Shown here: positions 1-64,000 of the stretch, one piece after another | Numbering within the stretch: the stretch's first letter is position 1 | Layout: each line of letters starts with the position of its first letter | DNA from: Eledone cirrhosa | Taxonomy: Eukaryota | Assembly: GCA_964016885.1 (NCBI GenBank) | Contig: OZ024743.1 | Span: forward strand, 49,724,001 to 49,788,000 | Direction: 5' to 3' | Length of the DNA: 64,000 nucleotides | Translations under genes and position numbers: made by a program | Notes under the pieces: model-generated | What the model was told of the DNA's origin: nothing | Databases searched by the model: none | What the model saw: the letters and a program-made list of their open reading frames with translations, nothing else

Positions 1-124
1 ACCTCATTGTCTTACGCTGCTTTCATTTCTATTGAAGTTATCAATAATTACAGATAAGACATTGTTACGACCAAATGGAATCCAATATATTTGAATGTCA
101 TTTACTGTAACACACACTGCCACC

Positions 125-1268
<1,144 letters not shown>

Positions 1269-1384
1269 CCGTAATGAACAACAAAATGGAAGACAAGATT
1301 ATTTGGAAAGCAAAAGAGTTTTGTTGAATAAATCATCTGAATATGTCAGCGAGATAGATGTCTTGAGTGAGATGTCTTGAGTGA

Positions 1385-1700
1385 GAGAAAGGGAGGAGGT
1401 GAGGACATAGAGAGGGGGAGGAGGACAGAGAGAAAGGGGAGTGAGGAGGTCAGAGAGAGGGGAAGTGAAGAGGACTGAGAGAGGGGGAGTGAGGAGGTCA
1501 GATAGAGGGGGGAATGAGGAGGTCAGAGAGAGGGGGAGTGAGGAGGTCAGATAAAGGGGGGAGTGAGGAGGTCAGAGAGTGAGGGAGGAGAGGGAGGGAG
1601 GAGAGGAGGAAAGAGAGAGGGATGTGTGAGGAGGACAGAGAGGGTGGTCAGAGAGGAGAGGAGGCAAGAGAGTGATAGACAGTGAGAGGAAGAAAGGGAG
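1385..1700. repeat. Purine-rich degenerate tandem repeat of about 23 bp (GAGAGGGGGAGTGAGGAGGTCA-like)
   Basis: GTGAGGAGGTCAGA recurs about every 23-24 bp. Confidence 0.8.
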
Positions 1701-1792
1701 ATAATATGAACGGAGAGAGCGGTATGTAGTGAGGTGTGGGGGAGTCATCCGAATACATCAGCGAAATATATTTCACTGATTCATATATAGGA

Positions 1793-1927
<135 letters not shown>

Positions 1928-2114
1928 AGATGGTGATGGGGAAGTGAAAAAGAACATTTTGAAATACAGAGACTGAGCGGTCAGATTTTGCAATATTGAT
2001 TGATGTTAGTCAAAGATCAGTGGTTTGATATAATTACACAGTCCCTGTCCTATGTTGCTTTTATAGAAAGTATTAATATATCTTTCAATTATGGAGATAG
2101 AATTCCGCATCTCT

Positions 2115-2740
2115 TGTTCTATTTTACTTAGAATCCCATAGCCCCTGTTCTATTTTACTTACAATTCCATAGCCCCAAACCTATTACTTAGAATCCCATA
2201 GCCCCTGTTCTATTTTACTTACAATTCCATAGCCCCTGTCATATTACTTAGAATTACATAGCCCCTGTCCTATTTTACTTAGAATTCCATAGCCGCTGTC
2301 CTATTTTACTTAGAATTCCATAGTCCCTGTCCTATTTTACTTAGAATTCCATAGCCGCTGTCCTATTTTACTTACAATTCCATAACCCCTGTCCTATTTT
2401 ACTTAGAATTCCATAGCCGCTGTCCTATTTTACTTAGAATTCCATAACCCCTGTCCTATTTTATTTAGAATTCCATAGCCGCTGTCCTATTTTACTTAGA
2501 ATTCCATAGCCGCTGTCCTATTTTACTTAGAATTCCATAGCCGCTGTCCTATTTTACTTAGAATTCCATAACCCTGTCCTATTTTACTTAGAATTCCATA
2601 GCCGCTGTCCTATTTTACTTAGAATTCCATAGCCGCTGTCCTATTTTACTTAGAATTCCATAACCCCTGTCCTATTTTACTTAGAATTCCATAGCCGCTG
2701 TCCTATTTTACTTAGAATTCCATAACCCCTGTCTTATTTT
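2115..2740. repeat. 31-bp minisatellite (CCTATTTTACTTAGAATTCCATAGCCGCTGT), about 20 units
   Basis: AGAATTCC at 2281, 2312 and onward gives a 31-bp period. Confidence 0.95.
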
Positions 2741-2894
2741 GCTTCAATATAAAGTATTAATATACCTTTAAACTATGGAGATAGAATTCCATAACTGTTG
2801 CCCTATTTTATATCAATAAAACACATTTAATATATTTTTAAATTGTGGAGAGAAAGAGACGAGAAAATAGCGACTGGACGTTATTAGTTTGGAA

Positions 2895-3310
2895 AGGATG
2901 GGTAGGGTGTGAGGATGGGTAGGGTGTGAGGATGGGTAGGGTGTGAGGATGGGTAGGGTGTGAGAATGGGTAGGGTGTGAGAATGGGTAGGGTGTGAGGA
3001 TGGGTAGGGTGTGAGGATGGGTAGGGTGTGAGGATGGGTAGGGTGTGAGGATGGGTAGGGTGCGAGGATGTGTAGGGTGTGAGGATGGGTAGGGTGTGAG
3101 GATGGGTAGTGTTGAAGGATGGGTAGGGTGTGAGGATGGGTAGGGTGTGAGAATGGGTAGGGTGTGAGGATGGGTAGGGTGTGAGGATGGGTAGGGTGTG
3201 AGGATGGGAAGGGTTGGAGGATGGGTAGGGTGTGAGGATGGGTAGGGTGTGAGAATAGGTAGGGTATGAGGATGGGTAGGGTTGGAGGATGGGTAGGCTG
3301 CGAGGATGGG
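2895..3310. repeat. 17-bp G-rich minisatellite (GGATGGGTAGGGTGTGA), about 24 units
   Basis: GGATG at 2896, 2913 and onward gives a 17-bp period. Confidence 0.95.
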
Positions 3311-4092
3311 GTGAAATATTGCCAATAATTCCATCTAAATTGAAAAGAACGACGATAGCAAAATATAAAAAGGAAAAACATTAAAAACACAAATAATATT
3401 GGGAATGAGAATTTATTTATTTGGTTGTTTAGAATATTTCGTTTGAATTTCTAATAGGATTATGGTGACGGAGGAAAAGGGAGGTATTTGATAGGGGTGA
3501 GGAAATAGGGGAGAAATATTGGAGAATATTAAGGGAAGAGAAGTTATAAATTACATCAAACGTTTTAGTGTTTTAGGAGACAAATGCTGTGAGCAGATTA
3601 ATCTAGAGAAATCTGGAATGATCTGGAATGATCTGGTCGACAAGTTATGATGAAAGATTCTAAACGATTGAAAAGAAATATAGAAATATATATTGCTGGT
3701 GGTTCATTTTAATATAGAGCTTTCTATTTATTATGTGTGTGGTTTGTGCGAGCTTTTGTGTGTGTATACGCATTATACATACATATATACATCCATCCAT
3801 CCATCCATCCATCCATCCATCCATCCATCCATCCATACATACATACATACATACATACATAAATACATAATACATACATACATACATACATACATATCTA
3901 CACATGCTTGCATGCAGATATGCATACATATCTTCATACATACATACCTACATACATATCTACCTAGTTGATGTTGTGTAGATTCCAATGAGAGAGTCTT
4001 GTGTCTATGTTAGAAACCGAAACTGGCAAAAATTTGTGAAATTATAAAATCCGAAGAACATACATACATACATAATACATACATACATACAG

Positions 4093-4172
<80 letters not shown>

Positions 4173-4420
4173 CGTTTCTGAATTTGTTTAGCAAGATTCT
4201 TTATCTTATTGGCAACATGACCCTCCCAAAGTATATATATATATATAGTTATGTAATAAACAACATAAGCTCTGTAACCTACATAGAGCACTCTTTTTTC
4301 CTGGACCTTTCCGACGGAATTACTTCATTTATATATATATATATACATATATATATACATATATTTATATATATATATATGTACATACATATATACATAC
4401 ATATATACATACATACATAC

Positions 4421-5012
4421 ATGGTGGCTGCCAACTCGTTTTCGAGTACGGCCACTACTTTATATCCATGTAGGAGAACCTCTATCGATGCGCTGAACAA
4501 GTGTGACTTTTTAGTCCAGCCAGCGACTTGGAAACACTATACTTGTGACAATTATTGACACATAGTGCTGGGCCCATGGTACTGACAAGTGAAGAGAGAT
4601 CTCCAGATATAAAGCAATGCCTGTGCCGTGAAACTTTTATAGTGAGCAAAGGCACCGCACAAAGCCAGTCCCACTCTCTTAACCAAGATGATATTTACCA
4701 AAAAGAAGAACAAATCAACATCATTGGATACCATCAGGGTTGCAGGTGTTATATCAGAGTTTTCTTCTCCTAGAATTCTGCCTTGACAAAGGCTAAGGGA
4801 TCATCTCTCTCGGTGATTTTGGATGGCCATTGTCTCTTAAGAGCTCCTTTGCCCTTTGACAGGTTTTATTTTTAGTCCTGCAGGATGTCCAAAGTCACCC
4901 TCCTCACCAAGAAACCTTGATGGGGTTGCCAGTTTAGTCGCCAACGACCCGACCATGGGGCAGGTTGTACTGGGATACATGTTACCAGTAGCACCAACTG
5001 GTGACCTGACAT
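4421..5012 (-). mobile_element. About 600-bp non-autonomous RTE-like LINE derivative, copy 1
   Basis: Near-identical reverse complement of 13136-13738. Flanked by (CATA)n, with a 3' hairpin CTCG-AAAA-CGAG. Confidence 0.7.
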
Positions 5013-5077
5013 AACATACATACATACATACATACATATATACATACATACATATATACATACATACATGCATACAT

Positions 5078-5112
<35 letters not shown>

Positions 5113-5121
5113 AACACACAA

Positions 5122-5255
<134 letters not shown>

Positions 5256-5400
5256 GTATCTGATGGTAGTTAAGATGCTTCCATAGGCGGTATGCCGGTT
5301 GAGCACTCTATGGTCTTACAGAGCAGAGTATGATATAATAGAAAACGAAAAATCAGTGATGCATCTGAAATCAATTTATTGTGTGTTACAATTGTTTCGC

Positions 5401-5900
5401 CGTATGTTTAATTAAAAAACATTTAGAAGACCATACGCTAGCAGTTTTAAAATAGTGACTATGTCACTTATTTCTTTTCGGCGAAAGAAGGGAGAGAAGC
5501 TGACAGTCTGTTTCACGCTGGCTGGCGTTCATCAGAGCCGCGATGGTCTTCTAAAAGTTTTTTAATTAAAGATACGGTATATTATGTATACATCGCTATT
5601 TCAGAGCACCAATCCTAATACCTAATTTTTGCTGGACCAGCAATCGCTTTGTATAAACAGCTCCTGATTATTACTGGAATTCTATAAGAATCCAGCTTCT
5701 ATAATTGTTTGCGAAAGCAGGAGAGTACGTGGTTCTGATGAACGCCAACCAGCGTGAAACAGACTGTCAGCTTCTCTCCCTTCTTTCGCCGAAAACAAGT
5801 AAGTGACATAGTCACTACTTTAAAACTGATAGCGTATGGTCTTCTAAATGTTTTTAATTAAACATACGGTATATTGCCAAATATACTATACATACATTCA
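5401..5900. mobile_element. Hammerhead-containing retrozyme-like element, head-to-head inverted arrangement
   Basis: 5401-5540 is the reverse complement of part of 5543-5900, and each arm carries a hammerhead. Homologous to 24197-24738 and, more distantly, to the 310-bp unit at 46-48 kb. Confidence 0.8.
5721..5779 (+). ncRNA. Type I hammerhead ribozyme (second copy on the minus strand at about 5492-5540)
   Basis: GGUU-CUGAUGA-ACGC(CAACCA)GCGU-GAAA-CAG(A)CUG-UC|AGCU: canonical core, stems I-III and a GUC cleavage triplet. Confidence 0.85.
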
Positions 5901-6000
5901 TCACACAAGAATATTTTAGAAGACGCAAAGTCATCCCGGGATTGCAGCTTAATACTAGAAACATGACAACAACAATGAACTTCAGAACTGGGTCTATAAT

Positions 6001-6209
6001 GATTTCTAGTATAGGCACAAGGCCAATAATTTGGGGGGAGGTCGATTAAATCGACCCCAGTTCGTTACTGGTACTTTATTTCATCGACCCCGTAAGGATG
6101 AAAGGCAAAGTTAACCTCGGCGAGATTTGAACTCAGACGGTAAACGACCGTAACTCTATGCTGCACAGCATGATGTCAGACTCTCTACCGATACTGCCAA
6201 TCAACCGCC
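6001..6209 (-). mobile_element. tRNA-derived SINE, family A (MetaSINE-like core)
   Basis: A box TGGCAGTATCGG, B box GAGTTCAAATC and central TTTCATCCTTACGGGGTCGAT..AAGTACCAG. TSD ACTRGGTCTATAAT at 5987-6000 and 6212-6225. Confidence 0.9.
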
Positions 6210-6614
6210 TTACTAGGTCTATAATAAAATAAGGAAACATTGATTGAACTGTTGATTGAACTGAAGAATATAGATATGAAGATAGGAAAGATGTTGAATA
6301 TATATGGAGGTTTGTACCTTCAGGCTGATGGTGATTGACTATACGAGAGAAGAGAAGGCGGGAAAGGATTTATCAACTGTTAGGAGAGAATTTCATTTGA
6401 GAAAGAAAGCTTTAGTGAGTGCCTAGAAAAGTTGTTAACTGAAGTTGTGAAGGGTTCTACGATAGAAGAGGTGATTCAAAGAAAAAGAAAGTCGAAATAG
6501 CCACAGAAGAGAAGGCCAGATTGGAAGCCAAATCATTGTACCCAGCCTATGAAAAGAACACAAGAAATGTCAGAAATAATAAAGACACGTCGACATAGTT
6601 ACAGAAAAGATATC

Positions 6615-6790
6615 GATGGCCCTAGGCACTGAGCTGGCCAGCCGCAGGTGTGAGCCTCGCGAGTTGGAATAGCTCTTCCAGCGCATCTCCCTTACCATCC
6701 TCCGGGGAAACGCCTTCTCCATCCTGTCTGCCGGGGTTGTGGGGAGGCCAGCACGTGGGACCCCATTTGCTCACCATACGGATTAATAAG
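6615..6790 (+). mobile_element. 3' fragment of a CRE-like non-LTR element nested in the R4-like LINE
   Basis: GC-rich island translating EPRELE*LFQRISLTILRGNAFSIL, similar to the C-terminus at 62545-62650. Confidence 0.6.
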
Positions 6791-7031
6791 CAAAGTTATA
6801 AACTATTGTAAATAAATAATTATTGAGGGTTCGATTATGGCATGATCAGGCGATAAGAAGAAATTGGATGAAATGTAGATGAGAGGGTCACATGACTTCA
6901 CTGTAGAATATGTGTGAAGCTGAAGCGATATTGTCTCAAAATACTCACAACTGGCTCAAAATACTCACAACTGGCTCAAAAGGAATATAAAACTTGGAGA
7001 CATGATAAAGTGGCAGCATTAATACATATAC

Positions 7032-7221
7032 GGCGGTGGATTGGCAGTATCGGTAGAGGGCTGGACGCCATGCTTTGCAGCAAAGAGTTACAGCCCTTTA
7101 TGGTCTGAGTTCAAATCCCGCCAAGGTTAACTTTGCCATTCATCCTTACGAGATCGATAAAATAAAGTACCAGTAATTATACTAGGTAATTGCTGCCCTT
7201 GTGCCAAAAGTAGAAACAATT
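7032..7221 (+). mobile_element. SINE family A, full length, inserted in the LINE endonuclease region
   Basis: Starts GGCGGTGGATTGGCAG and ends GTAGAAACAATT. TSD ATTAATACATATACG on both sides. Confidence 0.92.
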
Positions 7222-7793
7222 AATACATATACGACTATGTAAAGAGTTTGTAGTGAAAATGTTATGACCATTTAGTGACAAAAAAGATGAATATGTTGGA
7301 AAATGAAGTCAAAATTCTATGGGATATTACAATAGAAACGGAAAGAACGATTGATGACAACAAACCAGATATAGTGGTAATAATCAGGAAAGGAAAGAAA
7401 TGCTATATTGTAGACGTAGGCTGTTCTTTTGACACGAGGATAAAAGAGAAGAAAAACTATTACAATGATCTCAAATATGAAATTTTGAAAGTATGGAAGG
7501 GTGAAGTAAATAAGGTAATACTGATACTTATGGTAACACAAGGATGTATAACAGATAATCTTTGTAAATAATTGTAACAAATTGAATTTGATCTTGGCAT
7601 AGAACCTGTGCTAAACGTAGGCCTCCTTGGCACTACCAAGATAATCAGAAAAGTGATGGCTACCTCCTAGAAAACCAGAAAGCAATTTTTATTATCTTAA
7701 GCTCTGATAAGATAATTTTATTATCTGGAGCCTGATGGTAAGAAGAACAATATCGGTAGTTAATATCAACACTGTGAAAATAGTAATAACAAT

Positions 7794-7983
7794 AATTGTT
7801 TCTACTTTTGGCACAAGGCCAGCAATTACCCAGTACATTACTGGTACTTTATTTTATCGACCCCGTAAGGATGAAAGGCAAAGTTAACCTCGGCGGGATT
7901 TGAACTCAGAATGGCAAGGGCCGTAACTCTATGCGTCAAAGCATGGCGTCCGACCCTCTACCGACGCTGCCAATCCACCGCCC
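7794..7983 (-). mobile_element. SINE family A, full length
   Basis: Same consensus. TSD TAGTAATAACAATAAT. Confidence 0.92.
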
Positions 7984-8018
7984 TTTAGTAATAACAATAA
8001 TAATAGTAATGGTGGTGG

Positions 8019-8089
<71 letters not shown>

Positions 8090-9124
8090 TCACTAATACT
8101 GATGTCGATGATGATGATGATATCGATGAAACTTCCCTATTGCCCAATATACTCCCAATAGTTACTGTAACAGTAGTATAGTCAGTACAATAATTTCAAC
8201 AAAGAAACAACACAATCACTTCTAATTGTGATGACATTTCAGTAACATTCGCTATCCTTTCAGTAACAACACAACCTCCATCGTCTGCTTTGATGACCAA
8301 TGATACAAAGTCAGATATTTATTTTAGAGACGCAAGTAACATTTTACTGTTTGTATGAATCAACGTAGGTTTATCATATTTTTATTAGAAAATATTTAGT
8401 TTTCGTTGTGGCATTGATTGGAACTTTTATTTTGGTATTCTGTTTCTGAGTAGAAAAAAAAAAGGAAAGGAACCGATCGTCAGACTGGACCAAGGAAACA
8501 ATGTTTCCATTGGTCTTTCTATTGCTAATATTATCTATCGATCGTAACTCCTGTCAGAAGGAGTAAGATGAAATACAATATTTTGCTCAAGAACACAACG
8601 TACAACCCCGTCATCATACACAGTCTTATACATAGATGAGAGTCTTATAAGCCACCCACTTCATCCACCTAACATAACTACACCAACCCCAAACCAATCT
8701 ATAATATATATATTATTGTAATCCATACATGTAACATGTATTACACTACCTAAGGTTGAATGCATGAATCAGCACTGTAAGACTTAGGCGAAGAGTAAAT
8801 GTCTGAACGAGATCTCGTTATAGAATCGCGTGTGGTGGAAAGGAGCCGTAATCCGCAAAATCTGTTGATCCGTTTCCTAAAGGAGACGGGTCTTGTTTAA
8901 ATGAGGATTATTGTGATGTGTGTATATTTCTGTGTTTGTGTATTCGGTTTGTTGTTTTGAGTCGATTCATAGTGTGGTCTAGGCTATGGAAGAGAGTTGC
9001 AAGCATAAGAGATTGACATGTAGAAAAGAGTGACATACATAAAAGTGTTAATGTGTTAGAATTATGGCGGATGTAGTACATTTGTTGACTGGGTGTTTGG
9101 TTGGTGGCCTTTCTCTGATGACAG

Positions 9125-9545
9125 CAGGTATCTCTTCAGTTGTAAGCAATCCTTAAACATCTCGTTTTTAGAGTTCAGCTATTTTTTTTATGAGCTCAAA
9201 TACTGTAAAATCTAAATTTTTAACGGAGGCAGGGAAAATATTTCTGTCTCATTGATGTATGATCTGGACTGTTCTAGGATTCTCTATTTTATCTTATGGA
9301 AGACTCCTTTCTCTTTCAACTGCTAGACGCATTTCGTCAGGGCCGTGGTGGTGTTCATTTAGGAAGAGACGTGTAAATTGATTTTGTACCATACTCACAT
9401 ATCTTTCACAGCTCTCTGTATGGTTGGTGGTGAAAGGTATAATCTCTGCTGTATATACAATAGGTTTTATATTAAAACCCCGCTGCATAGGACAGATTCT
9501 ATGTTTACCATCAACTAAAATATTGTTACGTAGACATTTATGACG
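9125..9545 (-). pseudogene. Degraded Penelope-like (Naiad-type) GIY-YIG fragment
   Basis: ICPMQ..IVYTAEI and ILEQSRSY..LNSKNEMFKDC resemble the peptides at 22456-23005. Confidence 0.55.
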
Positions 9546-9817
9546 AAGCTTGCGAATAGGAGACTAACGCCGCTGTTAAAACCACCGAAAAGAACACGTG
9601 ACATCAATCATGTTTAGCAGAAGTGGTGTCAATAAAATTTATTAACACTACTTCTGGTGATTTATGTTGTTTAGCTGTCTGTATATGTTTCCGTCAGTAG
9701 AGATGGAAGGTCAGACCTATTAGAGTCTATACGATTCCTTCTGTTGATCTTTGCTTTTGATGTAGCGAGTATTTTAGTGCAGCTAACCGTTACTGTGTTA
9801 TTATTAGCGATGTTCAG

Positions 9818-10005
9818 GCGGTGCATTAGCAGTATCGGTAGAGGGTCGGACGCCATGCTTTAACGCATAGAGTTACGGCCCTTTCCAATCTGAGTTCAAA
9901 TTCCGCCAAGGTTAACTTTTCCTTTCATTCTTACGGGGTCGATAAAATAAAGTACCAGTAATACACTGGGTAATGGCTGGCCTTGTGCCAAAAAGTAGAA
10001 ACAAT
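9818..10005 (+). mobile_element. SINE family A, full length
   Basis: Same consensus. TSD ATTATTAGCGATGTTC. Confidence 0.92.
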
Positions 10006-10213
10006 TATTAGCGATGTTCTTTGAGTGTCGAGTGTAAGACAGCCTGCAGTATCTCGGTTCTTTGCGTTCCGGGTTCTCCTCCGACGATACTTGTGGGGAG
10101 ACTGGTGAGTTCCATACAAGGGCGACTAGTTGTCTTCCACAAAATATCTTGCCCAGATTCATGCCACAGAGAAGAACTTTCCAGATGTAGCTACTTTACA
10201 TGTGGAAATGCTG

Positions 10214-10262
<49 letters not shown>

Positions 10263-10487
10263 TTTACATATATATATATATATGTAAACTTTTATATGTA
10301 ATAATCTCCCATTAGGTTGAGATACAAATTTGGCTGTATTGTGCTGTGCTTTCTCGCAAAAAAGCTACCAGCCGTAAGCAACTACCACACCCCTTCCAAC
10401 CTGACCGCGACTACGTCACGATTCTTAGCCATTTTGAATGAATTCTTGGCGCGATCACTTTGGAAAATTTAGTGTCTAGATCAGAGC

Positions 10488-10580
10488 AAATCTCCTGATG
10501 AATCCGATGCTCGAGTTATATAATTATTACATAATAATTGGAAATCTCAAAATGCGGACGAAACCATGGTAGAGGTATTT
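10488..10580 (+). ncRNA. Type I hammerhead ribozyme with a long stem II insertion
   Basis: AAAUCUC-CUGAUGA-AUCCG(about 48 nt)CGGAC-GAAA-CCAUGG-UA|GAGGUAUUU, with a palindromic stem III. Confidence 0.7.
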
Positions 10581-10842
10581 AAATGTATTCTATTTTCTCC
10601 TAGTTTATTTTACACCTAATTCTGTTTAATTGACTGTATCTGGGCGTTTACGCTGTCGAAATATTCGATAAATATTCCGTTGCGGCCGACGCGAAGGGCT
10701 AGTTTCGGTTATTTGTTGGAGATTTCTTCATAGAAGCCTCATTCTTATAGCTTGGTCTATTCGATTTTTTATATAGTTAATTATGCTAATTGGGAGAGGA
10801 AATGGTATATATTTTATCTTATGATTCTATAGACATGTTTTA

Positions 10843-10890
<48 letters not shown>

Positions 10891-10894
<4 letters not shown>

Positions 10895-10968
10895 AAAAAG
10901 TCGGAACCCCGACGGCAGAGCTCAAGCCGTTTCGGCAGCTATTTCTGTTCCTTACCACACTTCCTTCG

Positions 10969-10971
<3 letters not shown>
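10891..10971 (+). mobile_element. Internally deleted copy of the (TA)n-embedded hairpin element
   Basis: Left arm CCCCGACGGCAGAGCTCAAGCCGTTTCG fused to the terminal TTCCTTACCACACTTCCTTCGTTA, with (TA)n on both sides. Confidence 0.75.
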
Positions 10972-11050
<79 letters not shown>

Positions 11051-11069
11051 GTGTTCTTTCTGTTTCTGT

Positions 11070-12905
11070 GAAGCCTAGCTTCTCAAGGCCATTGATAAAA
11101 ATGTTGCTAGATTGGGTTGTAGTTTTTCCCCGCTTTACAGTCATATATGAATTTTTATCCTGGTCAAACTCCATTCCTATATCCTCTGAGAATGTTGTAC
11201 CCAGGTCAGAATTTTTCTTCATCCCATCTATGTTCTTGGCATAGAGTTTCAGATCGTCCACAAAGAAATTATGGGTTAAGTTTGTATTTCTGTCCTCCTG
11301 TGAGCCAATGATGTATCTTTCACAAATTCTTAAGCAGAAAAGACAAGGGGTTTAATGACAGGATAAATAATATCACAGAGAGACTGTCTCCTTGAAATAT
11401 ACTCCTGTGATATTCTATTTTATCTGTGAAAATAGAATCCTCCTTCTCTGTCTTTAACTTTAGGATAGTAACCCAAGAAGAAGACAGCTTCTCTATGGCT
11501 CTGATAATAATGTCTGGGACTTTAGCGAGTCGGAGTGGGGAACAGAATCAAAAGCTTTCCTGTAGTCCAGCCGGACTGTAGCCATATTCCTCCTAAGTTG
11601 TCGCACCTCCGACATCGCAGTTTTGTTGATTAGGAATTGTTCAGCACACCCCCAAACACCTTTCTTTCCAGCTGCTTGTTCATCTGTGATCATGTTATTA
11701 TTTTCACATTGATCTTGGAGGAATAGGTTCAGGCAGGCTGTATACATCTTATATGTATGTTTCTCTTTCTCTTAATTTCGAGTACATATTTGACCGGCCA
11801 CTTTCCTGCTGGCAAGGTTGTAAAAGAAAAGAAATTGTCATCCCTTGAATCGCAAGAATGTTTTGCAAATTTTGAAGGTGCCAGGTATCGCAGCTATTTG
11901 TAGGCTATGAATTAGGGACCTGCATACTTTGGTCCAAGCGGGTTGTAATATAACCTGTAGCTCCAATAATGGTGGGTATAAAGCTGAAGGTGTATCTTAG
12001 ATACTGGATCTGCAAACTCCTCATCAATGGTCCGTAGATGTCCTCCTTCTCCTGTATTTTTCTGACAACGTTTACATCAAGTGGGCAGCTGATCTCCACA
12101 ACAGAACACGTTTTCAATGTGTGGTCCCAAACAACAATATCAGGCCAGTTGTGCTTTAATTTGGTGGCAGTTTTTATTTTCAGGTTCCACCAGTATTCCT
12201 TAGTGCCATCTGTCTCAATATATTCTTCCTCGTTTGTTTTTAATCTTGTTTTCCTAAGTGCGTTCCAGATGGTTCTAGCTATCCCATCGTGTCTCATGGG
12301 GAGGTAGTAGCGAGATGACATTCTTTCGCAGCTGGCAACAGTGACGCTAACATCTTCGATCTTTGTTTTACATAGCCTGCATTTATTGTCAGCTGATGGC
12401 CCTCCTCTTTTGTGCAGCAGATATTTGGTAGGGAGTTCTTGTTCCTGTATTGCATAGAGATATCCCTCAAGGTGTAATGTCATAAACTTGTCGGAACTCC
12501 ATGCCAGGCTTTTTGAGTGATTTATCCCCTCTATGGTCTGTGTTTTACGTCTCAAGTATCCATGCACAACTTTCTCTGTAAATTGGTCCATTTCTTTATC
12601 TTGTTTGAACATTGAATAGGATCTTCTGATTTCTCTGGGTGAGAGATTTATATCGGGCTTTATTCCATATCTCTCCTCCAGATCAGTCGCTATTCTAATG
12701 ATATTTTTTTTTCATGCTCATAAACCTGGGCAAGATGGTTGCCAACCTTTTTCCTCTGTTAAAGGTGTTGCTTCAGTGTTACTATCCGGGTCTCATATGT
12801 TGTTAATATTGATTTTAGACCCGGCCACCTTCCTTGTGTGAGAAGTATAGCCTATCCACATCACCATTGATGTTAAAGTTCCCAGTAACACTGAGAAGTT
12901 TGCGA
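11070..12905 (-). pseudogene. R4/Dong-like non-LTR retrotransposon fragments (RT and restriction-like endonuclease)
   Basis: RT motifs LDYRKAFDSVPH, GIFQGDSLS and FFVDDLKLY (11070-11757). CCHC knuckle, RHD and PDIVV..VEISCP (11905-12612). Confidence 0.9.
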
Positions 12906-13014
12906 GTTAATGTATGTATGTATGTATGTATGTATGTATGTATGTATGTATGTATGTATGTATGTATGTATGTATGTATGTATGTATGTATGTATGTATG
13001 TATGCATGCATGTA

Positions 13015-13049
<35 letters not shown>

Positions 13050-13135
13050 GAATGTATGTATATATGAATGTATGTATATATGCATGTATGTATATATATG
13101 TATGTATGTATATATGTATATATGTATGTATATAT

Positions 13136-13738
13136 GTCAGGTCACCAGTTGGTGCTGCTGGTAACATGTATCCCAGTACAACCTGTCCTATGGTCGGGTC
13201 GTTGGCGACTAAACTGGCAACTCCACCAAGGTTTCTTGGTGAGGAGGGTGACTTTGGACATCCTGCAGGACTAAAAACAAAACCTGTCAAAGGGCAAAGG
13301 AGCTCTTAAGAGTCAATGGCCATCCAAAATCACCGGGAAAGATGACCCCTTAGCCTTTGTCAAGGCAGAATTCTAGGAGAAGGAAAACTCTGATATAACA
13401 CCTGCAACCCTGATGGTATCCAATGATGTTGACTTGTTCTTCTTTTTGGTAAATATCATCTTGTTTAAGAGAGTGGGACTGGCTTTGTGCAGTGCCTTTG
13501 CTCACTATAAAAGCTTCACGGCACAGGCATTGCTTTATATCTGGAGATCTCTCCTCACTTGTCAGTACCATGGGCCCAGCACTATGTGTCAATAATTGTC
13601 ACAAGTGTAGTGTTTGTACCAGAGTTTTCAAGTCGCTGGCTGGACTAAAAAGTCACACTCGTTCAGCGCATCGGTAGAGGTTCTCCTACATGGATATAAA
13701 GTAGTGGCCGTACTCGAAAACGAGTTGGTAGCCACTAT
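13136..13738 (+). mobile_element. About 600-bp non-autonomous RTE-like LINE derivative, copy 2
   Basis: Inverted near-identical copy of 4421-5012. The 3' part encodes a C2H2 finger ([22 protein letters not shown]), and (TATG)n lies on both sides. Confidence 0.7.
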
Positions 13739-14126
13739 GTATATATGTATCTATATATGTATGTATGTATATATGTATGTATGTATATATGTATGTATGT
13801 ATATATGTATATATGTATGTATATATGTATGTATGTATGTATGGACTTACCTATCTAACACAGCTGTTAGTCTAGCAGCTGACCAGACATCACCTCAAGC
13901 ACTATTTTTCTTAGTTGTTCTAAAATCCTGAAGACAACAAACAGCACCAGACATCGTCTGATGTAACATGTTACACTTACCTCATACTCACCTTCTATAA
14001 CTCCACCTATCACTAGACAGATTAATTATTCTTATGAAGAGTGTAATATTGTGCGTCTGCGTCTCTGTGTTTATTGTCATACACACACACACACACCCAC
14101 ACCCACACCCACACACATACACACAT

Positions 14127-14181
<55 letters not shown>

Positions 14182-14188
14182 TATATAT

Positions 14189-14376
14189 AATTGTTTCTAC
14201 TTTTGGCACAAGGCCAGCAATTATCCCAGTGTTTTACTGCTACTTTATTTTATCGACCCTGTAAGGATGAACGGCAAAGTTAACCTCGGCGGGATTTGAA
14301 CTCAGATCATAAAGGGCCGTAACTCTTTGCTGCAAAGTATGGCATCCGACCCTCTACCGATACTACTAATCCACCT
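14189..14376 (-). mobile_element. SINE family A
   Basis: Same consensus. TSD CACATATATATAAT. Confidence 0.9.
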
Positions 14377-14756
14377 CACATATATATAATGGATGCATCT
14401 CGGTTTCGAAAATTGTCAACCCTTGTCCTTTTTCACATACATGGTTGACATCAATATGACCTTTTAATCCTGCCAAGGATTTAGATTCATTTCTAAATAT
14501 ATTGAAACGAAAGAAAAAAAGAAAAGGCCATGCTTACACAAAGTCGTTTAGATGAAGTGATGTTTGTACTTGAGGCTTCTTTAAGTGAAGAAAGACCTTG
14601 CACTGAACCCACTCTCTGAACAACAGGTGACAGGTGTCCAAAAAGAAGAACGGGTTAATATCAATGGTTGCCATCGAATCACAGGTTTTACATCAGTTTT
14701 CCTTCTCCAAGAATGATGTGGGATAACCGCGCGCTCGGACACCAATCCGTGTATTT

Positions 14757-14791
<35 letters not shown>

Positions 14792-14820
14792 TGTATATAG
14801 ACATACATATATGTATATAT

Positions 14821-14976
<156 letters not shown>

Positions 14977-15042
14977 GAATATATATGTATGTAAAAAAAT
15001 GAAGAATAACATGGTCAACAGTACAAAAAAGGGATTTATTTA

Positions 15043-15145
15043 CAGTCTGACAATTGTTTCACTGATTAAGTTGTCTAAAAATTGATGAACACATGAGGCA
15101 GTGCCACTCAATTTCAAATACGATGTTAACTTAACCAGATCATCG
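15043..15145 (-). ncRNA. Hammerhead ribozyme relic with a long stem II loop, possibly in an inverted pLTR
   Basis: CAGUUAUCU-CCGAUGA-UCUGGUUAAG(loop)CUUAAUCAGU-GAAA-CAAUUG-UC|AGACUG followed by AAUAAA. The core reads CCGAUGA instead of CUGAUGA. Confidence 0.6.
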
Positions 15146-15744
15146 GAGATAACTGCTATATTATCGGTAATTTTACAAATTCAAATTACAGCATCATTAA
15201 TAATATTAATAATAAAGATAGAAAGAGAAAAAAGAAAGAGAGATAGAGAAAAGAAAGAAAGAAAAAAGAAAAAGAAGAAAGGAAACAGAGAAAGATATAG
15301 AGAGAAAAAAAGACAGAGAGAAAGGAGGAGAGAAAGAGGAGAGAAAAGGAGAAAGGAGAAATAAAGGTAGAGAAAAATAAAAATAAAGGGAAAATAGTGA
15401 TATCAACAATAAATGAATAAATGCTAATACATGAATAAATACCAGAATAATACAAATAAATAAATAAATAAGTGTTAATAAAGAAGTTACATCGAGGATG
15501 ATATAAGACAATACTAAATATGAAAATAAATAAATAAAAAATGTGCGAAGAAGAGTAAACTTAGTAAAATTATTGAGAGTGGTTATAGTTTTAACCACCA
15601 AAACCCCTCTCAATAATTTACGATCGTTTCTGGGATGTATATGTGTGTTGGTATGTATATCATATAGATCTATGTAAAAATATTACAAATTATCAGAGGA
15701 AATATACATACCTTCACATATACATGCCGTCCTCAGAAATGAGA

Positions 15745-18634
15745 TGTGTTTATTGAAAAAAACACACTTTAACCTGAAAGATCACAAATCTAACTTTAAC
15801 TCTAATCCTTCTATAAGGCTTATATGCCCTTCCAAGTCTGACATTGGCATCATTAGGCAAACATTTTTTAGATAGAATTATCCCACAATTAAGAAAACAT
15901 GTTAACTTATCACTCTGGGAAAAGACATCCCAAGTAATTAACTGGTTTACTTATATTAGAAATAAATCATCTGCTTCATTTCTACAGTTCGACATAGATG
16001 CTTATTATTCCTCTATATCACCCATACTCCTGAACAAAGCCTTGATATTCGCCAAAAATAGATCAGACTTAACTATGGATGACATCAATATTATCACGCA
16101 CGCTAGACAAACACTACTGGAGTTTCAGAAGGAACACTGGACCAGAAATACATATAGTAATCTCTTCGATATAACCTTGGGCTCTAGTGATTCCGCCCAA
16201 ATTACCGATCTTGTGGGCCTCTTTCTTCTATTTAACATTAATTCATCTTTTCCCCACCTTAAAGGTGGTTTATATCGTGATGACTGTCTTCTTCTATCCA
16301 CTAATCTTAGCCTATCAGAAATTGAAAGAAATAATAAACTTATTAGAACTTTCCTCAAAGACTATTATAATCTCACTATTACATTTGAAAACACCAGTAA
16401 AATAGTCAATTTCCTAGATATAACTTTGGACCTATCTATGGGTATCTACCAACCTTACCATAAACCTAACCTAAACTTGCATTACATACACTCACAACCC
16501 AATCACCCTAGATCTATCCTTAAAATCCTAGCATATAACATCTCACTCAGGATCTCTAACCTTTCATCAAATCAGTATGTATTCGATAAAAAACGCGTCC
16601 TTTTATAACGAAGCTTTAGCCATAAGTGGCCACAAAAACAAATTAGTATACATACCTTGCACCAATAATATTTCAAACATACAACCTAATATTACCAACA
16701 AACACCAAATGAAAAACCCACACCTAAATGCCACTCAGACTACACCTAAAAATACCAATCTAAAACTTAATTTCTCTACCTCTTCTCACATAAAATATAA
16801 TGACTTTCAAAAAACCATTTATCCTAATACTCCAACATATGCTAACAACATTACTAACACAATTCCTAGTAATCAGACTAAAACACCTAAATCAGTTAAT
16901 CAAACTAAACCTATATATATAATAAAATCACTAATAGTAACTCTCTTAGTAAGCCTCCTGATACATCGTATAAATATAAGAAACAATATCGAAACCGTAA
17001 TAGATGGGTTACTTGGCATAATGCTCCATTTAATCTACAATAATCTACAAATTAAAGACAATATCCCTAAAAAATTCTTTGCTATCATAGAGAAACTTTT
17101 CCCACCAAACCATAAATACCCTCAAATTTTAAATAGATCTACAGTCAAATTCTCCTACTCCACTACCAAAAATTTATAACAGAATATAAGTGCGTACAAC
17201 GCATATAAGTGTAAAAAACCCATAAATATACCACCAACACATCAAACCAACCATAATAATACTAAAATAAACCATAACAAACCACCATCTCCTTCACCTA
17301 TAACATGTCCTGTAAATTCCACACCAAATTTAACTAATTCACCTGATATAATATTCACGAATGGTTGTAACTGTAGAATCAAAAGAAATTGCTCATTAAA
17401 GGGAAATTGTCTTATTAATAACATAGTATATAAATGTAAAGTTAACACTAAGGACTCCACTTATTCATATATAGGAGCTACATCTAACCAATTTAAAGTA
17501 AGATTTAATACCCACAAACAGTTTTAAAAATGCCGCATACAACATCCTTGGCTGAAACAATTAATAATTATAGAAAGAAGAAAATCGATTACAACCTGAC
17601 CTGGAGCGTGCTCAAAAGGGCTACCCCTTATCAAAATAGCAGATACGAGTGTAGGTTATACTCCCAAGAACTTTTTGAAATCATGAAATCTAAGGATATC
17701 TTATTAAATAAGCGACAAGAATTAATTATATCTTGCAATCATAGAATTAGAAGAACCTTCAAATATTATAAACCTAATTAATATATACTTTACTCTTATA
17801 TTTTACAAATTGTTATAATTGTTTTTTTTTATTTAGTTAACCTATAATTAGTATTTTACTACAGAGAACTTCATATTTTTATTTCCCTCTTACAGCTCTC
17901 TTTTCCTAAAATTATTTTTAACCACACTTCTTCATTTAATCGCATCCCCTATTTATCACATTTAATACCTATGATTATTAAATATAATTAATATCTTTAA
18001 TATCATCAATGTCCGTATAGATACAATACTCTTTATAAAAAATGTTTATCTACTTCAGTTTTTCAATATATTTATTTTTTATTTTTTATTGCTTTAATTT
18101 CTTACTTCTTTATTTATCACATTCATATGAATTAATATAATTTTATCCCTGTAAGTATACCTATAAATTAATTTAATTTCCTGTTATGTATTTAGATTCC
18201 TTGTAGTTTAAATAAGATTGGTATTTCTCACTAATACCCTTACCCTAAAATATAATTTTCCTTCGTTTTTAACAATATTATTTAATAACATCAAATTTTC
18301 GTGTACCCTTCACTATCTTCTTGACTTGACCTCATTTCATCCCCATAGTATTCTTTTCATTCAAAGCATAAGTCTGCACTCCTAAACCCCTAAATTTAAT
18401 CTCTACTACTGTCATTCTATCAACTTGACCTCTAACTCATTTTCTATTGGTCAATTCAAAACCTGTTCCTAAATAGACCCTTTATATTAATTTTTTTATT
18501 AATTTATCTTGACTCTGTTTTCCTATGATTTTTATCGCAAATTTTTGAATGTATCTTCTTTTCATGATATCTTCTATATTTGGATTACATTGAGTTCTTC
18601 ATACGGATTGGACACTACCGTATATTTTGGTAGA

Positions 18635-18640
<6 letters not shown>
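15745..18640 (+). mobile_element. 5'-truncated Penelope-like element, Naiad-type (RT plus C-terminal GIY-YIG), frameshifted
   Basis: LKDHKSNF..IRLICPSKS, FLQFDIDAYYSSI, LYRDDCL, NFLDITLDL and FPPNHKY..NRSTVKFSYS, then GCNCR..CSLKGNC..IVYKC..YIGAT and an AT-rich 3' UTR ending at (TA)n. Confidence 0.88.
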
Positions 18641-18722
<82 letters not shown>

Positions 18723-18848
18723 TGTCACCTTGATCACCTTGACCGACCAGTCTGTGGGGCGCCATTCGGCGCCGCTGGTCACAGCACGTGCTGTTTTAGC
18801 CATATGATGACGCCGCCATCCCACTGGGTGGGTGGGCAGGCCTATGTA

Positions 18849-18918
<70 letters not shown>

Positions 18919-19221
18919 AGGGATAACAAATATCGTTGTAGGTAATCCAGTTAGAGGTTGTGAATACTTCTTATGGATAGTTTTAGCGTACGGCGTTGTT
19001 TGACTCAACAAGAGGTTTACGTGGATGACGAGTTTATGATTTAACTTGTATTCCTATGTAAGTTTATCTTGGAGTAATAAAATTGAAAAAGTGAAGAATA
19101 ACATGGTCAACAGTACAATAAATTCCCCTTTTTTGTACTGTTCACCATGTTATTCTTCACTTTTTCAATTATATATTTATATATATATATGTATGTATTT
19201 ATATATATACATACATATATA

Positions 19222-19303
<82 letters not shown>

Positions 19304-19899
19304 TGTAATAAACAACATATGGCAATTATTTCATTTACCAGTGGTTTCTTAAAAGCAAACAAATTTTGTTTTCAATCACCAGAATGAAAAAATCCCGGTG
19401 TATTTGTTGGCATTGGATAAAATATAATCTATATGAAAGTGAGGCTGGAAAAGGAAGAAGGAAAGGAAAAATAAACACACATGCACACGCACACACAATT
19501 ATATACATACACATATATACACATACACACATATATACACACACACACATATACACACACACATATATATGTGTATATATATATATACATACACATACAT
19601 ATACACATACATACATACATATATATCAACATATCCATACATACACATACATACGAATACACAAACATGCATACACACACACACCCACACACATGCATAT
19701 ATATATATATAAATATATATATACTTATATATAGTATTACGTATCGAGAAAGAGAGAAAAAGGAGGGATAGGTGATACATATAGTTATTTGCCAAGTAGC
19801 GTATGCCAAAGGTGCTCGATACTAGTGCCGGCAGTATTAAATATTCGAAGTGTTAATATTTAGTGGGCTAGAGAGTTAGCAGAGCGTAAGCACGTGGGA

Positions 19900-20590
19900 A
19901 AGTAAAAATCGGAGAATAGACCGTTAAAACATGTTTATTTAAAATATCACCTACGTACGTTTCGCCCAGTTGGGCTTCTCAAGGGCATAAATAATCACAA
20001 GTGCTCCTTATATAGTTCGGAAAGAGTTTTGGGGGTTAAATCTACATCAAGATTCATTGCTCGCAAAAATATCTTGTTTTGATTTTGCAGCAGGTCAAGG
20101 GAGGAAACTCTGGCCGGTGTTAGGGCAGTCTTTCCCGGATAATTTTTTTTTTTTTTTTTTTTTTTTGCCGCATCCGTTTGTCTGAGGCTGGGTCTGGTAT
20201 GCAAGGATTGTTTTCTGGGTGTTATTTTGCTGCGCCTGCCCGCCGGGGTGTTAAGACTTGTTGCAGGGAGATCCAGTGTACTATTTCACTCTTCATTCTT
20301 AACCCATCTAAAGAAGGATATTTTTAAGCGATGTGTAAAACTTATCGCTGTTTCAGCTCTGCTGTTGATGAGCTCGTGGGGTGCAGTTATGATGTGGTAG
20401 AGCTCCATGAGGCAAAGATCGCATTTCCTCTTGAAGTTGTACGGTGCAGCCCGGCCGACAATCTCCCAGTGCGTGGAGAAGCTGATGTTTAAGTCCTTTA
20501 GTGATGTGATGTAGTCCGCGAGCGAAGTGGAGTGCCTTAGTTTTCTATTTGTGAAGTGGAGTGCCTTAGTTTTCTATTTGTGAAAGAGTG
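19900..20590 (-). mobile_element. Naiad-type PLE 3' fragment with a degenerate hammerhead
   Basis: HSTSLADYITSLKD..WEIVGRAAPYNFKRKCDLCLMELYHI. GCCCA-AC-UGGGC-GAAA-CGUACG-UA at 19946-19988 has a non-canonical core. Confidence 0.7.
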
Positions 20591-21087
20591 GAGTATATAC
20601 TTATATACACACACATACATATATATATACACACACACATATATATATACATACACATACATGCACACATACATACACATACATACATACATACATACAT
20701 ACATACATACATACATACATACATACAATCATACATATATATACACACGTACATACACACGCATACATACACACATATATATACGCATGCACAAATATAG
20801 AAATATGTACACACACCTACATACTCACACACACAAATAATTATAAGAAAAAATATAATAAAAATACCGTCACATAAGAATAAAAATGAATATAAAAATT
20901 ATTATAGTGTTGACAGCGATACAGGCAATAAATAAATGAACAAACACACGTGGTAAGCAATACACACAATTGCACGTACACATACATACGTAAAAATAAA
21001 TACATACACACACTCTCACACATACACATACATATACAATTACATATACACATACATACGCACACACATATACATATATACATATAT

Positions 21088-21123
<36 letters not shown>

Positions 21124-21279
21124 ATACATATCCATACATACATACACATACATATACATACATATCACAAACGCATACATACAAATACAAACACACACAT
21201 GTATGTGTGTAAAACTCATTCTTCGATGTATTCATATGAACCTTGTTTAACTCTAAAATATATATATACACACATATAT

Positions 21280-21327
<48 letters not shown>

Positions 21328-21366
21328 ACACACACATATACAAACACATACATATGCATACATACG

Positions 21367-21408
<42 letters not shown>

Positions 21409-21901
21409 AGAAAAAACATAAATATTATATATATAAAAAAACATAAATATTGTATATATAAAAATAAAAAGTTGGGAATACGACAAATAATAAATAAAAA
21501 CATAATTAGAAAAGGGTATAAATGTTTATAGTTGATTTAGAGCACTCAACAAGTTCCTGGAGCAAATGATCAATGAAAATAAGCATTAAATCACTGTATG
21601 TAATTATGCATATACACACACACATACATATACATATATATATATATACATATATATACACACACACACACACACACAAACACAACCACAGAAATACACA
21701 CACACATACACATACATACATATACGCATATATATACACACACATAGGAAAAAGTATGACCCCACGGCAGAGCTCAAGCCATTTCTGAGGCTATTATATA
21801 TATACACACAAAACCATTATATAAAAATACATATACACGCACAAATATACACACGGCCACACACACACATTATATCTATATATACACACATACATACACA
21901 C

Positions 21902-22018
<117 letters not shown>

Positions 22019-22115
22019 CACACATCCGCACAAATACAACAGAAGCATATAAAATACAATTATATATACATATACATATACATACAAATAAATATAAACA
22101 TACATACACACACAT

Positions 22116-22212
<97 letters not shown>

Positions 22213-22455
22213 TACACACATATACGCAACACACACAATAAAATAAATATCTAAATAAATATCTAAAAATAAAAAAAATTGGTATGTGAAGGGTAAGGCA
22301 GAAAGTAGGGTGGGGAAAATAAGGAAAATAAATGACATAGGAAAAGGTTTAAATATAAGGGGAGATAAGGGAGAAAAAGAATACGAGAGTACAGAAAGTG
22401 AATTCAGAAGGTAAAAACTGTAGTGGATGTAAGGCGTAGAGAGCAGAGAAGGAGT

Positions 22456-23005
22456 TCAAGGTGGTTGAGTTATCGTAGGAATGTCAATCCAGTTACAGAT
22501 CAGATGTGATTTCAGGTGAGGACAACATCTGAAGATCTTGGTCTTTGAGTTCAGGCAAGCAGAAGTGGCTTTCAAGTTTTGTAAAATCCTAAATTTTTCA
22601 GTGGTACACAAAGAACAATTCTTTGTGCCCCTTTGGTATTCCCTCGAATGGTCTAAAATAGACCAATCGATAGAGTACGGGATGTTTTTATCCTTGAATT
22701 CCCACACCTTACTTGCGAAAGCCGTTGCTGTTCTTTTATCGGAGTGCTTAAAAGAAGCGACATGTGCATAAAACCTGGTTTTAAACCTGTCCCGGGTCAT
22801 GCCAAACATATCCTTCACTCCTGGCTGGCTGGTTGTTGATTAAAGGTGTCACTTTAGCCTCATATACAACGGATTTGGTGTTACATTTGCCCTGTAATGG
22901 GTATTCATCCGGCTTCCTGCAACTGCATCCTGGATTTATTCTCGTACGATTTGAATATATATATATATTGTTATCAGCAAAACATATCCCTTTAAGAAAA
23001 CCCAC
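22456..23005 (-). pseudogene. Naiad-type PLE GIY-YIG endonuclease fragment
   Basis: GCSCR..PLQGKC..VVYEAKV, FGMTRDRFKTRFYAH and WSIL..CSLCTTEK. Confidence 0.85.
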
Positions 23006-23039
23006 TGTACTAATAAGAAATGTGTTATATGTAAAGTAA

Positions 23040-23414
23040 ACCCCCCAGATAAACTGTAAAACTAGAAATGTAGTCTATAGCATAAGATGTACAGAGGGTA
23101 CTTGCAGAAACATGACAACGACATACATAGGTGAGACACCTTAGCATAGGAGAAAGAATAGACCAACACTGGGGGAATTAAAAGGACAAAAAAAAAAAAA
23201 AGTTTCAGTACTCTACGAACACGTCAGACAACAACATCAGGGTAACATAGACAACATAAAATTAAAATAATATCTAAACATAGAAATGGCCCTACAGGTA
23301 GGCAAATCAGAAAAGCGAGCGAAATAGAGCTTAGAAAGCCAAAGTTAAACAGAAAAAATGAATGGAATAACAACAATAACCATACCCAAATAAACAATAC
23401 TGACTTAAGAGAAA

Positions 23415-23451
<37 letters not shown>

Positions 23452-23810
23452 ATAGATAAATAAATATACACACAAGTACAATAACAACAAACACATATAC
23501 ACACTCACTAATAAACAAAGATAGAATACAAAAACCAAAACACATACATCCAAACGCGAACACACACACCAAACACTATGCACACACGCAAACGCATGCG
23601 CAGAGACGAAGACAAAAATAAATAAATAAATAAATAGATAAAATAAAAAGGACGTAGACATTACAATACAATACAATACAATAGGGGGAAACATGATAAT
23701 AGTACCACTGATGATGTTGCAGATGTGCAACGAAAGAACTTTGTTAGACTATATATATATATATATCTGTATTTTTGACCGTTGGTCAGTTAATGATAAA
23801 CATTGATAGT
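23040..23810 (+). mobile_element. Penelope/Neptune-type PLE 3' fragment (GIY-YIG plus pLTR hammerhead at 23699-23752)
   Basis: CKTRNVVYSIRC..TYIGET. CUGAUGA-U-GUUGCA(GAUG)UGCAAC-GAAA. Paralogous to 37930-38600. Confidence 0.8.
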
Positions 23811-23970
23811 CAAATGAATTACTAGAAACCAAAATATACGTTAGTGCAAACAGGTGGAATCAGTGGTTGTACATTCTACTAAATTTAAAGCTTAGTGTAT
23901 TCATTCATGTATGCAAACATAATATATAGACTCAGACATACAAGTATATATATATATTATATATATATAT

Positions 23971-24147
23971 AGGAACGAGTAGGACCCCGACGGCTGAGCT
24001 CAAGCCGTTTCGACGGCTAATTCTGGACAGAATTAGCCGTCGAAACGGCTTGAGCTCCTACTCGTTCCTATTACCCACTCTACTACCCTAAGTATTGAGT
24101 ACTTTGGTGCGTTATGGTCCACCTGATTCCTTACCACATTTCCTTCG

Positions 24148-24150
<3 letters not shown>
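23971..24150 (+). mobile_element. (TA)n-embedded hairpin element
   Basis: Foldback AGGAACGAGTAGG..GAGCTCAAGCCGTTTCGACGGCTAATTCT / AGAATTAGCCGTCGAAACGGCTTGAGCTC..CCTACTCGTTCCT, plus an 80-bp tail ending CCTTCGTTA. Confidence 0.8.
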
Positions 24151-24196
<46 letters not shown>

Positions 24197-24205
<9 letters not shown>

Positions 24206-24733
24206 AGTATATTTGGTAATATACTGTATGTTTAATTAAAAATATTTTGAAGACTTTGCGCTATTATTTTAAAGTAGTGACTATGTCACTTACTTCTTTT
24301 TTCAGCAAAGGAAGGGAGAGAAGCTGACAGATCTGTTTCACACTGTTGGAGTTCCTCAGAGCAACGTACTCGCCGACCGCTGCCGAAAATTATAGAGGCT
24401 GGATTCTTATAGAATTCCAGTAATAATCAGGAACTGATTATACAGAGCGATTGCCGGTCCATCAAAAATTAAAAATTAGGATTGGTGCTCTGAAATAGCG
24501 ATGTATACATGAATGTATGTATAGTATATTTGGTAATATATTATATGTTTAATTAAAAACATTTTGAAGACCTTGCGCTATTTTAAATTGCTGAAAAAAG
24601 AAGTAAGTGACATAGTCACTACTTTAAAATAATAGCGCAAGGTCTTCAAAATGTTTTTAATTAAACATACAGTATATTACCAAATATACTATACATACAT
24701 TCATGTATACATCGCTATTTCAGAGCACCAACC

Positions 24734-24738
<5 letters not shown>
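24197..24738. mobile_element. Retrozyme-like element: about 1.2 units of 317 bp on the minus strand, then an inverted partial unit
   Basis: TGTATGTATAGTATATTTGG at 24197 and 24514. Hammerhead on the minus strand at 24315-24371 (CUGAGGA..GAAA-CAGAUCUG-UC). 24588-24738 is inverted, and (TA)n lies on both sides. Confidence 0.8.
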
Positions 24739-24782
<44 letters not shown>

Positions 24783-25574
24783 GAACTACTGACCAAATAA
24801 TATTTGGTATCATTGGTATCAATGGGGTAAAGACATCTGTGAAATCAATTAGTGGTGAAGGTGCTGTATATATATATATATATATAAGATAGTGAGTTTT
24901 TTTTTACAAAATGAAAAAAAACCGAGGTTTGCTACACGAGTGAAAGTATAAGGAAAAAAGATGAAATCGAAAATGCAAATGGAGTCTTTTAAAAAAAAAA
25001 AATGTTTATTTGGTTCCTTTACAGGTTTCGCAGTTCTTGTGTATTCCAAAAGTAGAATTGAGATGGAGGGTTTGTGGCTTTTCTCGCATCTGGTTGGTGT
25101 TCGAATGTTACTTCTGTTTTATATGGAAAAAGGTGGCTCGAAATGCTAGGTTTTTAGAAAAGTAATTTGGTTGGTTAATGACTGTCATGTGAATAAGTAT
25201 AATAAATTTCGCGCGAGTTCGCGTTACAAAGTTCTTGTTATATTTGCCTTAAAAAAAAAGGGTGTCTCAGACTGGTTTTTCATATATGAGTGAAATTTGG
25301 TTGGTTGATGCAATCACGTGAATAAGCACACCAGCTTTCGCGCCAGTTTGTGTTTGAATTTTTTTTTACTTAAAAAAAGGGGCTCACGAAGGCTTTTTTT
25401 ATAAATGTAATTTGATTGGTTATAAATGAAATTATGACTGTCTCGTGAACAAGTACATTAAATTTCGCGTATTTTGGAATTGTTTTTGTAGCCATTTAGA
25501 GAATGTTGTGCCAAACAAAAGATAATGGTAAAAAAAAACGGGATGAGGAGAATTGTTCTGGTTCAGTGAGTCAA

Positions 25575-27262
25575 CATTCAGGTGTCAAAATGAAGGCGGC
25601 GGGGTGATCCTCACGATGGACTCGGCTGACAACTGGATGCGTCCCACACGTGACAGCAGCTGTTGGAGATAATTCCACAGGTCGGTCACCCCTGGGCACT
25701 GAACAATTGCGTGCAGAACGGTTTCGATGTCCTGCTCGCATCTTGGACAGGTCCTTTTGGCAGGATCTCTGCCAGGGCGTCCGTGCCTGTAGATTTTTGT
25801 CTCGAACTGGTAGGGCTCCTCGGTAGCACTGCTAGGCCAGATACCTCTGGAAGTTATCCATAGGCCCTAGACGGAAAGTCCTCCCGAGCAGACTGGTCCT
25901 CCTCGATGCCTAGAGTTACTCCGAGAACGTCGTCGCACTTATCCCCCACTAATCCCCTATAGAATGTCGAAGTGGAGTCTCCGCTGATTGCTGTTTCCAC
26001 TTGGTAGAGGGCTGTGAGCGCCTGTAGGCACTCGAGGTTCCAGGCACCCAATTTTGGTCTTCGCTTGACCCAGGACTGCAGCTCTGTTAGTGAGAAAAGT
26101 TGTGGAAGAGCTTGTCTTACAAACGACAGCCACACCGGTTCACCGGTCAGGAATACCTGGAGATGGCGTAGCCTCAGCGCATGCTTGCGCATCATCAGCC
26201 ACGGCATGCCCAGCCCTCCGTTAGAAGGGTGTTGACAGCAGATGGATCTCCTCACCAATGGAGCCTGTTTCTTCCAGAGGAACTTGAAGAGTAGGCGTTA
26301 CATTTTGGTAAGGTATTCGCGGGGGCAAGGCACGACTATCAATCGGTAGTAGATGACGGACGCTATGTAAGTGTTCGCCACCTCCGCTCGACCTTTCAAG
26401 GAGAGTTTTCACTCTGCCCACTTCTGGGTGAGTGCAAACACCTTCGCCGTGACCTCGTTCCAGTTCTTATCCACCTGGAGGTCTGGACCGAACCAGACCC
26501 CGAGCAACTTCACCGGTCCTTCCGTCCAGCGTCCAACGACACTGTCGGAAGGCATGGGTTTGCCTTTCCATGTGCCGAGTTGCAAACCGACAGATTTGTT
26601 TGGGTTTAGTCTTGCTCCTGTCAGCGTTTCGTATTCCTGTAATAGGTTGCCGATTACCCCGATTTCCGAGGTTTCCGACACCATTACCGTCATATCGTCG
26701 GCAGAGGCTGACGCTGCTTTCCGCAGTCCTGGTTCGATCGGGATGCCCTGCAACAGCTCCAATTTCTGCAGTAACGGCTCGAGAGTCAGTACATACAGAG
26801 AGTCAGTACAAAATCTGTAACTCTGTGTTGAGCAGAGTTATGGGCCTGAAATTGCTTATCTCATCCCACTTGTTCTCATCTTTCTTGATCAGCGTTACTA
26901 CGCCTCTGCCTACAGAACTGGGAATCCTCCCGTTCTGCTGCCAGTTGCAGTAGACCGCTTCGAGGACGCCAGAGAACAAGTCTGGCATGCCTAAGTAAAA
27001 CTCATAGGGTAGACCATCTAAACCGGGTGATTTGTGTTTCCCGCAGGGGCCTAGGGCATCTTCTATTTCGCCCGCTGTGTGGTCGGCCTCTCGCAGCTCT
27101 CCGCATCCATGCTTGAGAGTCGCGGTACGCCGTCGAGGTAGGAGCTGAAGTCTATCACCTCGCTCGATGTACCGCTTTGCCCGAACAGTTGTGCAAAAAG
27201 CTGGTGGAAGGCCGCACACATCTGCTTGGATTCAAGTATAATGCGTCCATCTTTGTCTTACA
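25575..27262 (-). pseudogene. Tx1/L1-clade LINE ORF2 relic with internal deletions
   Basis: KSPGLDGLPYEFY, NFRPITLLNT, ADDMTV, LLGVWFG, GGLGMP and CPRC..ETVLHAIVQCP. Confidence 0.85.
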
Positions 27263-27331
27263 AAATAGATAGATAGATAGATAGATACACACACACACAT
27301 ATATAAATATATGTATATTAATCAAACTAAT

Positions 27332-27384
<53 letters not shown>

Positions 27385-29605
27385 CTTTACTTTGATAGGT
27401 TTCGGCCAATATTGGCCCAGGCCATGTCTAACTTAATAGCACCACCTGGCGAAGTCTTACAAACCAGTGTTTGGGCACCATGGCCCACTCGAGCAGAGAG
27501 TTATTGTTTGTTTACGGAGGCATATCCGGGTGTAGGAGGCTTATCCGGGATTTCTTGAAGGAATTTGTCCAAAGACTTCTTGAACTTGATGGGGTCTGTT
27601 TCTGCTTTGATGTGTTTTGGTTCAATGCTAAAGAGAGCAGGGTCAATTGAGGTGAAATAATTGTGCCGTATTGTTGTTATGAGATGCGAGTGAGATTTTT
27701 GTCGTGGGCGGATAGCACGGGGCCCAAGCCTTGGGTGTACATTGATGGTGATGCCAACATCATTTGGGCAAAGCTGATGCAATATTTTCCACATCATGCA
27801 GATAATGTAGCACTCATGGCGACGTTGGAGAGAATAAAGGTTGAGCTTTTCTAATCGACTCCAATAGTCAAGGCCTGTCATGACATCTATCCTTTTTGTA
27901 ATTGACCTTTGGGGTGCTTCAACTTTCATGATACTTTGTTTCGTGTGGGGAGACCACAGTGGACAACAGTATTCAAGGTGGGGTCGGGCAAAAGTGGAGA
28001 AGAGAAGGATAACAGTGTGGATATCTCTCGACTGGAAAGTTCTGAGAATCCAGGAACACATTCTGCGGGCATATCAACTTTGCTGTTCATATGAGTGGCC
28101 CAGCTTATATTGTTGTCCACAATTACTCCCAGGTCTCTGATGTTATTGGATGCCAATAGAGTTTCACCCGAAGGAAGAGAGTATGGTAGTTTCAGGGCAT
28201 CCCTTTTTCCAAAGTGAATTAATTCAAACTTATCCTCATTCAACAGCATATTATTCATTTATGCCCATTGGATAACAGCCAGTAGATCTGACTGAAGGCA
28301 AGTCCGGTCACCCACCTCATTGATGACCCTTTGGAGCTTGGAATCATCTGCGAAGATTCTGATGTTGCTGTGCTTGATGTTGTCAGTAATGTCATTAATG
28401 TAGATGATGAAAAGAAGTGGGCCCAACACAGTGCCTTGTGGAACGCCAATGCTGACTTTGGCAGGGCTTGATTTTACTCCGTCGACTACAACATGCTGGG
28501 TTCTGCCTGTCAGGAAACATTTGATCCACTGTAGTAACCTTCCAGAGACACCAACATTGGATAGTTTTTCAGTAGAATGTTATGATCAACCCTGTCGAAG
28601 GCCTTTCTGAAATCAAGGTAGATGACATCAGTGTTGGAGCCCTCTCCCAAGGCTCTCAAAACATTGTCAAAGTGATGCAGGAGCTGCGTTAGGCAGTCTC
28701 TTCCATTACAGAACCCATGTAGGTTGGAGTTCAGCAGGCCGTTGCTTTCAAGAAAGTGGGTTATTCGTGATCTCACCACCCTCTCAAATACCTTGATAAT
28801 ATGAGAGGTGAGTGAGATCGGGCGGTAGTTCACTGCAAGGGACTTATTTCCCTTTTTGAATACTGGGACAACGGACCGGGACAAAAAGTTTTCAGGAATA
28901 TAGCCAGTAACCATTGAGTTCCTCCACATATTAGCAAGAGGAGATGCAAGTTGGTGTCGACACACCTCCAGGACACAAGCAGGGAACCTGTCGGGGCCTA
29001 CTGCTGAATTGTGTTTAATTTCGTTTATTGTCACTAAGACATCAGAGGCGCCAAACGTTATGTCTGATATAGTGTGTTGGGGATTAACATCACTGATACA
29101 GCCCAGATCGGCCATATCAGGATTGCTGAAAACAGAGCAGTATTGTTTCTGCAGTATCTCGCCCATGGTTTGGGCATTGTCCTGGAGTGTGCCATTTTCA
29201 TCAACTAGAGGGCCAATAGTGGAGACGGTGACCTTGTGTTTTTTAGCAAATGAAAAGAACACTTTGGGGTTGAGTTTGATTTTCTCAATGGTCCATTTCT
29301 CTTCAGCTGTTCTCTGGTTATTGATGATGGTCGTCATGCATTGTTGGAGATTATATATTTTTTTTTATTCAAGCAGGGTGATAGCCATTGAATGTGTGTT
29401 GCTGTTGGCAGTATTTTAGTGTGTTAATTTTTTTGTTTGTTCTTTTTATTTTTCTGATAATTGTTTTTCTGTTTTGTGGGATACCGCACTTTGCTCACAG
29501 GTTTTAGTGGGGTGTGTTTTGTACATATATTTGTGACAGTGTCTACAAAGATCTGCCCAGATCTTTTGATGTTGGTGGAAATGTGTGCGTGTGTAAAAGA
29601 CCAGT
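27385..29605 (-). pseudogene. CR1/L2-group LINE, 5'-truncated RT with frameshifts and an intact 3' end
   Basis: NYRPISLTSH, YLDFRKAFDRVDH, GVPQGTVLGP, FADDSK and RPHLEYCCPLWSP. 3' stem GGCC-AATATT-GGCC and a short AAAGT tail. Confidence 0.92.
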
Positions 29606-29607
29606 CA

Positions 29608-29702
<95 letters not shown>

Positions 29703-29814
29703 TATATAATGCCAATAATTGTAAGTTTGAATCTAACAGACATGCGAAAACATATATATATATAGGAATAAGTTAAGCTCAAATCATAGTAGATTCAAAT
29801 ATCACAGAGAGAAA

Positions 29815-29873
<59 letters not shown>

Positions 29874-29982
29874 GCAGGGGAGAAATGAGGTGCAACAGAA
29901 ATGAAACATGGATTACAGGTTAAAATATAGTCTAGATAGATGAGAAACAAAACGAGGATGTAGTTTATGGAACACCAAAATG

Positions 29983-30445
29983 ATTTAGAAGTCCACCTTA
30001 AGTAGGAGCAATAACATTAAGAAAGACATGAACGACTCCACATCATTTTGTTTTGAAAATTTTGAAAGTAAGTTTATAAGTATGAATTTTAATAAGATTT
30101 TCGTAGTTGTCTCTGTGGCCAAGCGGTAGGTACTAGAGACGATGGAGACCCTGGCCAAGTGTTCAATCCTGGTCAAGAGGTACATGTATCCCTTTTTCAG
30201 TTTTTATTTTTAACCAATAGAAAAAACTGAAAAGATTCACCGGGACCCTACACCCGACCAAGATCGAACTTCAGATCAGGATCACCACCGTCTATGATTC
30301 CTCCAACTAGGCCACCGAGACAGATACAGCAGTATGATGAAAATTGATAATTATAAACTTACTTTCAAAATCAAAGTTAAAACGGTGTGGTGTCGTTCAT
30401 GACTTTCCTAGAGCTATTAGTAATATTTAGGGTCGACTTCTGGTC
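29983..30445. other. Diverged inverted repeat made of two convergent tRNA-like (Pol III) units
   Basis: Plus arm TGGCCAAGCGG..GTTCAATCC; minus arm TGGCCTAGTTGG..GTTCGATC. Both end CTTTTCAGTTTT, and about 130 bp of upstream homology is shared. Confidence 0.55.
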
Positions 30446-30681
30446 ATTATTGAAAGTCCCTGGATTTCGCAAAATACATATTTTTTCTATTGGAGAAGGT
30501 AAGATATTTTTCCGCAAAAATTTGATTGCACTGTTTTGTTTCCACTTCCATGTATTTTTCGAAAATGTTATTTATTCATTATAAAAATTAAATGATAGCA
30601 TTCTATATGTAGGTGGGCCCCCTTTATCTGGCTCTGGCAACCAATATTTTTAGACCTAGTCCGCCACTGTATATATATATA

Positions 30682-30731
<50 letters not shown>

Positions 30732-30838
30732 TATACATGTATGTATGTATGTATGTATGTATGTATGTATGTATGTATGTATGTATGTATGTATGTATGT
30801 ATGTATGTATGTATGTATGTATGTATGTATCTCTCTCA

Positions 30839-30973
<135 letters not shown>

Positions 30974-31465
30974 TATGTATATTAATGTACACGCAGCGAC
31001 GAAAGAAGTTTTATTAAGAGTGGACTGCTGTATAAATTATTGAAAAAGAAAGAGAAAAAAGAAAAACGAAAGAAAGGAAAGCAATAATAAAAGAAGATGA
31101 AAGAGAAAAATAGGAGGAAGAAGGGGAGAAGGAGGGGGAATGGATGTGTATTGTAATATTGGTAAAATACAATTATTACACTAATCGATACTAGCAAAGA
31201 CAACATTAATCCAGAAGCAATGAAGCCTATTTTGGTAGTAATCAATAGTTATTGGTTGTTCATCCACTTCACTGAATATTGTCATCCGAAGTATTAGAGG
31301 AGAAAAACTGACTCAACTACAACTTCTGAATCACCTTTAACTCTTCACCAACCGTAGTCAGTAGTTCTGTTGAGAAATCATTTGTTCCTGGGGGTTTCCT
31401 AGGTCTCGCTGCTCACTTTTGCTAACAATTTACAACTAACTACCAGTTGTAAACCTATTGATGAT

Positions 31466-31655
31466 AATTGTGTCTAGTTTTGGCACAAGGCCAGCAATTA
31501 TCCTAGTGTATTACTGGTACTTTATTTTATCGACTCCGTAAAGATGAAAGGCAAAGTTAACCTCGGCGGGATTTAAAGTCAGACCATAAAGGGCCGTAAC
31601 TCTTTGCTGCTAAGCATGGCGTCCGACCCTCTACCGATACTGCCAATCCACCGCC
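31466..31655 (-). mobile_element. SINE family A
   Basis: Same consensus. 18-bp TSD AAACCTATTGATGATAAT. Confidence 0.92.
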
Positions 31656-31785
31656 AAACCTATTGATGATAATAACTGCATGTATGGCCATGTAACTCTA
31701 AAAGGAATCGCAGTGACACATCTTATGTCTTTTAAACCTGGTGGAGACCATCTCTCTCCAGGTTTCTGCGGAGCCGATTTCTTCG

Positions 31786-31978
31786 GGCGGACGCCATGCT
31801 TTGACGCATAGAGTTACGCTCCTTTATGATCTGAGTTTAAATCCTGCCGAGGTTAACTTTGCCTTTCATCCTTACGGGGTCGATAAAATAAAGTACCACT
31901 CACGCACTGGGGTCAATTTCATCGACTTTTCCCTCCCCACAAAAATGCTGGCTTTGTGCCTATATAAGAAACCATTAT
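31786..31978 (+). mobile_element. SINE family A, 5'-truncated, long-tail variant
   Basis: CGGACGCCATGCTTTGACG..GGGGTCGATAAAATAAAGTACC with an extra CTGGGGTCAATTTCATCGAC segment. Confidence 0.85.
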
Positions 31979-32444
31979 GATTTACTTGTTAAAACTATTA
32001 GATGTATTTCAATAACCAGCTGTAATAAGAAATATCAAAGACTTTCCAACCATGACAATCCAGTCAGCATATTGTTTAATATCTATGCAATGTGTAAAGA
32101 AAATGTTTCTTGAATACGAAGAAAAAGAATACATATGAAAGAAATTGTTAGAGGGAAGTAGAAGAAGAAGAAGAAGTAGAAGAAGAAGAAGAAGAAGAAA
32201 GTGATAGCGATATAGAGTAAGAATCAACCCAGTACTGGATGGATAATTTATTAACTTCGAATAGATGAAAAACAAAGATGACCTTGGTGGGATTTGAACT
32301 CAGACTGCTGAGACCGGAACAAATACTGCAACACATTGTATCAGACGTTCAAGCGGTTCTGTCAATTCACCACGTCATCTGAGAGTATTTATCGCTATTA
32401 AAATACAGGGCTCGTTTCGCGTCTTTCTTTTCTTTGGCCCTATT

Positions 32445-32763
32445 CGGTCACGAATGACCATGGTTTTACACCTAGAAAGTTTCCCTCCGAGGCACAAGCC
32501 TGGGCAAGGTTTGTGGAAGACCAGTAGTAGCCCATGCATACCAACCTCCCCTCTCCACGCCACCGATGTTGTCCAAGGGAAAGGTAATGACCGATACAGC
32601 TTGGCACCAGTGACGTCGCAACTCATTTTTACAGCTGAGTAAACTGGAGCAACGTGAAATAAAGTGTCTGCTCAAGGAAACAACGCATCACCCGGTCCGA
32701 GAATCGAACTCAGAACCTCTTAATTGCAAGCCCAAATCTCTAACCACTAAGCCATGCGCCTTC
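32445..32763 (-). mobile_element. tRNA-derived SINE family B (CORE-like domain), 3' module type 1
   Basis: GGCGCATGGCTTAGTGGTTAG (A box), GAGTTCGATTC (B box) and TTGAGCAGACACTTTATTTCACGTTGCTCCAGTTTACTCAGCTG. Confidence 0.85.
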
Positions 32764-33194
32764 TCATGCGTTTCGCGTCTATCGCTATTGAAACCACCTA
32801 TATCTTTGGTCCTCAGACTGCCGCTTATCTCGGAGCATCAGGCTGGGTTTCTGCTCTGTACCACCAGCCTGACTGATTTCTTGTCTTCTCCCTCAATGGC
32901 GTATAATTCCGGGAGAGCTCTTTAGTCTTTGGGGTTCATACGGGTTTGCTTATCCTTGCAGACCGCAAACACACACTCTCATCAGACCGCACACGCACAC
33001 TCTCATCAGACCGCACACACACACTCTCTTGCCTCACACCAACGCTCACTACTCATACTGCATCACAACTCATACTGCATTTGATGAGAAAACAAAGGTC
33101 AACATCTGTACCAGTGTCTCGTGGTTCTCGTGACCTTAACGGGACTTGAACTTCCAAAGGTTGCGAAGAAAAAAGAAATTTCAGCGTCTCTTAG

Positions 33195-33380
33195 CTAACA
33201 ATTTTAGGGCATGGAACTGTCGATTAAATTGACCCCAGTGCATTACTGGTGTTTTATTTTATCGACCCCGTAAGGATGAAAGGCAAAGCTAACCTCGGTG
33301 GGATTTTATCGTAAAGGGCCGTAACTCTATTCTTCAAAGCATGTTGTCCGACGCTCTAGCGATACTGCCAATTCATCGCC
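33195..33380 (-). mobile_element. SINE family A, diverged
   Basis: ATCGACCCCGTAAGGATGAAAGGCAAAG core on the plus strand. Confidence 0.85.
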
Positions 33381-33444
33381 GTTTTAGCTGATTTTGTGAT
33401 CTTTTGGTTACTTCGCTTTCTCGTAAAATCGAACACCTGATACT

Positions 33445-35322
33445 GATTGATAGAATAGTGATTGACGGAATAGCGATTGACGGAATAGTGATTGACGGAA
33501 TAGTGATTGACGGAATAGCGATTGACGGAATAGTGATTGACGGAATAGTGATTGACGGAATAGCGATTGACGGAATAGTAATTGACGGAATAGCGATTGA
33601 CGGAATAGCGATTGACGGAATAGTGATTGACGGAATAGCGATTGACGGAATAGTGATTGACGGAATAGCGATTGACGGAATAGTAATTGAAGGAATAGCG
33701 ATTGACGGAATAGCGATTGACAGAATAGTGATTGACGGAATAGCGATTGACGGAATAGTGATTGACGAAATAGCGATTGACGGAATAGCGATTGACGGAA
33801 TAGCGATTGACGGAATAGTGATTGACGGAATAGCGATTGACGGAATAGTGATTGACGGAATAGCGATTGACGGAATAGTAATTGAAGGAATAGCGATTGA
33901 CGGAATAGCGATTGACAGAATAGTGATTGACGGAATAGCGATTGACGGAATAGTGATTGACGGAATAGCGATTGACGGAATAGCGATTGACGGAATAGCG
34001 ATTGACGGAATAGCGATTGACGGAATAAGTGATTGACGGAATAGTGATTGACGGAATAGCGATTGACGGAATAGTAATTGACGGAATAGCGAATGACGGA
34101 GTAGCGATTGACGGAATAGTGATTGACAGAATAGTGATTGACGGAATAGCGATTGACGGAATAGTGATTGACGGAATAGTGATTGACGGAATAGCGATTG
34201 CCGGAATAGTGATTGACGGAATAGCGATTGACGGAATAGCGATTGACGGAATAGCGATTGACGGAATAGCGATTGACGGAATAGTGATTGACCGAATAGC
34301 GATTGACGGAATAGTGATTGAATGAATAGCGATTGACGGAATAGCGATTGACGGAATAGCGATTGACGGAGTAGCGATTGACGGAATAGTGATTGACGGA
34401 ATAGTGATTGACGGAATAGCGACTGATGGAATAGTGATTGACGGAATAGTGATTGACGGAATAGCGATTGACGGAATAGTGATTGACGAAATAGCGATTG
34501 ACGGAATAGCGATTGACGGAATAGCGATTGACGGAATAGTGATTGACGGAATAGCGATTGACGGAATAGTGATTGACGGAATAGCGATTGACGGAATAGT
34601 AATTGAAGGAATAGCGATTGACGGAATAGCGATTGACAGAATAGTGATTGACGGAATAGCGATTGACGGAATAGTGATTGACGGAATAGCGATTGACGGA
34701 ATAGCGATTGACGGAATAGCGATTGACGGAATAGCGATTGACGGAATAAGTGATTGACGGAATAGTGATTGACGGAATAGCGATTGACGGAATAGTAATT
34801 GACGGAATAGCGAATGACGGAGTAGCGATTGACGGAATAGTGATTGACGGAATAGTGATTGACGGAATAGCGATTGACGGAATAGTGATTGACGGAATAG
34901 TGATTGACGGAATAGCGATTGCCGGAATAGTGATTGACGGAATAGCGATTGACGGAATAGCGATTGACGGAATAGCGATTGACGGAATAGCGATTGACGG
35001 AATAGTGATTGACCGAATAGCGATTGACGGAATAGTGATTGAATGAATAGCGATTGACGGAATAGCGATTGACGGAATAGCGATTGACGGAGTAGCGATT
35101 GACGGAATAGTGATTGACGGAATAGTGATTGACGGAATAGCGACTGATGGAATAGTGATTGACGGAATAGTGACTGGTAGAATAGTGATTGATGGAATAG
35201 CGATTGACGGAAAAGTGATTGACGGAATAGTGATTGACGGAATAGTGATTGACGGAATAGCGATTGACGGAATAGCGATTGACGGAAAAGTGATTGACGG
35301 AATAGTGATTGGTGGAATAGTG
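33445..35322. repeat. 15-bp satellite (GATTGACGGAATAGY), about 125 units
   Basis: Direct 15-bp periodicity with few variants. Confidence 0.98.
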
Positions 35323-35534
35323 ATACTACCATGGTGATATTACCATGGTGATATTACCATGGTGATACTACCATGAAATGGATCAATAACTAGAAAGATA
35401 TTCATGATGTTGTTATTGATGTTTGTAGCGTATTGTGCTTAACTCCTTTTTATTAGTGGAACAGAAAAACAGGAGAGAGGGGGGGGGGAGAAAGAAAGGA
35501 GAAACAATATGATGGTGTATATGTATATATATAT

Positions 35535-35728
35535 AACGAAGGAAGTGTGGTAAGGAACCAGGTGGACCATAACGCGCCAGGGTACTCGACACTTAGGGTA
35601 GTAGAGTGGGTAATAGGAAAAGAGTCAGGACCCCGACGACAGAGCTCAAGCCGTTTCGACGGCTATATCTGGACTCGATATAGCCGTCGAAACGGCTTGA
35701 CCTCTGCCGTCGGGGTCCTGAACCTTTT

Positions 35729-35732
<4 letters not shown>
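35535..35732 (-). mobile_element. (TA)n-embedded hairpin element, most complete copy
   Basis: About 120-bp near-perfect foldback (TAGGAAAA..TTTTCCTA) plus an 80-bp tail, with TA repeats on both sides. Confidence 0.8.
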
Positions 35733-35791
<59 letters not shown>

Positions 35792-35935
35792 CTAAAAAAT
35801 AAATCATACAAAAAACGGCAGCACCAACAGTTTTGCAAGAGATGTCAACATCAATGGACCTATTATTTTTATCTAAAGACATTTTTTCCAATTCCAACCC
35901 GTCCGTCCCCTCAATCTATTTTATTTCTCATTCTT

Positions 35936-35971
35936 TCTTCTGATGAAGGGCTAGCGTCCGAAACGTTAAGA
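35936..35971 (+). ncRNA. Minimal type I hammerhead ribozyme
   Basis: UCUU-CUGAUGA-AGGGC(UAGC)GUCC-GAAA-CG-UU|AAGA. Confidence 0.7.
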
Positions 35972-36073
35972 CCCTCTTCCTGCTATATCAAGCGTTAACC
36001 TAATATATCCCTTCCATATACTGTACCGATTGTGTTGTTATTTCTGTTTACCTTTTACACACACACACACACA

Positions 36074-36158
<85 letters not shown>

Positions 36159-36159
36159 C

Positions 36160-36191
<32 letters not shown>

Positions 36192-36262
36192 AGTTAAAAC
36201 AAAAAACAAAAACAATAACGAAGAGTGCATATATATACGAGCACACCATCATACTGTCTCTC

Positions 36263-36293
<31 letters not shown>

Positions 36294-36906
36294 GGAAAGG
36301 AAATGTCAACGAAACTCGGAACCCGCAGCTATATTATTTGATTCTATTCAATCTGCTCACATCCAGCACACTGGCTGATTACCGAACAACCATTAAAACA
36401 CCATCCAATTAGCTCCCTTTAATGCAGGCAAAAATCTTTTGTCAAGTGAGATAAAAAAAAAGGTACTAATTGTCACTGAATGCTTGTTCGATTAGCTCCA
36501 TGATCATTTCGTATTGATCTCATATTCTTTTATTTCTTCATCTCAGCACTTTCTTCAACTTTGAACTTCCACTTTTCTTAACATCTACGAATTCCTTCTC
36601 TTCTGCTTAGTTTTAATCGGGGTTTCCATTGTTCTCAAATCTGCTTCCTTGCAAAAGATTTTGCCTCTCATTCCGACGCCCTCTTCACTCCTCTCTAACT
36701 TCAATACGCTCTCTCTTTCTCTCTCACCCCTCTCTCACTCCCCCCCTCTCTCTCTCAAAATACACACCCGTACCACATGACACACACCTATATATGTATA
36801 GTAGTGAGTCTATATGTATGTATATATATACACACTCACTACTATGTGATTTGCAAACTGCTCAAATTCTATCAACGCCTTCAGTTTGAAACAAATTCTA
36901 AGCACT

Positions 36907-36987
<81 letters not shown>

Positions 36988-37014
36988 CCTCTCTCTCTAT
37001 CTCTCTCACTCTCC

Positions 37015-37062
<48 letters not shown>

Positions 37063-37637
37063 ATCTTTCTCTCTCTCTCTCTATCTCTATCTCTCCCTAT
37101 CTCTCACCCCTCTCTCTCTCATCTCTTTACTGCCCTTTCAACTCCCACCATCACTTCTCTCTCCTTCTCTCCCTCTTACTACGCCTTTTTTTTATCTCTC
37201 TTCCTCTGTCTCCAATATTTTTCTTGTTTCTTGCATTCATTCTCTCTTGTCTTTCGACGCCACACCACATATTTTCTCCCCCCTCATCCTCCACCTACTC
37301 CCCCCCCACCTTTCAGTCCCATAGTTTATGTAATTCTCTCATCCAACCACTAAGCTACATTCCACCCGCTCCAACATTCAACAACCTATAATACTACACC
37401 ACACACCATACAATATAATTAACGATTTCTATGAAAGCCAACAAGATCTGAAGACACACAGTTCCACAGTTCCACAGTTCTACAGTTCTACGGCTCCATC
37501 GCCATTCTACTCTACCAACACTTTCTCTCCATTATTTATTGGACTTGGAATTCTGGCATTATATATCTGTATTTTACTATAACTTTTGTCGCTGAATCTA
37601 TATTTTTGGATTATTTACATTGGTCAGTAGCGAGAGG

Positions 37638-37723
<86 letters not shown>

Positions 37724-37726
<3 letters not shown>

Positions 37727-38748
37727 ATACTTGGGGAGGGTCATATTGTTGTAATAATATTACCAGAAATAATAACAGGACACTCTCACTGTTTGGTTGG
37801 TTTTCGCTTCTGTATCTTTTATATCTCCACAGTTAATTTATTTGGTCCTCAATGTTTATCATTGACTGACCAACGGTCAAAAATACAGATATAAATACAT
37901 ATATCAATATATATGTATTTATATCCGGATAAACTGTAAAACTAGAAACGTAGTCTATAGCATAAGATGTACAGAGGGTACTTGCAGAAACATGACAACA
38001 ACATACATAGGCGAGACAGCTCGTAGCATAGGTGAAAGGATAGACCAACACTGGGGGGAACTAAAAGGACGAAAAAACGGTTCAGTACTATACGAACATG
38101 TCAGACAACAACACGACGGTAACATAGACAACATAGAAATTAGAATAATATCTAAACATAGAAATGACCCAGCAGATAGGTAAATCAGAGAGGCCAGCGA
38201 AATAGAACTTAGAAGGCCAAGGTTAAAGAGAAAAAATGAATGGAATAACAACAACACCCAAACAAACAATACTGACCTAAGAGAAGTATAAATAAATAAA
38301 TAAATACATACACAAGCACAATAACAACAAACACATATAAACACACACTAGTAAACTAAGATAGAATACAATAACCAGTACACAGTCACCCAAACACTAT
38401 ACACACACGCAAACGCATGCGCAGAGAAGACAAAAAAAATAATAATAAATAAACAGACTAAATAAAGATGGCGTAGGCATACAATACAACGGAAGGAAAC
38501 ATAGTAGCACTACTGACGATGTTGCAGATGTGCAACAAAAGAACTTTGTTAGACTATATATATGTGTTTGTGTCTATATTATATCTGTATTTTTGACCGG
38601 TGGTCAGTCAATGGTAACATTGAGGACCGAATAAATTAAATTAACCGATATAAAAGACACAAGCGAAAACCAACCAAACAGTGAGTGCGTTCTGTTATTA
38701 ATTATGGCAATATTATTACACAAATATGACCATCCCCAAGTATAACAA
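37724..38748 (+). mobile_element. Penelope/Neptune-type PLE fragment bounded by inverted pLTR ends
   Basis: TTTYIGETARSIGERIDQH GIY-YIG motif and a hammerhead relic at 38501-38556 (GAAA changed to AAAA). 37724-37905 is the inverted counterpart of 38575-38748, with (TA)n outside. Confidence 0.82.
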
Positions 38749-38874
38749 TATATATACAAATATATATATATATCAATATATATACATATATACATATATA
38801 CATATATACATATATATATATATACATAAACATATGTATATATCATATATATATACACACACATATATATATAT

Positions 38875-38998
<124 letters not shown>

Positions 38999-39280
38999 TT
39001 AATGTAAAGGATGATGTACTCATGCGCAGAGATGTTATAAAATATATCTTATAAATAGAGTGATGGTTCTTAAAATACGGGAACAGAAGCTTCCATCGGC
39101 CGTTATAAAGAATATCTGGAGATATAGGTTTGAATTCTTCATAACGGCCAATGGCAACTTCTTTTTCCGTCTTTTATGTGACTTCCCCCTATTCTCTGCG
39201 CATGAGCACATCATCCCTTACATTAACTATATAATCTCAGCACTTAAAAGTGTGATATGCTACGTATAATGTTTATATAT

Positions 39281-39354
<74 letters not shown>

Positions 39355-39498
39355 TTTAGTACAGCATTGACGAAGCTTTAGAATACGGCTAAGATAGCGT
39401 ATATACATATTCGGTCTGTAGCTTGAGCACTCAGATGAGGAAAGACCCCAGAGTAATAACGTTACGTTCAGACAGCTTAGCAAATCAGATATAGCGGT

Positions 39499-39644
<146 letters not shown>

Positions 39645-39769
39645 ATGTATGTATGTATATATATATATATATATATATATCTGTGTGACAGCTCACACCT
39701 ATGAAGGTTTAGCTGGCCTCCTCCAAGGTATATCTGATTGGAGGTGTCTTGGGTGATTTAATGATAGGG

Positions 39770-39885
39770 ACCCCAGTCCCTATCATCTCATTTCTACAGC
39801 TGAGTAAACTGGAGCAACGTGAAATAAAGTGTCTTGCTCAAGGAAACAACACATCACCCGGTTCGGGAATTGAACTCACAACCTT
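39770..39885 (-). mobile_element. SINE family B fragment
   Basis: CAGCTGAGTAAACTGGAGCAACGTGAAATAAAGTGTCTTGCTCAAGG. Confidence 0.8.
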
Positions 39886-39894
39886 CACTATATG

Positions 39895-39929
<35 letters not shown>

Positions 39930-40017
39930 TCACACACACACACATATATATATTCACACACACGCACACACACATATATTCACACACACATACACACACA
40001 TATATATTCACACACGC

Positions 40018-40129
<112 letters not shown>

Positions 40130-40349
40130 TATAGGGGAAAATGACAGATGGCCGGAAAGGTTGTATTCTTTTAGATTTTATTACTGCAAACAATATTCAC
40201 ATTTCAGTGGCCAGGTGACATCATCAGGTGTATAATTGCATAATAGTTAGGAAGAATCAGAGATAACGTCGAGTGCTTTCATAATAATACATCATGATTT
40301 ACTTCGAGGATAGACCAATTCTACCTAGTGGTGACCACCTAACTTAATC

Positions 40350-40410
<61 letters not shown>

Positions 40411-40770
40411 TATATGTATATACATACATACATAAGGGTGTGTGTGAAAGAGAGAGAGAATAATAGATACACACAATCACAGGCACACAAACATATATAT
40501 ATGTATGTGTGTGTATGTGTCTGTATGTGTGTATGTGTGTATATGTGTATGTGTGTGTGTATGCGTGTATGTGTGTATGTGTGTCTGTATGTGTGTATGT
40601 GTGTATGTGTGTGTGTATGTGTGTATATGTGTATGTGTGTGTGTATGTGTGTATGTGTATGTGTATGTGTGTATGTGTGTGTATGTGTGTATGTGCGTAT
40701 GTGCATTTTAACGCCTTCCTCGATTAACATAACCAATTTTCATATTTCACAATGCTTCAAGCAAACTACA

Positions 40771-40858
<88 letters not shown>

Positions 40859-40917
40859 GTGTGTGTGTGTATAGTGTGAGGGTGCGGGGAAGAGATTGTG
40901 ACTGGATTGGTAGATTG

Positions 40918-41043
<126 letters not shown>

Positions 41044-41054
41044 CTGTATATATT

Positions 41055-41144
<90 letters not shown>

Positions 41145-42523
41145 CGAGGTTGTGACACCAAGTAACAAGAGAAAACAACATTCAGAAATATACGAAAATA
41201 GATTTTAGAGAATAGAAAATATTTGAGTGGATTTTCTAATGTGATTTAATGCATGACCTCGACTGTGATCTGCAAAGATCGAACGCCAAATTTATAATTT
41301 TAGTTAATGGAATCACATAGATTAAAAGATATAGAAGTGTTGGGAGAATGCTTTAGAGCGTCCATCGATTGGAAACATCTAAGAGAAGATAGAGAATTGG
41401 GAAATATTGTTATTAACTACAGCATCGTAGAGGGTTATAGTCGTAACAACTGATATTAGAGAGCCTTTTGTACTTTAACAGAAACAGCACAGAGAGAATA
41501 AAGTGTTAGTGTTCTATAATATATTCACTTGATGTGTGTAGTTCTTGTAGATATTCTATCAGCATTTGAATGATTGCACTTAGGGTGGCAATGTGATGCC
41601 TCAAGAATCAATTGATGTCTAACTTCAGACATTTTCACTTTAGGAAAACACTTCATTGTCAGATTTCCAATTCTGTTACCAGTATCAACATCACAGAGAT
41701 CTCTTTTAATAATATATCCGAGATTTTCCACTGAAATACCATTATTTGGGAAATTATTTGGGAAACGGAACAACTCTTAACTATTTTCTCTATCTGTAAA
41801 ATCAAACAGAAAATTGAAATAAGACAAACATGTGTGTATTTATTCTATTTATGCCCATATAATGAACATCGTTAAATGTGTAGATCAATGGATAAGTTTC
41901 CAAGTAAGCAGTAATAGATCAAAATCTGGTAGAGAAGACTGTTATGTTTTTATTTGAGTCCCTCTATATAATTGAAATTTTGTTTCTTACGGTTTAGGGG
42001 GCAGTTTCCATGGTCCTTTTTAGGGTCCCGGGACTGAAGGAGGGTCGAAGACATTCACAAATTGTAGATTTATTATCTAACTAAACAATATGATATAGTT
42101 TTCACCAGACTTTTATTTCGTCTAGAGTTGATAAAATAAAGAACTTGTCCAGGGTAGCGAACTGGCGGAATTAATTGAGTGTTAGATGGGGTGCCTTGCG
42201 GTATTTGTTTCGGCTGTTCACACTCAGTACAAATTCCAGCGTAGCCTATTATGTTGATAGAATGTCATCGAGTTTAATGCCACCACTTGGATCTTGGATG
42301 CTTTTAGTGGTGTCCACTTTGTTGCAAGCATTCATGTCGAGTTTCCAGTGCGAGCATATTTTCCTCGCTTCATCAGGGCCGCATTAACTGATGGCGGCGC
42401 CCCTAGGTTTTAAGGTATTTTGGGCAACTTCTGTAGTACTTCAATATTTCACCCCCACCGCAGCAAAAGTAAATAATTTATTTTTAATAACGGGTCTCTA
42501 GTCCCTGTGGGATCTCTATAAAT

Positions 42524-42700
42524 AATTGTTTCTACTTTTGGCACAAGGCCAGCAATTATCCCAGTGCATTACTGGTACTTTATTTTACCGACCCCGTAAG
42601 GATGAAAGATAAAGTTAACCTCGGCTGAATTTGAACTCAGAATGGCAAGGGCCGTAACTCTATGCGTCCGACCCTCTACCGATACTGCCAATCCACCGCC
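42524..42700 (-). mobile_element. SINE family A
   Basis: Same consensus with a small deletion. TSD TCTCTATAAATAAT. Confidence 0.9.
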
Positions 42701-42996
42701 ATAAATCGGTCTCTATAAATAATACGACCATGCCCTCCTTCCTGTCAGTTCTGGAGTTCCTGAAAAAAATAAACAATGGGTAGTGTTCTCTTGACAAATA
42801 ACAAAAAAACGAAAAAAAAAGAAGGTATCACGTTTGACGCTTTATCAATTATTTTATAAACCCCAGAATACAATGGTGGCCTTGGTAGGATTTGAATCAA
42901 AAGTGCAAAGAATAAATATCGCATAACATTTAATCAAACGCTCTAATAACTTAACCAATACGCTCCTTAATGACTTGACATCATTAAAGAAATAAT

Positions 42997-43243
42997 TACG
43001 GGGTCGATAAAATAAAGTACCAGTAATGTACTGGGTAATTGCTGGCCTTGTGCCTAAAGTAGAAACAATCATTAAAGAAATAATTGTTTCTACTATTGGC
43101 ACAAGGCCAGCAATTATCCCAGTATTACTGGTACTTTATTTTATCGACCCCCGTAAGGATGAAAAGTAAAGTTAACCTCGGCGTGATTTGAAATCAGAAT
43201 GCCAAGGGCCGAAACTCTATGCGTCAAAACATGGCGTCCGACC
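42997..43243. mobile_element. Two SINE family A copies tail-to-tail (plus 42997-43069, minus 43082-43243)
   Basis: The 5'-truncated plus copy is flanked by ATCATTAAAGAAATAATT and abuts a minus copy. Confidence 0.85.
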
Positions 43244-43601
43244 AGGTTTCACTATGGAGTTGATTTTTCTTTTGTAATAATTGTCTTCTCTTGTGATCTG
43301 GTTTTATGAATTATATCATCTAATTTCTAATATAGCTGTGTACTGTCATCTCGACATTCTTTCACTTACTATTATATTTCTCCTCTCTCATGTTGTTACA
43401 TATCTGAGTTCTCAAAATGGACACTACCACCCACCAGGGGGCGTTGAGAAGGTCCAGGGGGCGTGGGTAGTGGTGGTAGAGATTTGATATTAAATATCAA
43501 ATACATGCTATATATAATATAGTAAAATAAAAAAATATATGATATTTATACATAGTATATATTATTATTTATTATATATAAATTAACGATTTTATTTAAT
43601 A

Positions 43602-43784
43602 CTAGACCACCCGTGACCCGTTGGGTCACATTCACTTCAAAATATCTTGTTCACTTAAAACTAATTTTTAGATAATTAAAATATACACAGACATGTATAT
43701 AATGTGAAATGAAACTGGAAGGCCCATATATATATACGTGTGTGTATGTATATATATATAAATGTGTGTATGTATACATATATA

Positions 43785-43819
<35 letters not shown>

Positions 43820-44219
43820 GGGTGTCTGTGATCTATATGTACAGGTCATAGACACACACACACATATATACACACACGCTCACATATATTAACAACATAT
43901 ATAACAATATATATAACAACACCACCAGCTCTCTCTCTCTTCCATTTTCCTTCTCTGTCTCCTCCCCCTCTCTCTATATCTCTCTTTCAATCTACTCTCT
44001 CACAACCACTATCTCTTTCTCTTTCTCTGTTTATGAAGGTACCCGGAAAACCCCATATCTCGGGATCCCATGCTCCAATTTACGCGAAATTTGTTTTATT
44101 CCATTTGTATTCCCATTTCAGCGTCAACTTCCTTTCAAAGTATTTTCCCATTATGCACCCTTTTAGCTGTATTACATTACAGACAAGCAAGCAATCTCAG
44201 AGTTTTAGTAGTATATAGA
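43602..44219 (-). mobile_element. Non-autonomous Helitron
   Basis: The minus strand begins TCTATATA and ends with hairpin GTGACCC-AAC-GGGTCAC then GGGTGGTCTAG. Inserted between A and T with no TSD. Confidence 0.8.
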
Positions 44220-44369
44220 TATATTTACAATTTGTGTGTCGGCAGATCTCTGTGGAAACAGGGGTGGAGGCGCTGAGGGTGTTACGTGGCCGTGAGGGTG
44301 GGGGGAAAAAGTTTTTGAACCTCTGTTTTAGACAGACATAACTGCTTGTTACTGCTTTCCTTTCATCAT

Positions 44370-44690
44370 ACCATCGCTATTCACACCCGCTTAAATCATC
44401 GCTATTAATACCCCTTTAAACCATCGCTATTCTAATTAGCCGAGACCATGGCTTTAAACCATCGCTACCCACACCCGCTTTAAACCATCGCTACCCACAC
44501 CCGCTTTAAGTCATCGCTATCCACACCTGCCTTAAGTCATCGCTACCTACACCCGCTTTAAGTCATCTCTATTCACCCACGCTTAAATCAACGCTATTCA
44601 TATCCTTTTAAACCATCGTTATTCACACTAGCTATAAATCATTGCTATTCACACTCACTTAAACCATCGCCATTAACACCCGCATAAATC
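44370..44690. repeat. Degenerate minisatellite of about 26 bp (CCATCGCTATTCACACCCGCTTAAA)
   Basis: CATCGCTA recurs about every 26 bp. Confidence 0.85.
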
Positions 44691-44923
44691 TTCAAAAGTT
44701 TCATACAAGATTTCTTCCTATATATTTCATAATTTCACTAAGGCCTTTGTTTTACGAACACCCCTTGTTTTGTTTATTGTATTAAAACCCCTGTGAACTT
44801 GACAGGAAATCTAGACCAACCTTGACAAGCTGTCAGGTAATTCTATATATAACTCCCTCGCTTATTTCATCAACGTTCTCGTCATAGATAAATATACATA
44901 CATTAAAATTATAAAGCCAGAAG

Positions 44924-44955
<32 letters not shown>

Positions 44956-45037
44956 TATATATATACATATACACACACACACACATATATATATATACAT
45001 ATATACAAACACACACATATATACATACACATAGATA

Positions 45038-45166
<129 letters not shown>

Positions 45167-45623
45167 ATGTATATATATATAGATATATACTATTTCTTCT
45201 CTTTTCCTTTGTCATGAATTACAAAAGCCAATCCCTCATAAATAAAAGCCTAGTTTCTCTCTATATATATTTCTTTTGTATATTTCTTTTGTATATACAT
45301 TTCTTTTGAAAGCAGTCAGCTACAAAGAAACTTTTCTGTTATTAATTCTTTCTATTATGAATGTTGTGGAGAGGTGCAATAAATTTGACACTTGTATTTA
45401 AAATGAGAATTTCAGCGATCTAGCCTATATCTCAATGGTGTCAAACCACTGATAATACAATAGGAAAAACCCAGGAAAGATGAAACACCAGTAAGACTTG
45501 CTGTTGCTATGTAAAGACGTCGGTTCATTAAATAATAAATACCATTGTGAAATAGGAGCAGCACTCTGGAAATTGAGAGACATCAAAACGATCGTCATTG
45601 GTTAACAAAAGAACACACGCACG

Positions 45624-45744
<121 letters not shown>

Positions 45745-45802
45745 TTACACTCACTTACACACACAGAAACATACACACACATAGATATATACATATATAC
45801 AT

Positions 45803-45871
<69 letters not shown>

Positions 45872-45875
<4 letters not shown>

Positions 45876-46235
45876 AACGAGTAGGACCCCGACGACTGGG
45901 TTTCTTCCACCCCCTCTCCCTCTTTCTTCTACTGGCAGGTTCAGCTACCCCTTCCCTCCACAAATTGGCATGATAAAATTATTATGTCTCAACAACAAAC
46001 TTTTGACCAATCCTTGTGACAATCACTTTTACCATATATGGAATTACCCCCTGAGAAGCTCGGCTATTCAAATACCAGGATAAAAATTTTCATTTAGTCC
46101 AGAATTAGCCGTCGAAACGGCTTGAGCTCAGCCGTCGGAGTCCTACTCGTTCCTATTACCCACTCTACTACCCTAAGTATTGAGTACTTTGGTGCGTTAT
46201 GGTCCACCTGGTTCCTCACCACATTTCCTTCGTTA
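45872..46235 (+). mobile_element. (TA)n-embedded hairpin element with about 200 bp of foreign sequence in the left arm
   Basis: TAGGAACGAGTAGGACCCCGACG at 45872, with the right arm and tail at 46097-46235. Confidence 0.78.
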
Positions 46236-46246
46236 TATATATATAT

Positions 46247-48822
46247 GAATATAGACATAGAATATTCGAAAATATTCTGTATGTTTATAATAAACATTTT
46301 GAAGACCTAATCGCTATAGAATAGAATACGTCACGTATTACAATTAGATTCTCGATAAAAGCAAGGGAAGTAATCTACGCGTTTCATTCTAGTTAGAAAT
46401 CATCAGGACTACATATCCAGTGCTTTTATCGAGAATGACACAGCTAGAGACTTATAGAATACTTAGCTGTGTACAGGAACTGGTTTGAAAGAGCGGTTGC
46501 CGGTCCGGCAGAAATTAGAAATTGGAATAAATGCTCTGAAATAGCGATATATATGTGAATATAGACATAGAATATTCGAAAATATTCTGTATGTTTATAA
46601 TAAACATTTTGAAGACCTAATCGCTATAGAATAGAATACGTCACGTATTACAATTAGATTCTCGATAAAAGCAAGGGAAGTAATCTACGCGTTTCATTCT
46701 AGTTAGAAATCATCAGGACTACATATCCAGTGCTTTTATCGAGAATGACACAGCTAGAGACTTATAGAATACTTAGCTGTGTACAGGAACTGGTTTGAAA
46801 GAGCGGTTGCCGGTCCGGCAGAAATTAGAAATTGGAATAAATGCTCTGAAATAGCGATATATATGTGAATATAGACATAGAATATTCGAAAATATTCTGT
46901 ATGTTTATAATAAACATTTTGAAGACCTAATCGCTATAGAATAGAATACGTCACGTATTACAATTAGATTCTCGATAAAAGCAAGGGAAGTAATCTACGC
47001 GTTTCATTCTAGTTAGAAATCATCAGGACTACATATCCAGTGCTTTTATCGAGAATGACACAGCTAGAGACTTATAGAATACTTAGCTGTGTACAGGAAC
47101 TGGTTTGAAAGAGCGGTTGCCGGTCCGGCAGAAATTAGAAATTGGAATAAATGCTCTGAAATAGCGATATATATGTGAATATAGACATAGAATATTCGAA
47201 AATATTCTGTATGTTTATAATAAACATTTTGAAGACCTAATCGCTATAGAATAGAATACGTCACGTATTACAATTAGATTCTCGATAAAAGCAAGGGAAG
47301 TAATCTACGCGTTTCATTCTAGTTAGAAATCATCAGGACTACATATCCAGTGCTTTTATCGAGAATGACACAGCTAGAGACTTATAGAATACTTAGCTGT
47401 GTACAGGAACTGGTTTGAAAGAGCGGTTGCCGGTCCGGCAGAAATTAGAAATTGGAATAAATGCTCTGAAATAGCGATATATATGTGAATATAGACATAG
47501 AATATTCGAAAATATTCTGTATGTTTATATTCTGTATGTCTATATTCACATATATATCGCTATTTCAGAGCATTTATTCCAATTTCTAATTTCTGCCGGA
47601 CCGGCAACCGCTCTTTCAAACCAGTTCCTGTACACAGCTAAGTATTCTATAAGTCTCTAGCTGTGTCATTCTCGATAAAAGCACTGGATATGTAGTCCTG
47701 ATGATTTCTAACTAGAATGAAACGCGTAGATTACTTCCCTTGCTTTTATCGAGAATCTAATTGTAATACGTGACGTATTCTATTCTATAGCGATTAGGTC
47801 TTCAAAATGTTTATTATAAACATACAGAATATTTTCGAATATTCTATGTCTATATTCACATATATATCGCTATTTCAGAGCATTTATTCCAATTTCTAAT
47901 TTCTGCCGGACCGGCAACCGCTCTTTCAAACCAGTTCCTGTACACAGCTAAGTATTCTATAAGTCTCTAGCTGTGTCATTCTCGATAAAAGCACTGGATA
48001 TGTAGTCCTGATGATTTCTAACTAGAATGAAACGCGTAGATTACTTCCCTTGCTTTTATCGAGAATCTAATTGTAATACGTGACGTATTCTATTCTATAG
48101 CGATTAGGTCTTCAAAATGTTTATTATAAACATACAGAATATTTTCGAATATTCTATGTCTATATTCACATATATATCGCTATTTCAGAGCATTTATTCC
48201 AATTTCTAATTTCTGCCGGACCGGCAACCGCTCTTTCAAACCAGTTCCTGTACACAGCTAAGTATTCTATAAGTCTCTAGCTGTGTCATTCTCGATAAAA
48301 GCACTGGATATGTAGTCCTGATGATTTCTAACTAGAATGAAACGCGTAGATTACTTCCCTTGCTTTTATCGAGAATCTAATTGTAATACGTGACGTATTC
48401 TATTCTATAGCGATTAGGTCTTCAAAATGTTTATTATAAACATACAGAATATTTTCGAATATTCTATGTCTATATTCACATATATATCGCTATTTCAGAG
48501 CATTTATTCCAATTTCTAATTTCTGCCGGACCGGCAACCGCTCTTTCAAACCAGTTCCTGTACACAGCTAAGTATTCTATAAGTCTCTAGCTGTGTCATT
48601 CTCGATAAAAGCACTGGATATGTAGTCCTGATGATTTCTAACTAGAATGAAACGCGTAGATTACTTCCCTTGCTTTTATCGAGAATCTAATTGTAATACG
48701 TGACGTATTCTATTCTATAGCGATTAGGTCTTCAAAATGTTTATTATAAACATACAGAATATTTTCGAATATTCTATGTCTATATTCACATATATATCGC
48801 TATTTCAGAGCATTTATTCCAA
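46247..48822. mobile_element. Palindromic array of 310-bp hammerhead-containing units (retrozyme-like), about 4.1 units on each strand
   Basis: ATAGACATAG at 46251, 46561, 46871, 47181 and 47491. Inverted TATATTCACA at 47541, 47851, 48161, 48471 and 48781. Confidence 0.92.
47692..47734 (+). ncRNA. Type I hammerhead ribozyme (also 48002, 48312, 48622 on plus; 46370, 46680, 46990, 47300 on minus)
   Basis: GUAGUC-CUGAUGA-UUUCUA(AC)UAGAAU-GAAA-CGCG-UA|GAUUAC: 6-bp stem I, palindromic stem III ACGCGU and a GUA triplet. Confidence 0.88.
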
Positions 48823-48877
48823 TATATATATATATATTATTACTATTATTATATATATATATATATATTATTACTAT

Positions 48878-48913
<36 letters not shown>

Positions 48914-48918
48914 ACTAT

Positions 48919-48986
<68 letters not shown>

Positions 48987-49060
48987 GATCGAGTATCGAA
49001 AAATCGGCGCACGAGTTCACGATAAACGAAATTCGATATGAGATATATTATATACATTCT

Positions 49061-49163
<103 letters not shown>

Positions 49164-49172
49164 ACATACACA

Positions 49173-49258
<86 letters not shown>

Positions 49259-49901
49259 CATACATACATATATACACACACTTGATAGATTTTATAGACA
49301 AAGCTCTAGAGCAGCTGCAGCTGTCTTGAGTCAAGAGTGTTAGACTGTTCAATGAAATGTCTACAGTCACAAGTGTTGTAATGTTTATTTGGTCAAGACA
49401 TTTGACTCTTAATTATTCATGTCAGTCTAGCTATAAACAAGAGAAGAGCAGTCAGTCATTTTAAAAGCCACAGTAGCAGTATTGTTTAATTAAATATAAC
49501 TTAGTTGTATTACTATCTTTTAATTCATAAATCTAATGTTGACACAGTAGCTGTTTGTAAACCTATATTGAAACATGGAGAAGAGGTGAGGCTGGATTTC
49601 AATGATTCTTTAAGGCTTCTTTTAACATAGAAGTTAACTGTGAATGGTAGTCTTAGGTTTTGTGTATTGGGAGAGGCATTAGTCATCTAAAAACATGTTT
49701 CAACACAAATGATCACCCAATTGACATTTATCTCAAGCAATAAATACAATGATCACCCAAATTGACATTTATCTCAAGCAATAAATACAATTACCGCTCA
49801 ATCAATATTTATCTCAAGCAATAAATACAATTATACTTTGGTAACAAAAAAACATTAATCGTGGAATGTTTTATTTTAAATATATAAGGAAGAACAACTT
49901 G

Positions 49902-50918
49902 TGGTGTAGTGTCACAATACCAATAGCAGACTGTCTCACACCCGACGGGGTGAGGGGGAGATCTCCCACCCACATTAGGGTGGTGTAGTGTCACAATACC
50001 AATAGCAGACTGTCTCACACCCGACGAGGGGAGGGGGAGATCTCCCACCCACATTAGGGTGGTGTCACAATACCAATAGCAGACTGTCTCACACCCGACG
50101 GGGGGGGGGGAGATCTCCCACCCACATTAGGGTGGTGTAGTGTCACAATACCAATAGCAGACTGTCTCACACCCGACGGGGGGAGGGGGAGATCTCCCAC
50201 CCACATTAGGGTGGTGTAGTGTCACAATACCAATAGCAGACTGTCTCACACCCGACGGGGGGAGGGGGAGATCTCCCACCCACATTAGGGTGGTGTCACA
50301 ATACCAATAGCAGACTGTCTCACACCCGACGGGGGGGGGGGGAGATCTCCCACCCACATTAGGGTGGTGTAGTGTCACAATACCAATAGCAGACTGTCTC
50401 ACACCCGACGGGGGGAGGGGGAGATCTCCCACCCACATTAGGGTGGTGTAGTGTCACAATACCAATAGCAGACTGTCTCACACCCGACGGGGGGAGGGGG
50501 AGATCTCCCACCCACATTAGGGTGGTGTAGTGTCACAATACCAATAGCAGACTGTCTCACACCCGACGGGGTGAGGGGGAGATCTCCCACCCACATTAGG
50601 GTGGTGTAGTGTCACAATACCAATAGCAGACTGTCTCACACCCGACGGGGGGGGGGGAGATCTCCCACCCACATTAGGGTGGTGTAGTGTCACAATACCA
50701 ATAGCAGACTGTCTCACACCCGACGGGGGGGGGGGGGATCTCCCACCCACATTAGGGTGGTGTAGTGTCACAATACCAATAGCAGACTGTCTCACACCCG
50801 ACGGGGGGAGGGGGAGATCTCCCACCCACATTAGGGTGGTGTAGTGTCACAATACCAACAGCAGACTGTCTCACACCCGACGGGGGGAGGGGGAGATCTC
50901 CCACCCACATTAGGGTGG
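49902..50918. repeat. Minisatellite of about 79 bp, about 13 units
   Basis: TGGTGTAGTG at 49902 and 49981. The units carry G tracts of variable length. Confidence 0.95.
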
Positions 50919-51109
50919 GTTACAAATGTCTTCTCTTGTGAAAATGGGTATAGCTTTCATTATGTAAAATCTCCCCATTTCGCCTCATTGCATTATAGGG
51001 GCATTTTTGGGGCATTTTATATATAGGGGCAGTTTGGGGGCATTTTACTTCATGGTACACCTCTTTTAGGCTTTTAGGGTTCCGCAGATCTGTATATATA
51101 AGGAAGAAC

Positions 51110-54100
51110 AAGTTGTATATAGTGTCACTATTAATAGCTATAGTGCCACAACAGATGTAGTGTATATAGTGTCACTATTAGTACCTATAGTACCACAATA
51201 GATCTGGTGTATATAGTGTTACTATTAACACCTATAGTACCACAATAGATCTGGTGTATATAGTGTCACTATTAATACCTTTAGTACCACAATAGATCTG
51301 GTGTATATAGTGTCACTATTAATACCTATAGTACCACAATAGATCTGGTGTATATAGTGTTACTATTAACACCTATAGTACCACAATAGATCTGGTGTAT
51401 ATAGTGTTATTACTAATACCTATAGTACCACAATAGATCTGGTGTATATAGTGTCACTACTAATACCTATAGTACCACAATAGATCTGGTGTATATGGTG
51501 TCACTACTAATACCTATAGTACCGCCATAGATCTGGTGTATATAGTGTCACTACTAATACTTATAGTACCACAATAGATCTGGTGTATATAGTGTTACTA
51601 TTAACACCTATAGTACCACAATAGATCTGGTGTATATAGTGTTACTACTAACACCTATAGCACCACAATAGATCTGGTGTATATAGTGTCACTACTAATA
51701 CTTATAGTACCACAATAGATCTGGTGTATATAGTGTTACTATTAACACCTATAGTACCACAATAGATCTGGTGTATATAGTGTCACTACTAATACTTATA
51801 GTACCACAATAGATCTGGTGTATATAGTGTTACTATTAACACCTATAGTACCACAATAGATCTGGTGTATATAGTGTTACTATTAACACCTATAGTACCA
51901 CAATAGATCTGGTGTATATAGTGTCACTATTAATACCTATAGTACCACAATAGATCTGGTGTATATAGTGTTATTACTAATACCTATAGTACCACAATAG
52001 ATCTGGTGTATATAGTGTTACTATTAATACCTATAGTACCGCCATAGATCTGGTGTATATGGTGTCACTACTAATACCTATAGTACCACAATAGATCTGG
52101 TGTATATAGTGTTACTATTAACACCTATAGTACCATAATAGATCTGGTGTATATAGTGTTACTATTAACACCTATAGTACCACAATAGATCTGGTGTATA
52201 TAGTGTTATTACTAATACCTATAGTACCACAATAGATCTGGTGTATATGGTGTCACTACTAATACCTATAGTACCGCCATAGATCTGGTGTATATAGTGT
52301 CACTACTAATACTTATAGTACCACAATAGATCTGGTGTATATAGTGTTACTATTAACACCTATAGTACCACAATAGATCTGGTGTATATAGTGTTACTAT
52401 TAACACCTATAGTACCACAATAGATCTGGTGTATATAGTGTCACTATTAATACCTATAGTACCACAATAGATCTGGTGTATATAGTGTTATTACTAATAC
52501 CTATAGTACCACAATAGATCTGGTGTATATAGTGTTACTATTAATACCTATAGTACCGCCATAGATCTGGTGTATATGGTGTCACTACTAATACCTATAG
52601 TACCACAATAGATCTGGTGTATATAGTGTCACTACTAATACCTATAGTACCACAATAGATCTGGTGTGTATAGTGTCTCTATTAATACCTTTAGTACCAC
52701 AATAGATCTGGTGTATATAGTGTCACTACTAATACCTATAGTACCACAATAGATCTGGTGTATATAGTGTTACTACTAAAACCTTTAGTACCACAATAGA
52801 TCTGGTGTATATAGTGTTACTATTAGTACCTATAGTACCACAATAGATCTGGTGTATATAGTGTCACTACTAATACCTATAGTACCACAATAGATCTGGT
52901 GTATATAGTGTTACTACTAATACCTATAGTACAACAATAGATCTGGTGTATATAGTGTCACTACTAATACCTATAGTACCACAATAGATCTGGTGTATAT
53001 AGTGTCACTACTAATACCTATAGTACCACAATAGATCTGGTGTATATAGTGTTACTACTAATACCTATAGTACAACAATAGATCTGGTGTATATAGTGTC
53101 ACTACTAATACCTATAGTACCACAATAGATCTGGTGTATATAGTGTTACTACTAATACCTATAGTACCACAATAGATCTGGTGTATATAGTGTTATTACT
53201 AATACCTATAGTACCACAATAGATCTGGTGTATATAGTGTCACTACTAATACCTATAGTACCACAATAGATCTGGTGTATATGGTGTCACTACTAATACC
53301 TATAGTACCGCCATAGATCTGGTGTATATAGTGTCACTACTAATACTTATAGTACCACAATAGATCTGGTGTATATAGTGTTACTATTAACACCTATAGT
53401 ACCACAATAGATCTGGTGTATATAGTGTTACTACTAACACCTATAGCACCACAATAGATCTGGTGTATATAGTGTCACTACTAATACTTATAGTACCACA
53501 ATAGATCTGGTGTATATAGTGTTACTATTAACACCTATAGTACCACAATAGATCTGGTGTATATAGTGTCACTACTAATACTTATAGTACCACAATAGAT
53601 CTGGTGTATATAGTGTTACTATTAACACCTATAGTACCACAATAGATCTGGTGTATATAGTGTTACTATTAACACCTATAGTACCACAATAGATCTGGTG
53701 TATATAGTGTCACTATTAATACCTATAGTACCACAATAGATCTGGTGTATATAGTGTTATTACTAATACCTATAGTACCACAATAGATCTGGTGTATATA
53801 GTGTTACTATTAATACCTATAGTACCGCCATAGATCTGGTGTATATGGTGTCACTACTAATACCTATAGTACCACAATAGATCTGGTGTATATAGTGTTA
53901 CTATTAACACCTATAGTACCATAATAGATCTGGTGTATATAGTGTTACTATTAACACCTATAGTACCACAATAGATCTGGTGTATATAGTGTTATTACTA
54001 ATACCTATAGTACCACAATAGATCTGGTGTATATGGTGTCACTACTAATACCTATAGTACCGCCATAGATCTGGTGTATATAGTGTCACTACTAATACTT

Positions 54101-55251
54101 ATAGTACCACAATAGATCTGGTGTATATAGTGTTACTATTAACACCTATAGTACCACAATAGATCTGGTGTATATAGTGTTACTATTAACACCTATAGTA
54201 CCACAATAGATCTGGTGTATATAGTGTCACTATTAATACCTATAGTACCACAATAGATCTGGTGTATATAGTGTTATTACTAATACCTATAGTACCACAA
54301 TAGATCTGGTGTATATAGTGTTACTATTAATACCTATAGTACCGCCATAGATCTGGTGTATATGGTGTCACTACTAATACCTATAGTACCACAATAGATC
54401 TGGTGTATATAGTGTCACTACTAATACCTATAGTACCACAATAGATCTGGTGTGTATAGTGTCTCTATTAATACCTTTAGTACCACAATAGATCTGGTGT
54501 ATATAGTGTCACTACTAATACCTATAGTACCACAATAGATCTGGTGTATATAGTGTTACTACTAAAACCTTTAGTACCACAATAGATCTGGTGTATATAG
54601 TGTTACTATTAGTACCTATAGTACCACAATAGATCTGGTGTATATAGTGTCACTACTAATACCTATAGTACCACAATAGATCTGGTGTATATAGTGTTAC
54701 TACTAATACCTATAGTACAACAATAGATCTGGTGTATATAGTGTCACTACTAATACCTATAGTACCACAATAGATCTGGTGTATATAGTGTCACTACTAA
54801 TACCTATAGTACCACAATAGATCTGGTGTATATAGTGTTACTACTAATACCTATAGTACAACAATAGATCTGGTGTATATAGTGTCACTACTAATACCTA
54901 TAGTACCACAATAGATCTGGTGTATATAGTGTCACTACTAATACCTATAGTACAACAATAGATCTGGTGTATATAGTGTCACTACTAATACCTATAGTAC
55001 CACAATAGATCTGGTGTATATAGTGTTACTACTAATACCTATAGTACAACAATAGATCTGGTGTATATAGTGTCACTACTAATACCTATAGTACCACAAT
55101 AGATCTGGTGTATATGGTGTCACTACTAATACCTATAGTACAACAATAGATCTGGTGTATATAGTGTTACTACTAATACCTATAGTACCACAATAGATCT
55201 GGTGTATATAGTGTTACTATTAGTACCTATAGTACCACAATAGATCTGGTG
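51110..55251. repeat. 47-bp satellite (TAGATCTGGTGTATATAGTGTYACTAYTAAYACCTATAGTACCACAA), about 88 units
   Basis: TAGATC at 51481 and 51528 gives a 47-bp period. Confidence 0.98.
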
Positions 55252-55531
55252 TTGGTAGTGGTGATAGGCTGGTGGTGGTGGTGGTGGTGGTAGTGGTGGT
55301 GGTGGTGGTGGTGGTATTGGTGGTAGTAGTGGTGGTGGTATTGGTGGTGGTGGTAGTGGTGGTGGTAGGGTGGTGGTGGTGGTGGTAGTCGTTGTGGTGG
55401 TGGTGATGATAGTGGTGGTGGTAGTGGTGGTGGTATTGGTGGTGTTGATGGTGGTAGGGTGGTGGTGGTTGTGCTGGTGCTGGTGCTGGTGGTGGTGGAG
55501 GTTGTGGTAGTGGTGTTGGTAGTAGTAGTAA

Positions 55532-55577
<46 letters not shown>

Positions 55578-55584
55578 TGTAGTG

Positions 55585-55680
<96 letters not shown>

Positions 55681-55833
55681 ATAGTAGTAGTAGTAATAGT
55701 AGTAGTGGTAGTAGTAGTCGTAGTAGTTGTAGTAGATACTATAGTGACAACAGAAAGGACATGATCATTTTAACGACAAAAGCAACCACAACAATAATAA
55801 CAACAACAACGGTAGGAGCAATGAAAATGACGC

Positions 55834-55866
<33 letters not shown>

Positions 55867-55940
55867 CGATGATGATGATGGCTGTGGCGGTGACGGTGAT
55901 GATGATGATGATGGTAGTGATGATGGTGACGGTGATGACA
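55252..55940. repeat. (GGT)n/(GTA)n/(GAT)n compound microsatellite
   Basis: Triplet runs seen directly. Confidence 0.95.
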
Positions 55941-55994
55941 TGCTGCAGCTCCATGGAGCTATAAACGGAGAGAATCAGAGAAGAGTTTGATGGT

Positions 55995-56122
55995 TTAATA
56001 GCTGCTGTTCTATAGAATCAATAGATTAATAGCTGCTGTTCTATAGAATCGATAGATTAATAGCTGCTGTTCTATAGAATCGATAGATTAATAGCTGCTG
56101 TTCTATAGAATCGATAGATTAA
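55995..56122. repeat. 31-bp tandem repeat x4 (TTAATAGCTGCTGTTCTATAGAATCGATAGA)
   Basis: Four near-identical copies seen directly. Confidence 0.9.
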
Positions 56123-56281
56123 TGAGACGACAACAAATAATGCGAAACATCAAACATGAAATATGGTGGAAAGATTCGACATTAGAAAATAGCCAAGACA
56201 GACGATAAGAGGAGACCAGTCAATATGGCGGCAGAAACATGTATAACAGCAGCAGACACTTTCACTGCCCCTGCTCTCACT

Positions 56282-56320
<39 letters not shown>

Positions 56321-56342
56321 CACTGCGCGCACACGCACACAC

Positions 56343-56435
<93 letters not shown>

Positions 56436-56450
56436 CATACATACATACAT

Positions 56451-56790
56451 GGAGGCACATGGCTTAGTGGTTAGAGCATTGGCCTTGCAATCGAAAGGTT
56501 ATGAGTTCAATTCTCAGACCGGGTGATGTGTTGTTTCCTTGAGCAAGACACTTTATTTCCCATTGCTCCAGTTTACTCAGCTGTAGAAATGAGATGATAG
56601 GGACTGGGGTCCATATCATTCCACTGCAAAGTGGTCGTGGAGGTGCCACGGCAAAAAAGCACCCAGCACTCACTGTAAATGCGGTTGGTGTTAGGAAGGG
56701 CATCCAGCTGTAGAAATCAAGCCAGAATCAGTTCGTCCCACCCTTGCAAGCAGGGAAAAGTGGACGTAAAAATGAAATGAAAATGAAATG
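56451..56790 (+). mobile_element. SINE family B, full length, 3' module type 2
   Basis: GGAGGCACATGGCTTAGTGGTTAG, B box GAGTTCAATTC, CCTTGAGCAAGACACTT, TTAGGAAGGGCATCCAGCTGTAGAAA and an (AAATG)n tail. Confidence 0.88.
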
Positions 56791-56892
56791 AATACACATA
56801 CATATATACCTACTTATATATACTTTACGCATACACACACACACACGTGTATATACTTTACGCATATCCCCCCCCCACACACACACATACAT

Positions 56893-56952
<60 letters not shown>

Positions 56953-57115
56953 TATATATATATATACAGTATATATATATATCATAAATGTAATCTGAAT
57001 TTTTCGAATATTAATAACATTCGATTCGTTTGCAATTATGCAAACAAGCCTCAATTTTATAACCATGTCAGTAGAATGAACACTTCATTCTTGCTCTTAT
57101 GTTGGCATGTGAACA

Positions 57116-57165
57116 GAACTGCAGACACTAATGTTTCTGGGTATCACCCTTCATCAGTACAGCTC
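57116..57165 (-). ncRNA. Type I hammerhead ribozyme
   Basis: CUGUA-CUGAUGA-AGGGU(GAU)ACCCA-GAAA-CAU(UA)GUG-UC|UGCAG. Confidence 0.78.
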
Positions 57166-57372
57166 ACTGTTCACCTGCCAAACTGTTAGAGATAGTGAAA
57201 AACTCAGATTACAATTATTGTATTCAGCCAGGTAGAGCGAAATTTTCTTTTATATATATATACCTACTTTATATATACATATATATACTTTATGCATACA
57301 TATATATATATATATATGTATGTATACGTAAAGTGTATATACGTATATATATATATATACGTATATATACGG

Positions 57373-57448
<76 letters not shown>

Positions 57449-57791
57449 AATATATAAATATAAATATATATATGTGTGTCAATGTGTGTATATGCATATA
57501 TATATATATAAATACATATATGTATACACACACACATGTATGCACACACACACACACACAAATGTAGGCGCATGCGCGTGCATGTGTATGGCTCTATGTA
57601 TTTGATCAATATAATAGGCGGATATCACATTAAATTGCCAAGCAAGCATATAATCAGTGAAACAGACGACCAAGACAGTTCTCAGTAAAGATAACATGGA
57701 CGGTATGTATTTATGAGTGTTTGTGTATATATATATATATACATACATAGATACATGTACACATATACGTACACATATATACATAATTATA

Positions 57792-57882
<91 letters not shown>

Positions 57883-57914
57883 TTTAAGGTATCATAACGT
57901 CTTTTATATATATA

Positions 57915-58822
<908 letters not shown>

Positions 58823-58829
58823 ATCTATA

Positions 58830-59367
<538 letters not shown>

Positions 59368-59639
59368 ACAAATAGTGTGAACAAGAAAAAGAAAAGAGAA
59401 TACTCAGTATTATATTTATTGAAAGCTGAAAAACTTCATAAATAGTTACTCTGGGTTCCTCTTTTCTGATCTGCGATAGACTAGGATTAACAGAACAACA
59501 AATATATTTAAATCTGCAGACTCCCATATCTACCTCAACTTCACTTCTGTCCTCAGAGCTTAAGGGTGAATGTTACTGGAGGTGTTGGAGAGGGTTGTGA
59601 GGCATTGGATAGAGAGCATGATCAAATAAATACCATCCA

Positions 59640-60055
59640 CCTACCAACAAGGCTGTGCCATCTCATAAGGCCATGACAAAGAATGGATGAGTTACAATCT
59701 CCATGATCACGACACCTTCACCATAAGGCCCCCTAGTTTCCCAGACCTGAACCCTTTTGACTGCTACGTTTGGGGCATAATCGAGAAGGAAGCCAATCAA
59801 CGTCCCTATAACACTATAACATTCCTGAAGTCTGCCATAACTATCATAATGTCCAAAATAGATAAACTTCAGATTCGGGTATGTCAACGTTTCAGATCTC
59901 GTATTGATGTTAACGGTAGATTCTGTGAGTAGATGCATCAAGAAGAATCTTAAGATTATTCATGCCACTTTCTTCTCAAATAAATCTCTTTTTACAAGAT
60001 TTGTGCATCTTTTACTAAATACATGCAAATGTCCTCAACAGAGCAACCTTGTACA
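59640..60055 (+). pseudogene. Tc1/mariner transposase C-terminal relic
   Basis: QQGCAISH and PPSFPDLNPFDCYVWG..LKSAI resemble the QQDGAP.H and WPP.SPDLNP.D motifs. Confidence 0.75.
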
Positions 60056-60139
60056 AAAACATGGATTACTTATAATAACAGACATGTCCCAGAAGTTAGC
60101 TCCACTACGATAAGTATAAACACATTGATAGATTACTTA

Positions 60140-60319
60140 TAATTGTTTCTACTTTTGGCACAAGGCCAGCAATTACCCAGTGCATTACTGGTACTTTATT
60201 TTATCGACCCCGTAAGGATGAAAGGCAAAGTTAACCTCGGCGGGATTTGAACTCAGAATGGCAAGGGCCGTAACTCTATGCGTCAAAGCATGGCGTCCGA
60301 CCCTCTACTGATACTGCCA
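60140..60319 (-). mobile_element. SINE family A
   Basis: Near-consensus copy lacking the first few bases. Confidence 0.9.
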
Positions 60320-61363
60320 TGTTCATACTATCTCAGTCTTCTCTCCTGCATACTGACAGAAAGACAGGTTCTAGAAAATAGCTGTACTACGATATGTAAG
60401 TATTGTTCAGGCATTCCCACATTCCCATGTTCTCACATTCCCACATTCTCCCATTTCCACATTCTCATGTCCTCACACAGCATTTGTTAACTTTTATTGA
60501 CTCTTAACATCCTGTAACAATTCAGCAGAAAATATCTAAAACTGTATTTGTCAATTCAAATATTTACAATATCTTTACTAGTGGACAAATCGTTCGGAAA
60601 CTTTGTAATACTAAAGCAAAGATTTTAATTTTTAATGTGATGCGATCATAGTGCTGTTTTGTACGTCTCAAGAATGTATTTCTAATGCGGTTTCGTGTAG
60701 TACAGGAGGCTAAGAGTTGAAGCAGTGGGAAATATATTAGAACTATGTTGAAATACCAACACCATTTCATTACGCTACTATAAATTGTACTGTAAATTGA
60801 GAGTCAGCACATTCTACAGAAATGGAACAGTTTCTACATCTAGTATGTATCTACACAACATCAACAGGTAGATACAAAAGACTTTTACCTACATCTCATG
60901 ACCTCACGACACTTTTCCTTTCAAAACCTTCCAACATGTATAAAGAAAGATTCAACGCTTTATTTTTCATTCACTTAGCACGTCTTCTTTTATCCTAATT
61001 TCGTTACTTTAAAGAATAAAAATATCAATGATGAGAAAATAAGAAAGTAAAAATATGGCGCTGAACTTATCATTTGATTAAGATTTAAGTTTCGAAAAGA
61101 CATTTTCTACAAATGATGTTTCCTATAACCTAGATAATGTTCAAATATGGCGTCTTCAACTCTTGCTTTTCTTTCATTCATTTTAGAAATCATACACATC
61201 GTAATGGCGTTGTTGTTACATAAACACCATTACTGTTATATAATATAAATGTTATATATCTACATTAATGCTCACATCATACGCAATAGCTGGCGCATAT
61301 TGACAGAGGAACTCTTCTGTGTTGGGAGATACATCCTGTTTATTACCCCCTCTCTCTCACTCA

Positions 61364-61484
<121 letters not shown>

Positions 61485-62017
61485 CACACAAACACGTACC
61501 CATATATTATAAAATCTACGTCTTTACACGCAATATATCTTTCATCCTTTTTCTTACAACTCTCTATTTTCATTAACACACTCCCCCTCTCTCTTCTTAT
61601 GCCTCTCTCTCTGTACCCCTCTCTTCTTGTAGCCCTCCTCTCTGTCAGACATTCTCTCACACCCACACACGTATTGTGTGAATATCTATCAATGTGCTGT
61701 GTTAGTATAAATGTGTTACAAAGTGTTTGATAGATACATTCATGTGCACCCACAAACATATACATATATGTGTATATACATATATATACAAATGTATAAA
61801 GATATATTCTCAACCTCGCATACATTCACATACACACATACACACATACACACATACACACATACGCATATACACACATACACATATACACACGCACACA
61901 CGATGTTATAAGTATGCAGTGATATATGCCGATATATATTTACATAAATGCATATTAATATATGTGTATATATATGTATATTAATGTGTTCGTTTGTCTG
62001 TCTGTCTGTCTATGTGT

Positions 62018-62072
<55 letters not shown>

Positions 62073-62544
62073 TACACATTTGTGTATATATGTATATGTG
62101 GTTACACACAGATTTATATCTGGGTACAAATGACTATATGATAATAGTAATAAGCAATAGCAAAAACTGATGATTGTGATGATGATGATGATGATGATGT
62201 GAAGAAGAAGAAGAAGAAGAAGAAGAAGAAGAAGAAGAAGAAGAAGAAAAAGGAGGAGGAGAAATAACGGCTGTTTAAAAGAGAGTGAAGATTAGTTGAA
62301 ATGTTGAGTTATGTTTGTGAAGATATTGATTGAAATGTGTTGGAGCGGGATTAAGGGTGTGAAAGTCTCAGCTTTTACCGAAAAATGTTAAAATATAAAT
62401 ATATTACTCTGTTTACATATAAAAGAAGAGGGAAAGGATATATTCTTTTAATGCTACAATATTACAGAAAATGTAAAGGAAGGGGTGAACTACTGAGCCA
62501 ACACCAGAGCAAAAGACAGCAGCGAGGAGTACCGGGCAACCTCT

Positions 62545-62815
62545 CTAATGATATTTGAGACAAGCCAGCACACTAGCAGCGTTGCCTCGGGTGATGCGCT
62601 GGAACAACCAAGCGCCCTCGCGAGATTCGCCAGTTACCTCTATTAGGGGAGCTGCCAGTGAAGAGAGGAACCTCGCAGTCAGCGGCCCGATTTCCCCAAA
62701 CGTCTCGAAAGCCTCAAGCTGAAAAATGTAGCTGGCCGACAGATCACAGTATTTGAGGGTCTTACTCCGCTCGGCTGCGGAAGCTGTGGCTCTCGTCCTA
62801 ACCGCAGCAGTGGGA
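62545..62815 (-). pseudogene. CRE-like non-LTR element C-terminal fragment (restriction-like endonuclease end)
   Basis: AAERSKTLKY..FETFGEIGP..TGESREGAWLFQRI..RGNAASV. Confidence 0.75.
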
Positions 62816-63274
62816 AATATTTCTCGAGAATTGATTCTAACCAATTCTTTCCGGTAAACAGAACCAAAACTGGCGATTTTTCTTCTAATTTTTTACTGAA
62901 ATGCCAGGCATTACAGTAAAAGTGGACCAATATTGTCATTCATTGTCGAGTGTGTGTTATTTTATTCCTACTTGGGTCCACTGAAAACTTCATAGGCCGG
63001 ATTGGTGCTAGAGCTGTGAAATCTTGCATGTATTAATTTTCTGTTTCTTTCCAGATAAAAATAAACCTCATTTGGTCATTCCATGAGAGTATCTTGTATC
63101 ATTCCATGAGAGCAACATTGGGTCTGAAAGGTTAAATATACACAGAACCCAACTCCAATTGTGTGTCTGTCTGTGTGTGGGTGTATGTGTGTGTATGTGT
63201 GTGTGTCTGTGTGTGCGCGTGTATGTGCGTGTGTGTGTGTGTCTCTGTGTGTATCTGTGTGTGTGTGTGTCGTT

Positions 63275-63828
63275 ATGGTGGTGGTAGTGGTGGTGGTGGT
63301 TGTGGTGGTGGTGGTGGTAGTGGTGGTGGTTGTGGTGGTGGTTGTGGTGGTTGTGGTGGTTGTGATGGTGGTGGTGGTTGTGGTGGTTGTGGTGGTTGTG
63401 GTGGTTGTGGTGGTGGTGGTGGTGGTGGGGTGGAAGTTGTGGTTACGGATTTGGTGGTTGTCGTTGTGGTGGTGGTAGTGGTGGTAGTGGTGTGGTGGTA
63501 GTGGTGGTAGTGGTGGTGGTTGTGGTTATGGTTATGGTGGTGGTGGTGGTTGTGGTGGTTGTGGTGGTGGTGGTGGTGGGGTGGAAGTTGTGGTTACGGT
63601 TTTGGTGGTTGTCGTTGTGGTGGTGGTAGTGGTGGTAGTGGTGGTGGTCGTAGTGGTGGTAGTGGTGGTGGTTATGGTGGTGGTAGTGTTGGCTGTGGTG
63701 GTGGTGGTAGTGGTAGTGGTGGTGCGGTGGTAGTGGTAGTGGTAGTAATGGTGGTGGTGGTGGTAGTGGTAGTAGTAATGGTAGTGGTGGTAGTGGTAAT
63801 GGTGGTAGTGGTAATGGTGGTGGTGATG
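63275..63828. repeat. (GGT)n-based microsatellite with an internal duplication
   Basis: Triplet run in which GGGGTGGAAGTTGTGGTTACGG occurs twice. Confidence 0.93.
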
Positions 63829-64000
63829 CAAGTCGTTTACATTGCTAAATCGTTTCGTTCCAGACTGCCTGTGTAAATGGGAAAATTATGCAAAAAAGAA
63901 CCTTATTGAATTTTTAAAGCACCATTATTATCGTTGACAAGCGAATAGGAGTGGAAAGTGTTTTGATTTGAGCTGGCGTTTCCATAGAAGTGACACTTAG

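What the first reader, a model, noticed from the sequence alone, without database searches (positions are those of the whole stretch)
46247..48822. 2.6-kb palindrome of identical 310-bp hammerhead ribozyme units (candidate young retrozyme / circular RNA source)
Seen: about 4.1 units on the minus strand joined head-to-head to about 4.1 units on the plus strand, with no differences between units that I could see. Each unit has a complete type I hammerhead with predicted cleavage after GUA (47728 in the first plus copy). The ribozyme is clamped by a 16-bp inverted repeat (ATTCTCGATAAAAGCA / TGCTTTTATCGAGAAT), and the rest of the unit is mostly hairpins (CACAGCTA..TAGCTGTG, AATACG-TGA-CGTATT, AGAATATT-TTCG-AATATTCT). 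There is no meaningful ORF, and both outer ends abut TA-rich repeats. Established: metazoan non-LTR retrozymes are tandem units of a few hundred nt with type I hammerheads that yield monomeric linear and circular RNA, and short palindromic stem III hammerheads work as dimers. Inference: this is a recently active cephalopod retrozyme copied by rolling-circle reverse transcription. Any read-through transcript would carry sense ribozymes and could also fold into about 1.3 kb of dsRNA. Caveat: stem II opens with a U-U mismatch.
Basis: partly seen in the sequence, partly recalled or inferred. Interest (0 to 1): 0.9.

Follow-up and report, generated by a model that had tools for sequence, protein, structure and literature searches.

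The report
Two-armed hammerhead retrozyme, Penelope insertion footprint
This is one of an estimated 1,500 copies of a 310-base non-coding repeat with a predicted self-cutting RNA motif that sit in TA repeats mostly as two back-to-back arrays, a footprint likely left by a Penelope-type retrotransposon enzyme copying one RNA, likely a circle, from both cut DNA ends.

Summary
Confirmed. Two arrays of identical 310-bp units (46246-47529 minus, 47535-48823 plus) are joined 5'-to-5'; each full unit has a type I hammerhead motif. The palindrome is no artefact or oddity but the family's normal insertion form: 28 of 35 loci examined are two-armed. In all 28, one arm ends near unit position 130 and the other near 165 (a one-sided 35-bp tail), mostly in (TA)n; inner junctions fall at random. 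That is the published footprint of Penelope-like elements (PLEs), and autonomous PLEs of this genome show it too. Both arms carry the same locus-specific variant (7 of 7 unbiased loci; 2 of 42 cross-locus), and passages through the ribozyme site are seamless. This points to one RNA template, most likely a monomer circle copied by rolling-circle reverse transcription from both target strands. Not shown: cleavage, RNA, circles, the partner PLE. Rfam found no hammerhead, and stem II is weak (U-U). It is a non-LTR retrozyme; the new part is genomic evidence for how retrozymes move. The scan reported this same family before on other DNA of this genome (e1-8671497), and similar ones in other genomes.

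The parts
46246..47529 (-). Left arm, 4.14 units; outer (3') end at unit position 130 ('short' end), inner (5') end at position 87
47530..47534 (.). 5'-5' junction; 5-nt insert that repeats part of the left arm's last bases (12-nt duplication 47513-47524 / 47528-47539), as a microhomology join would
   Evidence: mode of joining inferred
47535..48823 (+). Right arm, 4.16 units; inner (5') end at unit position 117, outer (3') end at position 165
48789..48823 (+). 35-bp tail (unit positions 131-165), present at this end only; lies between the two inferred reverse-transcription start sites
   Evidence: interpretation from PMC8557442 and PMC11167929
47692..47734 (+). Type I hammerhead motif, first plus copy (stem I 47692-47697/47729-47734, core 47698, stem II with U-U base, palindromic 2-bp stem III, predicted cut after 47728); repeated at 48002-48044, 48312-48354, 48622-48664
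   Evidence: activity untested
46370..46412 (-). Type I hammerhead motif, outermost minus copy; repeated at 46680-46722, 46990-47032, 47300-47342
47668..47756 (+). 16-bp clamp (47668-47683 with 47741-47756) extending stem I
   Evidence: pairing probability 0.5-1.0
47729..48038 (+). One monomer from cut site to cut site (predicted 310-nt linear/circular RNA)
   Evidence: RNA not observed
48737..48775 (+). Two adjacent hairpins just 5' of the short end (in every unit), conserved with compensatory changes in older relatives; likely part of the signal the PLE protein recognises
   Evidence: role inferred
46234..46245 (.). (TA)n target, left
48824..48980 (.). TA-rich target, right

Best explanation
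The locus is one insertion of a young, protein-free 310-nt hammerhead repeat (non-LTR retrozyme) laid down as two back-to-back arrays with a one-sided 35-bp tail in a TA repeat, likely by the reverse transcriptase/GIY-YIG endonuclease of a Penelope-like element copying a single, likely circular, monomer RNA from both cut target ends. Steps: (1) arrays are transcribed; hammerheads cut multimers, probably as dimers through the palindromic stem III, and monomers are ligated to circles (inferred from studied retrozymes); (2) a PLE protein binds the RNA near the conserved double hairpin and nicks both strands of (TA)n (inferred from the footprint and from in vitro work on PAc); (3) one DNA end primes at position ~165, the other at ~130, where the RNA's own AU run can pair with the target (ends shown, priming inferred); (4) each runs round the template a variable number of times with strand displacement (inferred); (5) the two cDNA ends, stopped at random, are joined 5'-to-5' (junctions shown).
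For: 28 of 35 family loci examined are two-armed, all minus-then-plus, and in all 28 one arm ends at 124-139 and the other at 159-172. In the first 87 Mb of C1, 36 of 45 tail ends pair head-to-head with a short end; tail+tail 0, short+short 1, so the two primings are coupled. 36 of 37 arm ends run into TA repeat. The same anatomy (inverted 5'-truncated copy, 30-40 bp one-sided tail, (TA)n target) is described for PLEs (PMC8557442, passages), and PAc extends both strands from two internal starts bounding the tail (PMC11167929, parts 1-2). Autonomous PLE families here also have two 3' ends 39-66 bp apart in (TA)n, and many have long open frames. One template: majority monomer identical in both arms in 18 of 19 loci; 7 of 7 in the position-picked set against 2 of 42 cross-locus pairs; 15 distinct majority monomers among 49 arms. 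No end to the template: 56 inner ends uniform round the unit (Rayleigh R 0.018), none within 10 nt of the cut site; 284 of 286 passages through the cut site match their locus majority.
Against: No RNA, cleavage or circle shown. No partner found: seven PLE families tested show no significant similarity to the retrozyme or its relatives, and profile scans of 90 + 30 PLE loci hit only nested retrozymes or weak matches. Rfam has no hit; stem II is marginal in the folded monomer, and a cofold of two cores gave intermolecular pairing but not the canonical double hammerhead. PAc did not need ribozyme cleavage and used unprocessed RNA, and showed no strand difference in start site (PMC11167929). Eight of nine Xenopus retrozyme dimers did not cleave in vitro (Li et al. 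2026). Four loci have mosaic arms (L033, L037, L039, L044), needing template switching, later mutation or a multimer template. 7 of 35 loci have one arm.
Confidence: 0.62

Rival explanations
1. Same PLE enzyme and twin priming, but the template is a long uncleaved linear multimer transcribed from an existing array; the ribozyme is largely idle during transposition.
For: Seamless passages and random inner ends fit equally. PAc uses unprocessed RNA (PMC11167929). Weak stem II. Mosaic arms in 4 loci.
Against: Locus-specific variants are fixed across all units of both arms (G35T 14 of 14, A20G 17 of 17), which needs repeated single-unit bottlenecks; nearly all other variants are singletons not shared between loci. 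Linear copying with 5' truncation can only shorten arrays, yet arms reach 14.5 units and one tail-to-short span equals about 28 units.
Confidence: 0.25
2. PLE machinery inserts a short two-armed copy; each arm then expands in place by slippage or unequal exchange (local amplification, as suggested by Li et al. 2026).
For: Explains homogeneity within a locus; short two-armed loci exist (L058, L061).
Against: Zero-difference loci already have 4-10 units per arm; mutations are singletons rather than runs; the older, diverged relatives sampled are short, the opposite of growth with age; arms under about one unit cannot seed a period.
Confidence: 0.08
3. A DNA-level process (extrachromosomal circle or Helitron-like rolling circle) builds the arrays, without RNA.
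For: Also gives seamless multimers from one unit.
Against: Does not explain two fixed ends 35 bp apart, the strict tail+short pairing, the match to the PLE footprint, or conserved RNA-type structure.
Confidence: 0.03
4. Fold-back read or assembly artefact.
For: No listed short-read contig bridged this junction (inconclusive in a repeat of this depth).
Against: Flanks are not mirrored; arms end at two different fixed positions; the same anatomy with different junctions recurs at 28 loci on many contigs; short-read contigs of organism A show loose TA ends at both positions.
Confidence: 0.02

Closest known systems
Metazoan non-LTR retrozymes (Cervera & de la Pena 2020, PMC7229834; Li, Clavereau & Pollet 2026, 10.64898/2026.07.22.740005)
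   Same: Non-coding tandem units of 150-450 bp, low GC, one type I hammerhead per unit, dispersed loci, PLEs in the same genome; U-U at the base of stem II as in axolotl HHR_Amex2; short palindromic stem III typical of metazoan type I hammerheads (PMC4209133, passages).
   Different: Neither main text describes inverted two-armed insertions, fixed ends or a tail (word searches). PLE mobilisation is proposed there from co-occurrence and pLTR phylogeny; here it is read from insertion anatomy. No pLTR homology found here. RNA not shown here.
Penelope-like elements, EN+ (Neptune, Poseidon, Naiad; PMC8557442) and PAc in vitro (PMC11167929)
   Same: Inverted 5'-truncated copy at the 5' end, one-sided 30-40 bp tail, (TA)n target, two internal start sites, type I hammerhead.
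   Different: No ORF; arms are many perfect units rather than partial tandems; inversion in about 80% of loci; strict one-tail-one-short pairing.
Non-autonomous Chlamys elements such as MRC1 (PMC8557442, passage)
   Same: Non-autonomous PLE passengers with multicopy head-to-tail insertions.
   Different: Those share 3' sequence with their autonomous partner; no ribozyme is mentioned for them in the passage read.
L1 twin priming (recalled, not read here)
   Same: Second target end primes on the RNA, giving a 5'-5' inversion.
   Different: In L1 the first cDNA stops near the second priming site; here inner ends are random and both arms cover the same sequence repeatedly.

Membership tests
non-LTR retrozyme | Short tandem non-coding units (150-450 bp), no LTR or ORF | tested here: met
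   310 bp, longest ATG ORF 30 aa
non-LTR retrozyme | Type I hammerhead motif in every unit | tested here: met
   Core, stems I-III by pattern in all 8 full units; stem I variants keep pairing. Rfam models did not score it
non-LTR retrozyme | Dispersed multi-locus family | tested here: met
   14,360 relaxed-core matches, 0 in control; 802 tail ends and 748 short ends on the forward strand
non-LTR retrozyme | Self-cleavage of the RNA | not testable with these tools
   Needs in vitro transcription
non-LTR retrozyme | Expressed as monomeric linear and circular RNA | tested here: inconclusive
   No RNA holder listed
PLE-mobilised element | Inverted 5'-truncated copy joined at the 5' end | tested here: met
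   28 of 35 loci
PLE-mobilised element | 30-40 bp tail at one end only | tested here: met
   35 bp; 36 tail+short pairs, 0 tail+tail
PLE-mobilised element | AT-rich / (TA)n target | tested here: met
   36 of 37 arm ends
PLE-mobilised element | Sequence shared with the pLTR of an autonomous partner | tested here: inconclusive
   Not found in 7 families; the PLE sample is partial (150 of 10,597 and 65 of 31,085 candidates scored)
autonomous PLE | RT + GIY-YIG ORF | tested here: not met
   No ORF in the unit

The most novel reading that the evidence does not exclude
Each insertion is a DNA record of double rolling-circle reverse transcription: a Penelope-type enzyme (probably a dimer) holds one ribozyme-made RNA circle, primes it at two sites 35 nt apart with the two ends of a cut TA repeat, and spins out two multimeric arms that are then joined, writing about 1,500 kilobase-scale perfect palindromes into the genome. 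A conserved double hairpin, shared by relatives that carry different hammerheads, is the portable signal that makes any small circle a substrate.
Probability: 0.5. Interest if true: 0.8.

Novelty: new variant of a known kind. Interest (0 to 1): 0.58.

Why it matters
How animal retrozymes get back into DNA is an open question: PLE reverse transcription of circular RNA has been proposed but not shown. This family gives the footprint, the two start sites, a candidate binding structure and candidate enzymes in one genome, so a direct in vitro test with an existing assay can be specified. It also bears on PLE mechanism (strict pairing of one tail and one short end; both arms from one template) and implies many perfect kilobase palindromes, potential dsRNA or cruciform sources, in a cephalopod genome. 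A PLE that writes multimers of a small circle into TA repeats would be of tool interest.

Tried and rejected
Rfam: no hammerhead; miRNA-model hits at the junction are below gathering score and reflect the palindrome. Expression: no RNA holder listed. Horizontal transfer: 20 runs under 18 organism codes hold 64-86% of the unit's words, but the four such runs laid (X2, X3, X4, X8) each hold one closed 340-base contig without flanks, a Hi-C run of organism B had 0 reads in 1,938 Mb, and two other runs of organism F had next to none; trace cross-contamination with a very high-copy repeat explains this, so it is not used as evidence for transfer or for circles. Junction confirmation by short-read contigs: inconclusive. 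Partner search: GIY-YIG family search and a protein search, 120 PLE loci scanned; hammerheads resembling this one near PLE ORFs belonged to nested small elements; one Neptune-like family has a U-U, palindromic-stem-III hammerhead in its pLTR but no significant alignment (z 0.8); best z values 2.2-2.3 among 28 tests are chance level. PF26215 is not in the library. Classical L1-type twin priming rejected: inner ends are not near position 130. Target-site duplications cannot be read in (TA)n. Arm lengths correlate only weakly (rho 0.33, p 0.09). No host gene recognised among window ORFs by eye (not scanned against Pfam).

Full report
Observation. The window holds two arrays of a 310-bp unit: 46246-47529 on the minus strand and 47535-48823 on the plus strand, joined 5'-to-5' through five extra bases. 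All units are identical; the arms mirror each other over 1254 of 1254 bp and the flanks do not. Numbering the unit from the predicted cut site (47729 = 1), the left arm ends outward at position 130, the right at 165, both in (TA)n. Each full unit has a type I hammerhead pattern: 6-bp stem I extended by a 16-bp clamp, the conserved core, a short stem II opened by U-U, and a 2-bp palindromic stem III. Rfam did not score it. Folding supports stem I and the clamp but gives stem II only about 0.1 in a circular monomer, so activity is a prediction. Precedent exists: axolotl HHR_Amex2 has the U-U and cleaves better as a dimer (PMC7229834, parts 2-4 of 6 read). U-U with a palindromic stem III recurs in several unrelated hammerheads among the loci held, and one subfamily has A-U there.

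The palindrome is the family's rule. The 3.0-Gb genome has 14,360 matches to a relaxed core pattern (1 of the 100 listed was unrelated) and 802 tail ends and 748 short ends on the forward strand alone (reverse counts are inflated by overlapping matches), so about 1,500-1,600 insertions. I examined 20 near-identical loci (top hits plus the window; 17 two-armed) and the first 16 loci by position on C1 (15 in the family, 11 two-armed). All 28 two-armed loci are 5'-to-5', with one outer end at 124-139 and the other at 159-172. In the first 87 Mb of C1, 36 of 45 tail ends pair with a short end; tail+tail occurs 0 times and short+short once. Short-read contigs of organism A show loose TA ends at both positions. 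An artefact would not do this.

This is the PLE footprint. Craig et al. 2021 (PMC8557442, passages) describe an inverted 5'-truncated copy, a 30-40 bp tail at one end and (TA)n preference for PLEs. Frangieh et al. 2024 (PMC11167929, parts 1-2 of 4) show that a PLE protein nicks and extends both strands and starts at two internal RNA sites that bound the tail. The genome has many PLEs: Neptune-like and Poseidon-like families (clade labels are my reading of the motifs), two of them 96-97% identical among copies with frames of 887-909 codons. Four of them show two 3' ends 39-66 bp apart in (TA)n, an internal control. None of seven families tested shares significant sequence with the retrozyme, so the partner is unnamed; the sample of PLE families was partial.

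One template, probably a circle. The majority monomer is identical in both arms in 18 of 19 loci with a full monomer in each; in the position-picked set 7 of 7, against 2 of 42 cross-locus pairs; 49 arms give 15 distinct majority monomers. Locus-specific variants are fixed through both arms while other differences are mostly singletons. Inner ends are spread evenly round the unit and none of 56 lies at the cut site, so the enzyme does not run off a ribozyme-cut end; 284 of 286 passages through that site are unchanged, arguing against jumps between cut monomers. A circle explains all this, and arms up to 14.5 units. An uncleaved linear multimer explains the seams but not repeated fixation, though four mosaic loci fit it or template switching (L039's innermost units come from another subfamily). 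Growth in place is least likely: zero-difference loci are already long and the older relatives sampled are short.

A candidate recognition signal. Positions about 60-165 are shared at roughly 75-80% with older families carrying different hammerheads, some with a U3-A8 core (4,544 matches to one tail motif), which end at the same tail. In 19 aligned copies two hairpins just before the short end keep 96-99% pairing, five pairs have two-sided changes, and shuffled and slid controls fall below (the copies are related, so this is not a probability).

What is not shown. No RNA run holds the unit. The single closed contigs in other organisms' runs are best read as trace contamination. A read-through transcript would form a 1.25-kb hairpin that would also sequester the ribozymes; whether two-armed loci are sources or silencing triggers is open. 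Host: molluscan hemocyanin with best matches to structures recalled as squid and octopus.

Novelty. Retrozymes, the PLE link (Li et al. 2026, parts 1 and 3 of 5 plus word search; PMC7229834 Discussion; PMC4209133 passages) and the PLE footprint are each published. Six literature searches listed no paper on two-armed, tailed retrozyme insertions, judged from listings and from word searches in the two retrozyme papers. The supplement of PMC7229834 could not be read and bioRxiv supplements are closed; either could mention it, and most subscription papers are not held. Earlier notes of this scan reached the same reading for this family and for others; my reading was recorded before that, and they are not independent evidence. 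Verdict: a real, young retrozyme; a new variant whose value is mechanistic; interest 0.58.

Noticed in passing
window 5420-5900 and 24380-24740: Two insertions of an older relative with the same tail module, both inverted pairs; the first has a different hammerhead (cores near 5535 minus and 5735 plus).
   Followed up: partly
window 45873-46233: Short element with terminal inverted repeats at 45873-46160 followed by a stretch whose 3' end resembles a Neptune-like pLTR tail; it recurs beside (TA)n at many fetched loci. The retrozyme sits in its TA run.
   Followed up: no
window ~35930 (+) and ~57167 (-): Two further unrelated type I hammerhead motifs, each also seen in other loci.
   Followed up: no
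L096, L097, L113 and relatives: Neptune-like pLTRs carry a hammerhead with a U3-A8 core instead of C3-G8.
   Followed up: partly
L187-L215: Two young Poseidon-like PLE families (96-97% identity, frames to about 900 codons) inserting in (TA)n with 41-44 bp tails; no canonical hammerhead noticed in their pLTRs by eye.
   Followed up: partly
L106 8700-9901, L174 2500-4600, L173 700-3000, L111 2590-2830: At least four more tandem or inverted hammerhead repeat families (one with a unit near 510 bp), all in TA repeats.
   Followed up: no
window 15817-17527 and 22456-22839: Degraded PLE-like RT and GIY-YIG reading frames, recognised by eye.
   Followed up: no
window 49901-50918, 51114-55252, 33445-35324: Homogeneous minisatellites (79 bp x13, 47 bp x88, 15 bp x125).
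   Followed up: no
L039 innermost units of the tail arm: Switch to a different subfamily for more than one full unit just before the junction.
   Followed up: partly
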